This document shows, piece after piece, positions 1 to 64,000 of a DNA stretch of 64,000 bases. A model generated the notes under the pieces. That model was not told the origin of the DNA. It worked only from the letters and a program-made list of their open reading frames with translations, and made no database searches. Positions within the stretch are counted from its first letter, which is position 1; each line of letters starts with the position of its first letter. Both the position numbers and the translations under genes were made by a program. The stretch is from Dehalococcoidia bacterium (GTDB taxonomy: Bacteria > Chloroflexota > Dehalococcoidia > Lucifugimonadales > QGNO01): assembly GCA_965248955.1 (NCBI GenBank), contig OZ252212.1, positions 1,536,482-1,600,481 of the forward strand, read 5' to 3'.

Positions 1-1
1 C

Positions 2-1066
2 AACGTACCGTCGGGCTTTCTGGCGGCGCGCTTCGGTATACATAGAACATTTGCTTTCGGGGCTTTCCTGATGTCGGTGGGCATGCTGGCTCCGTTCATG
101 CCCAACTTCGCCGGACACGTTGCCTGGCGGGTGGTCTTTGCTTTCGGAGCCGGGGTGGTAATTCCCCTGGTGGGCGCAGTGGCTTCGCAATGGTTCGACC
201 GCCGGGAACTGCCAGTGGTCAACGGGATCAACTGGATGGGACAGACTGGCGGCATGGCTATATCGCTGTTCATAGGCGTACCTATTGCCAACCTCTTCGG
301 ATGGGACATAACGCTGTTTACGTTCGGTGCTGTGGCCCTGGTGGGGGCCATAGCTTGGGTGGTCTTGGGTAAAGAACCGGCGGAAGACAGGGTATCGGTC
401 AGCTCCCCCTCCATACCAAAGTTACTCAGCGTTCTTAGGGAAAGGACTACTATCCTGGTATCCCTAGCGTTTGTTGGCCCGTTCCTGACCTATTTGAGCT
501 TCAGCTCCTGGCTGCCCACCTATTACAACGAAGTCTTCGGATTTTCTTTGTCCAAAGCGGGTTTCATCATAGGCATCCCCGCCTTCATTGGCCTGGTGGT
601 AAGTCCCGTGGCGGGCCTGGCTTCCGCCAAATTGGGATTGAGACGCCCGTTTCTCATAGGGGCGGGGATTCTATACGTCGCCTCCGGGTTTGGCACGTTT
701 CTCTTCAACAACCAGCCCCTGATATACGCGTCTGTAATCGCACTTGGAATATCGCAATGGGTATTCATCTCCATGGTCTTCACCGTGGCAACGGAGCTTC
801 CTCAGAAATCGGCTCAAGAGATCGCCATGGTGCTTGCCGCCGGACTTGCAGTGGGCAATCTGCTCAGCCTCGCCGGACCGGTCTTGGTGGGCGTGAGCAC
901 GGATTTGCTGGGAACCTATCTACCCAGCCTAACGTTGCTTGCGCTGCTGCCAGTCACGTTGCTCATAGCGGGAATCCTCTTGCCTGAGACCGGCCCTCGC
1001 GCCACGGTCAAGAAAGGGCCGGGGAATCCTGAAGAGTTACGGCCTCTGAGGGAAGTGGCGGACTAG
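2..1066 (+). CDS. MFS transporter (5' end outside window)
   Basis: Frame is open from base 2. Multiple hydrophobic helices and MFS-like loop motifs (QWFDRRE, KLGLRRP). Confidence 0.85.
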   Translation, partial: NVPSGFLAARFGIHRTFAFGAFLMSVGMLAPFMPNFAGHVAWRVVFAFGAGVVIPLVGAVASQWFDRRELPVVNGINWMGQTGGMAISLFIGVPIANLFGWDITLFTFGAVALVGAIAWVVLGKEPAEDRVSVSSPSIPKLLSVLRERTTILVSLAFVGPFLTYLSFSSWLPTYYNEVFGFSLSKAGFIIGIPAFIGLVVSPVAGLASAKLGLRRPFLIGAGILYVASGFGTFLFNNQPLIYASVIALGISQWVFISMVFTVATELPQKSAQEIAMVLAAGLAVGNLLSLAGPVLVGVSTDLLGTYLPSLTLLALLPVTLLIAGILLPETGPRATVKKGPGNPEELRPLREVAD

Positions 1067-1128
1067 CAAACTAAGTGGGTACTGGCTACTATGGGCACTT
1101 GAACAGCCCATGAAAGCTGGGAAGCAAA

Positions 1129-1716
1129 GTGAGTATCCGTATTCTACTTATTGTCCTTATTGCAAGCGTCGTCTTGTCGATCGGCTGCGCTAGCCAGAAG
1201 GATGAAATCCCAATAGACGAGATTGAGGAAGCGCTTGGCTTTGTTTACGTCCCCGACTACATTCCGGACTCTTTCGCCTTCGGCGGCGTTGAAGTGAACG
1301 ACCGCGAAGGCATCATACCCTACGTAAAGTTTATGTACGTCAAGACAAGTGCTGCGTCTGGGCCTACGCAGCTATTTATCGAGTATCCTAGGTACCCCAA
1401 TCAGTGCAATATGAACATGTATGGCCAGGCGCCTGCTGATGCATTTGAGTCACGCAACTTCAACGGGCTTCCCGGCTGTATTGTTCGGGGCCGTTTGAAG
1501 CCGACAGTTGTTTTTGCTGACATGGACCGTGTAGTAATGTCTGCTACACAGGGAGATCCGTGGGACTACGAGCTCGGCTACCGGATACAGGTACATGCCC
1601 CGGTCACGGATACTAGGCGGACTTACATCTTGGTTAGCACGTTCAACCAGGGCAAGGTGTTGACAGAGGAAGACCTGATCAAAATCGCTGAATCTCTGAG
1701 ACTCGTCACGGGCTAG
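1129..1716 (+). CDS. hypothetical lipoprotein
   Basis: Signal peptide with lipobox LSIGC. C-terminal 'LTEEDLIKIAESL' resembles DUF4367-type extracytoplasmic domains. Confidence 0.6.
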   Translation: MSIRILLIVLIASVVLSIGCASQKDEIPIDEIEEALGFVYVPDYIPDSFAFGGVEVNDREGIIPYVKFMYVKTSAASGPTQLFIEYPRYPNQCNMNMYGQAPADAFESRNFNGLPGCIVRGRLKPTVVFADMDRVVMSATQGDPWDYELGYRIQVHAPVTDTRRTYILVSTFNQGKVLTEEDLIKIAESLRLVTG

Positions 1717-1737
1717 CTAATGGAAGCGAGCGCCGCC

Positions 1738-1959
1738 TCAACTTTTGGGCTTGTCATGCCGGGCAGTTGCGTACTCTCTCAGGTTGGCTGCTGATTTCCT
1801 GGCGCAAGCTGGGGGGCTTAGCGAAATACCGTGCTGGCAGACAATCGTTAGATTTTGCCAGTCCACCGACCATTGCTCATGGGTGGCTTGCTGCAACCGG
1901 ATTGCGGTCTTGGTGTAATCGTCAGTAATCTGTGACCCGAAGAACGGGATAGCGTTCAT
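1738..1959 (-). CDS. small hypothetical protein (73 aa)
   Basis: Strong SD (GAGGTAAGGAG) just upstream of the ATG and an AT-rich upstream region. No recognisable family. Confidence 0.4.
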   Translation of the reverse strand: MNAIPFFGSQITDDYTKTAIRLQQATHEQWSVDWQNLTIVCQHGISLSPPACARKSAANLREYATARHDKPKS

Positions 1960-2034
1960 TCTAGCTCCTTACCTCGCCTGAACCATACAAATATAATAAG
2001 GCTATTCTTTCGAGGACACAATAGGGGGGCGAAA

Positions 2035-2288
2035 AGATTCCCGCGGCGGGGATGACGGGTGTGGCGGCCTGTCATGCTGGGGAGTCGGTTAGACCCCCTT
2101 GCCGGGCCAAGGGACGCCCCCCGCCCCGCCGCCCCTGGGATACCCGCCTGCGCGGGTATGACGGACGAGTAGAGCGCGGGCATGACGGGCGGGGCGCCCT
2201 GTCATGCTGAGGAGTCGGTTAGACCCCGTTTGCACTAAAACACCCCTGCCGACGAAGCATCTCCTGGGGGGCCAAGGGACGCCCTCAC
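2035..2288. repeat. mosaic (BIME-like) cluster of REP-like palindromes
   Basis: Two copies of CCTGTCATGCTGRGGAGTCGGTTAGACCCC (2068, 2198) and two of GCCAAGGGACGCCC, interleaved with GGATACCCGCCTGCGCGGGTATGAC-type hairpins (2035-2058, 2135-2164). Confidence 0.8.
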
Positions 2289-2291
2289 CCG

Positions 2292-3197
2292 TCAGGTTGC
2301 CCTGATCAGTAGCACGGGACACTCCGAGCTGCGTATCACCCGGTCGGCTACGCTGCCCAACACCCAGCGCTCTACCCCGGAACGGCCATGCGTTGTCATT
2401 GCTATCAGGCAGTTGGGGAGATCGTGGACTGCATTGATAATGGTGGATGCAGGGCTGCCGTGGACGACAAGTTCGTCCATCTGGGATACGCCCTCCTCGT
2501 TGAACTTCAAGGCCGTATCGTGGAGGTACTTAACGGCCGCCCTGGCCTCTTCTTCTAATACCTCTTCCACTGATGTATTGAAGTAATCTCTACCCTGGTA
2601 ATAGGCCAGGGTAGTAGGGGTAGCTCTCAGCAGCACTATTTTGATGGACAGCGCTTGGGCTATGGAAGACGCCAGGGGCAATGCCTGCTCCGCTATGGAC
2701 GATCCGTCAAGCGGCACCACAACCTGCTCGATCGCGGCGTCCCTGGAAAAATCCCGTTCGTCTTTTGCCCTGACTGCGAGCAAAGGGTTTGGTACGGCAT
2801 GAAGCACCTTGTCCGTGATGCTTCCCAACATCCAGCGGCCTAGGCCGGTTCGTCCGTGGGTGGTCATTGCAACCAGCGTGCCAGGGTCTTGCTCTGCTTC
2901 CCGCACTATGCAGGCCGCGGCATCACTCTCATGGACCCGGCTGACAACGCTCAGCCCGCTCTTTCGTATAGGTCGCGCTGTCGTGTTGAGGTACCGCCTG
3001 GCGTCGTTACGCAGGCTGATGGCCACTCTGTCCAAATACAAGCCGTGTTTTGGGTCCGCCAGATCGGGTGGCACAGGCTCAATGGCGCGTATCAACCGGA
3101 TGTTAGAGTGGAAATACTTTCCTAGCTGTCGCACGTATGGCAACACTTGTTCCGCAAGTGACGATCCGTCCAGAGGCACAAGGATTTTTGAAAACAT
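2292..3197 (-). CDS. universal stress protein, tandem USP domains
   Basis: Two VPLDGS..AEQ and MTTHGR..LGS motifs. Confidence 0.93.
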   Translation of the reverse strand: MFSKILVPLDGSSLAEQVLPYVRQLGKYFHSNIRLIRAIEPVPPDLADPKHGLYLDRVAISLRNDARRYLNTTARPIRKSGLSVVSRVHESDAAACIVREAEQDPGTLVAMTTHGRTGLGRWMLGSITDKVLHAVPNPLLAVRAKDERDFSRDAAIEQVVVPLDGSSIAEQALPLASSIAQALSIKIVLLRATPTTLAYYQGRDYFNTSVEEVLEEEARAAVKYLHDTALKFNEEGVSQMDELVVHGSPASTIINAVHDLPNCLIAMTTHGRSGVERWVLGSVADRVIRSSECPVLLIRAT

Positions 3198-3386
3198 AGC
3201 CGCCTTTCTTTCCCGGCTCTGTCCATGTGCAGCTCACAGCCGGATTTGTTGATATGCGCAGCCTATTCCCCAGTAGTCGTTGATGCCGTCTTCCAGTATA
3301 GCAATTTGTCCGCGCATGGGCGACAATTCCGGATGAAAGGGGTATAATCTCCTTTCCAAGAACTTATGAGCTATGAGGTTTGAGGC

Positions 3387-6300
3387 GTGAGCCTTCAAGG
3401 ATTCCATCCACTTATACGGGACTGGTTCAACCAGCGGTTCGATGGCCCTACGGAGGCGCAGTCCAAGGGCTGGCCGGCCATTGCTGAGGGTAAACACACC
3501 CTGATTGCGGCGCCCACCGGCTCCGGGAAGACACTGGCTGCCTTCCTCACCTGTCTGGACAACCTGGTGAAAGCCGGCTTGGACGGCGGTCTGCCGGAGA
3601 GCACCCAGGTAGTCTACGTATCCCCCTTGAAGGCGCTGTCCAACGACATTCACAAAAATCTCTCCATCCCTCTCCAGGAGATAGCGGAGATGGCGGAGCG
3701 CAATGGCACGCCTTTACCGGAGATACGCGTGGCGGTGCGTACCGGAGACACCTCTCCCAGCCAGCGACAGGCCATGGCAAAGCAACCTCCGCACATATTG
3801 ATCACGACGCCTGAGTCGTTGTACATCCTGCTTACCTCCAAGAGCGGCCGCCAGTCTCTGCGACAGGCGAAGACCCTCATCCTGGACGAGCTTCACGCAG
3901 TGGCCGACGACAAGCGCGGCTCTCACCTCAGTATCTCTGTGGAACGGCTTTGCAACCTAGCAAGCGATCCGGTAACCAGAATCGGTTTGTCCGCCACGCA
4001 GCGGCCCATAGAGGAGTTGGCTAGATTTCTGGTAGGCGCCGGGGAGATCGATGCTGAGGGCAAACCCGGCTGTCTGATTGTGGATACGGGCCACGCCCGA
4101 GAGATGGACCTGGCTATAGATCTTACCGACGACGAGCTGGGCCCCATCGCCTCTCATGAGCTGTGGGGCAGGGTACTGGACAAGATAGCCGGCGAGGTCA
4201 AGAGCCACACCACTACCCTTGTCTTCGTGAACACGCGTCGCCTGGTGGAGCGGGTGGCGCACCTGCTTTCGGAAAGATTGGGAGAGGAGTCCGTGGTGGC
4301 GCATCACGGTAGCCTCTCCCAGAAAACGCGCCACGACGCAGAGAAGAGGCTCAAAGAAGGGGACGTCAAGGTCTGTGTAGCCACGGCGTCGCTGGAGTTG
4401 GGCATAGACATCGGCTCCGTAGACCTTGTCTGCCAGATAGGTTCCCCGCGCTCTATTGGTCTCTTGTTGCAAAGGGTAGGCAGGTCCGGACACTCTTTGA
4501 CCGGCCTGCCCAAGGGACGTTTGTTCCCGCTGACCCGAGACGAACTGCTTGAGTGCATGGCGCTGGTTCGTGGGTTCAACAGGGGTAATCTGGATAGGTT
4601 GGCCGTTCCTCCCTGGCCCTTGGACGTACTGGCGCAGCAGATAGTTGCCGAGTGCGCTTCCCAGGATTGGGACGAGGACGCCCTCTACAACCTGTGCCGC
4701 CGCGCCTATCCATATCAGAACTTACCCAGAGAGAGATTCAACCAGGTGGTCGAAATGCTCTCCTACGGAGTGGCTCCCAGGGAAGGCAGGCGCAACGCTT
4801 ATCTCCATCGTGATGCGGTGAACCGCAAGCTGAAGGCGCGCCGCGGCGCCCGTCTAGCGTCCCTGACCAGCGGTGGAGCCATCCCGGAGAACGCGGACTA
4901 CGACGTTATAGCGGAGCCGGACAACACGTTTGTGGGTACTGTCAACGAAGATTTCGCCATTGAAAGCATGAGGGGAGACGTTTTCTTGCTGGGCAATACG
5001 CCATGGCGAATTCTGCGCGTGGAGAGCGGCCGGCTCAGAGTGGAGGACGCCCAGGGAGCGGCCCCTTCCATACCCTTCTGGATCGGTGAGGCTCCCGGCA
5101 GGACCAATGAGCTATCGGACGAAGTTTCTGACCTGCGCGAAGAGCTGTATCAGCGTTCCCAAGACGGCAAGGGCGTTCAATGGCTTGTGGCCCAAGGCTT
5201 CTCCAGGGAAGTGGCAGAACAGGCATCGGCGTACATTGTAGAAGGTATGAGAGTCCTGGGAAGTGTGCCCACTAAGAAGCGCATCGTGGCAGAGCGCTTC
5301 TTCGATGAAGCGGGGGGTATGCAGTTGGTAATACACTCCCCGTTCGGGTCTCACGTCAACAAGGCATGGGGCATGTCGTTGAGGAAGGAGATCTGCCGCA
5401 CTTTCGACTTCGAGCTTCAGGCGTCGGCGACCGAGGATGGGATCAACCTCTCGCTGGGTCCTTCCATGACGTTCCCCGTAGCCAATGTATTCAAGTACAT
5501 ATCATCCAGGAAGGCGCGGGAGGTGCTGGAGCAGGCCATACTCCAAGCGCCGCTATTCGGCATCAGGTGGCGTTGGGACGCCACCCGCGCCCTGGCCATA
5601 TTGCGCTTCGCCGGCGGGAAGAAGGTGCCGCCGCCGTTCCAGAGGATGCGCTCGGAGGATCTTCTGGCCGCGGTGTTCCCCGAGCAGGTCGCCTGCCAGG
5701 ACAACGCCATGCCCGGCGACGTCGAAATCCCAGACCACCCCCTGGTGTTCGAAACGATGCGGGACGCCCTCAACGAGGCGATGGACGTGGAAGGGATGCG
5801 CCGTGTGCTGGAAGGAATAGAAAAGGGATCAATTGAGGTGTTTGCCAGGGATACCGTGCAGCCGTCCGTATTCAGCCACCAGATATTGAACGCGATGCCC
5901 TATGCTTTTCTGGACGACGTGCCGCTGGAAGAACGCCGTTCCAGGGCGGTAGTGTTGCGCCGTGCTTTGCCGGAAGACTCGCGAGACCTGGGGACGTTGG
6001 ATGCCTCAGCTATAGAAAACAGTTCTCAAGATGCCTGGCCCGTGGTGCGGGACGGCGATGATCTGCATGACGCCCTACTCACTCTTGGCATACTGCCTGA
6101 ACGGGACATAGGGCGCGGCGCAAACCTTGTTGAGAAAGACCACTGGCTGGGCTGGTTCAACGAGCTGACCGGGGAGGGCCGAGCCCTGAAGGCGCTTTAC
6201 GGCAACGGCGGCATGGCCTGGATTGCCCGGGAGAACGTCCCCCTGGTATCGGCGGCGTTCCCCGATGCCAGATTTGAACCGGCGCCCAACGGAGCGTTGA

Positions 6301-7709
6301 CCGATGCGGAGCCTCCCGGCCAGGATGAAGCCGAGCTGATTCTAGTCAGAAACAGGGTGGAGTGCTCCGGTCCCTTCACGCCCGCCGGCATGGCCGAGGC
6401 ACTGGGAATGAGGAAGGGCGCGGTGGACATTGCGCTGGCCCACCTGGAAGCCACGGGCGGCGTACTGCGGGGTTACTTCACTCCCGGCCTGGAAGATGAG
6501 GAGTTCTGCGACCGCCGCATTTTGGCCAGGATACACAAGGACACCCTCACCCGGTTGAGGCGTGAAATAGAGCCTGTGTCGTCGGCGGAGTTCATGAGGT
6601 TCCTCTTCCGATGGCAGCACGCATCGGCTTCATGGAGGGCGCGCGGCGAGGATGGCTTGCTGGAAGTTATCGAACAGTTACAGGGCTTTGAAGCTTCCGC
6701 ATCATCCTGGGAATCGGACATACTGCCCTCTCGGATGGAGACCTACCTCCCCTCCACGCTGGACAACCTATGCCTGGCCGGTGAGGTCGTCTGGGGCAGG
6801 TTCAGCCGGCGTCCCGCCGACGGCCAGGCTCCGCTGGCGCGAATGCCGCTTTCCAGGAGCGGGACAGTGTCCCTGGGCCTCAGAGAAGCGCTGCCATGGC
6901 TGCTGCACGAAATGCCCCCGGATGGCTACCTGGTTACGGGCGCCGCCGCCGACGTCAAGGATTTCCTGTCCAGCTATGGAGCTTCGTTCCTTCCGGATAT
7001 CATCGCCGGTACAAAGCGGATGCCCTCAGAGGTTGAGAACGCTCTCTGGCAGCTTGTGGCGGCCGGCCTGGTCACGGCTGACGGCTTCAACGCTCTGCGG
7101 GGCCTTGTCAGCGGCGCCGCAAAGCGTGTCAAGCGCTCTTCCAGGTTCAAGAGACGCTCCAGGGCGGGCCGCCCGTCCGCCAGTCGCTGGTCGTTGCTTC
7201 AGACGCATTACGCGCCGGACAACGCCGTGGAGGAGCGCGCCATTCAGCTGCTGCATCGCTATGGAGTAGTGTTCCCCGATCTGCTTGCCCGCGAGCCTAT
7301 GGCTCCGTCATGGCGTACGCTTCTCCAATTCTATCGCCGCTCTGAAGCAAGAGGGGAAATACGCGGAGGCAGATTCGTTGCCGGGTTCATTGGAGAACAG
7401 TTCGCCCTGCCGGAGGCAATCGAGACTCTGCGCAATATGCGCAGGTCGGAACCGGATGAACGGTTGATGGCCCTCTCCGCCAGCGATCCGCTGAACTTGG
7501 CCGGCATACTGACACCCGGGGCTAAAGTCCCCGCCGTGAACGGCAACAGGATCATTTATCGAGACGGCATCCCCCTGGCCTCCAAGCAAGGCGGAGAGCT
7601 TCACGTGCACACGGAGCTAGACGAAGAGACCCGGGCTAGGGCCGTGGACCTACTGGGGCTGGGCCGCCGTATATCGGCAAAGGCCGGTGCTTTGGCATCC
7701 GTCCCTTAG
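3387..7709 (+). CDS. lhr: Lhr-family ATP-dependent DEAD/DEAH helicase (long form)
   Basis: APTGSGKT, SPLKAL, DELH, SAT, HHGSLS and QRVGRSGH motifs, plus an Lhr-type C-terminal region. Confidence 0.93.
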   Translation: MSLQGFHPLIRDWFNQRFDGPTEAQSKGWPAIAEGKHTLIAAPTGSGKTLAAFLTCLDNLVKAGLDGGLPESTQVVYVSPLKALSNDIHKNLSIPLQEIAEMAERNGTPLPEIRVAVRTGDTSPSQRQAMAKQPPHILITTPESLYILLTSKSGRQSLRQAKTLILDELHAVADDKRGSHLSISVERLCNLASDPVTRIGLSATQRPIEELARFLVGAGEIDAEGKPGCLIVDTGHAREMDLAIDLTDDELGPIASHELWGRVLDKIAGEVKSHTTTLVFVNTRRLVERVAHLLSERLGEESVVAHHGSLSQKTRHDAEKRLKEGDVKVCVATASLELGIDIGSVDLVCQIGSPRSIGLLLQRVGRSGHSLTGLPKGRLFPLTRDELLECMALVRGFNRGNLDRLAVPPWPLDVLAQQIVAECASQDWDEDALYNLCRRAYPYQNLPRERFNQVVEMLSYGVAPREGRRNAYLHRDAVNRKLKARRGARLASLTSGGAIPENADYDVIAEPDNTFVGTVNEDFAIESMRGDVFLLGNTPWRILRVESGRLRVEDAQGAAPSIPFWIGEAPGRTNELSDEVSDLREELYQRSQDGKGVQWLVAQGFSREVAEQASAYIVEGMRVLGSVPTKKRIVAERFFDEAGGMQLVIHSPFGSHVNKAWGMSLRKEICRTFDFELQASATEDGINLSLGPSMTFPVANVFKYISSRKAREVLEQAILQAPLFGIRWRWDATRALAILRFAGGKKVPPPFQRMRSEDLLAAVFPEQVACQDNAMPGDVEIPDHPLVFETMRDALNEAMDVEGMRRVLEGIEKGSIEVFARDTVQPSVFSHQILNAMPYAFLDDVPLEERRSRAVVLRRALPEDSRDLGTLDASAIENSSQDAWPVVRDGDDLHDALLTLGILPERDIGRGANLVEKDHWLGWFNELTGEGRALKALYGNGGMAWIARENVPLVSAAFPDARFEPAPNGALTDAEPPGQDEAELILVRNRVECSGPFTPAGMAEALGMRKGAVDIALAHLEATGGVLRGYFTPGLEDEEFCDRRILARIHKDTLTRLRREIEPVSSAEFMRFLFRWQHASASWRARGEDGLLEVIEQLQGFEASASSWESDILPSRMETYLPSTLDNLCLAGEVVWGRFSRRPADGQAPLARMPLSRSGTVSLGLREALPWLLHEMPPDGYLVTGAAADVKDFLSSYGASFLPDIIAGTKRMPSEVENALWQLVAAGLVTADGFNALRGLVSGAAKRVKRSSRFKRRSRAGRPSASRWSLLQTHYAPDNAVEERAIQLLHRYGVVFPDLLAREPMAPSWRTLLQFYRRSEARGEIRGGRFVAGFIGEQFALPEAIETLRNMRRSEPDERLMALSASDPLNLAGILTPGAKVPAVNGNRIIYRDGIPLASKQGGELHVHTELDEETRARAVDLLGLGRRISAKAGALASVP

Positions 7710-7728
7710 CGCGAGAGCAAACGGGCGG

Positions 7729-8469
7729 CTAGTTGTCCCTTGGCGAACGGCTTGCCAGTTTGAGGGGGCGCCAGCGCATTTGGAGAGCGCGCCACAAAGC
7801 TTCCACCATTATGCCCAGGCTCATTTTGGAGCGGCCGGCGGCTCTTTGCTCGAAGGTGTACGGAATCTCTCCCATAGAAAGGCCGAGGCGCTGACACAGG
7901 TAGAGCACCTCTGTCTGGAAGATATAACCGCGGCTTCGTATGGACACCAGAGGCAGGGCTTGCAGACTCTCTCTGCGATAGGCCTTGAAGCCGGACTTGG
8001 CATCCTTTATTTTCAGCCCGGTAACCAAGCGCACGTAGAGGTCCCCGCCGCGGCTGATTAGACGGCGCAATAATCCCCAATCTCCCGATGCTCCTCCCCC
8101 GGGTATATACCGCGACGCGACCACTACGTGGTACCGATCAAGGGCGTTCAGCAGGTCCGGCAATACCTCAGGGGGATGCGACATATCGGCGTCCATTTGC
8201 ACCACGGTCTCCGCTCCCAAACGCAGCGCCTCTTCAAACCCGGCTACGTAGGCGGGTCCCAGCCCCTCTTTTTGGGCGCGACGCAGCACGTGCACTCCAC
8301 ACCGTCGCTCTTGGCCGAGTCTATGCGCGAGGTCGGCGGTGCCGTCTGGCGAGTTGTCATCCACCACGAGGAGCTCCAGCCCCGGCAGTTGAAGTGCAAA
8401 CAAGGCGTCGAACAGAACGGGGAGGTTTTCAGCCTCGTTATAGGTTGGAATGACAACTATGGTTTTCAT
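7729..8469 (-). CDS. polyprenol monophosphomannose synthase-like GT2
   Basis: IPTYNEAEN, VDDNSPDGT, MDADMSH and SGFKAYR motifs. Confidence 0.9.
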   Translation of the reverse strand: MKTIVVIPTYNEAENLPVLFDALFALQLPGLELLVVDDNSPDGTADLAHRLGQERRCGVHVLRRAQKEGLGPAYVAGFEEALRLGAETVVQMDADMSHPPEVLPDLLNALDRYHVVVASRYIPGGGASGDWGLLRRLISRGGDLYVRLVTGLKIKDAKSGFKAYRRESLQALPLVSIRSRGYIFQTEVLYLCQRLGLSMGEIPYTFEQRAAGRSKMSLGIMVEALWRALQMRWRPLKLASRSPRDN

Positions 8470-8487
8470 TCAGGAGTCTATGGCGCG

Positions 8488-9303
8488 CTACCTTCCTCTA
8501 AGGGAGGCCCAGCGAATCTTGAGGATATCCAACATCATACTCAACCCGTCCCGCAGGGGACGCACCTTGCTTCCCGAGGAGTAATGCCAATCTATGGGTA
8601 CTTCTACAAGGCGCAGCCCCAGGCGGCGAGCCACGAATAGTATCTCAACGTCGAAAGCAAACCCTGGGGTGTGCTGCATGGCGAAGAGTTTATCCGCTGC
8701 CGGTCCTGTGAAGCACTTGAAACCGCATTGTGTATCGCTGACCCCGGGCAAGACAAGCAATCTTGTCAGGGTATTGTATACCCTGCCCATGAGGTGGCGG
8801 CGGCGCGGTTCGTTGAAGCGGCGCGCTCCGGGCGCTTCCCGCGAACCCAAAGCCACGTGGTAGTCGGTGAGACGGGGCGGCAGGAAACGCTCCAGCTGTT
8901 CTATGGGCATGGAGAGGTCTGCGTCGCAGATGAACCGGTGCTGGGCCTGGGTATGAAGCATGCCGGATCGTACCGCCCAGCCCTTGCCAGCGTGGGGAAC
9001 GGACAGCAGCGAGACGCCGGGATGGCTGGATGCGAAGTCGGAGACGAGGCGGGCGGTGTGATCACTACTGCCGTCGTCGACGACAAGAACCTCCCAGGAG
9101 TAGTCCTGGGTTTGCAAGTAGGCAGCGACCTTTTCCAAGGTTGAGGGGATGCGCTTTTCCTCGTTGTAAGCCGGGATGATTACACAGAGGAAGGGGTCAT
9201 GCTGCGGTTTGGGTTGTTGCTGGGGCAATGGTGCTATTCTTCGTCCTGTTGGAATGAGGCGCGGAGGGCCTGCCCTGGGTGCTTTTGCTGGTTGATTATG
9301 CAA
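8488..9303 (-). CDS. dolichyl-phosphate beta-glucosyltransferase-like GT2
   Basis: IPAYNEE, VDDGSSD, DADLS, DTQCGFK and FAFDVE motifs. Confidence 0.88.
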   Translation of the reverse strand: MHNQPAKAPRAGPPRLIPTGRRIAPLPQQQPKPQHDPFLCVIIPAYNEEKRIPSTLEKVAAYLQTQDYSWEVLVVDDGSSDHTARLVSDFASSHPGVSLLSVPHAGKGWAVRSGMLHTQAQHRFICDADLSMPIEQLERFLPPRLTDYHVALGSREAPGARRFNEPRRRHLMGRVYNTLTRLLVLPGVSDTQCGFKCFTGPAADKLFAMQHTPGFAFDVEILFVARRLGLRLVEVPIDWHYSSGSKVRPLRDGLSMMLDILKIRWASLRGR

Positions 9304-9334
9304 CTGCTCACGGTTTCATCGAAGACTCCCATGG

Positions 9335-10258
9335 CTAAGTGGCGCCTATCATATTGTCTAGAGTGGCATGTGCTCCCTGCAAGGAGGGTTGGGTAATCTT
9401 TACACTGCCGTTGACTCCAGCCTTGTTTGCACCGTCTTCCATCTCCCTGGCTACGGTAACTTCGTTGCCTTTGGTGAGTGCAAGCACCGTTGAGCCTGCT
9501 CCGGAGAGGAATACGCCCAGGGCGCCGCCGTCCAGCGCACTCTGGAAAAGCGGCTTCATGGCGGGGAAGATGGTTTGGCGCGCCGGCTGGTGGAGGCGGT
9601 CCTGGGTGGCGACTCTCAAGTCGTCCAGCCGGCCTGTTGCCAGGGCATTCACAAGCAACCCCACGCGACCTGAGTTAAATACGGCATCGTTCAGGCTGAC
9701 CCTCTGAGGGACAACGTTTCTGGCCTTCCTGGTTCCCATCGGCTGGTCCGGTATGAACAGTACGGCTTTGATCCCTTCCGGCAACGGTACGGGTGCTCGC
9801 ACAAGGCTATTGCCGTCCGCTACCGCTATTTGACACCCGCCGAAGAGGGCCGGGGTGACGTTGTCCGGGTGCCCTTCCGTGGCGACTGCCAGCTTCCACA
9901 TCACCTCCGGCTCAGGAGTTACCCCGCTCATTAGACAAGCTCCGAGGATGCCGCCAGCTATTGCCGCCGAGCTACTGCCGAGACCCCTGGCCAAGGGGAT
10001 CCGGTTGTGGCACGTAATTGAGAACTGAGGCGGGAGCACGCCAGTTTCCTGGAAGTACCGTTGCGCTGCCCGGAACACCATGTTGCCCTGACCTGAGGTG
10101 AGCCTTCCTTCTCCTTCACCGATCACTTGTACTCCGGGCTGCCGGCCGGGGTGAAACTGTACGTAGTTCCATATATCCAGCGCCATGCCCAGGCAGTCGA
10201 AGCCGGGCCCAAGGTTGGCGGTGGTGGCGGGAACGGCTATGGTCACCGGTTTGAGCAT
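9335..10258 (-). CDS. thrB: homoserine kinase
   Basis: VPATTANLGPGFD, IPLARGLGSSSA, EGHPDN and SGAG motifs. Confidence 0.96.
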   Translation of the reverse strand: MLKPVTIAVPATTANLGPGFDCLGMALDIWNYVQFHPGRQPGVQVIGEGEGRLTSGQGNMVFRAAQRYFQETGVLPPQFSITCHNRIPLARGLGSSSAAIAGGILGACLMSGVTPEPEVMWKLAVATEGHPDNVTPALFGGCQIAVADGNSLVRAPVPLPEGIKAVLFIPDQPMGTRKARNVVPQRVSLNDAVFNSGRVGLLVNALATGRLDDLRVATQDRLHQPARQTIFPAMKPLFQSALDGGALGVFLSGAGSTVLALTKGNEVTVAREMEDGANKAGVNGSVKITQPSLQGAHATLDNMIGAT

Positions 10259-10478
10259 TAGTTGAGTATAGCACTAGGAAGAAAGCCAAGCTAAGGGCGC
10301 CAGCCGAGCCGCGTGGGCGGATATGCGGCGGATTATGTTGCAGAACTAATTGCGCGTAATCCCTTTGCGATTCTGTCAGGTGGCATTCCATGCACCTGTA
10401 GAGGTGTCCCTTTGCCGAGTCTGATTTCATGTATCGCATGGGACCTTTGCCTAAGCACGTCGGCACGCCGTCCTCTGG

Positions 10479-10507
10479 TTGAATACCGTCGAAAGTGGAG
10501 TTACAAT
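10479..10507 (+). promoter_or_regulatory. sigma70-type promoter TTGAAT-N17-TACAAT
   Basis: Hexamers at 10479-84 and 10502-07 with a 17-nt spacer. Confidence 0.6.
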
Positions 10508-10543
10508 GTTGTACGCTATGAGGAGACGGAACCTCCGATTGGC

Positions 10544-10587
10544 TGGGGCTAAGTAGTTACCACCTACTTAGCCCCATCTTATTTTTG
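10544..10587 (+). terminator. intrinsic terminator
   Basis: 13-bp stem TGGGGCTAAGTAG/CTACTTAGCCCCA, 7-nt loop, T-rich tail. Confidence 0.75.
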
Positions 10588-10666
10588 TGCCTAGATTAAA
10601 CCTGAAGAGCGCACTTTAGGCAAGCAAAAGCAGGACTTTGCACTTCTCTCAATCTGGCAACCCGTA

Positions 10667-10695
10667 TTGACACACAACCCGTATGTGACTAAGGT
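10667..10695 (+). promoter_or_regulatory. proV promoter TTGACA-N17-TAAGGT with CCCGTAT boxes
   Basis: TTGACA 10667-72 and TAAGGT 10690-95. CAACCCGTAT direct repeat at 10658 and 10675. Confidence 0.65.
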
Positions 10696-10800
10696 TTAAC
10701 TTCATTCGTAATGCTAGTTGTCAGCTAGCGTTTCTTTTCTTGGACGGGACCCGTCCCCCGATAAATCCCCAAGCACAATAATCCAAGGAGGAGCTTCACA

Positions 10801-12075
10801 ATGAATGGTGACAACTCCGGAGAAGCTAGAATATCCGTTCGCGGCGCGTGGAAAATATTTGGACCGGATGCGGACTCTCTTATACATCAGGAATGGATAA
10901 GAGAGGCGTCCAGGAAAGAGGTGCAGGAGAAAACAGGGCATGTAATTGGCATCAAGGACGTGTCTTTTGATGTTGGCGTCGGAGAGGTTTTTGTAGTGAT
11001 GGGGCTTTCCGGTTCGGGGAAATCCACGCTGGTGCGGTGCCTCATTCGCCTGATTGAGCCTACCATTGGTGCAATTGCAATAGACGGTGAAGACATAACT
11101 CAATACAGCGATGAGCAGCTCATACGGTTGCGCCGTAAGCAAACCGGGATGATATTCCAGCATTATGGTCTGCTTCCCCATAGAAAGGTCCTTGACAATG
11201 TGGCCTACGGGCTGGAAGTCCAGGGGATTGGTAAAGAGGAACGGTACATGAAGGCGCATTCCACGTTGGAAATGGTGGGGCTGACAGGGTGGGACCAGTC
11301 CTATCCGGACGAGCTCAGCGGAGGGATGCAACAACGTGTGGGGATTGCACGCGCCCTGGTGTTGGAGCCGGAAATCTTGCTCATGGACGAGCCCTTCAGT
11401 GGGCTTGATCCCTTGATCCGTCGCGAGATGCAGGACGAATTGATTGCCCTTCAGGCCCAGGTACAAAAGACGATTGTCTTCATTACGCATGACCTTAACG
11501 AAGCGCTGAAGCTGGGCGACCGCATTGCCATAATGCGCGACGGCGAGATAATCCAGATAGGTACGCCGGAAGAGATAGTTACAATACCCGCGGACGCCTA
11601 CGTGACTGAGTTCGTTAAGGATATATCACCGGCCAAAGTGCTGAGCGCGAGCAGCATAATGCAGGATCCGGAGAGCGTTGTCTACGAGTGGCAAGGACCG
11701 CGTGTGGCGTTGCATACCATGCGCTCCAACGATGTGAACCACGCCTTTGTCTTGGGACGCAACCGCGAGTTCCGGGGCTTGGTAGACCTGGATGCGGCGA
11801 ACAGTGCGTTCAGAGGAGGCGTCGCTACGTTCAAGGATCTGGACGGTATGGATATGCCCAGTGTTACATCGGATACCCTGGTTGAGGACCTGGTGAACCT
11901 GGCGGCGGAATATGAGCATCCCATACCGGTTGTAGACGAGAAGGGAAGATTGCTGGGAGAAGTGCACCGCGCTGCCGTGCTGACTAGTATAGGTTCCGTG
12001 GTCACGGAGAACGGGGCTGAAGAAACGGACGAACAGCAGACCGCCGGAGCCACCAGCGAGGCGGAGCGGCCGTAA
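10801..12075 (+). CDS. proV: glycine betaine/proline ABC transporter ATP-binding subunit with CBS domains
   Basis: [37 protein letters not shown] and a C-terminal CBS pair. SD AGGAGG. Confidence 0.93.
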
Positions 12076-12089
12076 GAGCAACGGGAGAT

Positions 12090-12151
12090 ATCTAGTTCAT
12101 CAAAGTAAAAGGCGGGCTGGCCAGCCCGCCTTTTACTTTGATGAACTAGAT
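12090..12151. terminator. 62-bp perfect palindrome, probable bidirectional terminator
   Basis: ATCTAGTTCATCAAAGTAAAAGGCGGGCTGG is followed immediately by its exact reverse complement, between convergent genes. Confidence 0.75.
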
Positions 12152-12159
12152 CTGACGTA

Positions 12160-13203
12160 CTAGCTCATTTCCGCCAGCGCTTCTTTGACTTTGTCCGCGT
12201 TTTCACTTGGCATCCAGCTGGTCCATCTGTCCTCGTAGGTTTGCAGGTAGTAGATAGCGGCTTTCTCCCAGTCGCCCTGGATGTCGTTGTCTATAGCCCA
12301 AGCCGCCGTCACGTTGATGGGTTGTAGCCCCACGTTCATCTTACGGAGCATCTCGACAACATCGGGGGCCAGGTCCTCGAGGCTGCTATGGATGCCCTTG
12401 TCAACAGGCAGGGTCTCATAGGCGCAAGCCTCGGCGGGTGTGTAGGTAGCGTCATCGCGCCCTTTGATGACCTCTTCCCAGCACGATTCCGTGTATTGGG
12501 GCTCTTCCAGGACCACCCAGTCGTACTTCCCCATGAGAGAGGTGGGGGCCCAGTAGTAACCGAAAACAGGATCGCCCCTCTCCTGAGGTCCTGCTAGGCC
12601 GGCGTCCATGGCCGCTGAGGTGCCCGTGTCGATCATGTTGTAGTACTCGTCCAAGCCGTAAGCCGCGAACTTGGCGCGGTTGATCTCCGCGCATTGCCAG
12701 CCGATGATGCAGTTGATGAAGGCGCCCTTGGAGCGCTCCTCAGGATCGGGCAGGGCTGCGACCACTTCGGGCTTCTTCATGTCCTCGACGGACGTGATAC
12801 CGTACTCCTCTGCGAAGTACGTAGGCACGACGAAGAACTGTGGGCCGCCCTCGTAGGTCTCCCCTAGATTGATGACGTTGCCCGCCGCCGTCTCTTCGTT
12901 GTACCAGTCGATGAGGTTCTGTTGCCACAGCTCCATATTCAGATGAATCTCACCGGTGGCCAGTGTTGCCTGCATGATGACCGTCGACATCTCTATGGTC
13001 TCCACAGGATACTCGTAGCCGTTCTCCACAACGAATTTGACCAGCGCGTTGTTGATCCAATGCGACTCGAACTGCTGATCGCTCAGCTTGATAGTGGGTT
13101 TCTCTTCTTCAGATGAACATGCGGCGAAGAGGGGAAGCGCCAACAGGGCGACGGCTATCAAGAAAAGCTTAGCCTTCATTTCAAACAGTGGTTTCATAGT
13201 CAA
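12160..13203 (-). CDS. proX: glycine betaine ABC transporter substrate-binding lipoprotein
   Basis: Lipobox LFAAC, CIIGWQC, YYWAPT and an aromatic-cage-type SBP sequence. Adjacent to the permease. Confidence 0.85.
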   Translation of the reverse strand: MTMKPLFEMKAKLFLIAVALLALPLFAACSSEEEKPTIKLSDQQFESHWINNALVKFVVENGYEYPVETIEMSTVIMQATLATGEIHLNMELWQQNLIDWYNEETAAGNVINLGETYEGGPQFFVVPTYFAEEYGITSVEDMKKPEVVAALPDPEERSKGAFINCIIGWQCAEINRAKFAAYGLDEYYNMIDTGTSAAMDAGLAGPQERGDPVFGYYWAPTSLMGKYDWVVLEEPQYTESCWEEVIKGRDDATYTPAEACAYETLPVDKGIHSSLEDLAPDVVEMLRKMNVGLQPINVTAAWAIDNDIQGDWEKAAIYYLQTYEDRWTSWMPSENADKVKEALAEMS

Positions 13204-13235
13204 CTCCTTTAGCTATTTATAGTGCACAGGGAAGG

Positions 13236-14096
13236 TTAGGTAGATCTAGCCCTCCTTCCCCTTGCAAGCCCTTGTGTAATACGGTCGATGATGATGGCCA
13301 TGATGACGATGCCTAGTCCTCCTAGGAAACCTCGGCCCACCTCTAGCCGCGCGATGCCGTTCAACACCTCAATCCCCAGTCCCTTCGCTCCTATCATAGA
13401 GGCGATGACCACCATGGCCAAGGCCATCATGATGGTCTGATTGATTCCTGCCATGATAGTGGGAACAGCCATGGGAAGCTGGACCTTGACTAGTATCTGA
13501 CGCGAGGTGGAGCCAAAGGCCCGCGCTGCTTCTACTACTTCGGGGTCCACCTGTCGAATGCCCAGGTTGGTCAGTCGGATCAAGGGTGGAACAGCGTAGA
13601 TGAGGGTTGCCATGATTGCCGGGGTCTTCCCCAGCCCAAAGAGCATGATGGCCGGGACCAGATACACAAAGCTGGGCATGGTCTGCATGCCATCCAGGAT
13701 GGGCCTGATGATGACGTCAAATCGGTCGCTCTTAGCTCCCAGGATCCCAAGGGGCATGCCAATCCCGACAGCCAGCAAGGTGGCTGTGACGAGGATGGCT
13801 AAGGTCTGCATAGCAAAGTCTAGAAGCCCTAACACGCCCATCAAGAAAAGCAGCACCACGGCAACTGCCGCGATTTTTCGTCCAACAATCCTCCAAGCCA
13901 AAAGCGCGATAACTCCCATAACAAACCACCAGGGGAGCCATAGGAGAAACTTCTCCAAGGGTACCTGGATCGCCAGGACACCGGTATTGATGGCGCTGAA
14001 GATGGGGTCCCAGTTCTTGACGACCCAGCGTATAGAGGTATCAATCCACCGTTGGATGTCTGCGCGTATTACCCAGTTCTCTGGAAACTCAAACAT
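13236..14096 (-). CDS. proW: glycine betaine ABC transporter permease
   Basis: PILDGMQTMPSFVYL, EAARAFG and GINQTIMMALAMVV motifs. Confidence 0.92.
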   Translation of the reverse strand: MFEFPENWVIRADIQRWIDTSIRWVVKNWDPIFSAINTGVLAIQVPLEKFLLWLPWWFVMGVIALLAWRIVGRKIAAVAVVLLFLMGVLGLLDFAMQTLAILVTATLLAVGIGMPLGILGAKSDRFDVIIRPILDGMQTMPSFVYLVPAIMLFGLGKTPAIMATLIYAVPPLIRLTNLGIRQVDPEVVEAARAFGSTSRQILVKVQLPMAVPTIMAGINQTIMMALAMVVIASMIGAKGLGIEVLNGIARLEVGRGFLGGLGIVIMAIIIDRITQGLARGRRARST

Positions 14097-14304
14097 TGGT
14101 CTATAAAATTCCTCTCTATTTCGTGTCTATGGGACAAAGCAATAATGACCTAGGGAAACAATGGGGGAAACCTACGAGCGGGGGCGGATGATTGAAACGA
14201 CCGAAACCTTGAAGACGAGAAGAAATATTCCTTGTGGCTTGAGAATTAGCCTTTACTGTACCTCATAAACAGTATACCCCCCGTGTAATTCTTTGAACGG
14301 GCTA

Positions 14305-14333
14305 ACCTTATACGGGATACGGGCGCATGTCAA
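14305..14333 (-). promoter_or_regulatory. proWX promoter TTGACA-N17-TAAGGT with CCCGTAT boxes
   Basis: The minus strand reads TTGACA tgcgcccgtatcccgta TAAGGT. A further CCCGTAT lies at about 14350-14356. Confidence 0.65.
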
Positions 14334-14506
14334 ATTCTAAATTGCGTTTATACGGGCTGGGTCTAATCTTGACGGATAAAACTTTCACAAGTTTTTAAAC
14401 GGCGGGCTGTCCCGGCTTCGGCTATGTTGTAAACAGACCCCTGTGCAGCTAAAAGCTTCGGTATTTCTGGTAAGCTAAGCCTAGCTTAGCAACACCTGGA
14501 GAACCA

Positions 14507-15781
14507 GTGATCCAAGCTACACAAGTTAGGTTTTCTCGGCTGCCAACATTCGCTGCCTTACATCACCGGGACTACCGTTACCTATGGACAGGCAGCACCT
14601 TTGCCGGGATGGGCGTCTGGTCAATGATAGTTGCCAGGGGCTGGCTGGTGTTCAATCTGACTGAATCCTCGTCGCTGATGGTCGGGGTAGTCACGTTTGC
14701 CGCAATGATTCCACTCATCATTGCCGCGCCCTTGGGCGGACTGCTTGCCGACCGCTTTGACCGTCGGAAGATGATTGCTCTAGGCTACGGGGTCAATTTG
14801 TTGCAGGCGCTGCTGCTCACGGTCTTGATTGCCGTTGATGCCGTGCAGGTTTGGCAAGTGATAACTTTCGCCTTCATAAGCGGGTGTGTCAGGGCGATGA
14901 TCATGCCTAGCATGCAGGCTTTAATCCCCAATTTAGTACCGCGCAGGGATTTGCTCAACGCAGTAGCTCTTTCTGGCATTGCCATTCACGGCTCACGCAT
15001 TGGAGGGCCCGGCTTGGCCGCGCCGCTGCTGGCCACGGTTGGCGTGGGAGGCGCATTCCTGCTGAGCGTCTTCTTCTACGCCGCAGGAGCCTTCTTTGTC
15101 TTGCGGGTGAACACCATTTCTAGAGGTGAAGTACGTTCTGAACAAGGTATGGTACGCAACCTGACAGAGGGGCTTGTCTACGCGTATCGTCACGCCACCA
15201 TAGGACTGATGGTTCTCCTGGTGGCCCTGCACTGTTCGTTGACCATGTCCTTCGAATCAATGCTGCCGGTGTTTTCTCAGAGAGAACTGGGGGCCGGAGG
15301 ATCAGTATTCAGCGTGCTCATCATGGCCACCGGTGGCGGTGCTCTCATCGGGGTTCTCGTACTGGCCAGTCTGACGCGTAGTCGATGGACTGGCTGGTTT
15401 CTGCTGGCCACGGGACTGACCAGTGGGTTGACTCCCCTAGCCCTGGCCGCCTCCTCGACCCTGCCTCTGGCGTTCTTAGCAGCGGTCGGGATGGGGGCCT
15501 CTCAGGCGACCTTCATGGCCATCACCAATACCTTGGTGCAGAGCGGCGTGGAGGATCGCGTGCGGGGCCGCGTCTCCAGCATCTACACAATGCATGCCGG
15601 CGGCACAATGGCATTTGCCAACCTGGCCAACGGTTATCTGGCTGACCAGTGGAGCGCGCCTATCATCCTCACCATCACGGGATCCATGTTCATTGGCTTC
15701 TTGCTGTTGCTCAGTCTGTGGCGGTCTACCCTGCGGCAGGTGTACAGGAACGGCAGAGTGACTCCCGCTTACACCACTTGA
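14507..15781 (+). CDS. MFS transporter (MFS_3/H+ antiporter-like)
   Basis: FAALHHRDYRYLW, GLLADRFDRRK and RGRVSS motifs, about 12 TM helices. Confidence 0.88.
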   Translation: MIQATQVRFSRLPTFAALHHRDYRYLWTGSTFAGMGVWSMIVARGWLVFNLTESSSLMVGVVTFAAMIPLIIAAPLGGLLADRFDRRKMIALGYGVNLLQALLLTVLIAVDAVQVWQVITFAFISGCVRAMIMPSMQALIPNLVPRRDLLNAVALSGIAIHGSRIGGPGLAAPLLATVGVGGAFLLSVFFYAAGAFFVLRVNTISRGEVRSEQGMVRNLTEGLVYAYRHATIGLMVLLVALHCSLTMSFESMLPVFSQRELGAGGSVFSVLIMATGGGALIGVLVLASLTRSRWTGWFLLATGLTSGLTPLALAASSTLPLAFLAAVGMGASQATFMAITNTLVQSGVEDRVRGRVSSIYTMHAGGTMAFANLANGYLADQWSAPIILTITGSMFIGFLLLLSLWRSTLRQVYRNGRVTPAYTT

Positions 15782-15883
15782 GCTTGGCCGCTTGACCGGC
15801 CGGGCCATCGAAAAGGCGTGTTTGGGAATATCACGGACCGATTACCGCCTTTGCGTAATTGCGATATAATCATCAGGTTATTG

Positions 15884-15960
15884 CGGGGTGTAGCTCAGTT
15901 TGGCAGAGCGCTACGTTCGGGACGTAGAGGCCGGTGGTTCAAGTCCACTCACCCCGACCA
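15884..15960 (+). tRNA. tRNA-Pro(CGG)
   Basis: Cloverleaf with acceptor CGGGGTG/CACCCCG, anticodon arm CTACG-TT CGG GA-CGTAG, GGTTCAAGTCC and encoded CCA. Upstream TTACCG-N17-TATAAT. Confidence 0.97.
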
Positions 15961-16079
15961 ACACCCGTACTATTCAAGACGACTGCCGCCAAATGCATAC
16001 CGGCGGCGGCGACTGAGGCGGCGGCGGTGTTTCCCACAGGTGCATTCAGCGTCGTTGCGGCAGCGATTTTACGGAGGAG

Positions 16080-16613
16080 ATGATGAAATTGAAGGGCGAC
16101 CTGCACCTGGAGGATTTCATCCGCAACGTGCCGGATTTCCCTGAGAAGGGAATCCAATTCAAGGACATCACCCCGCTGCTGGGGAACCCTGGTGCCCTGG
16201 GAACGGCGGTGAAGGCGCTCAGCGGGCCTTTCAACGATGCAGGCGTCGACGTTGTGGTGGCAATAGAGGCGAGGGGCTACCTTTTGGGGGCTCCCGTGGC
16301 CATGGAGTTGGGCACGGGCCTTGTCCCGGTACGCAAGGTGGGCAAGCTGCCCTGGCACACTTACAGAGTCGATTACGCCCTGGAATACGGCTCGGCGACC
16401 CTGGAGATGCATCGCGATGCTTTGAAGGAAGGGGCGCGAGCCCTGGTAGTGGACGATGTTTTGGCCACCGGGGGCACCATCCAGGCCACGGCTGAACTGG
16501 TGGAGCGGTGCGGAGGCGTGGTGGCCGGTATGGCCGTGCTCATCGAGCTGGCTGCCCTGAGAGGCCGCGATAGGCTCACTGATTACGACCTGCATTCGCT
16601 GATTGTGTACTAA
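16080..16613 (+). CDS. apt: adenine phosphoribosyltransferase
   Basis: PDFPEKGIQFKDITPLL, EARG, RKVGKLP, LEYG and VDDVLATGGT motifs. Confidence 0.96.
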   Translation: MMKLKGDLHLEDFIRNVPDFPEKGIQFKDITPLLGNPGALGTAVKALSGPFNDAGVDVVVAIEARGYLLGAPVAMELGTGLVPVRKVGKLPWHTYRVDYALEYGSATLEMHRDALKEGARALVVDDVLATGGTIQATAELVERCGGVVAGMAVLIELAALRGRDRLTDYDLHSLIVY

Positions 16614-16633
16614 GGAATGAGAGGGGAGGCGTG

Positions 16634-16716
16634 GGGCGTCCCGTGGCCCAGCAGATGCTTCGTCGGCGGGAGTGGTTTTAGGGCAAACGGGGTCTAACCG
16701 ACTCTTCAGCATGACA
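16634..16716 (-). repeat. dispersed REP-like element, inverted copy of 2200-2284
   Basis: Reverse complement matches TGTCATGCTGA.GAGTCGGTTAGACCCCGTTTGC.CTAAAAC...CCGACGAAGCATCT...GGGACGCCC. Confidence 0.85.
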
Positions 16717-16740
16717 TCCCGCGCCACCCCGCCTGGATGC

Positions 16741-17774
16741 CCTAAACTCACAAACGAAGTGCAACACTTGGTTAAGGTGTTGTCATGGGAAAAAGATATG
16801 GACATGTCACCATTGAAGAGAGGTGTGAAATTGCCCGACTACAAGCCTCGGGATACTCGGTCAGCCAAATCGCGGCAAGTCTGGATCGCTCGCCATCGAC
16901 AGTTGCTCGGGAGCTGAAGCGCAATGGTTCAAAGACCCAGGGGTACCAGCCCAGGTATGCGGACCAGCAAGCCCATGCCCGGCGTTGGCGTGGTTCTCGA
17001 CTGGAGCGAGATGAGGCGCTGCGGGATAAGGTGCTCTCTGGACTCAAGCAGGGCTGGTCACCGGAGCAGGTGGCGGGACGGATGGCCATGGAGTCAGGGG
17101 ATACAGTCATCTCCCACGAGAGCATATATAGGTTCATCTACGGCCAGATTGCTCGTAAGAAGGACTACAGCTGGCGCCACTACCTGCCCCGAGCTAAGTC
17201 CAAGCGTGGTTGGAGAGGCCACAAAGGCGGCAGCGCTGCTTCCTTCATGGCTAAGCGTCGTCCCATCACCGAGCGCCCGCAGAGCGCTGCTGACCGCCGC
17301 ACTCCTGGTCACTGGGAGGCCGACCTAATGCTGTTCAGGGCCTATGGCCATGCCGTGCTTACCATGCACGAACGCCACTCCCGCATCCTCATAGCCCTGA
17401 GACCCCCTGGCAAGGCATCCGTCCCCATCGCCTCCGCCATGTCCCAAGTGTTGGGTCAGTTTCCCCCCGAATGGCGACGGACGGTCACCTTCGACAACGG
17501 GACCGAGTTCGCACTCCATTACCAACTCCACGATCTGGGTATAGAGACCTTTTTCTGCGATACTTACTCTCCCTGGCAGAAGGGTGGGGTAGAGAACGCC
17601 ATCGGTCGGCTGCGGCGGACCCTGCCCCGCAAAACGGACTTGGCAGCGTTGCCTCAAAAACGGTTTACGCAAATGATTCAGGCCTACAATAATACCCCCC
17701 GCAAGTGTCTCGATTATAGGACTCCGGCAGAGATATTTTTGGATAGAGTGTTGCACTTGAAATGTGAATCCACC
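16741..17774 (+). mobile_element. IS30-family insertion sequence
   Basis: Imperfect terminal IRs: ...CTCACAAACGAAGTGCAACAC (16741-67) and GTGTTGCACTTGAAATGTGAATCCACC (17748-74), flanking a transposase. Exact ends are uncertain by a few bp. Confidence 0.88.
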
Positions 17775-17795
17775 CTCCCGACTTCTCGGGAGTGA
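16785..17795 (+). CDS. IS30-family DDE transposase
   Basis: HTH (IAASLDRSPSTVARELKRN), WSPEQ, SHESIY, GHWEAD, TFDNGTEF and PWQKGGVEN motifs. Confidence 0.95.
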   Translation: MGKRYGHVTIEERCEIARLQASGYSVSQIAASLDRSPSTVARELKRNGSKTQGYQPRYADQQAHARRWRGSRLERDEALRDKVLSGLKQGWSPEQVAGRMAMESGDTVISHESIYRFIYGQIARKKDYSWRHYLPRAKSKRGWRGHKGGSAASFMAKRRPITERPQSAADRRTPGHWEADLMLFRAYGHAVLTMHERHSRILIALRPPGKASVPIASAMSQVLGQFPPEWRRTVTFDNGTEFALHYQLHDLGIETFFCDTYSPWQKGGVENAIGRLRRTLPRKTDLAALPQKRFTQMIQAYNNTPRKCLDYRTPAEIFLDRVLHLKCESTLPTSRE

Positions 17796-17810
17796 AGGAG
17801 AAGACGCAGA

Positions 17811-19190
17811 CTAGAACCAGTCGCGGTAGAAGACGTCGTAGGGAACAAAGTCGGGACGGGCTTTGTGGGGTATGGGGAGTTGCACAGGCCCATCCTGGCG
17901 CGAAGGCAGGTAGATGCAGGCGGTACCCGGTGTAGAGACCTCGCCAACTTGGTTCTTGCCCTCTAGTCGGATGCCCACGGCGTGGTACTCGCGCTTGCCT
18001 GGGACGCCGCCCGGGCCTTGCTCACCTTCCTGGACCTCTTTGAACTTCTTGACCACCTCACCCGTGTAGTAAGTGGTGTCGCTGTAGAATACGGGCTTCC
18101 TGATAGCGGTCTGCTGCCGCCGTACAAAGCCTTCGTCCCCCATCCAGTCGCTGAGGAGGCGGTGTGGTATCTGTGTTCTCTGCACACCGCCATCGAAGGG
18201 GCCGGGCAGAGCGCGGAAAGCCGCCATGAGTGGATCGGAGTGTTCGGCGGAGGCCGACCATGGCCAGCGGGTGGCGGGATGGGTTACGTGGTGGCCTTCA
18301 CCGCGCTTCTTGAATCGGTTGAATACAGGCTCAAAGGCCAGTTCGTCGCCGGGGTCGCCCTTGGCGATATGGAGCACGCAGGAGCCGACCATGTTGGGAG
18401 CCTCCAGGTCCTGGAGCGTCCAAGGGGGGACGACAACCGGGCCAAGCCTCTCGCCAACCTCTACGTCTTCCCAGTAGAGGGTCTCAGCACCGCGGCGGCT
18501 GGGGCGCATCCTTTCAATGTCTTCTACTATTGCCTGCAGGTCTTCCGCGGAATAGACCTGGGTGCCGCGTTCGTAGAGGAGCTGGGAGCCAACCTTGTCC
18601 ACGTTCATGGAGCGAGACGCTCCCATAGCCTCGATGGGGACCATGATCAGCGTTCCATAGCACTTGCCGGCTAGGTCGCCGTGATAGTCCCAGTACATCA
18701 GCTCCGATATGAAGAAGATGAGGTTGCCGCGCGAACCCTGCTTGGTGAAGAGGTCCCTGGTTACCATGGAGGAGCGAAACTTGGAGCCCACCTTGACCGT
18801 ATCGAAGAACTCCCAAGCAGCGCCGGAGAAGTAGTTGGCCACGGGATAACCTTCCCTGCGCTTCTTACCTTCACCGCCGTACTGTACGCCATGAGCGGTG
18901 ATTCCCCTTATCTGAGACAGTATGGGTCCCGGCGCAATTAGACAGCCGTAACGCGTGCCTCTGGCATACTCGGGGTCGTTGTACAGGGGATTGTCGTCAC
19001 CAATGGTGCGCATGTAGTTTTGGATGTTGCGCTGGTCGAAGCGAATGGGGTTTTCGTAGGGGGGGCCATCCTGCTCGTAAGGCGCGGGTGGCGCGGGGGG
19101 CATACTCTCCGCTGTCTCTTTGCCAACCAGGTCTCTGGATAGCTCTATGAACTCCTGGACCGCTTCTTCAAAGGTCTGGGTGGTAGCCAC
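17811..19190 (-). CDS. MaoC/hot-dog fold dehydratase-like protein (two hot-dog regions)
   Basis: IGDDNPLYNDPEYA..TRYG..IAP (MaoC N-terminal type), LYWEDVEVGE and LLSDWMGDEG motifs. Confidence 0.8.
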   Translation of the reverse strand: MATTQTFEEAVQEFIELSRDLVGKETAESMPPAPPAPYEQDGPPYENPIRFDQRNIQNYMRTIGDDNPLYNDPEYARGTRYGCLIAPGPILSQIRGITAHGVQYGGEGKKRREGYPVANYFSGAAWEFFDTVKVGSKFRSSMVTRDLFTKQGSRGNLIFFISELMYWDYHGDLAGKCYGTLIMVPIEAMGASRSMNVDKVGSQLLYERGTQVYSAEDLQAIVEDIERMRPSRRGAETLYWEDVEVGERLGPVVVPPWTLQDLEAPNMVGSCVLHIAKGDPGDELAFEPVFNRFKKRGEGHHVTHPATRWPWSASAEHSDPLMAAFRALPGPFDGGVQRTQIPHRLLSDWMGDEGFVRRQQTAIRKPVFYSDTTYYTGEVVKKFKEVQEGEQGPGGVPGKREYHAVGIRLEGKNQVGEVSTPGTACIYLPSRQDGPVQLPIPHKARPDFVPYDVFYRDWF

Positions 19191-19420
19191 GCTTCACCTC
19201 CGGGCTTCTGGCTTGCTCAGGGGGGATGATAGCAGACGTTGCATGCCCAGGACAACGCTAGGCGAGTCTGGCAAAATGCTCGGTGCTTTGATTATATGTT
19301 CCGGGAGGGTGAGGCCCGGGCTATAGAGGGCTATTATGAGGGGTAGGGAGAAGAAGCGAGTAACAAGGGAGCACCATTGCATTTGCCTCCAACGCAACAA
19401 GCATGCAGGGGGGGAGACCA

Positions 19421-20095
19421 ATGATTGAATCGGACATGTATCTTCCCGTGAAGCGGTTCCTAGAGTCGCAGGGCTACCAGGTTAAGGGGGAGGTGGGGAA
19501 CTGTGACGTGGTCGCCGTGCGCAACGGTGAGGAGCCTATCGTTGTAGAATTGAAGCTGTCGCTGAACCTGGAACTGTTGCTGCAGGCAGTGGAAAGGCTT
19601 GCTGCTACATCTAAAGTATACGTGGGTATACCGGTGGGGAGCCACTTTCTGAGGAGGCGGGGGCGGCAGACGATGAAGCTGCTTAGGATGCTGGGACTGG
19701 GCCTGCTGACTATAGATCCGGCAGCCGAGATGAACAGCGTTGTTGCCATCCTCGATTCCGGAGAGTACCGGCCACGGCGATCCAGAGTACGGCGTGGCCG
19801 GCTGCTGGGCGAGTTCGCGAGGCGGGTTGGCGACCCGAATCTGGGAGGTACATCGGTACGGCACGGGATAATGACGGCGTACCGCCAGCGGGCGCTTAAG
19901 ATAGCGGTGTTCCTGCAGAGCAACGGTCCGACGAAGGCGTCTGTCATTGCCAGGGCAATAGGAGACCCGAAGGCCAGAGCTATCCTGTATCGAGACGTGT
20001 ACGGCTGGTTCGACAGGCCGTCTAACGGGGTGTACGCCCTGTCACCGCGAGGAGCAAAGGAGATCACCCTTTGGTCGGCTGCTGAAGGAGCATAG
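19421..20095 (+). CDS. DUF2161-family putative PD-(D/E)XK nuclease-fold protein
   Basis: ESDMYLPVKRFLE..GY.VKGEV..CDVVA..VELK, GDPNLGG, MTAYRQRAL and VYGWF motifs. SD GGAG. Confidence 0.8.
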   Translation: MIESDMYLPVKRFLESQGYQVKGEVGNCDVVAVRNGEEPIVVELKLSLNLELLLQAVERLAATSKVYVGIPVGSHFLRRRGRQTMKLLRMLGLGLLTIDPAAEMNSVVAILDSGEYRPRRSRVRRGRLLGEFARRVGDPNLGGTSVRHGIMTAYRQRALKIAVFLQSNGPTKASVIARAIGDPKARAILYRDVYGWFDRPSNGVYALSPRGAKEITLWSAAEGA

Positions 20096-20143
20096 AGGCA
20101 CACAGTGCTGTTATGGCGAAAGTGACGCTGCCTGAAGCCTCTC

Positions 20144-20935
20144 TTAGGGTGGCTCTCTCCGTTTCTTCACTGCGAAGCGCAGACCGGACCAGGTCTCATC
20201 TATAGAGGCTATTTTGTAGTCTACCAGGCCGGCGTCCATGCCTATCCTGCGTACGATCACCTGGCTGAGCTCCGTTTGCATATTTGAGGCCTTCTTGGGC
20301 CAGACGACCCATAGCCCGTCTTTCCCAATGGAGCGGCGCATGGAATGGATGTGGTCTTGCAGGTGTTCGCTGGAAGTGACGAACCAGAGGGTCAGATCGC
20401 TAGGGGCGTTCTTGTTCCGTTGCAGCAGAACTCCTTCCGGTAAGTTGCCTAGCTTGGCTTCAAACCGTTGAGGAGCGTCGACAAGGGATACGCGAGAACC
20501 GTCTTTGATGCCCAGCTTTTTGAAGAGTGGAGTACCCGCATAAGCATCGAAGACAGTCCGGGGCCGCACCGGATCAGTAGGGGGAGAGTCGATGGCTTCT
20601 TGAATGGCGGCGCCTATGCCTTGCCACGCGATGAACTTTGCGTCGGGGAGAAGCTCTTTGATTCGTGCTGCCTTGTCGGGCTGGCCGTCTACAAAGATGA
20701 TGGGTACGGCGCGGGTGCTCTTGTACTGCCGCAAGGCCATCGCCACCTCGCGGCCATGCGAGGGCAGGCGGGACAGGTCTATCACAACGGCAGCCGGCGG
20801 GTTGTTCCTGAGGTGGCGCAGGGAGCCGGAGGTGAAGGGTGAGGCGTCTACCCGGTAACCGGCGGCTTCTATGAGTTGTGCGCGCTCCGCCGCCTCATCC
20901 CGGTTCCAGTGAATGAGACAAACAAGGCTGTCCAC
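20144..20935 (-). CDS. receiver-like domain fused to a DUF3052-like domain
   Basis: N-terminal VVIDL...PIIFV receiver-like fold. C-terminal GTPLFKKLGIK...WVVWPKKAS...GLVDYK...DETWSGLRF. Confidence 0.65.
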   Translation of the reverse strand: MDSLVCLIHWNRDEAAERAQLIEAAGYRVDASPFTSGSLRHLRNNPPAAVVIDLSRLPSHGREVAMALRQYKSTRAVPIIFVDGQPDKAARIKELLPDAKFIAWQGIGAAIQEAIDSPPTDPVRPRTVFDAYAGTPLFKKLGIKDGSRVSLVDAPQRFEAKLGNLPEGVLLQRNKNAPSDLTLWFVTSSEHLQDHIHSMRRSIGKDGLWVVWPKKASNMQTELSQVIVRRIGMDAGLVDYKIASIDETWSGLRFAVKKRREPP

Positions 20936-20937
20936 GT

Positions 20938-22020
20938 CTACCCCTTGTCCAGAAGCAGTGCCTGGCAGAAGCGGGCGGTGTCGGTCAGGTCGGCGATGGG
21001 CACGTACTCCCTCACGGTATGCATCTCCCGGGTGGACATGCCGACGACAACGCAGCTTATGCCGTGCTTGTTGAACACGTTGCCGTCCGTGCCGCCACCG
21101 GAGGGGGCAACCTCCGGCACTTTGCCCAGACCTTCAAGGATGCGCGACACCTTCAGGAGCATGGGGTCGTCCATACCCAGCCTGTACATTTCGTACTCTA
21201 CGTTCATGGTCTCTTCTATGACGGCCTCTGGATATTTACCACGCGCCTGTTCCAGGACGTCACTGATCTCACGACGGAGCAACTCCAGGGACTCGATGTT
21301 GCGGCTGCGGAACTCGCCGGTGAAGGAGGCTTCTTCGGGAACGGCGTTGCGCACGGAACCGCCGGAGACAACACCGACGTTGATGGTGGTCTCGTCGTCG
21401 ATGCGGCCTTGGCGCAGGCCGGTGATAATTTCGGCGGCGATGCGGATTGCGGAGAGGCCCTTCTCAGGCTCAACGCCGGCGTGTGCGGCGCGGCCTGTGA
21501 CGTTCACGGTGAAACTGACGTAGGTGGAGCTGGCGCTGGTCACCTTGCTGGGCGGGCCGTTGCCGTCGAAGACTACGCCGCGTTTGGCCTTGACCAGCGA
21601 TACGTCAAGATTGCGAGCGCCAAGCAGGCCGAGCTCTTCTTCGCGGGTGAAGACAAGCTGTACGGGCACCCGGTCTGCACAGTCCTCTTGGAGCGACTCC
21701 AATGCCTCCAGTATGGCGGCGACACCGGCCTTGCAATCGCCACCTAGGATGGTGGTGCCGTCGGAGACGATGCGGTCGTCCAGGACCTGCGGCTTTATGC
21801 CGCGGCCCGGCTCGACGGTGTCCATGTGCGCCGATAGCATCAACGGTTCGTCGCCCTGCTCGGAGGCTATCAGATTGCCGTAAGAGTCTCGCTCTACGCT
21901 GAAGCCCAGGCCGCTGAGACGCTCCGTGAGGTGTTGGGCTACTTCTTCCTCTTCTCCGGATGGGCTGTCTATCTGTACAAGGTCGCAGAACGTGTTTAAC
22001 AAGCGGTCTTGCTTTATCAT
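20938..22020 (-). CDS. M20 family metallopeptidase (peptidase T-like)
   Basis: AHMDTV, LGGDCKAG, EEELG, GRAAHAG, GGGTDGN and MHT motifs. Start moved to the ATG at 22020 that has an SD. Confidence 0.9.
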   Translation of the reverse strand: MIKQDRLLNTFCDLVQIDSPSGEEEEVAQHLTERLSGLGFSVERDSYGNLIASEQGDEPLMLSAHMDTVEPGRGIKPQVLDDRIVSDGTTILGGDCKAGVAAILEALESLQEDCADRVPVQLVFTREEELGLLGARNLDVSLVKAKRGVVFDGNGPPSKVTSASSTYVSFTVNVTGRAAHAGVEPEKGLSAIRIAAEIITGLRQGRIDDETTINVGVVSGGSVRNAVPEEASFTGEFRSRNIESLELLRREISDVLEQARGKYPEAVIEETMNVEYEMYRLGMDDPMLLKVSRILEGLGKVPEVAPSGGGTDGNVFNKHGISCVVVGMSTREMHTVREYVPIADLTDTARFCQALLLDKG

Positions 22021-22188
22021 GATTGTCCTCGCTGGTTGGTTGGGAAGATTATAATGGAAGTCAGGCGGCAATGGGGAGGGATTCCCCGGTGAGCGAGGCC
22101 GGAGGCTACCAGTACTTTACAGCTAGCGCTAATATAATAAGGCGCAAGTTAGATATCCGCTTCAGGAGCTGCGGAGCAGAGGGAGGCT

Positions 22189-22863
22189 ATGCCGGCATAC
22201 TATCCAGTTTACCTAGACTTGAACGGACGCTCCTGCGTGGTGGTGGGCGGGGCAGGGGAAGCTGAGCGCAAAGTGCAGGGGCTCTTGGAGCACGGTGCGC
22301 GGGTGACCCTGATAAGTCCCGAGGTCACCGTTGTGCTTCAAGACCTGGCCGGACGCGGCCTCGTGGAGTGGAAGTCCCGGGAATACAGGCAAGGCGACCT
22401 GGAAGGGGCGTTCCTGGTTGTATCGGAGAACCTCAACGAGGATGAGTACACGAGGGTTGCCCAAGAGGCCCATAGCCGTGGCATCTTGCTCAACGTGGTA
22501 GATAGGCCTCAACTGTGCAGCTTCATAGCTCCCGCGGTGGCTAGAAGGGGGCAGCACGGTGAAGTGCAGTGCGCCATCTCAACCGCAGGCCTCAGTCCGG
22601 CGCTGGCTCGCCGGCTCAGAGAGAGGATGTCCGATCCTGAACTCTGCCTGTGCCTGCAGTGGGCGGATATGGTGGGCGTTCTCTCCGACGTGCGGGCTGA
22701 AGTGCGGGCAAAGGGCCTACGGCCGGACCCCGACCGCTGGCAGGAGTGCATGGATGATGAGCTCCTGGCTATGTTTCAGAGCGGGCAGGCAGCGCAAGCA
22801 AGAGAGAGGCTGCTGAGGATGCTGGAGGAAGAGCCTCGCGCATCCCAAGGAGTGGGAGATTGA
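22189..22863 (+). CDS. precorrin-2 dehydrogenase/sirohydrochlorin ferrochelatase (SirC/CysG N-terminal type)
   Basis: YYPVYLDL, VVVGG, NVVDRPQLCSFIAPA and AISTAGLSPALARRLR motifs. Confidence 0.88.
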   Translation: MPAYYPVYLDLNGRSCVVVGGAGEAERKVQGLLEHGARVTLISPEVTVVLQDLAGRGLVEWKSREYRQGDLEGAFLVVSENLNEDEYTRVAQEAHSRGILLNVVDRPQLCSFIAPAVARRGQHGEVQCAISTAGLSPALARRLRERMSDPELCLCLQWADMVGVLSDVRAEVRAKGLRPDPDRWQECMDDELLAMFQSGQAAQARERLLRMLEEEPRASQGVGD

Positions 22864-22884
22864 AGATAGATCAGAGTAGCAACC

Positions 22885-23823
22885 TTGAGTAGTAGATCTG
22901 GTCCCGTAATTGCAGGCTCACGAGCCAGTGAACTGGCCCTGAAGCAGACGGAAGAGGTCTTGGAACTGCTGCGGGCCGCAGCCCCCAATAGACCCTTGGA
23001 AATCCGCACTATCTCCACCGGCGGCGATCTGGATGACCGGACACCCGTGCCTCAGATCGGCGTTGGCGTATTCGTCAAAGAGTTGGAGGCTGCCCTGCTG
23101 CGACAAGAGATAGACCTGGCGGTACACAGCTTGAAGGACTTGCCATCCACAATTAGCCATGGCCTACGCATAGGAGCGGTCATACGCCGTGAAGACACGC
23201 GTGACGCGTTGGTGAACAGATGGCGCCTTCCCCTGGCGGAGCTGCCCCAGGGCGCCCGTATAGGTACCGGGAGCCCGCGCCGATCCGCCCAGTTGCTTGC
23301 CATCCGCCCGGATATTCAAGTCCTGCCCATGCGGGGCAACGTCCCCAGCCGCCTTCAAAAGGCATCCGGCCAGGAATACGACGGTGCGGTACTGGCAATG
23401 GCAGGCTTGCTCAGGCTACGAAGAGAGGACGAGGCCGCTCAGGTGTTCGAGCCGGAACAGTTCTTGCCCGCTCCTGGGCAGGGAGCGCTGGCGGTCCAGA
23501 TAAGGTCTGACGATGAGGCGATGCGGCAACTGGTGGAGCCGGTACAAGACCCAGATACGGCAATGAGTGTGAGGGCAGAGCGGACTCTATTGTCCCTTCT
23601 CGGCGCGGGATGCACCGCTCCTTTCGGCGCTTATGCGGAGATCAACGCTCAGACCCTGACCCTCAGAGCTATGCTTGCCGCCGACAATTCAGGAAAGCAA
23701 TTGTTCAGAGTCTCCGCGTCGGGAAGCGCTGAAAACCCGGAAGCCGTGGCACGCGAGGCGTATCGAGAACTCGTCTCAACCGGGGCTATCGAAGCGGTGA
23801 AATCTGCTGGTGGCTTCAGATGA
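22885..23823 (+). CDS. hemC: hydroxymethylbilane synthase
   Basis: GSRASELALKQ, GVFVKELE, AVHSLKDLP, RGNV and GC cofactor site. Confidence 0.95.
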   Translation: MSSRSGPVIAGSRASELALKQTEEVLELLRAAAPNRPLEIRTISTGGDLDDRTPVPQIGVGVFVKELEAALLRQEIDLAVHSLKDLPSTISHGLRIGAVIRREDTRDALVNRWRLPLAELPQGARIGTGSPRRSAQLLAIRPDIQVLPMRGNVPSRLQKASGQEYDGAVLAMAGLLRLRREDEAAQVFEPEQFLPAPGQGALAVQIRSDDEAMRQLVEPVQDPDTAMSVRAERTLLSLLGAGCTAPFGAYAEINAQTLTLRAMLAADNSGKQLFRVSASGSAENPEAVAREAYRELVSTGAIEAVKSAGGFR

Positions 23824-25358
23824 AGGCTGCACGGCCGGGCACCGTATATCTAGTGGGAGCGGGCCCGGGAGACCCTGGTCTGCTTACACTGCGCGGGCTG
23901 GAACTCCTGCGCAGTGCGGACGCCGTGCTCTACGATCGCCTGGTTGATCAGCGTATCCTCAGTTTTACATCTGACAGGACAGAGGTAATCTTCGTGGGGA
24001 AATGGCCGAACGGCGAGTCCAATGCTCAGGAAGGAATCACTGCCGAGGTGGTGCGCCGCGCCAGGTTGGGGCAAACCGTGGTACGGCTCAAAGGCGGAGA
24101 CCCCTTTGTCTTCGGACGCGGTGGCGAGGAGGCGCAGGCATTGGCCGGCGCGGGCATACCCTTTGAAGTAGTGCCGGGGATAACCTCCGCCATCGCGGTG
24201 CCGGCTTACGCCGGCATCCCCGTTACCCATAGAGAGGTGGCCTCCTCTTTTACCGTGGTCAGCGGCAGCGAAGACCCCGGCAAGGAAGAGTCCCTCGTAG
24301 ACTGGAAAGCGTTGGCGGCGAGTGGTGGTACCCTGGTGCTCCTCATGGGCTGGGAAAGCCTGGGCAGAATCGGCAGGACGTTGAAGGAAAACGGCATGCC
24401 TGCGGATACTCCCGCCGCCTTGATCCAGTGGGGTACCCGGCCCGGTCAACGTGTCGTGGAAGGGACGTTGGACACCGTGCTGGACCTTGGTAGGGAGGCT
24501 GGATTGGAGCCTCCTATAGTGGCCGTATTCGGCCCCGCGGTAGCTTTGCGTTCGGAGATCCGCTGGTTCGACAACAGGCCGTTGTCGGGAAAACGGATAA
24601 TGGTCACCAGAGCGCGGACACAGATCAGCGCCACGGCCGACCTGCTCAGCAGGGAAGGCGCCGAGGTCATAGAGCTGCCCAGCATCAAGATTGTCCCCCC
24701 CGATGACGCCACCCCTCTGAAGCGTGCCGCGCAGGGCTTGGCAAGCTATAAGTGGGTCGTCTTCACCAGTGTCAACGGAGTTGAAGCCTTCTGGGAAGCC
24801 CTCAGAGAGATTGGCCTGGACTCGCGTGCCTTCGCTGGGGTCAAGGTCGCCGCCATTGGTCCGGCCACTGCGGAGTCGCTGGCCCGGCGTGGCATCCACG
24901 CCGACCGCATGCCTTCGGAATATATTTCGGAGTCTGTGGTGGAGTCGTTGCAGGAGCACATAGAGCCGGGTGACCGCGTCTTGCTGCCCAGGGCTGCGGA
25001 AGGACGCAATGCCTTAGTGGAGGGACTGCAAAAGCTCGGCGCGGAAGTGGAGCACGTCGTCACTTACAAGACCCTTGCCTCTGAGGAGTCCAAACAAGAA
25101 GCGCTTGCCCTGTTGAAGCAAGGGGCTGTGGACGCCGTTACCTTTACCAGCTCCTCCACGGTGTTGAGTTTGGTCTCCATCCTGGGCGGAGACATCTCAC
25201 TATTGCAACAGCCTGCTATAGCCTGCATAGGACCCGTTACCGCGGCAACCGCCGCCGGACTGGGTTTGAAGGTCGCCGTCCAGGCCAGGGAGTACACTAT
25301 AGCCGGTTTGGTGGAAGCCCTAAAAGAGCACTTTTTAAGTCAGGTCCAGTCCGGGTAG
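23820..25358 (+). CDS. cobA: uroporphyrinogen-III C-methyltransferase / uroporphyrinogen-III synthase fusion (CobA-HemD)
   Basis: VGAGPGDPGLLT and RLKGGDPFVFGRGGEE, then HemD motifs FTSVNGV, AIGPAT and FTSSSTV. Confidence 0.93.
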   Translation: MKAARPGTVYLVGAGPGDPGLLTLRGLELLRSADAVLYDRLVDQRILSFTSDRTEVIFVGKWPNGESNAQEGITAEVVRRARLGQTVVRLKGGDPFVFGRGGEEAQALAGAGIPFEVVPGITSAIAVPAYAGIPVTHREVASSFTVVSGSEDPGKEESLVDWKALAASGGTLVLLMGWESLGRIGRTLKENGMPADTPAALIQWGTRPGQRVVEGTLDTVLDLGREAGLEPPIVAVFGPAVALRSEIRWFDNRPLSGKRIMVTRARTQISATADLLSREGAEVIELPSIKIVPPDDATPLKRAAQGLASYKWVVFTSVNGVEAFWEALREIGLDSRAFAGVKVAAIGPATAESLARRGIHADRMPSEYISESVVESLQEHIEPGDRVLLPRAAEGRNALVEGLQKLGAEVEHVVTYKTLASEESKQEALALLKQGAVDAVTFTSSSTVLSLVSILGGDISLLQQPAIACIGPVTAATAAGLGLKVAVQAREYTIAGLVEALKEHFLSQVQSG

Positions 25359-25372
25359 AAGGGAGGAGAAGT

Positions 25373-26359
25373 ATGGCTGTGTTCCCACAGCTCAGGCTAA
25401 GAAGGCTGCGAAGAAACGAGACCGTTCGTGAAATGGTCAGAGAGACATCTCTGGCGCCGTCGGATTTGATATATCCGCTCTTCGTCTGCCACGGGCGTGA
25501 AGTGAAGGTCCCCATAGAGTCTATGCCGGGTTGCTACCAGCTTTCGCTGGATCAGCTGCTGACGGAAGTCACGGAAATAGCGGACATGGGCATATCAGGC
25601 GTAATGCTGTTCGGGATACCCGCTTCCAAGGATGAAGCGGGCACGGAGGCATACGACCCGCAGGGAATTGTGCAGGAAGCGGTGAAGATGATCAAGCAGA
25701 CGGCGCCGCAGCTCTTTGTGATCACGGACGTTTGCCTTTGCGAGTACACGGATCACGGACATTGCGGCATCATAGGCGGCGATGGGACGGTAGACAACGA
25801 CAAGACCCTGGACCTGCTGGCGAGCGCAGCTCTTTCCCACGCGGATGCTGGTGCGGACATGGTGGCTCCTTCCGCCATGATGGACGGCCAGGTCAAGGCT
25901 ATCCGGACCGCATTAGATCAAAGCGGCCATTCAGAGATACCAATCCTGGCCTACGCGTCCAAGTTCGCCTCTGCCTTCTACGGCCCCTTCCGGGAAGCGG
26001 CTGGCTCCGCGCCGCAGTTTGGAGACAGGCGGGGTTACCAGATGGACCCGGCAAACGCCCGCATGGCGCTGCGAGAAATAGAGCAGGACATCAGTGAAGG
26101 CGCTGACATGGTTATGGTGAAGCCCGCTCTGGCTTACCTGGATGTGCTGAATAGAGCCAGGGGACGGTTCCAGCATCCGCTGGCGGCATACAACGTCAGC
26201 GGCGAGTACGCCATGGTCAAAGCGGCTTCCGCCGCCGGCTGGCTGGATGAAAAGCGGATCACCCTGGAGATCCTAACCTCTATCAAGCGCGCCGGCGCGG
26301 ACGTTATTCTGACATATCACGCCAAGGATGCCTCGCGGTGGCTGAGAGGGCAAGAATAG
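25373..26359 (+). CDS. hemB: porphobilinogen synthase
   Basis: RLRRLR, DVCLCEYTDHGHCG, FYGPFREA, MVKP and AYNVSGEY motifs. Confidence 0.97.
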   Translation: MAVFPQLRLRRLRRNETVREMVRETSLAPSDLIYPLFVCHGREVKVPIESMPGCYQLSLDQLLTEVTEIADMGISGVMLFGIPASKDEAGTEAYDPQGIVQEAVKMIKQTAPQLFVITDVCLCEYTDHGHCGIIGGDGTVDNDKTLDLLASAALSHADAGADMVAPSAMMDGQVKAIRTALDQSGHSEIPILAYASKFASAFYGPFREAAGSAPQFGDRRGYQMDPANARMALREIEQDISEGADMVMVKPALAYLDVLNRARGRFQHPLAAYNVSGEYAMVKAASAAGWLDEKRITLEILTSIKRAGADVILTYHAKDASRWLRGQE

Positions 26360-26394
26360 CCCCATGGATTCTGTACCGCTGAGTGGCTTGCCGC

Positions 26395-26913
26395 TCAGCT
26401 AGGGTAGACCAGTTCGCCGCCGGCCGCACCCTGGCGCGAAGGTTGCCTTACCGGCGCGGCGCCCTTGGTCTTCCAGAAAATCTCAGCTATATCCTGAGTG
26501 GTGGAGAGCAGGTCCTGAGCGGCTTGCATGTCCTGGTTCTGCCGTACTTTGGAGGCGGCCTTCATGGCGTTAAAGAACTTTCCGTGAAGGTCGGGGTGTT
26601 CCTCGACATGTTCGGGACGGAAATAGTCCCCCCAGAGGATCCTCAGCTCCTTCTTGCAAAGCTCGGCATGCTCCTCTTTGACAGTGGTGTAGCGGCTGAC
26701 GGCGTGGGCGTAGGCGCTGTGGTCCTGGGCGGAGGCATCTGCCCCGGGGGCTTCCAGGGCCTCTATGAGCTGGTTCATGCGGACCGTGGTCAATGCGGCT
26801 ATCTGGGCCACATGAGGGTCGTATATTCCGCACGGAATATCGCAGTGAGCATAGGCTGTTTTGGTAGAAGCTATCTTTCGAAGCATGGTAGACAGACCGA
26901 AAAATGAGAACAT
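26395..26913 (-). CDS. sodN: nickel superoxide dismutase precursor
   Basis: Ni-hook HCDIPCGIYDP after a 22-aa prosequence ending AYA. KEEHAE and LWGDYF motifs. Confidence 0.93.
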   Translation of the reverse strand: MFSFFGLSTMLRKIASTKTAYAHCDIPCGIYDPHVAQIAALTTVRMNQLIEALEAPGADASAQDHSAYAHAVSRYTTVKEEHAELCKKELRILWGDYFRPEHVEEHPDLHGKFFNAMKAASKVRQNQDMQAAQDLLSTTQDIAEIFWKTKGAAPVRQPSRQGAAGGELVYPS

Positions 26914-27022
26914 TCATCCCTCCAGATTTGTACGTTCAGCAGAGCTAGGTTATCAAGAGACGCGCCGAGCATCAAGACTCGACACGTTGCTCACCCTTGA
27001 TGCGAGGCCTAGAATTGACCAT

Positions 27023-27526
27023 ATGCCACCCCTACTCAGGTCCATCTTGCGCCTCCCCTTTCTGGGAACAGTGCTGCGCCTTCCCAGGGCGACACGTTTC
27101 TCCGTAGCAGGCGACAGTATGCAACCGGGGCTGTCCCATGGTCAGCAGATCATAGTAGACCGGTTGGCCTTTAGCTTTACGCCACCATCCAGAGGGGACG
27201 TAATAGTCCTGTTGGACCCCGGTCAGCCCGGGGTTCACTGCGTGAAACGGGTAATCGGCCTGCCGGAAGAGCACGTCAGGATCAGCAACGGCGTAGTTCT
27301 CATCGATGACCGCCCGCTCCACGAGCCGTATCTTGCCAAACCCGCTCCTACGGACATGCCGTCACCCGGTCAGTGGCTGCTGGGGAACGAGGAGTACCTG
27401 GTGCTTGGCGACTTCAGGCAAGACAGCCGCGACAGCCGTTCATTCGGTCCTATAGGCGCCTCTCACATCGTGGGCAAGGCTTGGATAAGATACTGGCCAC
27501 TGAAGGCCGGCCCTAGTATCAAATAG
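27023..27526 (+). CDS. S26 family peptidase, probable NiSOD maturation protease (SodX-like) or signal peptidase I
   Basis: GDSMQP Ser motif, VKRVIG Lys motif, GD...SRDSRSFG. Divergent from sodN. Confidence 0.8.
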   Translation: MPPLLRSILRLPFLGTVLRLPRATRFSVAGDSMQPGLSHGQQIIVDRLAFSFTPPSRGDVIVLLDPGQPGVHCVKRVIGLPEEHVRISNGVVLIDDRPLHEPYLAKPAPTDMPSPGQWLLGNEEYLVLGDFRQDSRDSRSFGPIGASHIVGKAWIRYWPLKAGPSIK

Positions 27527-27554
27527 CATCTACCTACGGATTTATGGCAAGTCC

Positions 27555-27583
27555 TTGACAGCTTGATGAAACCGGCCAATAAT
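27555..27583 (+). promoter_or_regulatory. promoter TTGACA-N17-AATAAT of the aro leader
   Basis: Hexamers at 27555-60 and 27578-83. Confidence 0.6.
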
Positions 27584-27593
27584 AAGAGCCGGC

Positions 27594-27671
27594 ATGAACA
27601 GGTCAATAGCATACCTTTCCTACTATTTTGAGTTTACGTATAAAGCCCGGACGGGGAGGGTAGCTGTTTAA
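27594..27671 (+). CDS. Tyr/Phe-rich attenuator leader peptide MNRSIAYLSYYFEFTYKARTGRVAV
   Basis: 25 codons translated by hand, with 4 Tyr and 2 Phe clustered. Lies between the promoter and a terminator upstream of DAHP synthase. Confidence 0.8.
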   Translation: MNRSIAYLSYYFEFTYKARTGRVAV

Positions 27672-27690
27672 TCCGCAGCAGAGTCAAATC

Positions 27691-27717
27691 AAAAAGCCCT
27701 CCTTGCGAGGGCTTTTT
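27691..27717 (+). terminator. attenuator terminator
   Basis: AAAAAGCCCTC-cttgc-GAGGGCTTTTT. GGGAGGG at the end of the leader can pair with CCCTCC as an antiterminator. Confidence 0.85.
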
Positions 27718-27745
27718 GATTTATACAAGAAAACGAGGAATCATC

Positions 27746-28825
27746 ATGCGCCAACTGCAAAATATCAACGTCTCCAGCATACAAAGACTGCCTTCACCGG
27801 CGGAATACCTAACCCGTCTTCCCACCCCTGACTCGGTGGCACAACTGGTGGTGAAAGGAAGAGAGGAGATTGCGGCCATCCTCTCGGGAGAGGACAGCCG
27901 CTTGCTGCTCATCTCCGGCCCCTGCTCGATCCACGATACAAAGGCCGGCCTGGATTATGCCCGTAGACTCAAACAGGCTGCGGACAAATACAGCGACCGT
28001 ATGCTCATTGTAATGCGCGTCTACTTTGAAAAGCCCCGCACTACCGTTGGCTGGAAGGGCCTTATCTACGATCCTCATCTGAACGGCAGCTTCGACCTGG
28101 AACACGGGCTGTACCTGGCGCGGGAATTCCTGCTAAACGTCGCCGAGATAGGTCTGCTTTCCGCCACCGAGTTCGTGGACCCCATCACGCCCCAGTACAT
28201 AGCGGATCTGGTTTCGTGGGCTGCCATTGGCGCTCGTACCGCAGAGAGCCAGACACATCGCCAGATGGCAAGCGGTTTGAGCATGCCCGTAGGCTTCAAG
28301 AACGGTACCGGCGGCAGCATCCAACTCTCCGTTGACGGAGTGGTCGCCGCCCGCGCCCGGCACGCTTTTCTCGGAGTGGACAGCGACGGCCAGGCCTCCA
28401 TAGTGATGACGCAGGGAAATCACAACTGCCACGTAGTTCTGCGCGGCGGCACTACCGGGACAAACTACGATGCCGCCTCTGTGGCCAGGGCCACGTCTTT
28501 GCTCGAGCAGGCCGGCGTGCCCGCTAGGCTGATCGTGGACTGCTCCCACGCCAACTCCAACAAGGACTACGCGCTTGAGTCGGTTGCCTTCCAAGACGTT
28601 CTCCAGCAGCGCCTATCGGGGAATACAGGCATCGTGGGCATGATGCTGGAAAGCAATCTATTCGCCAGCAGTCAGAAGCTTGACGAAGGCGACCCTTCCA
28701 AGCTGGAGTACGGTGTCTCCATTACTGACTCTTGCATCGGCTGGGAAGAGACCGATGGTCTGTTGTCCCAGGCTTACCAGGCACTGGCCGCAGGCGACCA
28801 CCTAAAAGCTGGCACGCTGGCCTGA
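27746..28825 (+). CDS. 3-deoxy-7-phosphoheptulonate (DAHP) synthase, class I-alpha (AroF/G/H type)
   Basis: GPCSIHD, RVYFEKPRTTVGWKG, IGART.ESQ.HR, DCSHANS and SITDSCIGW motifs. Confidence 0.96.
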   Translation: MRQLQNINVSSIQRLPSPAEYLTRLPTPDSVAQLVVKGREEIAAILSGEDSRLLLISGPCSIHDTKAGLDYARRLKQAADKYSDRMLIVMRVYFEKPRTTVGWKGLIYDPHLNGSFDLEHGLYLAREFLLNVAEIGLLSATEFVDPITPQYIADLVSWAAIGARTAESQTHRQMASGLSMPVGFKNGTGGSIQLSVDGVVAARARHAFLGVDSDGQASIVMTQGNHNCHVVLRGGTTGTNYDAASVARATSLLEQAGVPARLIVDCSHANSNKDYALESVAFQDVLQQRLSGNTGIVGMMLESNLFASSQKLDEGDPSKLEYGVSITDSCIGWEETDGLLSQAYQALAAGDHLKAGTLA

Positions 28826-28864
28826 GCTAGCTGAAGGCGGACGGTGGAACCGGTCAGCCAGCAA

Positions 28865-30310
28865 TTAGCGTCTGGCCATAGAGCGGAGTTTGCCCAGTAC
28901 AATGGGCGCTATGCCCATGATGGTAATAACCGCACTGACTACAAGGGCGTCTCCGGCTCCTGCCACAAGTGCTTCGTTCTGTGGTAGGCCGTTGCTCAGA
29001 TGATAGGCTTCGCGGGAAGCCAGTATAGCGCCGGACAAAGCCACGCCACCGGAGAGGCCAATCTGCCGGCCCGTGGCTATGAAGGCTCCCGCCATTCCCA
29101 GCCGTTCCGCCGGCACCGTACTCATGATGGAACTGGCGTTGGTAGGATCGAACAGGGCGGAGCCAAGGCTAGCCAGCGATAGGATCATGGCAAGTTGCCA
29201 CACGGTTGCGCTTACTCCCAGCCCGGAAAGCAGAAATAGCGCCACTGAAACTACAACCAGGCCTGAAGCCATCAGCAACCCGTGACTTATACGGTCGGAC
29301 AGCCAGCCAGTCACCGGCGAGGTCAGAGACCGCACCACTGAGAAGACGGCCAGCACAAGGCCCGCTTTGGCCGCGCTGTAGCCCAAGCCGTTTATCATTG
29401 CAAATGGTAGAACAAACGCCACGGCGCTCCATGCCTGGAAATGCGCCAGCAGCGTAGCAACGCCCGTGGAGAGCACCGGGTTGCGAAAGGCGCGCACGTC
29501 CACAATAGGACGCTGTGCTCGTAGCTCCCACCAGACGAATAGTAGGAAGGCCATCACTGCCAGCGCAATGGCCGCCAGCACCAGGGGAGAGGTGATTCCC
29601 AATCTGCCCGCCTGATTCACCGCCAGAAGAAAGCCGCTAAGCAGGACCAGGAGGATCACCGACCCCTGGCTATCCAGGTGCAAAGCGCCCGGAGTCCGCG
29701 GCTGCTGTGCCAGGAACAGCCAGCTCAAAGGCACTGCAACCAGGCTTAGGGGAAGTCGCGTGTAGAATACCGCACGCCAGTCCAGAAGATCGATGACCAC
29801 GCCGCCAAGGAGCGGCCCACCGGCCAGCCCCAAACCGACCGTTGCGCCCAGCAGGCCAAAGGCAAGGCCACGCTCCTTGGCCTCGAAAGTCGCCGCTAAG
29901 ATGGCGGATCCAACCGAAACTACCATCGCCGCGCCGATCCCCTGCAGGGCGCGCACCAAGACGAGTTGAGCTATGTTTTGTGCCAGAGCGGCCAGCGCCA
30001 GCGCCACCGCGAACAGCAAAAGCCCGGCTACGTACAGGCGTTCCCTGCCCAGAAAATCGCCGATCCAACCCATGGTCAATAGGAGACTGGTGCTGGTGAG
30101 GAAGAAGGCTATGCCTACCCAAGCCACAACGGAGGCGTCTGCGCCAAACGTTTCCGAAAGAACCGGATAGGCTATGTTGACTATGCTCCCATCCAGGGTG
30201 GACATCAACGTCCCTAGAGAGACAATGCTGAAGGCCGTCCACTTATAAGACCAGGGGGTTTTGAGCCGCGGCGGGGCCGGCTGCAAGGATTGACTGCTAT
30301 CCAAACCCAA
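28865..30310 (-). CDS. MFS drug-resistance transporter, DHA2/EmrB-QacA type
   Basis: LDGSIVNIAYP, RALQGIG, GPLLGG and WRAVF motifs, about 14 TM helices. Confidence 0.88.
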   Translation of the reverse strand: MGLDSSQSLQPAPPRLKTPWSYKWTAFSIVSLGTLMSTLDGSIVNIAYPVLSETFGADASVVAWVGIAFFLTSTSLLLTMGWIGDFLGRERLYVAGLLLFAVALALAALAQNIAQLVLVRALQGIGAAMVVSVGSAILAATFEAKERGLAFGLLGATVGLGLAGGPLLGGVVIDLLDWRAVFYTRLPLSLVAVPLSWLFLAQQPRTPGALHLDSQGSVILLVLLSGFLLAVNQAGRLGITSPLVLAAIALAVMAFLLFVWWELRAQRPIVDVRAFRNPVLSTGVATLLAHFQAWSAVAFVLPFAMINGLGYSAAKAGLVLAVFSVVRSLTSPVTGWLSDRISHGLLMASGLVVVSVALFLLSGLGVSATVWQLAMILSLASLGSALFDPTNASSIMSTVPAERLGMAGAFIATGRQIGLSGGVALSGAILASREAYHLSNGLPQNEALVAGAGDALVVSAVITIMGIAPIVLGKLRSMARR

Positions 30311-31016
30311 GCCTGCGTTTCTTCATGCTGATATAACTTCCATAAGAGCTCTGCCCAATTACTATATGGTCGAGCACCGTTATATCCAGGAGTTCGCCGG
30401 CTGCCACTAGCTGCTTGGTCACCGCTATGTCGTCAGGGCTGGGGTTAGGGTCTCCTGATGGATGATTGTGCACGAGTATGACCGAGGGGCAGTTGGACCT
30501 GACGGCGTCTTGAAACACCTCTGAAGCACGCACCACTGCTGAGTTGACGTTGCCCTTGTACACGGTTGAAACGTTGATGACTTGATTCTTGATGTTGAGG
30601 GCAACGACTCTGAATTGCTCCTGGTCGAGTAGCGTCATTTCCGCTCCCAGCAAATTGACGACAGCCTCAGGTGAATGGATCTCCGGCCTGGCGTCACCGC
30701 TAGCGGCCAGCAAACGTTTGCTCAGCTCAAGCGCGGACTTGAGCTGAGCGGTCTTGGCGTCACCCATGCCGTGGATGGAAGCCAGCTCTTGGAAGCTCGC
30801 TTTGGATATGCCTTCCAGGCCGCCGTACTTCGCCAGCAACCTGTTGGATAGGTCTATGACGTTCTCTGATGAGGTGCCGGTGCGGAGCAGAATGGCAATC
30901 AGCTCAGCATTGCTCAAGTAGGCGGCGCCGTAGTCCCTCAATCTCTCACGGGGCCTCTCTTTGGCGGGCATATCGCGGATTAGCAGCCGGTATTGTGGCT
31001 TATCTCGCTCCGCCAT
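30297..31016 (-). CDS. radC: RadC/JAB-domain protein
   Basis: ERPRERL...LSNAELIAILLRTG, HNHPSGD and LDH motifs. Confidence 0.93.
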   Translation of the reverse strand: MAERDKPQYRLLIRDMPAKERPRERLRDYGAAYLSNAELIAILLRTGTSSENVIDLSNRLLAKYGGLEGISKASFQELASIHGMGDAKTAQLKSALELSKRLLAASGDARPEIHSPEAVVNLLGAEMTLLDQEQFRVVALNIKNQVINVSTVYKGNVNSAVVRASEVFQDAVRSNCPSVILVHNHPSGDPNPSPDDIAVTKQLVAAGELLDITVLDHIVIGQSSYGSYISMKKRRLGFG

Positions 31017-31033
31017 GATGCCCCTCAATGGTT

Positions 31034-31270
31034 CTAAGCACCGCTTTCTTCACGGCAACTCTGGCAAACAAATTCCTGGCCCTGCTCCAAGGCCATACCC
31101 ACCGGCACATTGCGCTTGCGGCGGCACAACGTACAGTACACAGCCTCCATGGGAGTTTGCCCGGGACGGTTTGGCTCAACCGAATAACCCCGGAAACCTT
31201 TGTAATCCGGGTTGAGCCGCTTCATAGCTTCGTAACGGGCCCTGTCTTTACTACGGCTCAAAATCGGCAC
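31034..31270 (-). CDS. small putative zinc-ribbon protein (78 aa)
   Basis: CxxC...CxxC (CTLC, CQSC). SD AGGAGG before the GTG start. Tightly packed between rplL and radC. Confidence 0.65.
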   Translation of the reverse strand: MPILSRSKDRARYEAMKRLNPDYKGFRGYSVEPNRPGQTPMEAVYCTLCRRKRNVPVGMALEQGQEFVCQSCREESGA

Positions 31271-31289
31271 ACCTCCTGATAGCGCCGGT

Positions 31290-31679
31290 TTACTCTACGG
31301 CAACAGTGGCGCCCGCTTCCTGCAGTTTCTTGAGCATATCATTGGCTTCTTCTTTGCCAATGCCCTCCTTCACTGCGACGGGCGCTCCTTCCACCAGCTC
31401 TTTGGCCTCACGCAGACCCAGGGTAGTCACTTCCCTCACGGCCTTGATCACGTTGATCTTGTTGGCTCCTGCTTCCTTGAGCACCACCTTGAACTCGGTC
31501 TGCTCCTCCTCCGCGTCAGCGCCATCGCCAGAAGGCGCCGCAGCTGCAACGGGCGCAGCGGCGAAGGCTACTGGAGCGGCTGCGCTTACTCCAAACTCCT
31601 CCTCCAGAGCTTTCACCACTTCTGACAGCTCAACAACCGACAACGACTTTATTGCTTCTATAACCTCTTCTTTGCCCAC
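31290..31679 (-). CDS. rplL: 50S ribosomal protein L7/L12
   Basis: [20 protein letters not shown] and [11 protein letters not shown] motifs. Confidence 0.97.
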
Positions 31680-31739
31680 TGACGTCTCCTTACTAGTTGG
31701 GTTTCTGCAAATTGAGCTCTTTGAATTGATAGCGTTGTT

Positions 31740-32300
31740 CTACTTCCCTTCTTGCTGGTCCACCCTGGCCTGCAAGACGTTTGCCAGGCCAACCAGCGGG
31801 CCGTTCATCACGTTCGCCAGCCCCTGCAAAGGCTGGTTGATAGCTCTGACTAAGCGGGTGGGCAGCGATGCCATCTGCCCCAGTAGCTGGGCCAGAAGCA
31901 CCTCTCTTGGAGGCAAGGTGGTTAGCAACGTGAGCTGTGCCTCCTTGTAGATGCGGCCGTCCATCATGGTAGCGGCCCTTACCACCATGGGCAGCCTGTT
32001 GTTGCGGACGTAATCGTGGATTGTCTTTATGGGTAGAAGGGGATCGGCAAAGCCCAGCGCCAGGCCCGTGGGACCCGCCAGCAGCTCCTTCAACTCCGGT
32101 CTACCCGCTGCATCAGCGGCCCTTTCGGTCAAAGTATTCTTGACTACCCTGAACTCCACGTCGGCCTCGCGTAGATGCTTGCGCAGTCCTGTCATGCTCT
32201 TGACCGGCATGGAGGTAAAATCCGCCGCTACAGCAACAGTAGCCTGCGAAAGCTTTTCAGCCAAGATTTGCACTTCGTCCATCTTTTTCTGAGTAGGCAT
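31740..32300 (-). CDS. rplJ: 50S ribosomal protein L10
   Basis: VVKNTL, GPTG and LPPREVLLAQL motifs, plus operon position. Confidence 0.94.
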   Translation of the reverse strand: MPTQKKMDEVQILAEKLSQATVAVAADFTSMPVKSMTGLRKHLREADVEFRVVKNTLTERAADAAGRPELKELLAGPTGLALGFADPLLPIKTIHDYVRNNRLPMVVRAATMMDGRIYKEAQLTLLTTLPPREVLLAQLLGQMASLPTRLVRAINQPLQGLANVMNGPLVGLANVLQARVDQQEGK

Positions 32301-32313
32301 CCTTACCTCAATA

Positions 32314-32421
32314 AAAAATCCCCTGCCGCAAAAGACAGGGGAAGTAAAGCCAACTTGCCGGCTCGCTTTCCTGCCTCGGCGGGCCTTGATTAAGCCTCTA
32401 GTGGCGCCCGCTGTCTACGGC
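32314..32421 (-). ncRNA. L10 leader (rplJ autoregulatory element) with terminator hairpin
   Basis: Minus strand CCGTAGACAGCGGG...TTAA...CCCGCCGAGG, then a TCCCCTG...CAGGGGA TTTTTT hairpin before the rplJ SD. Confidence 0.8.
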
Positions 32422-32444
32422 GTTCGTTATTCAGTTTTGGGAGT

Positions 32445-33158
32445 CTATTCTACCCTCAGCTCGGTCAGAGAAGCAAGGTCAAGCGGAATGCTCGGCCCCA
32501 TGCTGGAGGTCATGTAGGCGCTGCGGATGAACTGCCCTTTGACGGCGGCGGGGCGGGAGCGCGAGACCATTTCCATCAGGCTTGATAGGTTTTCATAGAG
32601 CTTCTCGGATTCAAAGCTAGCCTTGCCAAAGGGAGCGTGGATTATTGCGGTCCTGTCCATGCGCACCTCCACGCGCCCTTTCTTAGCTTCATCCACAGCC
32701 CTGCCAATGTCTCCCGGCTGCACCACGGTTCCCGTTCTGGGATTGGGCATAAGCCCCCGGCGGCCTAGCACTCGCCCAAGCCGGCCTATCTTGCCCATCA
32801 TGTCCGGGGTGGCTATTGCAATATCGAACTCCACCCAACCGCCATCTATCCTTTTGATGACATCGTCGTCACCTACGTAGTCAGCGCCCGTCTCCCTTGC
32901 CGCTCTGGCTGCGTCGCCCTGAGCAAATACCAGAACCCTTACGGGTCTGCCCAAGCCGTTGGGCAAAAGCGCCACGCCGCGAAGCTGCTGATCGGCATGC
33001 CTGGGGTCTGCACCGGTACGGAGGTGAATCTCCACCGTTTCGTCGAAATTAGCCGTGGCAGTCTGTTTCACTAGGTTTATGGCCTCTTCAGGCTCATAAT
33101 GCCTATCTCTATCCACCTTGGTTGTGGCTTCTGACAATCTCTTCTTTAGCTTGACCAT
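32445..33158 (-). CDS. rplA: 50S ribosomal protein L1
   Basis: FDETVE, DQQLRG, IATPDMM, GLMPNP and SMGP motifs. Confidence 0.97.
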   Translation of the reverse strand: MVKLKKRLSEATTKVDRDRHYEPEEAINLVKQTATANFDETVEIHLRTGADPRHADQQLRGVALLPNGLGRPVRVLVFAQGDAARAARETGADYVGDDDVIKRIDGGWVEFDIAIATPDMMGKIGRLGRVLGRRGLMPNPRTGTVVQPGDIGRAVDEAKKGRVEVRMDRTAIIHAPFGKASFESEKLYENLSSLMEMVSRSRPAAVKGQFIRSAYMTSSMGPSIPLDLASLTELRVE

Positions 33159-33583
33159 TACTCGGTAACCTCTATGCCCATGCTGCGCGCTGAGCCCTCT
33201 ATAATCTTCATAGCGGCTTCCACCGAACCCGCATTCAGGTCTTTCATCTTGGTTTCAGCTATTTCACGTATGGCAGAGCGGGGCACCGCAGCCACCTTTT
33301 CCCTGCCTGCCTGGGTGCTGCCCTTCTCTACGCCGGCCGCCTTGCGAAGCATGTCCGAGGCGGGCGAGGTCTTGGTTACGAAAGTAAAGGATCTATCTTC
33401 AAATACGGTTAGCTCAACCGGGACTATGCTGCCCGTCTGGTTAGCGGTTCGTGAGTTGAACTCCTTCACGAAACCCATGATATTGACGCCCTGTTGGCCC
33501 AAGGCGGGTCCAACAGGGTAGGCGGGTGTTGCCTGTCCCGCCTCTATCTGCAACTTGATGATTGCTCTTATCTTCTTCGCCAT
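33158..33583 (-). CDS. rplK: 50S ribosomal protein L11
   Basis: [27 protein letters not shown] and ARSMG motifs. Confidence 0.97.
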
Positions 33584-33595
33584 TATTGCAACACG

Positions 33596-34171
33596 CTAAA
33601 GCTTTTCCACCTGCAGGAAGTCCAACTCTACCGGTGTCTCCCTGCCGAAGAACGACACTAGAACGTTAAGCTTCCCCTTGTCGGTGTCTATGGTGTCCAC
33701 CACTCCAATGAAGTCGGCAAAGGGGCCGTCCGTAATTCTGACGCTCTGTCCCTTGGTAAAGCCCACCCTGGCCTTGGGCGTCTCCGATGCCACCTGCTGG
33801 AGGATGTTCTCCACTTCCCAAGGCTCCAGAGGCACAGGCTTGGGCCTCTTATCACGTTCGTCTTCAGAAGACACAAAGCCGGTAACGCCGGGTGTGTTAC
33901 GTACTATGTGCCAGCTCTCGTCGTCCATGTCCATCTGGACCATGATATAGCCGGGATAGAGCCGCACCCGTTTTGGAACGCGCCTGCCTTCCCTGATTTC
34001 AACCACTTCTTCAGTAGGAACAATCACTTGGACGATTTTATGGTGGGCGTCCATGGTGGTAATGCGCTGCTCCAGGTTTTTCCTGACACGCTCTTCTTGG
34101 CCTGAGTAGGTGTGGACAAAATACCAGCGAGGTTGTGTTGTATCGGTCTGCGCTTTGGTCTTGGATGTCAT
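33596..34171 (-). CDS. nusG: transcription termination/antitermination factor NusG
   Basis: WYFVHTYSGQE, YPGY, VRNTPGVTGFV and KOW motif FGRETPVEL. Confidence 0.97.
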   Translation of the reverse strand: MTSKTKAQTDTTQPRWYFVHTYSGQEERVRKNLEQRITTMDAHHKIVQVIVPTEEVVEIREGRRVPKRVRLYPGYIMVQMDMDDESWHIVRNTPGVTGFVSSEDERDKRPKPVPLEPWEVENILQQVASETPKARVGFTKGQSVRITDGPFADFIGVVDTIDTDKGKLNVLVSFFGRETPVELDFLQVEKL

Positions 34172-34187
34172 GCTGATTCTTCCCAGA

Positions 34188-34427
34188 TTAAGACAGGACT
34201 ATATCCAGCAGTTCAGTGAATAGAATGTCTATCAGACCCAAAGCCGTGCCTATTACTACGGATACGGCAATCACCAGTAAGGTAAGCCGGACCGTCTCCT
34301 GGGGAGTGGGCCAGGTGACCTTCTTGAGCTCGCTTATGACCTCGCCTAAGAAGCGGAAAAGCCCTCCTCTAGACGCCTCTGAGGAAGGCTGCCGCCTCAG
34401 GATGCTCCCACCGCCTTGCCTTGCCAT
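34188..34427 (-). CDS. secE: preprotein translocase subunit SecE
   Basis: ELKKVTWP followed by one TM helix. Confidence 0.93.
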   Translation of the reverse strand: MARQGGGSILRRQPSSEASRGGLFRFLGEVISELKKVTWPTPQETVRLTLLVIAVSVVIGTALGLIDILFTELLDIVLS

Positions 34428-34428
34428 G

Positions 34429-34599
34429 TTATCTCACTTCCCTATGGGCGCGCGCACCTCTACAGCGCGGGCAAAACTTGCTCAGTTCCATCCTGTTGGG
34501 GTCGTTGCGACGGTTCTTTTCCGTGGTGTACGACCGCTCACGACAATCGGAGCAGGCCAGCGTGATGATTATCCTAGCTTCACTTCTCTTCTTGGCCAT
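34429..34599 (-). CDS. rpmG: 50S ribosomal protein L33 (Zn-binding type; not in the ORF track)
   Basis: Hand translation: [56 protein letters not shown]. Confidence 0.95.
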
Positions 34600-34603
34600 G
34601 TCC

Positions 34604-35791
34604 TTACTCTACAATGTTAGTGACCACTCCTGATCCCACGGTCCTGCCGCCCTCACGTATGGCGAATCGCAGTCCGTTCTCCAGCACTATTGGCGAGATC
34701 AGCTTGATGGTCATTTCAATGTTGTCGCCCGGCACTACCATCTCAACGCCGCTGGGCAACTCTATCTCACCCGTAACGTCCGTAGTCCTTATGTAGAACT
34801 GAGGTTTGTAGCCATTGAAGAACGGGGTATGACGCCCGCCTTCTTCCTTGGTCAGCACGTAAACCTGGCCCAGGGCCGTTGTGTGCGGCGTTACGCTGCC
34901 TGGTTTGGCCAGCACTTGGCCTCGCACCACATCTTCCCTGTCCACACCGCGCAGCAGACACCCCACGGCGTCTCCGGGCTCGCCTTCATCCAGCAGTTTG
35001 TGGAACATCTCCACGCCGGTGACCACAGTCTTGCGGGTATCTACAAGCCCCACTATCTCTATGTCATCGCCGGGTTTCACCACACCGCGTTCCACGCGGC
35101 CGGTGACCACGGTGCCTCTACCCTTGATACCGAACACGTCTTCCACGGGCATCAGGAAAGGCTGGTCGCGTGGGCGCTCCGGCACCGGAATATAGTCGTC
35201 GACCGCCTGCATCAGCTCCAGGATGCCCTGCTCCGCTTGGTCGTCTCCTTCCAGAGCTTTTAAAGCGGAAACGCGCACTATTGGTATATCGTCGCCGGGG
35301 AAGTCGTAGCGGGAGAGCAGCTCCCTGACCTCCAACTCAACAAGCTCTAGGAGCTCCTCATCGTCCATCATGTCGACCTTGTTCAAGGCGACGGCGATTC
35401 GCGGGACCTCCACCTGCCGGGCGAGTAGGATGTGTTCCCGGGTCTGTGGCATTGGGCCGTCCGGTGCGCTCACTACCACGATGGCTCCGTCCATTTGAGC
35501 CGCGCCGGTGATCATGTTCTTGATGTAGTCGGCGTGGCCCGGGCAGTCTACGTGAGCGTAGTGACGGGTCCCGGTTTCGTACTCGATGTGAGCTATGGCT
35601 ATGGTCACGCCGCGCGCCTTCTCTTCAGGCGCGTTGTCTATGGAATCGAAGGCACGGAACGCCGTACCGGTGTTGTGTTTAGCCAGCACCTGCGTGATGG
35701 CTGACGTCAACGTGGTCTTACCGTGGTCTACGTGACCTATTGTTCCCACGTTTACGTGCGGCTTTGTGCGCTGAAACTTCTGCTTTGCCAT
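34604..35791 (-). CDS. tuf: elongation factor Tu
   Basis: [21 protein letters not shown] and GGRHTPFF motifs. Confidence 0.99.
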
Positions 35792-35809
35792 TTAACCTTT
35801 CCTCCCTGG

Positions 35810-35885
35810 TGGAGCCCACAATCGGATTCGAACCGATGACCTCGTTCTTACCAAGAACGTGCTCTGCCTACTGAGCTATGTGGGC
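35810..35885 (-). tRNA. tRNA-Thr(GGT)
   Basis: GCCCACA acceptor, anticodon arm CGTTC-TT GGT AA-GAACG, encoded CCA. Confidence 0.96.
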
Positions 35886-35913
35886 CCTTGCCCAAGATAA
35901 CTCTACTACTTCA

Positions 35914-36001
35914 TGGTGGAGGGGGCAGGATTCGAACCTGCGAAGCCCTTCCGAGCGCCAGATTTACAGTCTGGTGGTATTAACCACTCACCCACCCCTC
36001 C
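35914..36001 (-). tRNA. tRNA-Tyr(GTA)
   Basis: GGAGGGG acceptor, CCAGA-CT GTA AA-TCTGG, long variable arm, encoded CCA. Confidence 0.95.
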
Positions 36002-36059
36002 TCAAGCGCCTCAGTGTAACATGCCACCAATACGGGGCGCAAAGGAAATGGCAGGTTTT

Positions 36060-36132
36060 AGCCCGAGAGGGGATTCGAACCCACCAACCTACCGATTACA
36101 AATCGGTTGCGCTACCATTGCGCCACTCGGGC
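36060..36132 (-). tRNA. tRNA-Thr(TGT), CCA not encoded
   Basis: GCCCGAG acceptor, ACCGA-TT TGT AA-TCGGT, GGTTCGAATCC. Confidence 0.94.
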
Positions 36133-36231
36133 ACGTAGCTTCCTGCCTCCTCACCCAACAGCGACTCAAGCCATCCGTGACTTGAGCCGCTGACAAGTAA
36201 CCATTGCAAATCCGAGCAATCTCAGAGATAG

Positions 36232-36260
36232 AGTATATCTTCATGGCCAAGCGCCGTCAA
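36232..36260 (-). promoter_or_regulatory. promoter of the tRNA-tuf operon TTGACG-N17-TATACT
   Basis: Near-consensus hexamers with a 17-nt spacer. Confidence 0.75.
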
Positions 36261-36286
36261 GAAAAACGGGGCAGGGCAGCCACCCC

Positions 36287-36604
36287 CTATTCCAAGGCCA
36301 CCTCTACCGCCGCCGCTATCCACTCTTTGGGCGGCCTGCCAACCGGGTTGTCCTCTATCCAGTAGGCCCGGCATTCCAAGTCGAAACCGGATTCCAGGAT
36401 GTCCGGCTCTACGTCCATGCCTTCCACTCGCACTGTCGGCGAGCCCAGAAACTCCATCTCTTCCGCCTGCTGCTGTGAAGAGATTCTTATCAGCTTCACG
36501 TCTGTGTCCACGTGATACTCGGCAAGGACGTCTCTCACATCCGCCAGCGTCTGCTCCCAGTTGAGACAACCGTCTAAGTAGAGTAGAGATACATTCATTG
36601 CCAC
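36287..36604 (-). CDS. small thioredoxin-like protein
   Basis: LLYLDGCLNW, FLGSPTVRVEG and CRAY motifs. Confidence 0.7.
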   Translation of the reverse strand: MAMNVSLLYLDGCLNWEQTLADVRDVLAEYHVDTDVKLIRISSQQQAEEMEFLGSPTVRVEGMDVEPDILESGFDLECRAYWIEDNPVGRPPKEWIAAAVEVALE

Positions 36605-36667
36605 ACCTCATCGATATGCTGTAATCGCACGTTCATCTAACACCGTCTATTGGAAAAAGGCAACATC

Positions 36668-38095
36668 CTATTCCATTACGAGGTCTTTAGCCGTCTCCGG
36701 CTCCCGCATCTCCTCTGCATCTTTGCGCGCTTCGGGCAACATCTGGCGCACCGCCTGACCAAGGGTGGACGCGGCAATCAATTCAATGCCGCCGTCCTTT
36801 GCCTCGCTGGACTGTATCCAGGGCACAATGGCGCGGTGAAAGCCCAGCCGCTCCGCCTCGGCTAGCCGTCTTGCCAGATGAGGCACACCCCTCAACTCAC
36901 CACCCAGGCCTATCTCGCCGATGGCCACTGTCCAAGGGTCGCATGGCACGTTCCGGAAGCTGGATATCAGCGCCAGAGCCACGCTCAGATCAACGGCCGG
37001 CTCCTTCACCCTCAGTCCACCCGGTATGTTCACTATGATGTCCTGGTTGCCAAGCGGGATGCCCAACCGCTTGCTGGTGGCCGCCGCTATGAGGAGCAGC
37101 CTTTGGAAATCAACGCCGCTGGTTGTACGCCTTGGCTGTGGGAATACGGTGAGGTTGGTCAGCGCCTGCACCTCCACCAGCAGGGGTCTGCTTCCCTCCA
37201 TGGTCACGGTTACGGTGGAACCGGGGACGTCCCCGCGCCTGCTGGAGAGAAAGAGCAGAGAAGGCTCCGTAACCTCTTCCAAGCCGAGTTGCCCCATTTG
37301 GAAAACGCCTATTTCGTTGGTGGGGCCAAACCTGTTCTTGGCAGCCCTCAGAATACGGTATACCCCCATGGTATCGCCTTCAAGGTTGAGCACCACGTCT
37401 ACCATGTGTTCCAGGGCACGGGGGCCCGCCACGGTTCCGTCCTTGGTGACGTGGCCGGCAAACAGCACGGGCACGGCGTGTTCCTTGGCCCACTGCGTGA
37501 TCAGCCGGGCGCATTCCCTTACCTGGGCCACGCTTCCCGCCGCGGACAGTATTCCTCCCGTGGTCATTGTCTGGATGGAATCCACTACCACCAGCGACGG
37601 CTTCTGTGCGTTCATTTCTAAGATGACATTTTCCAGCTGGGTCTCCGACAGGAAATAGACACCCTTGCCGGGCAGGTTGAGCCGCTGGGCACGCATGCGC
37701 ACCTGATTGGACGACTCTTCTCCGGAAACGTACAAGACCCTATGGCCTTCCCCCGCCAGCTCTGCGGAGGTCTGCAGCAGAAGCGTTGATTTGCCTATGC
37801 CTGGCTCACCGGACATGAGCACCATTGCTCCCGGCACAAGCCCGCCTCCCAGGACACGGTTGAACTCTTGGAACGACATTTGCAGCCGCTGCTCTAGGTC
37901 GAACGGAATACTGGATAGCTCTTCGACCCGGGATGGGCCGTCGGCGACCCAGGAATCGCGCTTGGTTTGTTGCAGCAAGGTCTCGGTCAGGGTGTTCCAT
38001 TGGCCGCACTGTGAGCAGCGGCCTTCCCATTTGGCGTATTGAGCGCCGCACCCCTCGCACACGAAGACTTTTCTTGGCTTGTTCCTGTTCAGCAA
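36668..38095 (-). CDS. radA: DNA repair protein RadA/Sms
   Basis: N-terminal C4 Zn finger, GEPGIGKST, KNRFG and a Lon-like C-terminus. Confidence 0.96.
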   Translation of the reverse strand: MLNRNKPRKVFVCEGCGAQYAKWEGRCSQCGQWNTLTETLLQQTKRDSWVADGPSRVEELSSIPFDLEQRLQMSFQEFNRVLGGGLVPGAMVLMSGEPGIGKSTLLLQTSAELAGEGHRVLYVSGEESSNQVRMRAQRLNLPGKGVYFLSETQLENVILEMNAQKPSLVVVDSIQTMTTGGILSAAGSVAQVRECARLITQWAKEHAVPVLFAGHVTKDGTVAGPRALEHMVDVVLNLEGDTMGVYRILRAAKNRFGPTNEIGVFQMGQLGLEEVTEPSLLFLSSRRGDVPGSTVTVTMEGSRPLLVEVQALTNLTVFPQPRRTTSGVDFQRLLLIAAATSKRLGIPLGNQDIIVNIPGGLRVKEPAVDLSVALALISSFRNVPCDPWTVAIGEIGLGGELRGVPHLARRLAEAERLGFHRAIVPWIQSSEAKDGGIELIAASTLGQAVRQMLPEARKDAEEMREPETAKDLVME

Positions 38096-38240
38096 TGCGC
38101 CCCCTTTATCAGTGGGCGCATTGTAGCATAGGGTGCGGCCTTTCTCGTTATAGGTGAAAGGCAGGCTGTGACGGCTTTAAGATCAGGCTGTCTTCGTCGC
38201 TGCGCTCAGGTGGCATGGGGAATTGCCGTGCATCTGCGGT

Positions 38241-40718
38241 CTATTCCACCGAGGGCGCCACGGGAGCGTCCACCCGTAGGACTATTTCGTCGTCCTGCAC
38301 TTCTATGTGAACGGTATCACCGGGACCAAATTTGCTGGCCAGGTACTCCTCGGAGAGCCTATCCTCTATTTTGTCCTGGATTTGACGGCGCAGAGGGCGC
38401 GCCCCAAAGTTGGGGTCAAAGCCCGTCTGGGCAAGAAGCTCCTTGGCCTCTTGGCTGACCTCCATGGAGACGCCCTTCTCCAGAAGCTGCTTGCCGACAT
38501 CGCGGAGCATCAGATCCACTATCTGGATGATGTGTTCCTTCCCCAGGGAGTGGAATACAACCGTGGCGTCGATCCGGTTGAGGAACTCAGGCCTGAAGAA
38601 CTTCTTGACTTCATCCATGACCTTGTCACTCATGCGGTTGTAGGCCTCCTTGGAGGTCTGCTCCTCGTCCGCGCCTTTGGTGGAGAATCCCATCTGGCTG
38701 TCGCGCCTTATCAGGTCGGAGCCTATGTTACTCGTCATGACAACTATGGTGTTGCGGAAGTCCACCTTCCGGCCCTTGGCATCGGTCAGATGGCCGTCAT
38801 CGAACAGTTGAAGCAGGATGTTGAAAACGTCGGGGTGCGCCTTTTCTATTTCGTCTAGAAGGATGGCAGAGTAAGACTTTCGGCGTACGGCCTCGGTCAA
38901 CTGGCCTCCTTCGTCGTAACCCACATATCCTGGAGGGGCGCCCACCAGGCGCGCCACGCTATGGCGCTCCATGAACTCCGACATGTCCAGCCTTATCATG
39001 GTGTCTTCGTCGCCAAACATGAAGTCGGCCAGCGCTCTTACCAGGTAGGTCTTACCGACACCGGTGGGGCCCAGGAAAAGGAAGGCTCCTATGGGTCGGC
39101 GTGGGTCTTTTAGACCGGCGCGTGCCCTGCGTACCGCCTTTGCTACCGAGACGATGGCCTCGTCCTGTCCTACCACCTTCTTGTGCAGCGCCTCTTCCAT
39201 CTGAAGCAGGCGCTGGCTCTCTTCCGTTGCCAGTCTGGTGACAGGTATGCCTGTCCACATGCTGGCAACTTCCGCTACCTCTTCCGCCGAAACCATGGGC
39301 TGGTTGTCTTCTTGCTGCGTCTCTTCCTGCCAGCCCTTTTCCAGCTCCTCCAACTTGGTGCGAAGGGTCTGCTCTCGCTGGTGCAGCTCCGCGGCGTATT
39401 CGTACTGCTGGTTGGCCAGGGCCTCGTCCTTGTCCTTGTGGACGTTGTCCAGTACCTTGCTAACCTCCTTGACGGAAAGCGGCATGGTGGTCTTTCTGAT
39501 CCTGACCCTGCTCGATGCCTCGTCTATAAGGTCAATTGCCTTGTCGGGCAGGAAGCGGTCTGAAATATACCGCGCCGAGAGGTGAGCGGCGGCTTCCAGG
39601 GCGTCGTCGGTTATGCTGAGGTGGTGGTGCTGCTCGTACCGCTCTCTCACACCTTTGAGGATCTCGATGGTCTCTTCTTCAGAGGGTTCCTCCACGCTCA
39701 CCGGCTGGAAGCGCCTCTCCAGCGCTGGGTCGCGCTCCACGTATTTACGATAATCGTCCCGCGTGGTAGCGCCGATGCACTGCAGCTCTCCCCTGGCCAG
39801 CGACGGCTTCAGGATGTTGGCCGCATCGACGGCTCCTTCAGCGGCGCCGGCGCCCACCATTGTGTGCATTTCATCTATAAAAAGAATGCAGTTTCCGGAG
39901 CTTTTTATCTCTTCTATGATCTTCTTGAGCCGCTCCTCGAACTCCCCGCGGTACTTGGTGCCGGCCACGAGCACACCCATGTCCAGGGTAACTACACGGC
40001 GCCTCTGCAGGCTTTCCGGGATATCTCCTTTGACGATCTGCTGTGCTAGGGCTTCCACTATGGCCGTCTTGCCCACGCCGGGTTCACCAATCAGGACGGG
40101 GTTGTTTTTTGTGCGGCGGCTCAGAATCTGCACCACGCGCTGTATCTCATTGTTACGACCCACCACGGGGTCCAGTTTCTCTTGCCGTGCCATGTTGGTC
40201 AGGTCTATGCCAAGCTGGTCCAGCGTGGGCGTCCGGCTGCTTGTGCGGCCGCCCGATTGTGTGCCCTGCGATATACTCTGGCTCAGTATCCGGCTGGTCT
40301 CGGCGCGAACTTTGTCCAAGCTGACCCCCAGGCTCTCCAACACCCCGGCAGCCACACCCTCTCCCTCACGCATCAGACCTATGAGTAGATGTTCCGTGCC
40401 TATGTAGTGATGGTTAAGCCGGCGGGCCTCATCCACTGCAAGCTCTATTACCTTCTTGGCCCTGGGGGTAAGACCTATCTCTCCGCTGGCGGAACGCTCG
40501 CCGCGGCCAATGATGAACTCCACGGCAGAACGCACCTTGCTAAGCTCAACGGAAAGGTTGGAAAGCACGCGGGCCGCTACCCCGTCGGTCTCCCTGACCA
40601 GCCCGAGCAAGATGTGCTCAGTGCCAATGTAGTTATGATTGAATCGCTGGGCCTCTTCCTGGGCCAGTGAGAGGACTCGCCGCGCTCGTTCTGAGAATTT
40701 TTCGAATCTACTTGCCAT
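38241..40718 (-). CDS. clpC: ATP-dependent Clp protease ATP-binding subunit ClpC
   Basis: Two Clp-N repeats, two AAA modules ([16 protein letters not shown]), UVR middle domain, MGF loop. Confidence 0.96.
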
Positions 40719-40757
40719 TAGATAGCTCCATAAGCAGGGATATGAGTATGGATAACG

Positions 40758-41906
40758 CTATTCACCGGAAGACCAGGTCTCTACTCCGTCCCACTCTTCT
40801 TCTACCTGCTTCAAACTGAGGCCCAGTCTGCGTCGTTCAGGCTCCATCTTGATTATCTTTAGGGTAACCTCGTCACCCTCGTTGATTACCTCCCTTGGGT
40901 GCCTTATCATTCGATCAGATAGCTCTGAAATATGGATCAGGCCCTCTATAGTACCTTCTATTCGAGCAAATGCGCCAAAGTTCGTCAAGCTTGTGACCAC
41001 CCCCTGCACAAGCTGACCAGTCTCATAGTTTTGGGTCACGGTCTGCCAAGGTTCAGGCACCAGCCTACGCAGGCTCAGGGCTATCTTCCTTGTTTCCTGG
41101 TCTACCTTGAGTACGTAGACCTCTATCTGGCTACCTACTGTTACGATGTCTGAAGGCGATTGAACTTGCTCCCAGGACATCTCTGATATATGCACCAAGC
41201 CATCGGCGCCCCCGAGGTCCACAAAAGCTCCGAAATCTGATACCCCGGAGACCACTCCCGTCCTTACCTCACCTTCCTTCAACTCTTGGAGCAGCCGGTC
41301 TTTCTCCTGGTCGCGGTGTTGCTGCAAAGCTTGCTTTTCAGATAGCACAACTCGGTTGCGCCGGCGGTTCAACTCCAATAACTGTAGGGATATTGTCTCA
41401 CCGACACGTTTTGCCAGCGCCTCTTCTTGGTCTACGTCCGTTCCTCTGCCAATCGGGGCAAGCTGAGATAGGGGGACGAAACCCTGCACGCCTTCCACGT
41501 CCACAACAGCGCCCCCCTTGTTGAATCCCCTTATTGTTGCTTTCATAGTGGAGCCGGCGTCCAGATGGTCCTGCAGCACCTTCCATCCCCTCTCGCCCCT
41601 GGCTCTGTCCACGGACAGGATTGCCGGGCCTTCCTCGCTGTCGGGGCGCAGGACGTAGGCATAGACCTCATCGCCAACCTTGAAGCCGTCGGCTTCCTCC
41701 TCCGATAGTGTCTTCATCTCCCGGACAGGGATGAATCCCTCCGACTTATGCCCGATGTTAATCAGGAGGCCTTCCTGGCTAACATGCATCACCTCGCCCG
41801 TGACCACGTCACCGCGGCGCAACTCTTTGAACCAGGAAGATTCTTCTAGTAGTTGCCCCATATCCGGTTGGGTGGGTTGGGAAGCTTGTTCAACAGAGAA
41901 GGACAA
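40758..41906 (-). CDS. rpsA: 30S ribosomal protein S1 (four S1 domains)
   Basis: Repeated FGAFV..G..GL.HISE S1 motifs. Confidence 0.92.
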   Translation of the reverse strand: MSFSVEQASQPTQPDMGQLLEESSWFKELRRGDVVTGEVMHVSQEGLLINIGHKSEGFIPVREMKTLSEEEADGFKVGDEVYAYVLRPDSEEGPAILSVDRARGERGWKVLQDHLDAGSTMKATIRGFNKGGAVVDVEGVQGFVPLSQLAPIGRGTDVDQEEALAKRVGETISLQLLELNRRRNRVVLSEKQALQQHRDQEKDRLLQELKEGEVRTGVVSGVSDFGAFVDLGGADGLVHISEMSWEQVQSPSDIVTVGSQIEVYVLKVDQETRKIALSLRRLVPEPWQTVTQNYETGQLVQGVVTSLTNFGAFARIEGTIEGLIHISELSDRMIRHPREVINEGDEVTLKIIKMEPERRRLGLSLKQVEEEWDGVETWSSGE

Positions 41907-42124
41907 TTTAGATCACACCATTTTCAAGAGGGATGTTCGCCTAGCTATACATTATAGCCAGACGCTTTCCTAGCTGTAAAGGGAATTAGCTTTGTAACTT
42001 TGTATAAGCTATATGTCCCAGCATGGCGCACTAAATGTACCAGGTGTAGGTTCTCCATGAAAGCGGAAGGCGCGTGGAGCCGTTGGCGGAGAGCCCGTCT
42101 AAGATGGAGCGCAAAAAAATAAGC

Positions 42125-42244
42125 CCTCTGGCGATGGCTTATTTTCCCGTGCCCTTGCAAGCAGAGTATCGTCAGCGCTGGGGCGTTTCACTTCCGTGTT
42201 CGGGATGGGAACGGGTGGTTCCACCCCGCTCTAACCACCAGAGA
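42125..42244 (-). rRNA. rrf: 5S rRNA (stand-alone)
   Basis: Minus strand CTCTGGTGGTTAGAGCGGGGTGGAACCACCCGTTCCCATCCCGAACACGGAAGTGAAAC...GCCAGAG with a paired terminal helix and a downstream T-run. Confidence 0.95.
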
Positions 42245-42317
42245 GCAGGGTTATAGGATAGCAACTCTCTCTGCAAGGCGCAATACAAAATCCGTAGAAG
42301 AATGTAGAGACCCCCCC

Positions 42318-42346
42318 TAGACATGGCCAACATCTCACCTTATACT
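42318..42346 (+). promoter_or_regulatory. promoter TAGACA-N17-TATACT
   Basis: Hexamers at 42318-23 and 42341-46. Confidence 0.65.
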
Positions 42347-42393
42347 GGGGTCAGTCTTGGTGGTGTGGTTTGAAACACAAGGAGGTGATGCCG

Positions 42394-42450
42394 ATGAGTA
42401 GTACCTTATGCAACTGTTCATTAACCCGTCTGGAGACCACTCCAGATTGA
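42394..42450 (+). CDS. putative micropeptide MSSTLCNCSLTRLETTPD
   Basis: SD AAGGAGGTGA at 42379-88, with its own promoter and terminator. An in-frame ATG at 42388 is an alternative start. Confidence 0.5.
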   Translation: MSSTLCNCSLTRLETTPD

Positions 42451-42456
42451 GGTAGG

Positions 42457-42490
42457 AGGAGGGCCCGGATTTCCGGGCCCTCCTCTTTTT
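42457..42490 (+). terminator. intrinsic terminator
   Basis: GAGGGCCCGGA...TCCGGGCCCTC stem followed by CTCTTTTT. Confidence 0.85.
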
Positions 42491-42585
42491 CTCCCGTTGC
42501 ACGGTTCTGCCGCCTCCTGCATCTGCCGCCTCTTGCAGGGGAGATATATACTCTACCCAGCAAAAAACTCCTGAGGAGGCCGCAG

Positions 42586-44391
42586 TTGCCCTACGAATTC
42601 GAACGGTTCCTAACCGTACGCAGCGCCTCGGCTCCCGCTTTCTCTCCCAACGGCCGTCGGGTGGTTTTTCTCTGGGATATCACCGGCGTCCCTCAGCTTT
42701 GGGCCGTGGACGTCGATGGAGGCTGGCCGGACCAGCTCACCGTCTACGCGGAGAGGGTGATGACCCTGTTCAACTCCCCGGTCTCAGAGCAGACGGTCTT
42801 TGGCATGGACTCTGGAGGCGACGAACGCCAGCAGCTATACCTGCTCTCCGGCAACGGAGAATCCATCAAACCGCTGACCGCCAATCCCCAAGCGATTCAT
42901 ACACCGGGAGCGTGGACGCCGGACGGTACGTCGTTCGTCTACGTTTCCAACCGCCGCCACCCCGCTTTTTTCGATATCTACGTGAATCGTCTGTCCAGAG
43001 GCGAAGTCCAGATGCTCCTAGAGCACGACGGCACCAATTTGGCGGCTCCCATATCGCCGGACGGTAGTTCGCTGCTCATCAACCGCACCGTGCTCAACCA
43101 CTACAACGAGCTTTACCTCTTGCCCCTGGATATGGCAAGAGGAAGGCCCCGCCTTGTAACCACGGGCAAGGGGCGCAGTACGTATTCCTCGCCGGTGTGG
43201 TCCTCCGATGGCAAAGGGGTCTATCTATTGACGGACCAGGACAGGGAATGGAAGGGTTTAGCCCGGCTTGACTTGGATGCAAGAGAGATTTCCTACCTCC
43301 ATTCTGAAGAATGGGACGTAGAGCTCATGGCCTACGCACCCAAGACGGAGCGCATCGCTTTCTCCATTAATGCGGACGGATATTCGGAAGCCACCGTACT
43401 CTCCTTGGAAGACGGCCGTTCGGAGCAGGTGAGGGGCCTGCCCAAGGGACAGATTCTGGACATGGCGTGGTCGCCCAACGGGGTAGACCTAGCCGTTACG
43501 GCCGGCGGCGCCACCCTCAACTCGGACGTTTGGTTGGTGAACGGGCAGACGGCGCAGGCCCGCCGGCTGACGCACAGTCCCAGGGCAGGCATAGCTCCCG
43601 AAGCGCTCACCGAGCCGGCCCTCGTCCACTATCCAACCTTCGATGGTCGTGACATACCGGCTTTCTTCTACCTGCCGTCCCATGCCGCTAAAGATGGGGA
43701 CCTACCGGTGGTGGTCTACGTGCACGGCGGCCCGGAGAGCCAGTCTAGGCCGGTCTACAATCCCGTATTGCAGTACCTGGCTTACAGAGGATACGGCGTG
43801 CTTGTGCCCAACGTCAGAGGCAGCACGGGCTACGGTAGGGCTTACGAGCATCTGGACGACGTAGAGAAGCGGATGGATGCGGTGAACGACTTGAACCACG
43901 CCGCGAGCTGGCTTGTTGACTCGGGCTACTCCAGGCCTCGGCGCATAGCGGTGATGGGCGGTAGCTACGGCGGCTTCATGACCCTGGCCGCGATCACGGC
44001 CTATCCCGATTCATGGGGAGCCGCCGCCGAGCTGTACGGCATAGCTAATTTCCAGACCTTCCTGGCCAATACGGGCCCCTGGAGGCGCATGCATCGCGCC
44101 GCGGAATACGGCGATCCTGAGAAGGACGGCGAACTGCTCAACCGTATTTCACCTATACACTACGTGGACAGGATCAAAGTGCCGCTGATAGTAGTGCACG
44201 GCGCCAACGACCCGCGCGTCCCCATCAGTGAAACGGAGCAGATGGTGGAGGCTATACAAAAGAGGAACGGCTCCGTGGAGTACCTGCGCTTTGAGGATGA
44301 AGGGCATGGTATCGTCAAGCAGCACAACCGCATAAGAGCCTATACAGCCATAGCTGATTTTCTGGACAGGCACTTGATGAGCGCCGGGTAG
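42586..44391 (+). CDS. S9 family peptidase (acylaminoacyl/prolyl oligopeptidase-like)
   Basis: Beta-propeller repeats, HGGP, RGSTGYG, GGSYGG, DPRVP and DEGH motifs. Confidence 0.93.
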   Translation: MPYEFERFLTVRSASAPAFSPNGRRVVFLWDITGVPQLWAVDVDGGWPDQLTVYAERVMTLFNSPVSEQTVFGMDSGGDERQQLYLLSGNGESIKPLTANPQAIHTPGAWTPDGTSFVYVSNRRHPAFFDIYVNRLSRGEVQMLLEHDGTNLAAPISPDGSSLLINRTVLNHYNELYLLPLDMARGRPRLVTTGKGRSTYSSPVWSSDGKGVYLLTDQDREWKGLARLDLDAREISYLHSEEWDVELMAYAPKTERIAFSINADGYSEATVLSLEDGRSEQVRGLPKGQILDMAWSPNGVDLAVTAGGATLNSDVWLVNGQTAQARRLTHSPRAGIAPEALTEPALVHYPTFDGRDIPAFFYLPSHAAKDGDLPVVVYVHGGPESQSRPVYNPVLQYLAYRGYGVLVPNVRGSTGYGRAYEHLDDVEKRMDAVNDLNHAASWLVDSGYSRPRRIAVMGGSYGGFMTLAAITAYPDSWGAAAELYGIANFQTFLANTGPWRRMHRAAEYGDPEKDGELLNRISPIHYVDRIKVPLIVVHGANDPRVPISETEQMVEAIQKRNGSVEYLRFEDEGHGIVKQHNRIRAYTAIADFLDRHLMSAG

Positions 44392-45147
44392 CTATCTGTA
44401 GATATCCCGGTCGGGGGGGCGTATCAGCTCCTTGACTCCGCTCGTGGAAGTGGCGTACTCGTAGCCCCGAATTATCGCCGCCGGCACCATGTCAACCTTT
44501 CCCATCACCAGCTCCGCCGCCGCCGCCAGCTCGTCTACCACGGCCATCGCCGTTACCTGGAGCTCGTATCCGTAGGGGTCTACTGAGCCTCTGTAGTCGC
44601 GCAGGGGCGCTATACCCGCCGACCCAATGGCGATGTTGGTAATGCCGTCCCGCCAGGGCCTGCCCCAGGAGTCGGTGATCACCACCGCCACGTCAAGGCC
44701 GGTAAGCTTCCTGACCTCGCCCGCTATCCGCGCCGCCGAGGCATCGGGGTCTTTGGGGAGCAAGGCGACCATGCTTTCTCCCGGTATGTTAGAGGCGTCC
44801 ACGCCCCCGTTAACACAGTAGAACCCGTGAACGGTCTCCGTAATGAGGACGCCTCTGTCCATGCGGGAGACGCGGCGGCTCTCCATCAAAGCCACCTCTA
44901 TCAGCCGGGCATCCCTGTCGTACTCATCAGCCCACTGTTGAGCAAGGTGCGACGGTGTAATGGTATCCAGGTTCACCAGCATGCCTTCCGCCTTGGAAAC
45001 CACCTTTTGCGTGATTACCAGCACGTCTTCCTGCTCTAGGGGCGTTTTCTGACCCTTGGCCGCCTCCACTATCAAGGATGCAAGCTCCATCCCTGGCGTG
45101 ATCTCAGGCAAGCCCTCTATTCCAATAACGCAAAGCTCTTTAGCCAC
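44392..45147 (-). CDS. cofE: coenzyme F420-0:gamma-glutamyl ligase
   Basis: GLPEI, TQKVVSKAEG, GVDASN, LLPKDPDASA and DSWGRPWR motifs. Confidence 0.93.
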   Translation of the reverse strand: MAKELCVIGIEGLPEITPGMELASLIVEAAKGQKTPLEQEDVLVITQKVVSKAEGMLVNLDTITPSHLAQQWADEYDRDARLIEVALMESRRVSRMDRGVLITETVHGFYCVNGGVDASNIPGESMVALLPKDPDASAARIAGEVRKLTGLDVAVVITDSWGRPWRDGITNIAIGSAGIAPLRDYRGSVDPYGYELQVTAMAVVDELAAAAELVMGKVDMVPAAIIRGYEYATSTSGVKELIRPPDRDIYR

Positions 45148-45212
45148 TTTGGTACCTCATTGATGCAATGTCAGCCAATTATACTCGCATCACGTGTTAT
45201 ACTCTGCCAGCA

Positions 45213-45593
45213 ATGGCCGACCGTAAAGGGCAAGACCGCATCCTGCTTGAGGGGCTTTCCTTCTACGGTTTCCATGGGGTGAGACCGGAGGAACGGAGCC
45301 TGGGCCAGCAGTTCCTCGTGGACCTGAGTGTCTACCTTGACCTCAGCAAGCCCGGCGATTCCGACCGTCTAAGCGACACGATCAGCTATACCGAGTTGTA
45401 TCAGACGGTGAAAGCCGTTGTCCAGGATGAAACGTATAACCTGTTGGAGGCGGTAGCGCAAACGATTGCGATGAGGGTTCTTGCCTCCTTCCCGGTAGAG
45501 GCAGTCTGGACGCGGGTAACAAAGTTATCGCCTCCCATAGAAGGAATTACTTCTAAGGGTGCCTCCGTGGAGGTATACCGAGCCAAGAGCTAG
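45213..45593 (+). CDS. folB: dihydroneopterin aldolase
   Basis: FYGFHGV..EE..LGQ.F.VD, DTISY and NLLEAVA motifs. Confidence 0.93.
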   Translation: MADRKGQDRILLEGLSFYGFHGVRPEERSLGQQFLVDLSVYLDLSKPGDSDRLSDTISYTELYQTVKAVVQDETYNLLEAVAQTIAMRVLASFPVEAVWTRVTKLSPPIEGITSKGASVEVYRAKS

Positions 45594-45594
45594 T

Positions 45595-46506
45595 ATGCGC
45601 TTTCTTTCGCTTGCTTTTTCATCCGGGTTTGTTCTGCTGGCCGTTGCTTGCCTGCTTCTTCTCGCCGGCTGCTCTTCTCCCACGGCGGTCACGCCAACGC
45701 CAGTCGCTACCTCCAGTGTAGTGAACCTATCTCTGCGTACCGTCCTCGCCTCCTCGGACCTATCGGTTGGCAGCAACCGCGTGGTTTTCGGGCTTATCGA
45801 TTCGAATAACGCGCCGGTGAGAGCAGCCTCGGCTACGCTAGCTCTGGCTCACGAGCAAGATGGAAGAATCGTCCAAAAAGGGGAAGTGGAGGCCGGCTGG
45901 CGCTCGTGGCCGGCCGGGCCGGGAGGGGTGTTCGCCGCCCAGATAGAGTTCGACCAAGCCGGCCTGTGGTTGGCGCAGGTCTCACCCGCCGACGGCGCCG
46001 CGGAAGGCCAGCTGGCGCGCATGGTTATGCGCGTATCCGAAGAGAGCAGCACGCCCGCCTTGGGTTCCCCGGCCCCGGCCAGCCTGAACCGCACTGCTTC
46101 CAGTGTGGCCTCCTTGGAGGAGCTCACCTCAGACGTTGAACCTGATCCGAACCTTTACTCCATGACTATTGCTGAAGCTCTGCAGACCGGCAAGCCCCTC
46201 GTCGTTGCTTTTGCCACTCCCGCCTTCTGCACCTCGGCCACCTGCGGCCCGCAGCTGGATGTGGTCAAAGAGTTGAAGGAGGGTTACCGGGAGCAGGCCA
46301 ACTTCATCCATGTGGAGATTTTCGACAACCCCCTTGAGATGCGGGGCGACTTTGCAAAGGGAGTGGTCTCACCTACAGTCGACGAATGGGGTCTGCCCAG
46401 CGAGCCGTGGGTTTTCGTAATCGATGCTCAAAGACGGGTCTCCGCTAAGTTCGACGGCTTTGCTTCTTACAAAGAGCTGGAGCAGGCGCTGCTACGCGTC
46501 ATCTAG
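45595..46506 (+). CDS. lipoprotein with a C-terminal thioredoxin-like domain
   Basis: Lipobox LLAGC, TPAFCTSATCGP and EPWVFVID motifs. Confidence 0.7.
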   Translation: MRFLSLAFSSGFVLLAVACLLLLAGCSSPTAVTPTPVATSSVVNLSLRTVLASSDLSVGSNRVVFGLIDSNNAPVRAASATLALAHEQDGRIVQKGEVEAGWRSWPAGPGGVFAAQIEFDQAGLWLAQVSPADGAAEGQLARMVMRVSEESSTPALGSPAPASLNRTASSVASLEELTSDVEPDPNLYSMTIAEALQTGKPLVVAFATPAFCTSATCGPQLDVVKELKEGYREQANFIHVEIFDNPLEMRGDFAKGVVSPTVDEWGLPSEPWVFVIDAQRRVSAKFDGFASYKELEQALLRVI

Positions 46507-46832
46507 GCGGCGTCCTCCACAAATGCTGCTATAAGGGTGTCGCCATCCTTCCTGTAGCGGACCCTTACCGGCTCTGCCAGCACCATGTGCTCTCTAAAAT
46601 GGGAGGGCGTGAAGCCTATGAATCCCTCCGTGGTGAAGGTGAACACTCTGCCCTCTTCGTCCTCTATGGTGAACCGTTCCAACTCCACCACGGACCGTGC
46701 CTCCACGCTGGTAACCAGGCCCTCCACTTCGGAAAGCCCCTCTCCGCAGCTCAGTGAAAAGAGCAGCGCCATTACCAATATGAAAAGCGCGTTTGCGCTA
46801 ATACCGTTGCTTCTTTCCCACAAGAGAAACAC
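46503..46832 (-). CDS. small hypothetical (lipo)protein
   Basis: Hydrophobic N-terminus ending LSC, beta-rich body, PSHFREHM motif. The start is uncertain. Confidence 0.55.
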   Translation of the reverse strand: MFLLWERSNGISANALFILVMALLFSLSCGEGLSEVEGLVTSVEARSVVELERFTIEDEEGRVFTFTTEGFIGFTPSHFREHMVLAEPVRVRYRKDGDTLIAAFVEDAA

Positions 46833-46945
46833 TCAACGTCTATATACTTAGGTTATGGTACATTATGGCAAGGCTGCGCCATATCTGTCTCACCGCATGG
46901 TGAAACAAACATTCACGTTACAGTCTTACGCAGGGAGTCAGCCTA

Positions 46946-48115
46946 TTGGCAACACCTTCCCAGACCGCTGATTCCGGTCCCGTTCGCGAGTCCGCGCGCA
47001 TAACCAGCCTGGACCTGATACGCGGAGTTGCCGTGCTCGGCATACTGTTGATGAACGCCGTTCACTTCAAGTTCGGCGATGCGCCTTACTTCAACCTGAT
47101 CGCGGGCGGCTCGGAGACATGGCTCGACTGGGTCGTGGGCATCTTCGGCGAGGTCTTCATCGACCAGAAGTTCATGGGCTTGTTTGCGCTGCTGTTCGGC
47201 GCGGGGATGATTCTCTTCATAGACCGTGCCAGCGGGAGAGGAAGGCGCGCGGTCGTTTTGAACCTGTGGCGAAACGTGCTGCTGCTGCTAATCGGTGTTC
47301 TCCACATGCTTTTGTGGGATGGCGACGTGCTGAGGGCCTATGCAATATCAGCTGTCTTCCTCATCGCCTTGCGAAAGCTGCCGAATTGGGCGCTCATCTC
47401 CGTTGGCGTCGCCCTGTTCACGCTGTCCGCCGCACTTGCGCTGCTGGCACAGTACATGGCCGACACTACCAGCACGTCGCTTTCCGGCCTCTGGACACCG
47501 GGCGAGATTTCCGACGAAGAGCTGATTGGACTTCCTGTCCTGTCCGGCTATTTCCTACGGGCATTAGGGATGATTCTCATCGGCGCGGGCTTATATCGCA
47601 TGGGCTTTATGAACGGCGACTTGCCCGCCAGGACATATCGACTGACCGCAATGGTCGGGCTTGCCGTTGGCTTGCCGCTTGCCGTTGCCGGGGTCATCAT
47701 TACCGCAGTGAGCGATTACTCCCGCGAGGTCGCCTTTATCGGCCAGATTCCCAACACGATTGGCACCATTCCCGCATCGCTGGGATACATGAGTCTCATC
47801 ATCCTCTGGAACAGCCGCACGGACAACTGGCTCAAGCACCGTCTGCGCGCAGTCGGGAGGATGGCGCTGACCAACTACCTGGCGCAGACGGTGCTGGGTG
47901 TGCTTGTCTTGACAACCTTGCTGGGCGACGTCGACCATGTAAACCGGAGTGCCGTCTTGGTGTTTGTGTTCGCGGTGTGGGCGCTGCAGGTGTGGTGGTC
48001 GCAGGCGTGGCTGAGTCGCTTCCTCTTCGGGCCTGCGGAGTGGCTCTGGCGAGTCGCTACATATCGAAGTGGACAGCCGCTTCGCCGCCCCAAGGACGCA
48101 CAGCTTGTAGCATAG
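46946..48115 (+). CDS. DUF418 (YeiB-like) membrane protein
   Basis: RITSLDLIRGVAVLGILLMN, KFMGLFALLFG, GRMALTNY and GPAEWLWR motifs. Confidence 0.9.
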   Translation: MATPSQTADSGPVRESARITSLDLIRGVAVLGILLMNAVHFKFGDAPYFNLIAGGSETWLDWVVGIFGEVFIDQKFMGLFALLFGAGMILFIDRASGRGRRAVVLNLWRNVLLLLIGVLHMLLWDGDVLRAYAISAVFLIALRKLPNWALISVGVALFTLSAALALLAQYMADTTSTSLSGLWTPGEISDEELIGLPVLSGYFLRALGMILIGAGLYRMGFMNGDLPARTYRLTAMVGLAVGLPLAVAGVIITAVSDYSREVAFIGQIPNTIGTIPASLGYMSLIILWNSRTDNWLKHRLRAVGRMALTNYLAQTVLGVLVLTTLLGDVDHVNRSAVLVFVFAVWALQVWWSQAWLSRFLFGPAEWLWRVATYRSGQPLRRPKDAQLVA

Positions 48116-48362
48116 TAGAGCGTCAACTCCTCTGTAGTGCACGGTGGGATAGACCTGTGACCAAGTACCTGCTTTGCAACCTTCCAACAGAAGGGATAGC
48201 CGTATTCAAGGAAGGGCGCCATCCACTCAAACATCTACTTGGAGGATGCCAAAGTTTGCTTTAACCAGTGGCTGTAGCGGTAGTATGATGTAAACAAGCG
48301 ATCTCTCTTATCGTAATACCCATCAGTTCATTTGTTGTCGCAAGGCAGTGTTGGGAGGTCTG

Positions 48363-49766
48363 ATGACAGTCAATAAGAAGCCAAGGACAATACGGGATCT
48401 CCGCAAGAGTGGATACCGGGTCTTGCCAATCAGGGAAGAGCTCAGGCGCAACCTGGTGAAGAGGCTGCGTAACAAAGAGACCCTCTTCCCCAAGATAGTG
48501 GGCTTTGAAGACACCGTAGTGCCTCAGATCCAGAACGCCATACTGGCGGGGCAGGACATTGTCCTGCTGGGGGAGCGCGGCCAGGCTAAGTCGCGCATCA
48601 TCCGCTCCCTGACGACTCTGCTGGACGACGAGATACCGGTCATAGCGGGATGTGAAATCAACGACAACCCGTTTGCCCCTGTGTGCCGCGCCTGCCGCGA
48701 CAAGTGCCACGAGATGGGAGACGAAGTCGAGATAGCCTGGCTGCAGAGGGACGACCGCTACGGAGAAAAGCTGGCCACGCCGGACATCTCCATGGCAGAC
48801 CTCATCGGTGAAGCGGACCCCATCCGCGTGGCCGAGGGCCGCTATCTGTCAGACGAGCTTACCATTCACTACGGACTTATTCCCCGCACCAACAGGGGGA
48901 TATTCTCCATAAACGAACTCCCCGATCTGGCGGAGCGCATACAGGTTGGCCTGTTTAACCTCATGGAGGAGCGGGACATACAGATCAAGGGCTATCGCAT
49001 CCGGCTGCCGCTGGACGTTTACATTGTGGCCACCGCCAATCCGGAGGACTACACCAACCGCGGCCGCATCATTACGCCTCTCAAAGACCGGTATGGCTCG
49101 CATATTCGCACCCACTATCCGCGAGCCATCGAAGAGGAGATAGACATAGTGGAGCAGGAGCGGGCAAACCTCGGAGAGATAGAGGAGATGGTCACCGTTC
49201 CGCAGTACATGAAGGAGATCATCGCGGAGATCACCGCTCTGGCCAGGCGCAGCCCGGACATCAACCAGCGCTCCGGGGTCAGCGTACGCGTCTCCATAGC
49301 CAACTTTGAGACGGCGATGAGCAATTCGGCGCGGCGTGCCTTCCTGCACGGGGAAAAGTCGTCCGCCCCACGCATCAGCGATCTCAGCTTCATCCTTCCC
49401 TCTTCCAGCGGCAAGATAGAGCTGGAGACCGTGGAGGAGGGAAGGGAGCCTCGCATCATAGAAGACCTCATCAAGAAAGCCGTGCTCAACGTGTTCAGCC
49501 GTTACTTCAACGTCAGGGACTTGGAGACGCTTATCCTCAGATTCGACGAGGGGGCGGTCATGGAAACGGGCAACGAGATCCCGTCCAGGGAGTACGCCAA
49601 GGCTGGGAGAAGCCTGGCAGGCCTCAGCGATGCGTTGACACGGTTGGAATCGGACGGCTCCCCGGAACTGGTCGCGTCCGGTACGGAGTTCATACTGGAA
49701 GGACTGCATCTGAACCGCAGGCTCAACCGCGATAGAGTGGAAGGCCGGTTCCGCTACCGGGCGTAG
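48363..49766 (+). CDS. magnesium-chelatase ChlI-like AAA+ ATPase
   Basis: GERGQAKS, EKLATPD, INELPDL and ANPEDYTNRGRII motifs. Confidence 0.85.
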   Translation: MTVNKKPRTIRDLRKSGYRVLPIREELRRNLVKRLRNKETLFPKIVGFEDTVVPQIQNAILAGQDIVLLGERGQAKSRIIRSLTTLLDDEIPVIAGCEINDNPFAPVCRACRDKCHEMGDEVEIAWLQRDDRYGEKLATPDISMADLIGEADPIRVAEGRYLSDELTIHYGLIPRTNRGIFSINELPDLAERIQVGLFNLMEERDIQIKGYRIRLPLDVYIVATANPEDYTNRGRIITPLKDRYGSHIRTHYPRAIEEEIDIVEQERANLGEIEEMVTVPQYMKEIIAEITALARRSPDINQRSGVSVRVSIANFETAMSNSARRAFLHGEKSSAPRISDLSFILPSSSGKIELETVEEGREPRIIEDLIKKAVLNVFSRYFNVRDLETLILRFDEGAVMETGNEIPSREYAKAGRSLAGLSDALTRLESDGSPELVASGTEFILEGLHLNRRLNRDRVEGRFRYRA

Positions 49767-49823
49767 GGTGGTGGCGATTCTCCGCACCGTGTTAAGGTGG
49801 CAGACTATCGGACACCCCCAACG

Positions 49824-49914
49824 CTGTCACTCTGAGGCCGAACAGGCCGAAGAATCTTCAAGCACCGCCACCCAGCGTGGCAATCCTTCGTCGCTGCGCT
49901 CTTCAGGATGACAG
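49824..49914. repeat. REP-like paired palindrome
   Basis: CTGTCACTCTGAG...GAAGAATCT ... ATCCTTCG...TCAGGATGACAG. The 16-mer CTTCGTCGCTGCGCTC recurs at 38192-38207. Confidence 0.75.
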
Positions 49915-49980
49915 TGTGGGAGAGTTTGGCAATCATCTGCTAATATGTCGCCTGTATAGTCCATTCTCAAAGGAGGCAGC

Positions 49981-50826
49981 ATGGCAGACTCCCTTCCCCA
50001 GTTGGAAGACGGCGCGCAGACCGTCTTCTTCAAATCCGGCGGCGAGTGGTGTTTCTTCCGCACCCCGCCGTCTTACACCACGTCCGGCCCGCCCTTGCCC
50101 TGCGTGATCCAGTGCCACGGCAACAGCGGCTACGTCCGTGACGGAGAGTACGCCGTATCCACTTCCGACACCCTGGATGACCAGGGGAGGAGCATCTTCA
50201 TCAGGACGCTGGTCGACGCGGGAATCGTCGTGGCCGGTTCGCATGCCAGGGGCAGCGCCTGGGGCAGACCCGACGCAGTGGCTGCTTACGCCGCCCTGTT
50301 CAACTCGCTGATCAAAGATGCCAACGTTGATCCGGAGCGCATAGGGATGCTTGGCGGCGGCCTGGGAGGCTCCGCCCTGTGGAGCGCTGTCACTGGCCCT
50401 CTCCTGGGCAAGGTCCGCGCCGCCGCATTGCAGCAGGCCACACTCAATTTCGACAACGTCATCAGAGAGCACAAGTTCAAGGGAGACCTACTGGAGGCCT
50501 GGGGAATTCCCAGAGAGGCGGACGATGACCTGGCCGTGGCCTCCCTTGCCGGCAACGACCCCGTGACCAGGACCCGCATGCTGATATTGGAGCGGGGAGA
50601 GGCGGCGGCGTCCCTCCTCCCGGAGGTGGGCTTCTTCCACGGCGACGAGGACGAAAACATGCTCTACGAAGGCAACCCGGTAGCTCTGGCCGGTGTCTTG
50701 GAAACGTGCGGAGCCAGGCATACCTTCTACACGTACCGGGGGGTGGGTCACGCCACTTACGCCATGGGCAAACCGGTTGCCGAAGACATCAAGGAGTTCT
50801 TCAGCAAAGCCTTTGGCATGGCATAG
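49981..50826 (+). CDS. alpha/beta-hydrolase-fold protein with Gly at the nucleophile position
   Basis: CHG, RIGMLGGGLGG, FHGDED and GVGH motifs. SD AAGGAGG. Confidence 0.7.
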   Translation: MADSLPQLEDGAQTVFFKSGGEWCFFRTPPSYTTSGPPLPCVIQCHGNSGYVRDGEYAVSTSDTLDDQGRSIFIRTLVDAGIVVAGSHARGSAWGRPDAVAAYAALFNSLIKDANVDPERIGMLGGGLGGSALWSAVTGPLLGKVRAAALQQATLNFDNVIREHKFKGDLLEAWGIPREADDDLAVASLAGNDPVTRTRMLILERGEAAASLLPEVGFFHGDEDENMLYEGNPVALAGVLETCGARHTFYTYRGVGHATYAMGKPVAEDIKEFFSKAFGMA

Positions 50827-50838
50827 GAGGAGGAATCT

Positions 50839-51729
50839 ATGAACCAGCGCGACTTAATTGGATACGGGGCCAACCCGCCCCGGGTCGAGTGGCCGGGTAA
50901 GGCACGCATAGCCGTATCCGTGGTGGTCAACTACGAAGAGGGCGCGGAATACTCGATACTGGACGGGGATTCGCAGGGCGAGAGCATGGGAGAGGTGCCA
51001 TCGCCGGTTCCTCCGGGAGAGCGCGACCTGGCCAACGAGTCGTTCTACGAATACGGAAGCAGGGCCGGCGTGTGGCGAATTCTCCGCATTCTGCAACGGC
51101 TCAACGTGAAGAGCACGTTCTACGCATGCGCCCTGGCCCTGGAACGCAACCCTGAAGTGGGCCCTGAGATCGTGAAAGGGGGGCACGAGGTGATGGGGCA
51201 CGGCTACCGGTGGGAGGAGTATTTCAAGATGGACCGTGACGCGGAGCGCGAGGCCATCCGCAAAGCGGTGGACTCCATCACCAAGACAACGGGTCATCGG
51301 CCCCTGGGCTGGTATACCCGCTACGGTCCCAGCGTCAACACCAGGGACCTGGTCATAGAGGAGGGCGGTTTCCTGTACGACTGCAACTCATACGCCGACG
51401 ATCTGCCGTTCTACACCAGCGCCGTCGGCAAGCCGTGGCTGGTCGTGCCCTATTCGCTGGAGGTGAACGATGTGAAGTACTGGCGAGGGGGCATGTCCAA
51501 CCCCAGCGATTTCTACGAGGCTATGCGCAACACCTTCGATCTGCTCTACGAGGAAGGGGCAACCCACCCCAAGATGATGTCCATAGGGCTGCACTGCCGT
51601 ATAGTGGGGAAGCCGGCTCGGGCCGCCGTCCTGGAGCGGTTCCTGGAATACGCCGCTTCGCGGCCCAACGTCTGGTTTGCCCGCAGGATAGACATTGCTC
51701 GCTGGTGGCTGGATAGATATCCACCGTAG
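50839..51729 (+). CDS. polysaccharide-deacetylase family, allantoinase PuuE-like (copy 1)
   Basis: WPGKARIAVS.VVNYEEG, YEYGSRAG.WR, HGYRW, YADDLP and MMSIGLHCR motifs. Confidence 0.9.
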   Translation: MNQRDLIGYGANPPRVEWPGKARIAVSVVVNYEEGAEYSILDGDSQGESMGEVPSPVPPGERDLANESFYEYGSRAGVWRILRILQRLNVKSTFYACALALERNPEVGPEIVKGGHEVMGHGYRWEEYFKMDRDAEREAIRKAVDSITKTTGHRPLGWYTRYGPSVNTRDLVIEEGGFLYDCNSYADDLPFYTSAVGKPWLVVPYSLEVNDVKYWRGGMSNPSDFYEAMRNTFDLLYEEGATHPKMMSIGLHCRIVGKPARAAVLERFLEYAASRPNVWFARRIDIARWWLDRYPP

Positions 51730-51790
51730 CCTTAGGCAGGCCTATCATCCGTCATCCAAGGCTTGCGCATCACGGCAAGAAGGAGGAGCT

Positions 51791-52669
51791 ATGGTCACGG
51801 AACGCGATTTCATTGGATACGGCCCAAACCCGCCCAGGGTGGAGTGGCCCAACGGAGCCCGCATCGCGGTTTCGGTGGTGGTCAACTACGAAGAGGGCTC
51901 CGAGTATTCCGTGCTGGACGGAGACCCCCAGGGAGAGGGGCCGTCCCTGGTCGACCCCGGCCAGCGCGACCTCTACATGGAGTCGACCTTTGAATACGGA
52001 AGCAGGGCCGGGGTATGGCGCGTTTTCGACATTCTGCAAGAGTACAACGTCAAAGCCAGCTTCTTCGGCTGCGCTCTGGCCCTGGAACGCAATCCCTACG
52101 TTGGCCCCGAAATCATCAAGAGGGGCCACGACGTGGTGGGGCACGGCTACAGGTGGGAGACGTACTACCAGATGGACCGCGATACGGAAAGGGAGCTCAT
52201 CCACAAAGCGGTGGAGTCTTTCATCAAGACCACCGGCCAGCGCCCTCTGGGTTGGTACACCCGTGCAACACCCAGCCTGAACACCCGTGAGCTGTTGATT
52301 GAAGAGGGCGGGTTCCTGTACGACTGCAACTCCTACGCCGACGACCTGCCTTTCTACACCAACGTCAAGGGAAGGAAATGGCTGGTTGTCCCCTACACGC
52401 TAGAGGTGAACGATTTCCAGTTCTTCCAAGGACTCATTGCCCGTCCCAGCGATTTCTACGAGATAATGCGCAGCGCCTTCGACAGGCTCTACGAGGAAGG
52501 AGCCACCCATCCCAAGATGATGTCCATAGGCCTTCACTGCCGCATGGTGGGCCGCCCCGCCCGCGCCGTGGCCTTGCAGCGGTTCCTGGAATACGCCGCG
52601 TCTAAACCGGACGTCTGGTTTGCACGCCGCACCGACATAGCAAAGTGGTGGTTGGAAAGATACCCTTGA
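51791..52669 (+). CDS. polysaccharide-deacetylase family, allantoinase PuuE-like (copy 2)
   Basis: Same motifs as copy 1. Start at ATG 51791 after SD AAGGAGGAG. Confidence 0.9.
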   Translation: MVTERDFIGYGPNPPRVEWPNGARIAVSVVVNYEEGSEYSVLDGDPQGEGPSLVDPGQRDLYMESTFEYGSRAGVWRVFDILQEYNVKASFFGCALALERNPYVGPEIIKRGHDVVGHGYRWETYYQMDRDTERELIHKAVESFIKTTGQRPLGWYTRATPSLNTRELLIEEGGFLYDCNSYADDLPFYTNVKGRKWLVVPYTLEVNDFQFFQGLIARPSDFYEIMRSAFDRLYEEGATHPKMMSIGLHCRMVGRPARAVALQRFLEYAASKPDVWFARRTDIAKWWLERYP

Positions 52670-52718
52670 GTGGCAAGTACAGGGCGCGGCGGTAGAGGTG
52701 GGGACGCGCCCCGCCGCC

Positions 52719-52746
52719 GGATTGCTTCGGTCCCTCGCAATGACGA
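52719..52746 (-). repeat. solo REP-like hairpin (GTCATTGCGAG...GAAGCAATCC type)
   Basis: GGATTGCTTCGGTCCCTCGCAATGAC. Confidence 0.55.
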
Positions 52747-52826
52747 GAGGGGGAGGCCGTTTGCCCGTTTGCCCGTCTGTCCGTATATAATGCCTCCGCT
52801 AGACACCGTCATCAAGGAGGCCTCTC

Positions 52827-53507
52827 ATGACCATGACCATAGTCGGCTACGACCCCGGAACGGGTCAGTTTGGAGGAGCCGTTGCCACCAAGAACCCCGC
52901 CGTAGGCTCACGCGTACTGCGCGGCATGGGCGAAGTGGGCATGGTCGGCTTCAGTTCAAATGAGACCCAGCGCCGCCGCGGCATAGCCCTGCTTCAGCTG
53001 GGCTTCCCCGCCCCCGTTGCCTTGGAAGCGCTGATCAAGGTCAGCAAAGGGCAGGGCCAGTACAGCCTGATTGACCGGAGCGGCCTCTCCGCCGCCTACT
53101 CCTCGCCCTCCCTGGCTCCCTGGCATGGTAGCCGTTCCGGCAAGAACTACGCTTGCGGAGCCAACACCATGGTCGGCCCTGCGGTGGTGCAGGCGCTGGG
53201 AGACACCTTTGAACAGACCGAAAACAGCGGCCTGCGTCTGGAAGAGCGACTCCTCATGTGCCTGGAGGCAGCCCAGGCCACCGGCGGCGACAACAGGGGC
53301 AGACAGTCCGCTGCCGTGCAAGTCCACTGGAAGCGCATAGACGCCAACCCCTACTTGGACATCCGTATAGATGACCATCCCAACCCAATTCCGGAGCTGA
53401 AAGCCGTGACCAAGATTTACCGGCAGGCCTACCCGGAATACTCCTCTCAAACCTGGCCTGAGCTCGATGCCGGCGGTCATCCCATACTCTATCCCGGAAG
53501 CTGGTAG
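52827..53507 (+). CDS. DUF1028 family Ntn-hydrolase-like protein
   Basis: MTMTIVGYDP.TGQFG.AVAT, GGDNRGRQSAA and DIRIDDHPNPI.EL motifs. Confidence 0.85.
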   Translation: MTMTIVGYDPGTGQFGGAVATKNPAVGSRVLRGMGEVGMVGFSSNETQRRRGIALLQLGFPAPVALEALIKVSKGQGQYSLIDRSGLSAAYSSPSLAPWHGSRSGKNYACGANTMVGPAVVQALGDTFEQTENSGLRLEERLLMCLEAAQATGGDNRGRQSAAVQVHWKRIDANPYLDIRIDDHPNPIPELKAVTKIYRQAYPEYSSQTWPELDAGGHPILYPGSW

Positions 53508-53622
53508 CACGTTGACATAGCCGCATATGTCATTAAAATTGCTTCTAGTTTCTATTCGTACCGGGAGGCGGCTGGGCCGTTGCCTACACCTTGGATGGCA
53601 TCCCTCTGAAGGAGTGTGAATC

Positions 53623-56600
53623 GTGCCTGTTGAAAAAGAGATCTCCGCCAGTGTTATCAATTCTCTGAGGTGGCGCAACATCGGCCCGCCCCGCGGCGGA
53701 CGCGTGGTTGCTGTAGCCGGGCATCCCACGCAGGACATGGTCTTCTACTTCGGCGCCTGCACCGGCGGCGTCTGGAAGACCAGCGACGGCGGTACATACT
53801 GGGAAAACGTCTCGGACGCCTTCTTCAAGACCTCCGCCGTCGGCGCAATCGCCGTCGCAGACTCGGACCCCAACGTCATCTACGCCGGGATGGGCGAGGC
53901 GTGCATCAGGGGCAACGTCTCCTACGGCGACGGCGTCTACAAGTCCACGGACGGCGGCGCAACTTGGGCCAACGTGGGATTGCAAGATACCCGCCACATA
54001 GCCCGCGTCCGTGTCCACCCTCAGGACCCTGATCTCGTTTACGTGGCCGCACTGGGTCACGCCTATGGCCCCAACGGCGAACGCGGCGTCTTCCGCTCCG
54101 CCGACGGCGGCAAGAACTGGGAGCGCGTGCTGTTTATCAGTGACAACACGGGCGCTATAGACCTCACTTTCGACCCGACCAATCCGCGCATACTCTTCGC
54201 CACCACGTGGCAGGTGCATCGCACCCCGTGGAGCCTGAACGGCGGCGGCCCGGAAAGCGGCATCTTCCGCTCCCTGGACGGCGGGGATACCTGGCAGGAT
54301 CTCAGCGGCAGGCTGGGACTCCCCCAGGGAATCAAGGGGCGCATAGGCATCACCGCCTCCGCCGCCCGCCCCGGCCGTGTTTGGGTCACCATAGAAGCGG
54401 ACCCGCCGGGGGTGTTCCGCTCCGACGACAACGGGGAGACGTGGCAGCTGGTCAGCGACAGCCTGGACGTCCAGGCCCGGCCATGGTACTACCAGCACAT
54501 CTTCGCCGATCCGAAAGACGCGGAAACGGTGTGGATACTCAACTCCTCTGTCTGGAAGTCTACCGACGGCGGCCGCACCTACAACCAGGTGAACACGCCG
54601 CACGGTGACAATCACGACCTCTGGATAGACCCTCGGAATCCCCTGCGCATGGTTGAGGGCAACGACGGCGGAGCCACGGTCACATTCAACGGCGGCGACA
54701 CCTGGTCGACTATCTATAATCAGCCCACCGCCCAGTTCTACCACGTGGACACCGACAACCAGTTCCCCTACCGCGTCTACGGCACGCAGCAGGACAACTC
54801 CGCGATAAGCGTGCCCTCCCGTACCCACAAGGGAGTCATCCCCTGGGGCGATTGCTACACTGTCGGCAGCTCTGAGAGCGGCTATATCGCCGTCCACCCG
54901 GACGACCCCAACATCGTCTTCTCAGGCGCAATAGGCAGCTCTCCCGGCGGGGGTGGCAATCTGCTCCGCTACGACCATAGCACAGGGCAGGTCCGCATCG
55001 TGACGGTTTGGCCGGAGTTCTATACCGGCTGGGGCGCTAGGGACATGAAGTACCGCTTCCAATGGACGTATCCCATCAAGTTTTCTCCGCATGACTCCAA
55101 CGTCCTGTACGTAACCGGCAACATGGTGTTCCGCTCCACCGACCAAGGCGATAGCTGGGAAGCCATAAGCCCCGACCTCACCCGCCATGATCCCTCTACC
55201 CTGGAGCCCTCCGGCGGCCCCATCACCAGGGACACCTCCGGCGCTGAGACGTACGCCACCATTTTCGCTTTCGCGGAGTCACCACTGGAGAAGGGTCTCT
55301 TCTGGGCCGGCTCGGACGACGGCTTGGTGCACGTCTCCCGTGATGGGGGCAAGAGCTGGCAGGACGTTACGCCCAAAGACCTTGGCGAGTGGACCCTGAT
55401 CACTATGATAGAACCCTCGCCGCATGACCCTGCCGCGGCTTACATGACCGCCACGCGATACAAGATGGACGACCCCAGGCCTATGCTGTTCAAGACCTTG
55501 GACTACGGAGCCACATGGACATCTATAGTGGTCGGCATCGGGGAGGACGATTATCTGCGCTGCGTACGTGAAGACACGGTCAACCCGGCACTTCTCTACG
55601 CGGGCAGCGAGACCGGCGCCTACGTATCGTTCGACCAGGGAGCGGCCTGGCAGCCTCTTCAGTCCAACCTGCCCGCCGTCCCCGTCTACGACCTTGCCGT
55701 GAAGAACGACGACTTGGTGGCCGCCACTCACGGTCGCTCCTTCTGGATACTGGACGACGTTACCCGCCTGCGCCAGATAAGCCAGGATGTAGCGGGCAAG
55801 AGGGCGCATCTCTTCAAGCCCCGCGATACGTACCGTCCCGCGGCGCCATTCGGAGCCAGGCGCGGTTCGGCGGGCAAGAACTACATGCTTTCACTGGGAG
55901 CCCCCATAGCCTATTACGAGACCAAGGACGAGATGGGGAACGTTGTTCAGAAACTCCTAGACGCCGGTGAGAACCCGCCTTCAGGCGTCATCCTCACCTA
56001 CTATCTGAAAGACGCCCCGGAGGGTGAACTGAACCTGACCTTCAGCGACTCCAAGGGCGGTCTGATCAAGACCTTCTCCAACTTGAAGCCTGAGCAGCCG
56101 TCCCAACACCAGCCGGAAGACCCCCGCCTGCCCGCCAATCAGGGCGGCAACAGCTTTGTTTGGGACATGCGCTATCCGTACGCCCGCAAGGTTCCCGATG
56201 ACAAGGCGCTGGATCCAGTGACCACTGGTCCCCTGGCCCCGCCTGGGACGTACACCGCTACCCTCACCGTGGACGGCGAGTCCCAAACTCAGAGCTTCCA
56301 GCTGCTCAAAGACCCTCGCGTCGCCGCCAGCCAGCAGGACTTCGACGAACAGTTCGCCGCCGCCCTGCAGGTGCGCGACAAGCTCTCGGAGGTCACCAAC
56401 GCCATCCTTGACCTGCGCAGCATCAGGGAGCAGACCGAAGAGTGGGCCAAGCGCGCCGAAAGCTCTCCCGCCGCTGACACGGTAACCGCCGCCGCCCAGG
56501 GGCTCAAGGACAAGCTCACCGCCATAGAAAACGAGCTGATGCAGACCGGCTACGGGGGCGAGCGGGACCGCCTCCACATTCAGACGAAGCTCAACCGCAA

Positions 56601-56790
56601 GCTTGCCGAGCTGATGAACGTGATTTCAGCCGCCGACTTCAAGCCGCCCAAGCAGATATACGACGTTTTCACGGATATCACGGGGCGCATAGACCCCCAT
56701 CTTCACAGCTTGCAGCAGATCAAGGACAAGGACCTGGAGGAGTTCGTCAATCTGCTCCACGAGATAGAGGTGCCGCCAATAGTCCCCTAG
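53623..56790 (+). CDS. BNR/Asp-box (VPS10-like) beta-propeller 'glycosyl hydrolase'
   Basis: WRNIGP.RGGR, many S.DGG.TW Asp-box repeats, C-terminal helical region. Confidence 0.88.
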   Translation: MPVEKEISASVINSLRWRNIGPPRGGRVVAVAGHPTQDMVFYFGACTGGVWKTSDGGTYWENVSDAFFKTSAVGAIAVADSDPNVIYAGMGEACIRGNVSYGDGVYKSTDGGATWANVGLQDTRHIARVRVHPQDPDLVYVAALGHAYGPNGERGVFRSADGGKNWERVLFISDNTGAIDLTFDPTNPRILFATTWQVHRTPWSLNGGGPESGIFRSLDGGDTWQDLSGRLGLPQGIKGRIGITASAARPGRVWVTIEADPPGVFRSDDNGETWQLVSDSLDVQARPWYYQHIFADPKDAETVWILNSSVWKSTDGGRTYNQVNTPHGDNHDLWIDPRNPLRMVEGNDGGATVTFNGGDTWSTIYNQPTAQFYHVDTDNQFPYRVYGTQQDNSAISVPSRTHKGVIPWGDCYTVGSSESGYIAVHPDDPNIVFSGAIGSSPGGGGNLLRYDHSTGQVRIVTVWPEFYTGWGARDMKYRFQWTYPIKFSPHDSNVLYVTGNMVFRSTDQGDSWEAISPDLTRHDPSTLEPSGGPITRDTSGAETYATIFAFAESPLEKGLFWAGSDDGLVHVSRDGGKSWQDVTPKDLGEWTLITMIEPSPHDPAAAYMTATRYKMDDPRPMLFKTLDYGATWTSIVVGIGEDDYLRCVREDTVNPALLYAGSETGAYVSFDQGAAWQPLQSNLPAVPVYDLAVKNDDLVAATHGRSFWILDDVTRLRQISQDVAGKRAHLFKPRDTYRPAAPFGARRGSAGKNYMLSLGAPIAYYETKDEMGNVVQKLLDAGENPPSGVILTYYLKDAPEGELNLTFSDSKGGLIKTFSNLKPEQPSQHQPEDPRLPANQGGNSFVWDMRYPYARKVPDDKALDPVTTGPLAPPGTYTATLTVDGESQTQSFQLLKDPRVAASQQDFDEQFAAALQVRDKLSEVTNAILDLRSIREQTEEWAKRAESSPAADTVTAAAQGLKDKLTAIENELMQTGYGGERDRLHIQTKLNRKLAELMNVISAADFKPPKQIYDVFTDITGRIDPHLHSLQQIKDKDLEEFVNLLHEIEVPPIVP

Positions 56791-56898
56791 CTCCCGTTCA
56801 CTCTGAGCCTAAAGTTAACCATAAGCATAGCCGAAGGGAAGGGAGTGAGCGGGAGAAAAAGCGCTCATGGTGAGTCTGTCGAACCAGATGAGCGCTTT
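56791..56898. repeat. two REP-like hairpins between convergent genes
   Basis: CTCCCGTTCACTC...GAGTGAGCGGGAG and AAAGCGCTCAT-GGTGAGTCTGTCGAACCAG-ATGAGCGCTTT. Confidence 0.7.
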
Positions 56899-56939
56899 GC
56901 CGCGTGTGGCGTATGACATATCGGCGCTTAGGATCGAAC

Positions 56940-57530
56940 CTAAGGGTAGAGTATATAGTCGGAGAGAGTCGCTACCTCCGTTTCGCTGAATATCGGTGTC
57001 CCGTAGGAAATGTAACGGACAATTTCCTGGAGGGTCAGAATTTTCACATGCTGGTATTCTTCTCGTGGCTTATGGTTCATGAGCAAAATGATGTTCCTTG
57101 GAGAGATTTTCCTGTCTCCCCAGTTTCCTGAAAATACTCGCCACATCCCTCCATTTCTAACTGCATCATTCAACAGTACAAACATGGTGAAGCTGTGTCT
57201 GTTCAATTGTTTTACCGGGGAGAACAAATCTCGGCTTTCTACCGAATCTTTGCTCCAATTCTTGGTCTCAACTAGATAGATGCCGGTCGGTCCAATGACG
57301 ATGTGATCTATCTGTACCGAGTATATTCTGTCATTTTCCCTTCTGTTGTAGATTGGTTTAGCAAACTTTAATCTGTAGTCATTGATGACTGTGTACGAGT
57401 CCGGCAGCTTCGATAACTCTTGCAATGCCCGCTCTTCACCTTCTGCGCCGTAGAACAGTGAGCGATTGGCTTGGAATATCGATAATGTTCTTTGGTGTTT
57501 TGCAATTTCGCTGGATGAGTATGTTGCATC
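56940..57530 (-). pseudogene. NERD nuclease-domain gene, C-terminal part (IS-interrupted)
   Basis: Open frame up to the IS end. GAEGEERALQELSKL, QIDHIVIGPTGIYLVETKNWS motifs. Low GC. Confidence 0.8.
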
Positions 57531-57948
57531 TCAAGTGGACCCCATCATCAGGACAGCGGTGAGGCTAAAATAAGAGAGTCTACCGCTGGGGTGTCTCGTA
57601 ACCTTCATCCGATGGTAAGGCTTGTGGATGTTCCAGTAAACACCTTTGTGGGCTCACTGCTTGGAACACCTGACCCGGTGACCGATAGCCCAGGGCTTGA
57701 TGGGGCCGCTCTTGGTTGTAGAAGGCCAGATAAGCCCCATCAAGTGGACCCCATCATCAGGACAGCGGTGAGGCTAAAATAAGAGAGTCTACCGCTGGGG
57801 TGTCTCGTAACCTTCATCCGATGGTAAGGCTTGTGGATGTTCCAGTAAACACCTTTGTGGGCTCACTGCTTGGAACACCTGACCCGGTGACCGATAGCCC
57901 AGGGCTTGATGGGGCCGCTCTTGGTTGTAGAAGGCCAGATAAGCCCCA
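57531..57948. repeat. 209-bp tandem duplication of the IS right end
   Basis: 57531-57739 is repeated at 57740-57948. Confidence 0.9.
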
Positions 57949-58409
57949 ATCCCCTTTCTGGCCTCAGTCCCATTTTGGTATGCCTTCAGGTACACCTCCT
58001 CGTACTTGATGCTGCGCCACAGCCGTTCCACGAAGACGTTGTCCATGCACCGGCCCCTGCCGTCCATGCTCACTTGAACGCCTTGCGCCAGCAGCATGCT
58101 GGTGAAGGCCTCGCTGGTGAAGGCTGAAGATCTGTGGCCGACCCTTGCTCAATAAGCCGCAACACAGAAGTCTACCTCCAGGGTGTTGGACAGCCGCCAG
58201 GCCAGCACGTAGCGGCTGTGCCAGTCCATGATGGCCACCAAGTAGAGGAAACCCCGAGCCATGGGTATGTAGGTGATGTCGGTGGCCCACACCTGGTTGA
58301 CCCGGTTGATCTCCAGCCCCCTGAGCAGGTATGGATAGACCTTATGCCCTGGGTTTGGCTTGCTGGTGTTGGGACGCCGGTAGATGGCCTCCAGGCCTAT
58401 CAGCTGCAT
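57789..58409 (-). pseudogene. second, deleted/frameshifted copy of IS3 orfB carrying the true C-terminus
   Basis: Fragments 58149-58409 and 57789-58097 duplicate orfB with small deletions. Ends YNQERPHQALGYRSP...PQR. Confidence 0.75.
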
Positions 58410-58665
58410 CAGCCGGCGGACCCGCTTGCGGTTGACCTGGTGTCCGTGATTTCTAATCCTTCTGGAGCCGTAGAAACCTTTGTGGGCTCACTGCTTGGAA
58501 CACCTGACCCGGTGACCGATAGCCCAGGGTTCCACCTTGATGGTAGGCCGACCTCTTGGTCCTTCTCCTGGCGTCCAGCACCATTTTCAAAGAGGTGCGG
58601 CGCCCCCTGAGTCAAGGCCTTCTTCCAGGCATGGATCTGGCTCGGGTGGACTTCAAACCGGCTGG

Positions 58666-59487
58666 CTAGCTCTGCAATGGTGTGCTCCCCCTGAGCGCGG
58701 CCAAAGCCTCTTGGTTGTAGAAGGCCAGATAAGCCACCTGTCCAATCCCCTTTCTGGCCTCAGTCCCATTTTGGTATGCCTTCAGGTACACCTCCTCGTA
58801 CTTGATGCTGCGCCACAGCCGTTCCACGAAGACGTTGTCCATGCACCGGCCCCTGCCGTCCATGCTCACTTGAACGCCTTGCGCCAGCAGCATGCTGGTG
58901 AAGGCCTCGCTGGTGAACTGGCTGCCCTGGTCGGTGTTGAAGATCTGTGGCCGACCCTTGCTCAAGGCCTCTTCCAGAGCCGCAACACAGAAGTCTACCT
59001 CCAGGGTGTTGGACAGCCGCCAGGCCAGCACGTAGCGGCTGTGCCAGTCCATGATGGCCACCAAGTAGAGGAAACCCCGAGCCATGGGTATGTAGGTGAT
59101 GTCGGTGGCCCACACCTGGTTGACCCGGTTGATCTCCAGCCCCCTGAGCAGGTATGGATAGACCTTATGCCCTGGGTTTGGCTTGCTGGTGTTGGGACGC
59201 CGGTAGATGGCCTCCAGGCCTATCAGCTGCATCAGCCGGCGGACCCGCTTGCGGTTGACCTGGTGTCCGTGATTTCTGAGCCAGGCAGTCATCCTTCTGG
59301 AGCCGTAGAAAGGTGTCTTCAGGTACTGTTGGTCTATGAGGGCCATCAACTCCAAGTCCTCGGCGCCGGCCTCGGTTGGCAGGTAGTACAACGAGGAGCG
59401 GCTGATACCCAGCAAGGCGCACTGGCGCACCAGAGACAGCTTCGGTTCTTCTCGGTCAATCATGGCCCGGCGTTGGGACCGGCTCAC
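58666..59487 (-). CDS. IS3-family transposase OrfB (C-terminus scrambled)
   Basis: [23 protein letters not shown] and [15 protein letters not shown] (DDE) motifs. Confidence 0.88.
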
Positions 59488-59768
59488 AACCCGAAGCTCC
59501 GTGACAAAAAATCCCGTTCCACCTTGAGCTGCCCAATCTGTTGGTAGAGCTGGGCAGTGAGGACCTCTTGGTCCTTCTCCTGGCGTCCAGCACCATTTTC
59601 AAAGAGGTGCGGCGCCCCCTGAGTCAAGGCCTTCTTCCAGGCATGGATCTGGCTCGGGTGGACTTCAAACCGGCTGGCTAGCTCTGCAATGGTGTGCTCC
59701 CCCTGGAGCGCGGCCAAAGCCACTTTGGCCTTGAAGACTGGGCTGTGCTTCTTACGTGTTTGCTTCAT
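59484..59768 (-). CDS. IS3-family transposase OrfA
   Basis: [32 protein letters not shown] and [15 protein letters not shown]. Overlaps orfB by 4 nt. Confidence 0.92.
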
Positions 59769-59847
59769 GTCCTGCTCCTTGTTTCCGTCCTATTTTAGGA
59801 GCGGGACTCTCTCTTAGCCACCTGTCCGAATTTTGGGGTCCACCTCA

Positions 59848-60326
59848 ATCCATCTTTCTGGGTTGGCCTTTTTACTCTTAATGTCAGATTCAATGCGGGC
59901 AACATCTTCCAACGATCGCCTAAACGGTCTTTCAACTTCACTGCTTAAGGAACTCTCAAGAACCGCCTTTCTTTTTGAGATTCTTCGATTCTTAACAGAT
60001 GCAACTACTCTTCCTAAAAAGTTTGTCGGGGGATTGGTTGCATTCATCCCTGTTTTAAGCATCCTGAGTTCAGCAAGCAGTTCATCCTCCCGTCTCTTGA
60101 TTCTGTTGTTTAGGTCAGATGATAGCTCCTGATACTTCGACTCGAGATTTGCTATATCTTGCAACAAGCGCGCTCTGCTATTCTCCGTTATTTTCTGGAT
60201 TGTATCCTTGTAGCTGGCACGAAATTTACGGATAGAATCCAGTGTCTCAAAGCCACCTATGCCTGATTCCTTGAGTAACTCGACGAGTTGGTTTAGGCAG
60301 CCAATCTGTCCATGTATTATTGCCAT
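59848..60326 (-). pseudogene. N-terminal coiled-coil part of the IS-interrupted NERD gene
   Basis: Low-GC ORF on the same strand whose frame runs into the IS IR (...PERW|IEVDPK). Confidence 0.65.
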
Positions 60327-60585
60327 TGGGTGACCCTTGTCTTATGGTTCCCTGCGATCACTACCTGTTCGAGCGCGTCTCCGGCCAGCTCAGCCCTCGA
60401 GGGGACGTAACCCTTGTCAAGCCTATTATGCCATTCCTGAGCAAGAGCGATTGGGTTCACCGTCTATTGGAGGCGATAGCGCCCAGACCTCTCTGCGAAT
60501 CTGTAATAATATGGCTACACTGATGCGGGTCAGTGGATTATCCAACCTTCTTGAAGCATGGTCGGCATGGAGAGAAAACTCACTC

Positions 60586-61242
60586 GTGGACCTGGAAAAG
60601 GAAAAGAGACGGCTCCTAGGGCTGATTTACAGGGAAGTCAAAGACCGCAGAGTGGTGGACGCCATGGCAAGGGTGCCCAGAGAGGCGTTCGTGCCCGCAG
60701 CCAGCAGACACCTTGCCTATGAAGACATTCCACTGCCCATAGGCGATGGGCAGACGGTATCTCAACCGCTGATTGTGGCCATGATGGTTTCCATGCTCAA
60801 CCTCAAGCCCGGAGACAAAGTCCTGGAGGTAGGCACGGGATCGGGGTATCAGGCGGCGGTGCTTTCGCTCCTCGCCAAAGAGGTGATTACCACGGAACGG
60901 TTGAAGGTTCTTGCGGATAGTGCAAGGGAGCGTTTGCAGTCTCTGGGCTATCACAACGTCACGGTGCATCAGGCAGGCGATGTCCTGGGGAGGAGCAAGG
61001 ATTCCCCGTTCGACGCCATAATAGTTGCCGCCGCAGCGCCTCGACTGCCCAGGGTGCTGCTCGAGCAGTTGAGCGAAGGTGGCCGTATGGTGATCCCGGT
61101 GGGCTCGCGGAGCTTGCAAGACCTTCTGCTCTTCACGAAATCGCACGACGGCTATTCCGTGAAGAACCACGGGTCGTGTCGCTTCGTCCCGCTGGTGGGG
61201 GCTGGAGCTTGGACTGAGCACGAGGCCGGGGATACAAGCTAA
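60586..61242 (+). CDS. pcm: protein-L-isoaspartate O-methyltransferase
   Basis: VPREAFV, AYED.PLPIG.GQTVSQP, LEVGTGSGYQAA and RFVPL motifs. Start uncertain (GTG 60586 or ATG 60511). Confidence 0.93.
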   Translation: MDLEKEKRRLLGLIYREVKDRRVVDAMARVPREAFVPAASRHLAYEDIPLPIGDGQTVSQPLIVAMMVSMLNLKPGDKVLEVGTGSGYQAAVLSLLAKEVITTERLKVLADSARERLQSLGYHNVTVHQAGDVLGRSKDSPFDAIIVAAAAPRLPRVLLEQLSEGGRMVIPVGSRSLQDLLLFTKSHDGYSVKNHGSCRFVPLVGAGAWTEHEAGDTS

Positions 61243-61284
61243 GGGGGCCTCTTCCGAAGAGTCCTGGAACAGGAGGTGTGACGG

Positions 61285-61893
61285 GTGAGTACGCGGAATC
61301 TGCCGCCGGGCTACGTCGAGATAGACACATGGACTCCCAGTAGGTTGTCCGGGAGAGATTGGGTTGCTCTGGTCATCGCATTTGTGATTCTGGCGTATGT
61401 TTCTCTCCAGCTCATGGCCCTGTCCCAGTTGGCATTCGCCGGCGTGGACAGCTTCACCGTAAAGCAGGATGTTCTCATTGCCGGGCTTGTCATAGGGACA
61501 GTAGCTGGGGTCGTGCTGCATGAGCTGGCCCACGCCATCGCCTTCTCAGCGTACGGCGGACGCCCGCGTTTTGGATTCAAGCTCTGGACCAAGTTCGGCC
61601 CGGTCTTCTGGGTGGGAGCCCCCGGCTGCTACCTGAGAAGGGCAAAATTCACAGTGGCGGCGCTTGCGCCGCCGGTGCTCCTGACGGTGCTATTGCCGCC
61701 TGCTCTGCTTCTTGCCCCCGTGGGCGGCCTTGCCCACTTCTCCGCCTTTATAGCGTTTCTCCTGGGAGTCTCGGGGTCGGCGGGCGATGTTGTCATCCTT
61801 ATTAAGGTGATGCAATATCCCCGTAGTGCACTTTTTGAGGATGCCGGCGACGGGTTCAAGGTGTACTCAAAACGAGATGATATAATTTCGTGA
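61285..61893 (+). CDS. DUF3267-like membrane zincin peptidase
   Basis: HELAH, ALAP and GD motifs, four TM helices. Confidence 0.75.
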   Translation: MSTRNLPPGYVEIDTWTPSRLSGRDWVALVIAFVILAYVSLQLMALSQLAFAGVDSFTVKQDVLIAGLVIGTVAGVVLHELAHAIAFSAYGGRPRFGFKLWTKFGPVFWVGAPGCYLRRAKFTVAALAPPVLLTVLLPPALLLAPVGGLAHFSAFIAFLLGVSGSAGDVVILIKVMQYPRSALFEDAGDGFKVYSKRDDIIS

Positions 61894-61910
61894 GGCCATC
61901 CCACGCAACC

Positions 61911-63419
61911 ATGATGACAACCACAGTAGAGACCGGATACGAAGCGGTAATTGGGCTCGAGGTGCACGTTCAGCTCCTCACCAAGAGCAAGATGTTCTGC
62001 GCCTGCCGCGCCGGCTATCAGGGCGCCGAGCCTAACTCAGAGGTGTGTCCGGTTTGCCTGGGTATGCCCGGTGTCCTCCCCGTGATAAACAAACGTGCGG
62101 TGGAGTTTGTCATGATGACCGGCCTGGCGCTGAACTGCGGCATCGCGGCGGAGACCAAGTTCGATAGGAAGAACTATCCCTATCCCGACCTGATGAAGGG
62201 ATACCAGATCTCTCAGTATGACCGGCCCATAGCCAGCGGCGGATGGCTGTCCATCCCGGCGGACAGCGGCGAGAAGAAGGTGTACATCAACCGCGTCCAC
62301 CTGGAAGAAGACGTGGCCAAGCTGTTCCACCGCACCGGCGAAACGGGAGAGGCCTACAGCCTGTTGGACGTAAACCGCGCCGGCGTGCCCCTCATGGAGA
62401 TAGTGGGCGAACCGGACCTGCGCTCGGCGGAAGAGGCCAGGCAGTATCTGATAAAGCTGCGCACCATCCTGCGTTACCTCGGTGTGTCCACCGCCAATAT
62501 GGAGGAGGGCAGCTTCCGCTGCGACGCCAACATCAGCATCCGCCCCCAGGGCAGTGTCGAGCTTGGCGCCAAGGTGGAGGTGAAGAACATGAACAGCTTT
62601 CGCTCCGTGTTCCGCGCCCTGCAGTATGAAAGGGAACGCCAGGCTGCGGTCTTGGAAGAAGGAGGGCAGATTGAACAGGAGACGCGCGGCTGGCTGGAAG
62701 ACAGGGGTGTGACCGCGTCGCAGCGCTCTAAGGAGCATGCCCATGATTACCGCTATTTCCCGGAGCCTGACCTGGCGCCTTTGAAGATCAGCCGTCAGTG
62801 GGTGGACGAGGTGCGGGCGAAGATGCCTGAGCTGCCGGATGCTAGGCTCCGTCGCTACGTCGACGAGCTGGGGCTGAGCGAGTACAAAGCAGGTCAGCTC
62901 ATCCTGGGCACGAGCGCTGCCAGCAGCTATTTTGATTCCGCAATGAGCTACGCCGGCGATATGAGTGAAATGGAGAGGCGCAAGCGGGCCGATGTCTTGT
63001 GCAACCTTGTTCTCGGCGATGTTACGCGGTTGTTCAACAGCATTGGCGAAGAGGTAAGCGGCGATGGGTTAGATACCAAGCACCTCTTTGAAGTCGCCGT
63101 TATGCTGGAGGAGGGTAAGCTGAGCACCAACATGGCCTCAGAAGTGCTCGACGCCTTATTTGAGTCACCCGAAAAAGTGCCGGCGGATATTGTGAAGGAG
63201 AGAGGTCTGGAGCAAATTTCCGATTCTTCCGCCATACAGGCCGCAGCAGACCGGGCCATTGGCGAGAATCCCAAGGCGGTCCAGGACTACATGAGCGGCA
63301 AGGAGACGGCGGTCAAGTTCCTGGTGGGCCAGGTGATGAAAGCAACCAGGGGCCAAGCAAACCCCGCCTTGGCCAACCAGGTTCTGCAGCAGAAGCTGGA
63401 GAGTTTGAAGAAAGGATGA
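61911..63419 (+). CDS. gatB: Asp-tRNA(Asn)/Glu-tRNA(Gln) amidotransferase subunit B
   Basis: IGLEVHVQL, FDRKNYPYPDL, NRAGVPLMEIV, VEVKNMNSF and DYRYFPEPDL motifs. Confidence 0.97.
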   Translation: MMTTTVETGYEAVIGLEVHVQLLTKSKMFCACRAGYQGAEPNSEVCPVCLGMPGVLPVINKRAVEFVMMTGLALNCGIAAETKFDRKNYPYPDLMKGYQISQYDRPIASGGWLSIPADSGEKKVYINRVHLEEDVAKLFHRTGETGEAYSLLDVNRAGVPLMEIVGEPDLRSAEEARQYLIKLRTILRYLGVSTANMEEGSFRCDANISIRPQGSVELGAKVEVKNMNSFRSVFRALQYERERQAAVLEEGGQIEQETRGWLEDRGVTASQRSKEHAHDYRYFPEPDLAPLKISRQWVDEVRAKMPELPDARLRRYVDELGLSEYKAGQLILGTSAASSYFDSAMSYAGDMSEMERRKRADVLCNLVLGDVTRLFNSIGEEVSGDGLDTKHLFEVAVMLEEGKLSTNMASEVLDALFESPEKVPADIVKERGLEQISDSSAIQAAADRAIGENPKAVQDYMSGKETAVKFLVGQVMKATRGQANPALANQVLQQKLESLKKG

Positions 63420-63481
63420 CGTTGAGGTCAGCTTGACACCTGAAGCGTCCCTGGTAGAGTAGTCAGAGGGAACAAGAACAA

Positions 63482-63709
63482 ATGCAGACTTATGTAAGTA
63501 TTGCGGCAATAATCCTCTCCGTTGTCCTCATAGCAGTGGTGCTGGCACAGGTCAGAGGCGGAGGCACCGGTCTGTTCGGTGCCGCCGAGGGTACGTTTCG
63601 CACCCGCCGCGGCGTAGAGCAGACCCTGTTCCGCTTCACTATTGTTCTTGGAGTTGTTTTTGTAGTGCTGTCGCTCATCGGCGTCTGGAGGCCCTGGGAA
63701 CGGTTCTAG
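63482..63709 (+). CDS. secG: preprotein translocase subunit SecG
   Basis: Two TM helices, with VLAQVRGGG.GLFG and RRGVEQTLFRFT. Confidence 0.88.
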   Translation: MQTYVSIAAIILSVVLIAVVLAQVRGGGTGLFGAAEGTFRTRRGVEQTLFRFTIVLGVVFVVLSLIGVWRPWERF

Positions 63710-63715
63710 GGAGCC

Positions 63716-64000
63716 ATGCCGGGCCCGGTAATCACCCTGCTCAGCGACTTTGGCCTGTCCGATTCTTACGTCGGGGCTATGAAAGGGGTGATCTCCAGCA
63801 TCTGCCCCGGGGCGAGCATGGTAGACATAACCCACGAAGTGCCGCCCCAGGATCTGCTCCAAGGGGCGTTCCTGTTAAGCACTGCCTGGCACTTCTTTCC
63901 GTCCGGCACAGTACACGTAGCGGTAGTCGACCCCGGCGTTGGAACAGAACGCAAGCCTCTGCTGGTACGGGCGCGGGACCACTTCTTCCTGGCGCCCGAC
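63716..64000 (+). CDS. SAM hydroxide/halide adenosyltransferase (DUF62) family, runs off the window
   Basis: Hand translation: MPGPVITLLSDFGLSDSYVGAMKGVI...VDITHEV...FP.GTVHVAVVDPGVGTER. Confidence 0.88.
   Translation, partial: MPGPVITLLSDFGLSDSYVGAMKGVISSICPGASMVDITHEVPPQDLLQGAFLLSTAWHFFPSGTVHVAVVDPGVGTERKPLLVRARDHFFLAPD

Follow-up and report, generated by a model that had tools for sequence, protein, structure and literature searches.

The closest described systems are rreB and rreR, alphaproteobacterial small mRNAs of 165 nt, each with a promoter and a terminator of its own (Hahn et al. 2016, RNA Biol; PMC5711450). According to that report, rreB binds the 30S subunit through a 17-nt Shine–Dalgarno (SD) sequence, is weakly translated, and has no known function. 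The complementarity of the rre genes to 16S rRNA is described there as covering 16–17 nt and running into a GTG start codon, with part of the rreB SD lying in a conserved hairpin (PMC5711450).

We compared these RNAs with a small transcription unit located in a window of 64,000 nucleotides, the whole stretch of Dehalococcoidia DNA that was analyzed. Both are free-standing small transcripts with a short ORF (14 or 18 codons), and in each the SD is complementary to practically all of the free 16S rRNA tail; in both the peptide differs between clades and has no known function. Whereas the rre genes combine at least 16 nt of perfect 16S complementarity with an overlap onto the GTG's initial base, the unit has 11 complementary nucleotides, a 4-nt spacer, and an ATG that begins past the complementary stretch; an ORF of 14–18 codons on a predicted small transcript with its own promoter and terminator is found in both. 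The 5′ untranslated region (UTR) of the unit is predicted to be open, whereas the rreB SD is partly buried in a hairpin. The two share no sequence similarity and belong to different phyla, ribosome binding has been demonstrated for rreB, as rre RNAs are defined in part by associating predominantly with 30S subunits and ribosomes, and is predicted for the unit, and the unit can be traced to a protein-coding gene, an origin that the accessible text does not report for rre. Because of the 11-nt complementarity, the spacer, and the ATG, we file the unit as one that would work like an rre gene without being a member of the rre family.

Two further kinds of element resemble the unit in part. Ribosome-mediated attenuators of the trpL, hisL, and pyrBI leader types place a short ORF directly before an intrinsic terminator, as is also the case in the unit. 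In contrast to these leaders, the unit has no run of regulatory codons, no antiterminator alternative that could be seen, and no conserved regulated gene, and the downstream promoter is apparently separate. A bacterial SECIS element consists of a UGA followed by a SelB-binding stem-loop. The unit, too, has a UGA followed by a stable stem-loop, the apex of which lies ~21 nt further on, in an organism that decodes selenocysteine (Sec), but its loop is not conserved, a T-run follows the hairpin, and no conserved frame lies beyond it. A literature search returned the rre paper as the only related one and no description of the unit or of the wider A/B/C RNA discussed below. Prokaryotic SelW-like proteins, which bear on the origin of the unit, appear in selenoproteome surveys (PMC1794560 and PMC2398784).

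Architecture and neighborhood of the unit

The unit lies on the forward strand next to a 5S rRNA gene (42126–42242, minus strand; Rfam RF00001, 87.9 bits) that is transcribed away from it. Of 17 loci compared within the genus, 16 match this 5S gene at 100% identity and the remaining one at 99.1%; identity to the genera g2 and g3 is 93–95%. Its description as a lone gene in the initial annotation proved correct, the window being without a 16S or 23S gene and the 16S 3′ end lying ~1.16 Mb away. By eye, a putative 5S promoter can be placed at 42250–42277 on the minus strand (−10 TATAAC at 42250–42255 and −35 TTGCAG/CTTGCA at 42271–42277), a site not listed by the consensus scan; the block on this side of the 5S gene (42234–42290) has a mean pairwise identity of 0.87 in the genus and is partly kept in g3. 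The promoters of the 5S gene and of the unit stand back to back within about 40–70 bp.

The promoter of the unit (42318–42346, plus strand) was located by the consensus scan and comprises TAGACA (42318–42323), a 17-nt spacer, and TATACT (42341–42346), agreeing with the consensus at 10 of 12 positions. Between 41500 and 43500, the scan gave two promoter-like sites, this one included, compared with 0.8 expected, and both hexamers are retained in 12/12 orthologues (TAGACA or TGGACA, and TATACT). The 5′ UTR (42353–42393, plus strand), which would begin at a start site near 42353, is predicted to be unstructured (fold z = +0.4). Its block identity is 0.94 within the genus, and its final 26 nt are nearly invariant across both genera that carry the unit.

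At the end of the UTR, a maximal SD, AAGGAGGTGAT (42379–42389, plus strand), lies 4 nt upstream of the ATG. The 16S 3′ end read from the same genome is ...GGATCACCTCCTTTCT, and the SD is the perfect complement of 11 consecutive bases of this free tail. Against ...ATCACCTCCTT of the organism's own 16S, complementarity stops at 11 nt and the next base is mismatched, which confirms with the genome's own 16S the 11-nt match to the complement of the 16S 3′ end claimed before. The 11-mer is present in 2 copies in the 2,006,147-bp genome, where the chance expectation for an 11-mer is about one; the other copy is the antisense of the 16S gene.

The SD is followed by an 18-codon ORF (42394–42450, plus strand; ATG at 42394 and TGA at 42448–42450) encoding the peptide MSSTLCNCSLTRLETTPD. 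Within the ORF, TCTGGAG/CTCCAGA forms a 7-bp hairpin (42429–42446, plus strand; −11.7 kcal/mol) that ends 1 nt before the stop codon. The stop codon itself is 3 nt upstream of the stem of an intrinsic terminator (42454–42492, plus strand; −33.2 kcal/mol, z = −5.2), in which a GC-rich 15-bp stem (42454–42487) is followed by T5 (42486–42490). A pattern-based scan reported 0 terminator sites in the region, although the fold gives a clear terminator; in our reading, the scanner probably missed it by letting the stem run on into the T-run. All five signals that had been claimed (promoter, SD, ORF, internal hairpin, and terminator) were found where they had been placed, and these sequence signals bear out the proposal that the transcription unit is complete and autonomous and carries a maximal SD. 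Counted from the putative start site as far as the T-run, its length is ~140 nt.

Covariance scans with Rfam 15 (gathering and E-value thresholds) gave for 42318–42490 only chance matches of the microRNA type (E ≥ 0.06), and 5S alone scored over threshold, so that the Rfam search that had been suggested matched the unit to no described family. Two further candidates in the region were rejected: a start-codon stem between 42394–42402 and 42413–42421 is 86% paired but is not retained in g3, and two minus-strand ORFs (55 and 70 amino acids) shift frame between congeners and hence do not code for protein. Of 19 sequencing runs listed by a search, 13 are RNA according to their records, and each of these contained only 0.04–0.08 of the sampled words. 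In four such low-content RNA runs, reads cover only 42113–42259 (5S), mostly with imperfect matches, and 0 reads fall on 42260–42595; in our reading, the imperfect 5S matches stem from the 5S of other organisms.

Downstream of the unit lies a gene of the S9 prolyl-oligopeptidase family (42586–44391, plus strand; Pfam Peptidase_S9 4e-47 plus PD40), which in the window is followed by a F420 ligase gene. The synteny with the S9 peptidase to which the initial annotation had pointed holds throughout the genus, whereas in the sister genus g3 the gene downstream of the unit is folB. The spacer that separates the peptidase gene from the terminator includes a conserved block with TATACT, and g3 has TATAAT at that place; because such −10-like blocks are conserved after the hairpin, a separate promoter for the downstream gene is suggested. 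The S9 peptidase gene is a neighbor inherited from the ancestral selenoprotein locus described below and stands outside the unit. With an inherited neighbor in the genus and folB in its place in g3, the earlier idea that the peptide is a precursor processed by this peptidase was abandoned. Read-through of the TGA into the S9 peptidase was likewise rejected: the frames are continuous in the window genome (G000) and in G006, blocked in G001 and G002, and thus not conserved.

Relation to Rdx/SelW-like selenoprotein genes

In genome G010, which represents genus g2 of the same family, the slot of the unit holds an intact 96-residue ORF with one in-frame TGA and the motif RYCVS-U-GY. The gene order of G010 is rpsA(−), 5S(−), Rdx(+), and the N terminus of the S9 peptidase(+), and the window shows the same order (rpsA, 5S, 18-codon ORF, S9 peptidase) with the 18-codon ORF in the Rdx slot. 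The G010 ORF matches the Pfam family Rdx (SelW-like, PF10262) with E = 5e-15, and further intact ORFs do so with 3e-15 and 7e-13; the scores of the intact genes are 49–57 bits. Its initiation region reads AAGGAGGTGATGCC-N-ATG and is preceded by the same type of promoter, divergent from the 5S gene. In general, the intact genes carry a T(A/G)GACA/TATACT promoter (seen in G010, G039, and G029) and a AAGGAGGTGATGC(C/T)N-ATG region. The intact gene of G039 lies ~930 nt downstream of a 5S gene and is followed by an F420 ligase gene in convergent orientation. The intact orthologues with the shared 5′ region in other families of the order include both Sec forms (G029 and G117) and Cys forms (G050 and G151).

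When 301 genomes of the order were scanned with an 18-mer of the initiation region, 20 contained it, with one copy each. In the family of the window, it is present in 13/13 genomes, where it heads the intact gene of g2 (1 genome) and stumps in the window genus g1 (10 genomes) and in g3 (2 genomes). The matches outside this family are 5 intact genes from three other families, one stump (G126), and 1 chance match inside a gene. The G126 stump is a different one with 21 codons, and the other two matching members of its genus are intact. The window genome decodes Sec, as it encodes tRNA-Sec, SelA, and SelB and has a second, intact Rdx paralogue with an in-frame TGA.

Because the same slot in G010 holds an intact Rdx gene with a shared promoter and ribosome-binding region, the 18-codon ORF is very probably the 5′ stump of an Rdx/SelW-like selenoprotein gene, an origin that the initial annotation had not considered. 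Intact genes in the same slot within the family and in three other families, together with the single architecture shared by both stump-bearing genera, indicate one deletion in the common ancestor of these genera. The alignment of G010 to the window is limited to the peptidase gene and a 28-nt initiation region, which does not place the end-points of the deletion.

With the putative parent gene (PF10262), the unit has in common the locus, the promoter, the initiation region, the N-terminal codons, and a similar distance to the UGA, which is codon 19 in the unit and codon 18–20 in the intact genes. Unlike the parent, its ORF ends at the UGA, and the 18 residues contain no Rdx domain with CxxU or CxxC; the UGA is preceded by T/I-T/S-P-D/A, without a Cys at −3. 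The GUGGAUC stem-loop of the intact genes (GGCG(G/A)CG-UGGAU-CGCC(G/A)C), their SECIS, is also absent after the stump UGA, where an unrelated GC hairpin with a variable loop is found instead. Because the last codons of the stump resemble the intact genes around the Sec codon, in short motif matches (TGGAGATT and AGC-TGA), we read the TGA of the unit with moderate confidence as the former Sec codon. An alternative alignment sets the stump hairpin against the small hairpin in which the intact genes carry their Sec UGA. The stump would thus end at the former Sec UGA or close to it.

Conservation and possible mode of action

A DNA search over 41 genomes (the window genome and 40 relatives) gave significant matches to the unit in 12 of them, namely the window genome, 9/9 other genomes of g1, and 2/2 genomes of g3. 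In g1, the entire 348-nt intergenic region matches at 79–88% identity, and in g3 the match is limited to the part that begins with the SD, spans the ORF, and reaches the hairpin (73–76% identity). In one g1 genome (G004), the unit has stayed intact although a ~1-kb insertion parts it from the 5S side, including the promoter of the 5S gene. All 12 copies, which stem from two related genera and are not independent, share the promoter hexamers, the UTR over its final 26 nt, ATGAGTAGT, the 18-codon frame with its TGA, the CTGGAG/CTCCAG hairpin, and the GAGGGCCCGG/CCGGGCCCTC stem. A metagenome scan with the genus-type UTR yielded one contig, in which the unit and its flanks, as read, match the g3 genome G011; it added no diversity.

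The four-fold sites of rpsA are 0.73–0.85 identical to the window genome within g1 and 0.24–0.30 identical between g1 and g3, a level at which they are saturated, and the rpsA protein identity between the two genera is 0.71. The 174-nt unit is 0.89–0.93 identical within g1 and 0.63–0.64 between the genera, with near-invariant blocks; within g1, the unit blocks are 0.89–0.94 identical, compared with 0.69–0.75 for the flanking spacers. Because the unit has outlasted a divergence that saturated the four-fold sites of rpsA, it is probably under purifying selection. As read from the aligned copies, the targets of this selection are the promoter, the initiation region, the length of the ORF, and the two 3′ hairpins. 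The conservation in relatives also bears out the earlier view that a chance alignment of the signals is unlikely.

All 12/12 pairs in the stem of the GC-rich hairpin persist, and one of them shows a change from A-U to G-C. In g3, the stem sequence is retained but no T-run follows it, so the terminator function alone does not suffice to explain the hairpin. Covariation is thin: among the 12 sequences, 2 pairs show compensatory double changes, and most others never vary. The search for homologues that had been proposed to tell a peptide from a noncoding RNA thus recovered the unit in g1 and g3, but codon-level conservation was not found, and covariation was limited to these 2 pairs.

We give even weight to the reading that the unit is a free-standing mini-gene that was derived from a selenoprotein gene and has been kept by selection as a ribosome-engaging mini-mRNA. 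In this scenario, the gene body would have been deleted in the common ancestor of the two genera, leaving the promoter, the strong initiation region, 18 codons, and a GC-rich hairpin at the 3′ end. What counts would be the small RNA, together with its loading and translation, rather than the peptide. The open 11-nt SD would pair with the entire free 3′ tail of 16S rRNA and make 30S loading very efficient; the ribosome would then run through 18 codons and stop at the UGA against the two hairpins, which might also guard the 3′ end, with the GC hairpin terminating transcription in g1. Engagement of the 30S subunit through the maximal SD, which the initial annotation had also considered, appears to be the best available mechanism, and that the unit engages ribosomes in the manner proposed for rreB and rreR is a tentative suggestion drawn by analogy.

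Other explanations have to be set against this one. A true micropeptide gene with the 18-residue peptide as its functional product is improbable. The ORF is open, 18 codons long, and TGA-terminated in 12/12 orthologues, it is preceded by the strongest SD of the genome, and both genera have the M-S-S start and an L-E-x-x-P motif near the end. These residues (M1, S2, S3, L13, E14, and P17), however, are the only 6 of 18 that the genera share, and all of them lie within the nucleotide-conserved start region or the hairpin, whereas the nine middle codons differ completely without any indel. Within g1, the variable sites are distributed over codon positions 1/2/3 as 2/5/4, with neither codon periodicity nor a third-position bias, and 7 codon differences change the amino acid, compared with 2 that are silent. 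In 2/12 sequences, one hairpin pair has switched from U-A to C-G in a compensatory manner, by CTG to CCG (Leu to Pro) together with CCA to CCG, one of the two silent changes. The few shared residues, the lack of codon periodicity, and the acceptance of Pro for Leu where a base pair is restored all argue against constraint on the peptide; its sequence shows no sign of selection, and the product does not seem to matter. A metal-binding CxC peptide, which the initial annotation had considered, is at odds with the same data, and CxC is present in only 4/12 orthologues (CNC in 2 and CSC in 2). An unconstrained peptide would also suit a functionless relic conserved on account of its neighbors, with the divergent promoter aiding that of the 5S gene and the terminator shielding the downstream gene. 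The unit evidently is a gene remnant, the different stump in G126 shows that remnants do arise, and the two promoters stand back to back at short distance. We nevertheless consider a relic unlikely, as effects on neighbors would not keep the SD, the spacer, the ATG with the next two codons, the 18-codon length, and the hairpin in the ORF past four-fold saturation; the unit of G004 is intact despite its separation from the 5S promoter, and g3 has kept the hairpin sequence without the T-run.

Two regulatory functions are less probable still. The position of the stop codon, from which a terminating ribosome would overlap the base of the terminator stem, and the g3 copies without a T-run are compatible with a leader-peptide attenuator, in which translation of the mini-ORF would govern read-through into the downstream gene. 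Such an attenuator is very unlikely, given that the downstream gene is an S9 peptidase in one genus and folB in the other and apparently has its own promoter in each, that the ORF lacks a run of regulatory codons, and that neither the minimum-free-energy nor the centroid fold contains an antiterminator pairing. A selenium or SelB sensor, which would use the retained UGA and the hairpin ~21 nt downstream as a degenerate SECIS, draws on the full Sec machinery of the organism, on the UGA kept in 12/12 orthologues and in the G126 stump, and on a distance from UGA to apical loop similar to that of the SECIS stem-loop in the intact orthologues. It has only a slight probability, as the apical loop varies freely (AUUU, AAGU, ACUU, ACU, AACU, and AAUUU) and differs from the GUGGAUC of the intact genes, and as the read-through products are not conserved: one g3 copy (L011) stops after two codons, and the other stays open for 24 more.

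A wider mini-ORF RNA with a similar initiation region

A scan for the 21-mer AAGGAGGTGATGCYNATGAGT with one genome per species found at least 120 stretches (estimated ~240). Among the matches listed, all except 6 loci of the window genus and 6 unrelated ones head ORFs of 13–24 codons. The taxa among these matches are Chloroflexaceae, Roseiflexaceae, Herpetosiphon, Thermomicrobiales, Sphaerobacteraceae, and Anaerolineae, and a longer form is present in filamentous Cyanobacteria. The 18-mer was found in 65 of 401 evenly sampled Chloroflexota genomes, nearly always as a single copy, and the reversed pattern in 0; these genome counts are samples of each group rather than censuses, and the 65 include one unpublished genome (G461) that was left out of the sequence reading. 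Upon inspection of 50 such loci, 42 had ORFs of 13–21 codons, and 0 were Rdx genes.

The RNA at these loci is organized in three elements. Element A comprises the 3′ half of the SD and the spacer. The ORF contains element B, the complement of A, and past the stop codon A is repeated as element C. The B:C helix holds the stop codon in its apical loop and is mutually exclusive with the A:B helix. In a set of 80 sequences with similarities below 85%, pairing in the B:C helix amounts to 94.5%, and 8/10 pairs show compensatory changes, with 88 double-change cells versus 22.9 in shuffles; 0 of 500 shuffles reach 88. For the A:B helix, pairing is 95.0%; nearly all variation in B is to bases compatible with wobble pairing, and a C to T change in A is matched by a G to A change in B. 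Rfam 15 contains no family matching this A/B/C RNA. The genes downstream include Pterin_4a at 8 of 14 cyanobacterial loci, Bac_luciferase at 9 loci, and a Fe-dependent repressor and a GDSL lipase at 3 loci each; because they differ by clade, a free-standing RNA fits. Such an RNA could act as a switch in which B, an anti-SD mimic, has two alternative partners, the SD itself (A) and its decoy copy (C).

Like the A/B/C RNA, the window unit has a single-copy AAGGRGGTGATGCYN-ATG region before an ORF of 13–24 codons. No complement of GGTGATGCCG was found in the window unit, that is, elements B and C are absent, and the 6–7-bp CTGGAG/CTCCAG hairpin is present instead. As the search was made with the very 18-mer that they share, we regard homology between the two as a lead and not a result, and would expect it to be borne out or not with equal probability. 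More speculative, and rather doubtful, is that the initiation module constitutes a phylum-wide device for engaging or sensing ribosomes. It would be free-standing, as the three-element switch, in most Chloroflexota and some Cyanobacteria, would be or have become the 5′ end of the Rdx selenoprotein mRNA in this order of Dehalococcoidia, and would have been kept in two genera after the selenoprotein was lost. If true, the free-standing RNAs and the selenoprotein 5′ end would form one family, and the RNAs would be ancient stumps, or the module would have been captured by the selenoprotein gene.

As a ribosome-engaging mini-mRNA of selenoprotein origin, the unit would represent a case of a protein-coding gene that was trimmed to its ribosome-binding front end and then retained by selection. 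Such trimming may be a route to new small RNA genes and mini-genes that are invisible to annotation pipelines. It would also add a case from Chloroflexota, with a traceable origin, to the unexplained small mRNAs that are marked by near-complete pairing with the 16S tail. Beyond the unit itself, the analysis led to a single-copy RNA with SD, anti-SD, and SD-decoy elements that is supported by covariation and may be tested directly as a translational switch.

Surroundings of the mini-gene in the genus

The mini-gene (42318-42490, plus strand) lies between the 5S rRNA gene and the S9 peptidase gene. In one congener, G004, an insertion of ∼1.0 kb separates it from the 5S gene, falling between the 5S promoter and the −35 element of the unit (locus L009; equivalent to ∼42289-42305 of the window) and leaving the unit itself unchanged. 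On the other side, the mini-ORF shares its reading frame with the S9 peptidase, whose TTG start is located 192 nt downstream (42394-42586). The TGA of the mini-ORF is the sole stop in this frame in the source genome and in the congener G006, but not in the congeners G001 and G002. A segment strongly conserved in the genus, AGATATATACTCTACCC (42541-42560), lies past the terminator and ahead of the peptidase gene. It probably represents the −10 region of a separate promoter for that gene, although no good −35 element is visible.

Intact and truncated Rdx genes

The source genome harbors a second Rdx selenoprotein gene, which is intact (L032; contig C1 of G000, 1423138-1423407). This gene likewise features a long SD of 9 nt, GGAGGTGAT, with ..GCC-ATG after it, and the same holds for its orthologues in the congeners; the Rdx genes of four other Chloroflexota are preceded by ordinary SDs. 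Another remnant of the Rdx gene that is truncated in the window occurs in G126, a genome from a different family (L162, ∼1240, minus strand). It comprises an ORF of 21 codons (MHDSL...GGV) that ends in a TGA stop, with a terminator of the GGGCCCCG type ∼60 nt further on. In G050 and G151, congeners of G126, the Rdx genes are still intact and assume the Cys form.

The intact Sec-form orthologues (L160:1560-1600, L165, and L179) possess a small hairpin that carries the UGA in its 5′ arm (CUGAGG/CCUCAG in G039). This hairpin is directly followed by CUACCUCC, which closely mimics the 16S tail, and then directly by the SECIS stem-loop. CUACCUCC could pair with the SD of its own gene.

A structured mini-ORF RNA in Cyanobacteria and Chloroflexota

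The cyanobacterial version of the SD-switch mini-ORF RNA (L046, L050, L053, L055, L062, L066, L073, L075, L078, L088, L097, L110, L114, and L119) contains an ORF of 23-24 codons encoding the peptide MSDSSK..RLCAGAVL, an internal CCGGC/GCCGG hairpin, and, ∼100 nt downstream, a conserved anti-SD-like GTTCCTCCCGGCAGTC. The next gene is Pterin_4a in 8 of the 14 loci.

On one Thermomicrobiales contig, two copies of the mini-ORF unit are arranged in opposed, overlapping orientation (L124:294-429, both strands), and the end of each transcript would be the reverse complement of its partner's start region.

The Chloroflexota form is a single-copy structured RNA (L040-L159 and L182-L230; e.g. 1494-1603 in each of L107, L096, and L049). 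It consists of a maximal SD (element A), an anti-SD mimic within the 13-21-codon ORF (element B), an apical loop that holds the stop codon, and a decoy SD copy further downstream (element C), followed by a terminator. Covariation across 80 sequences supports both the B:C and the A:B helix. Rfam holds no family for this RNA, and we regard the single-copy structured mini-ORF RNA of Chloroflexota as undescribed.
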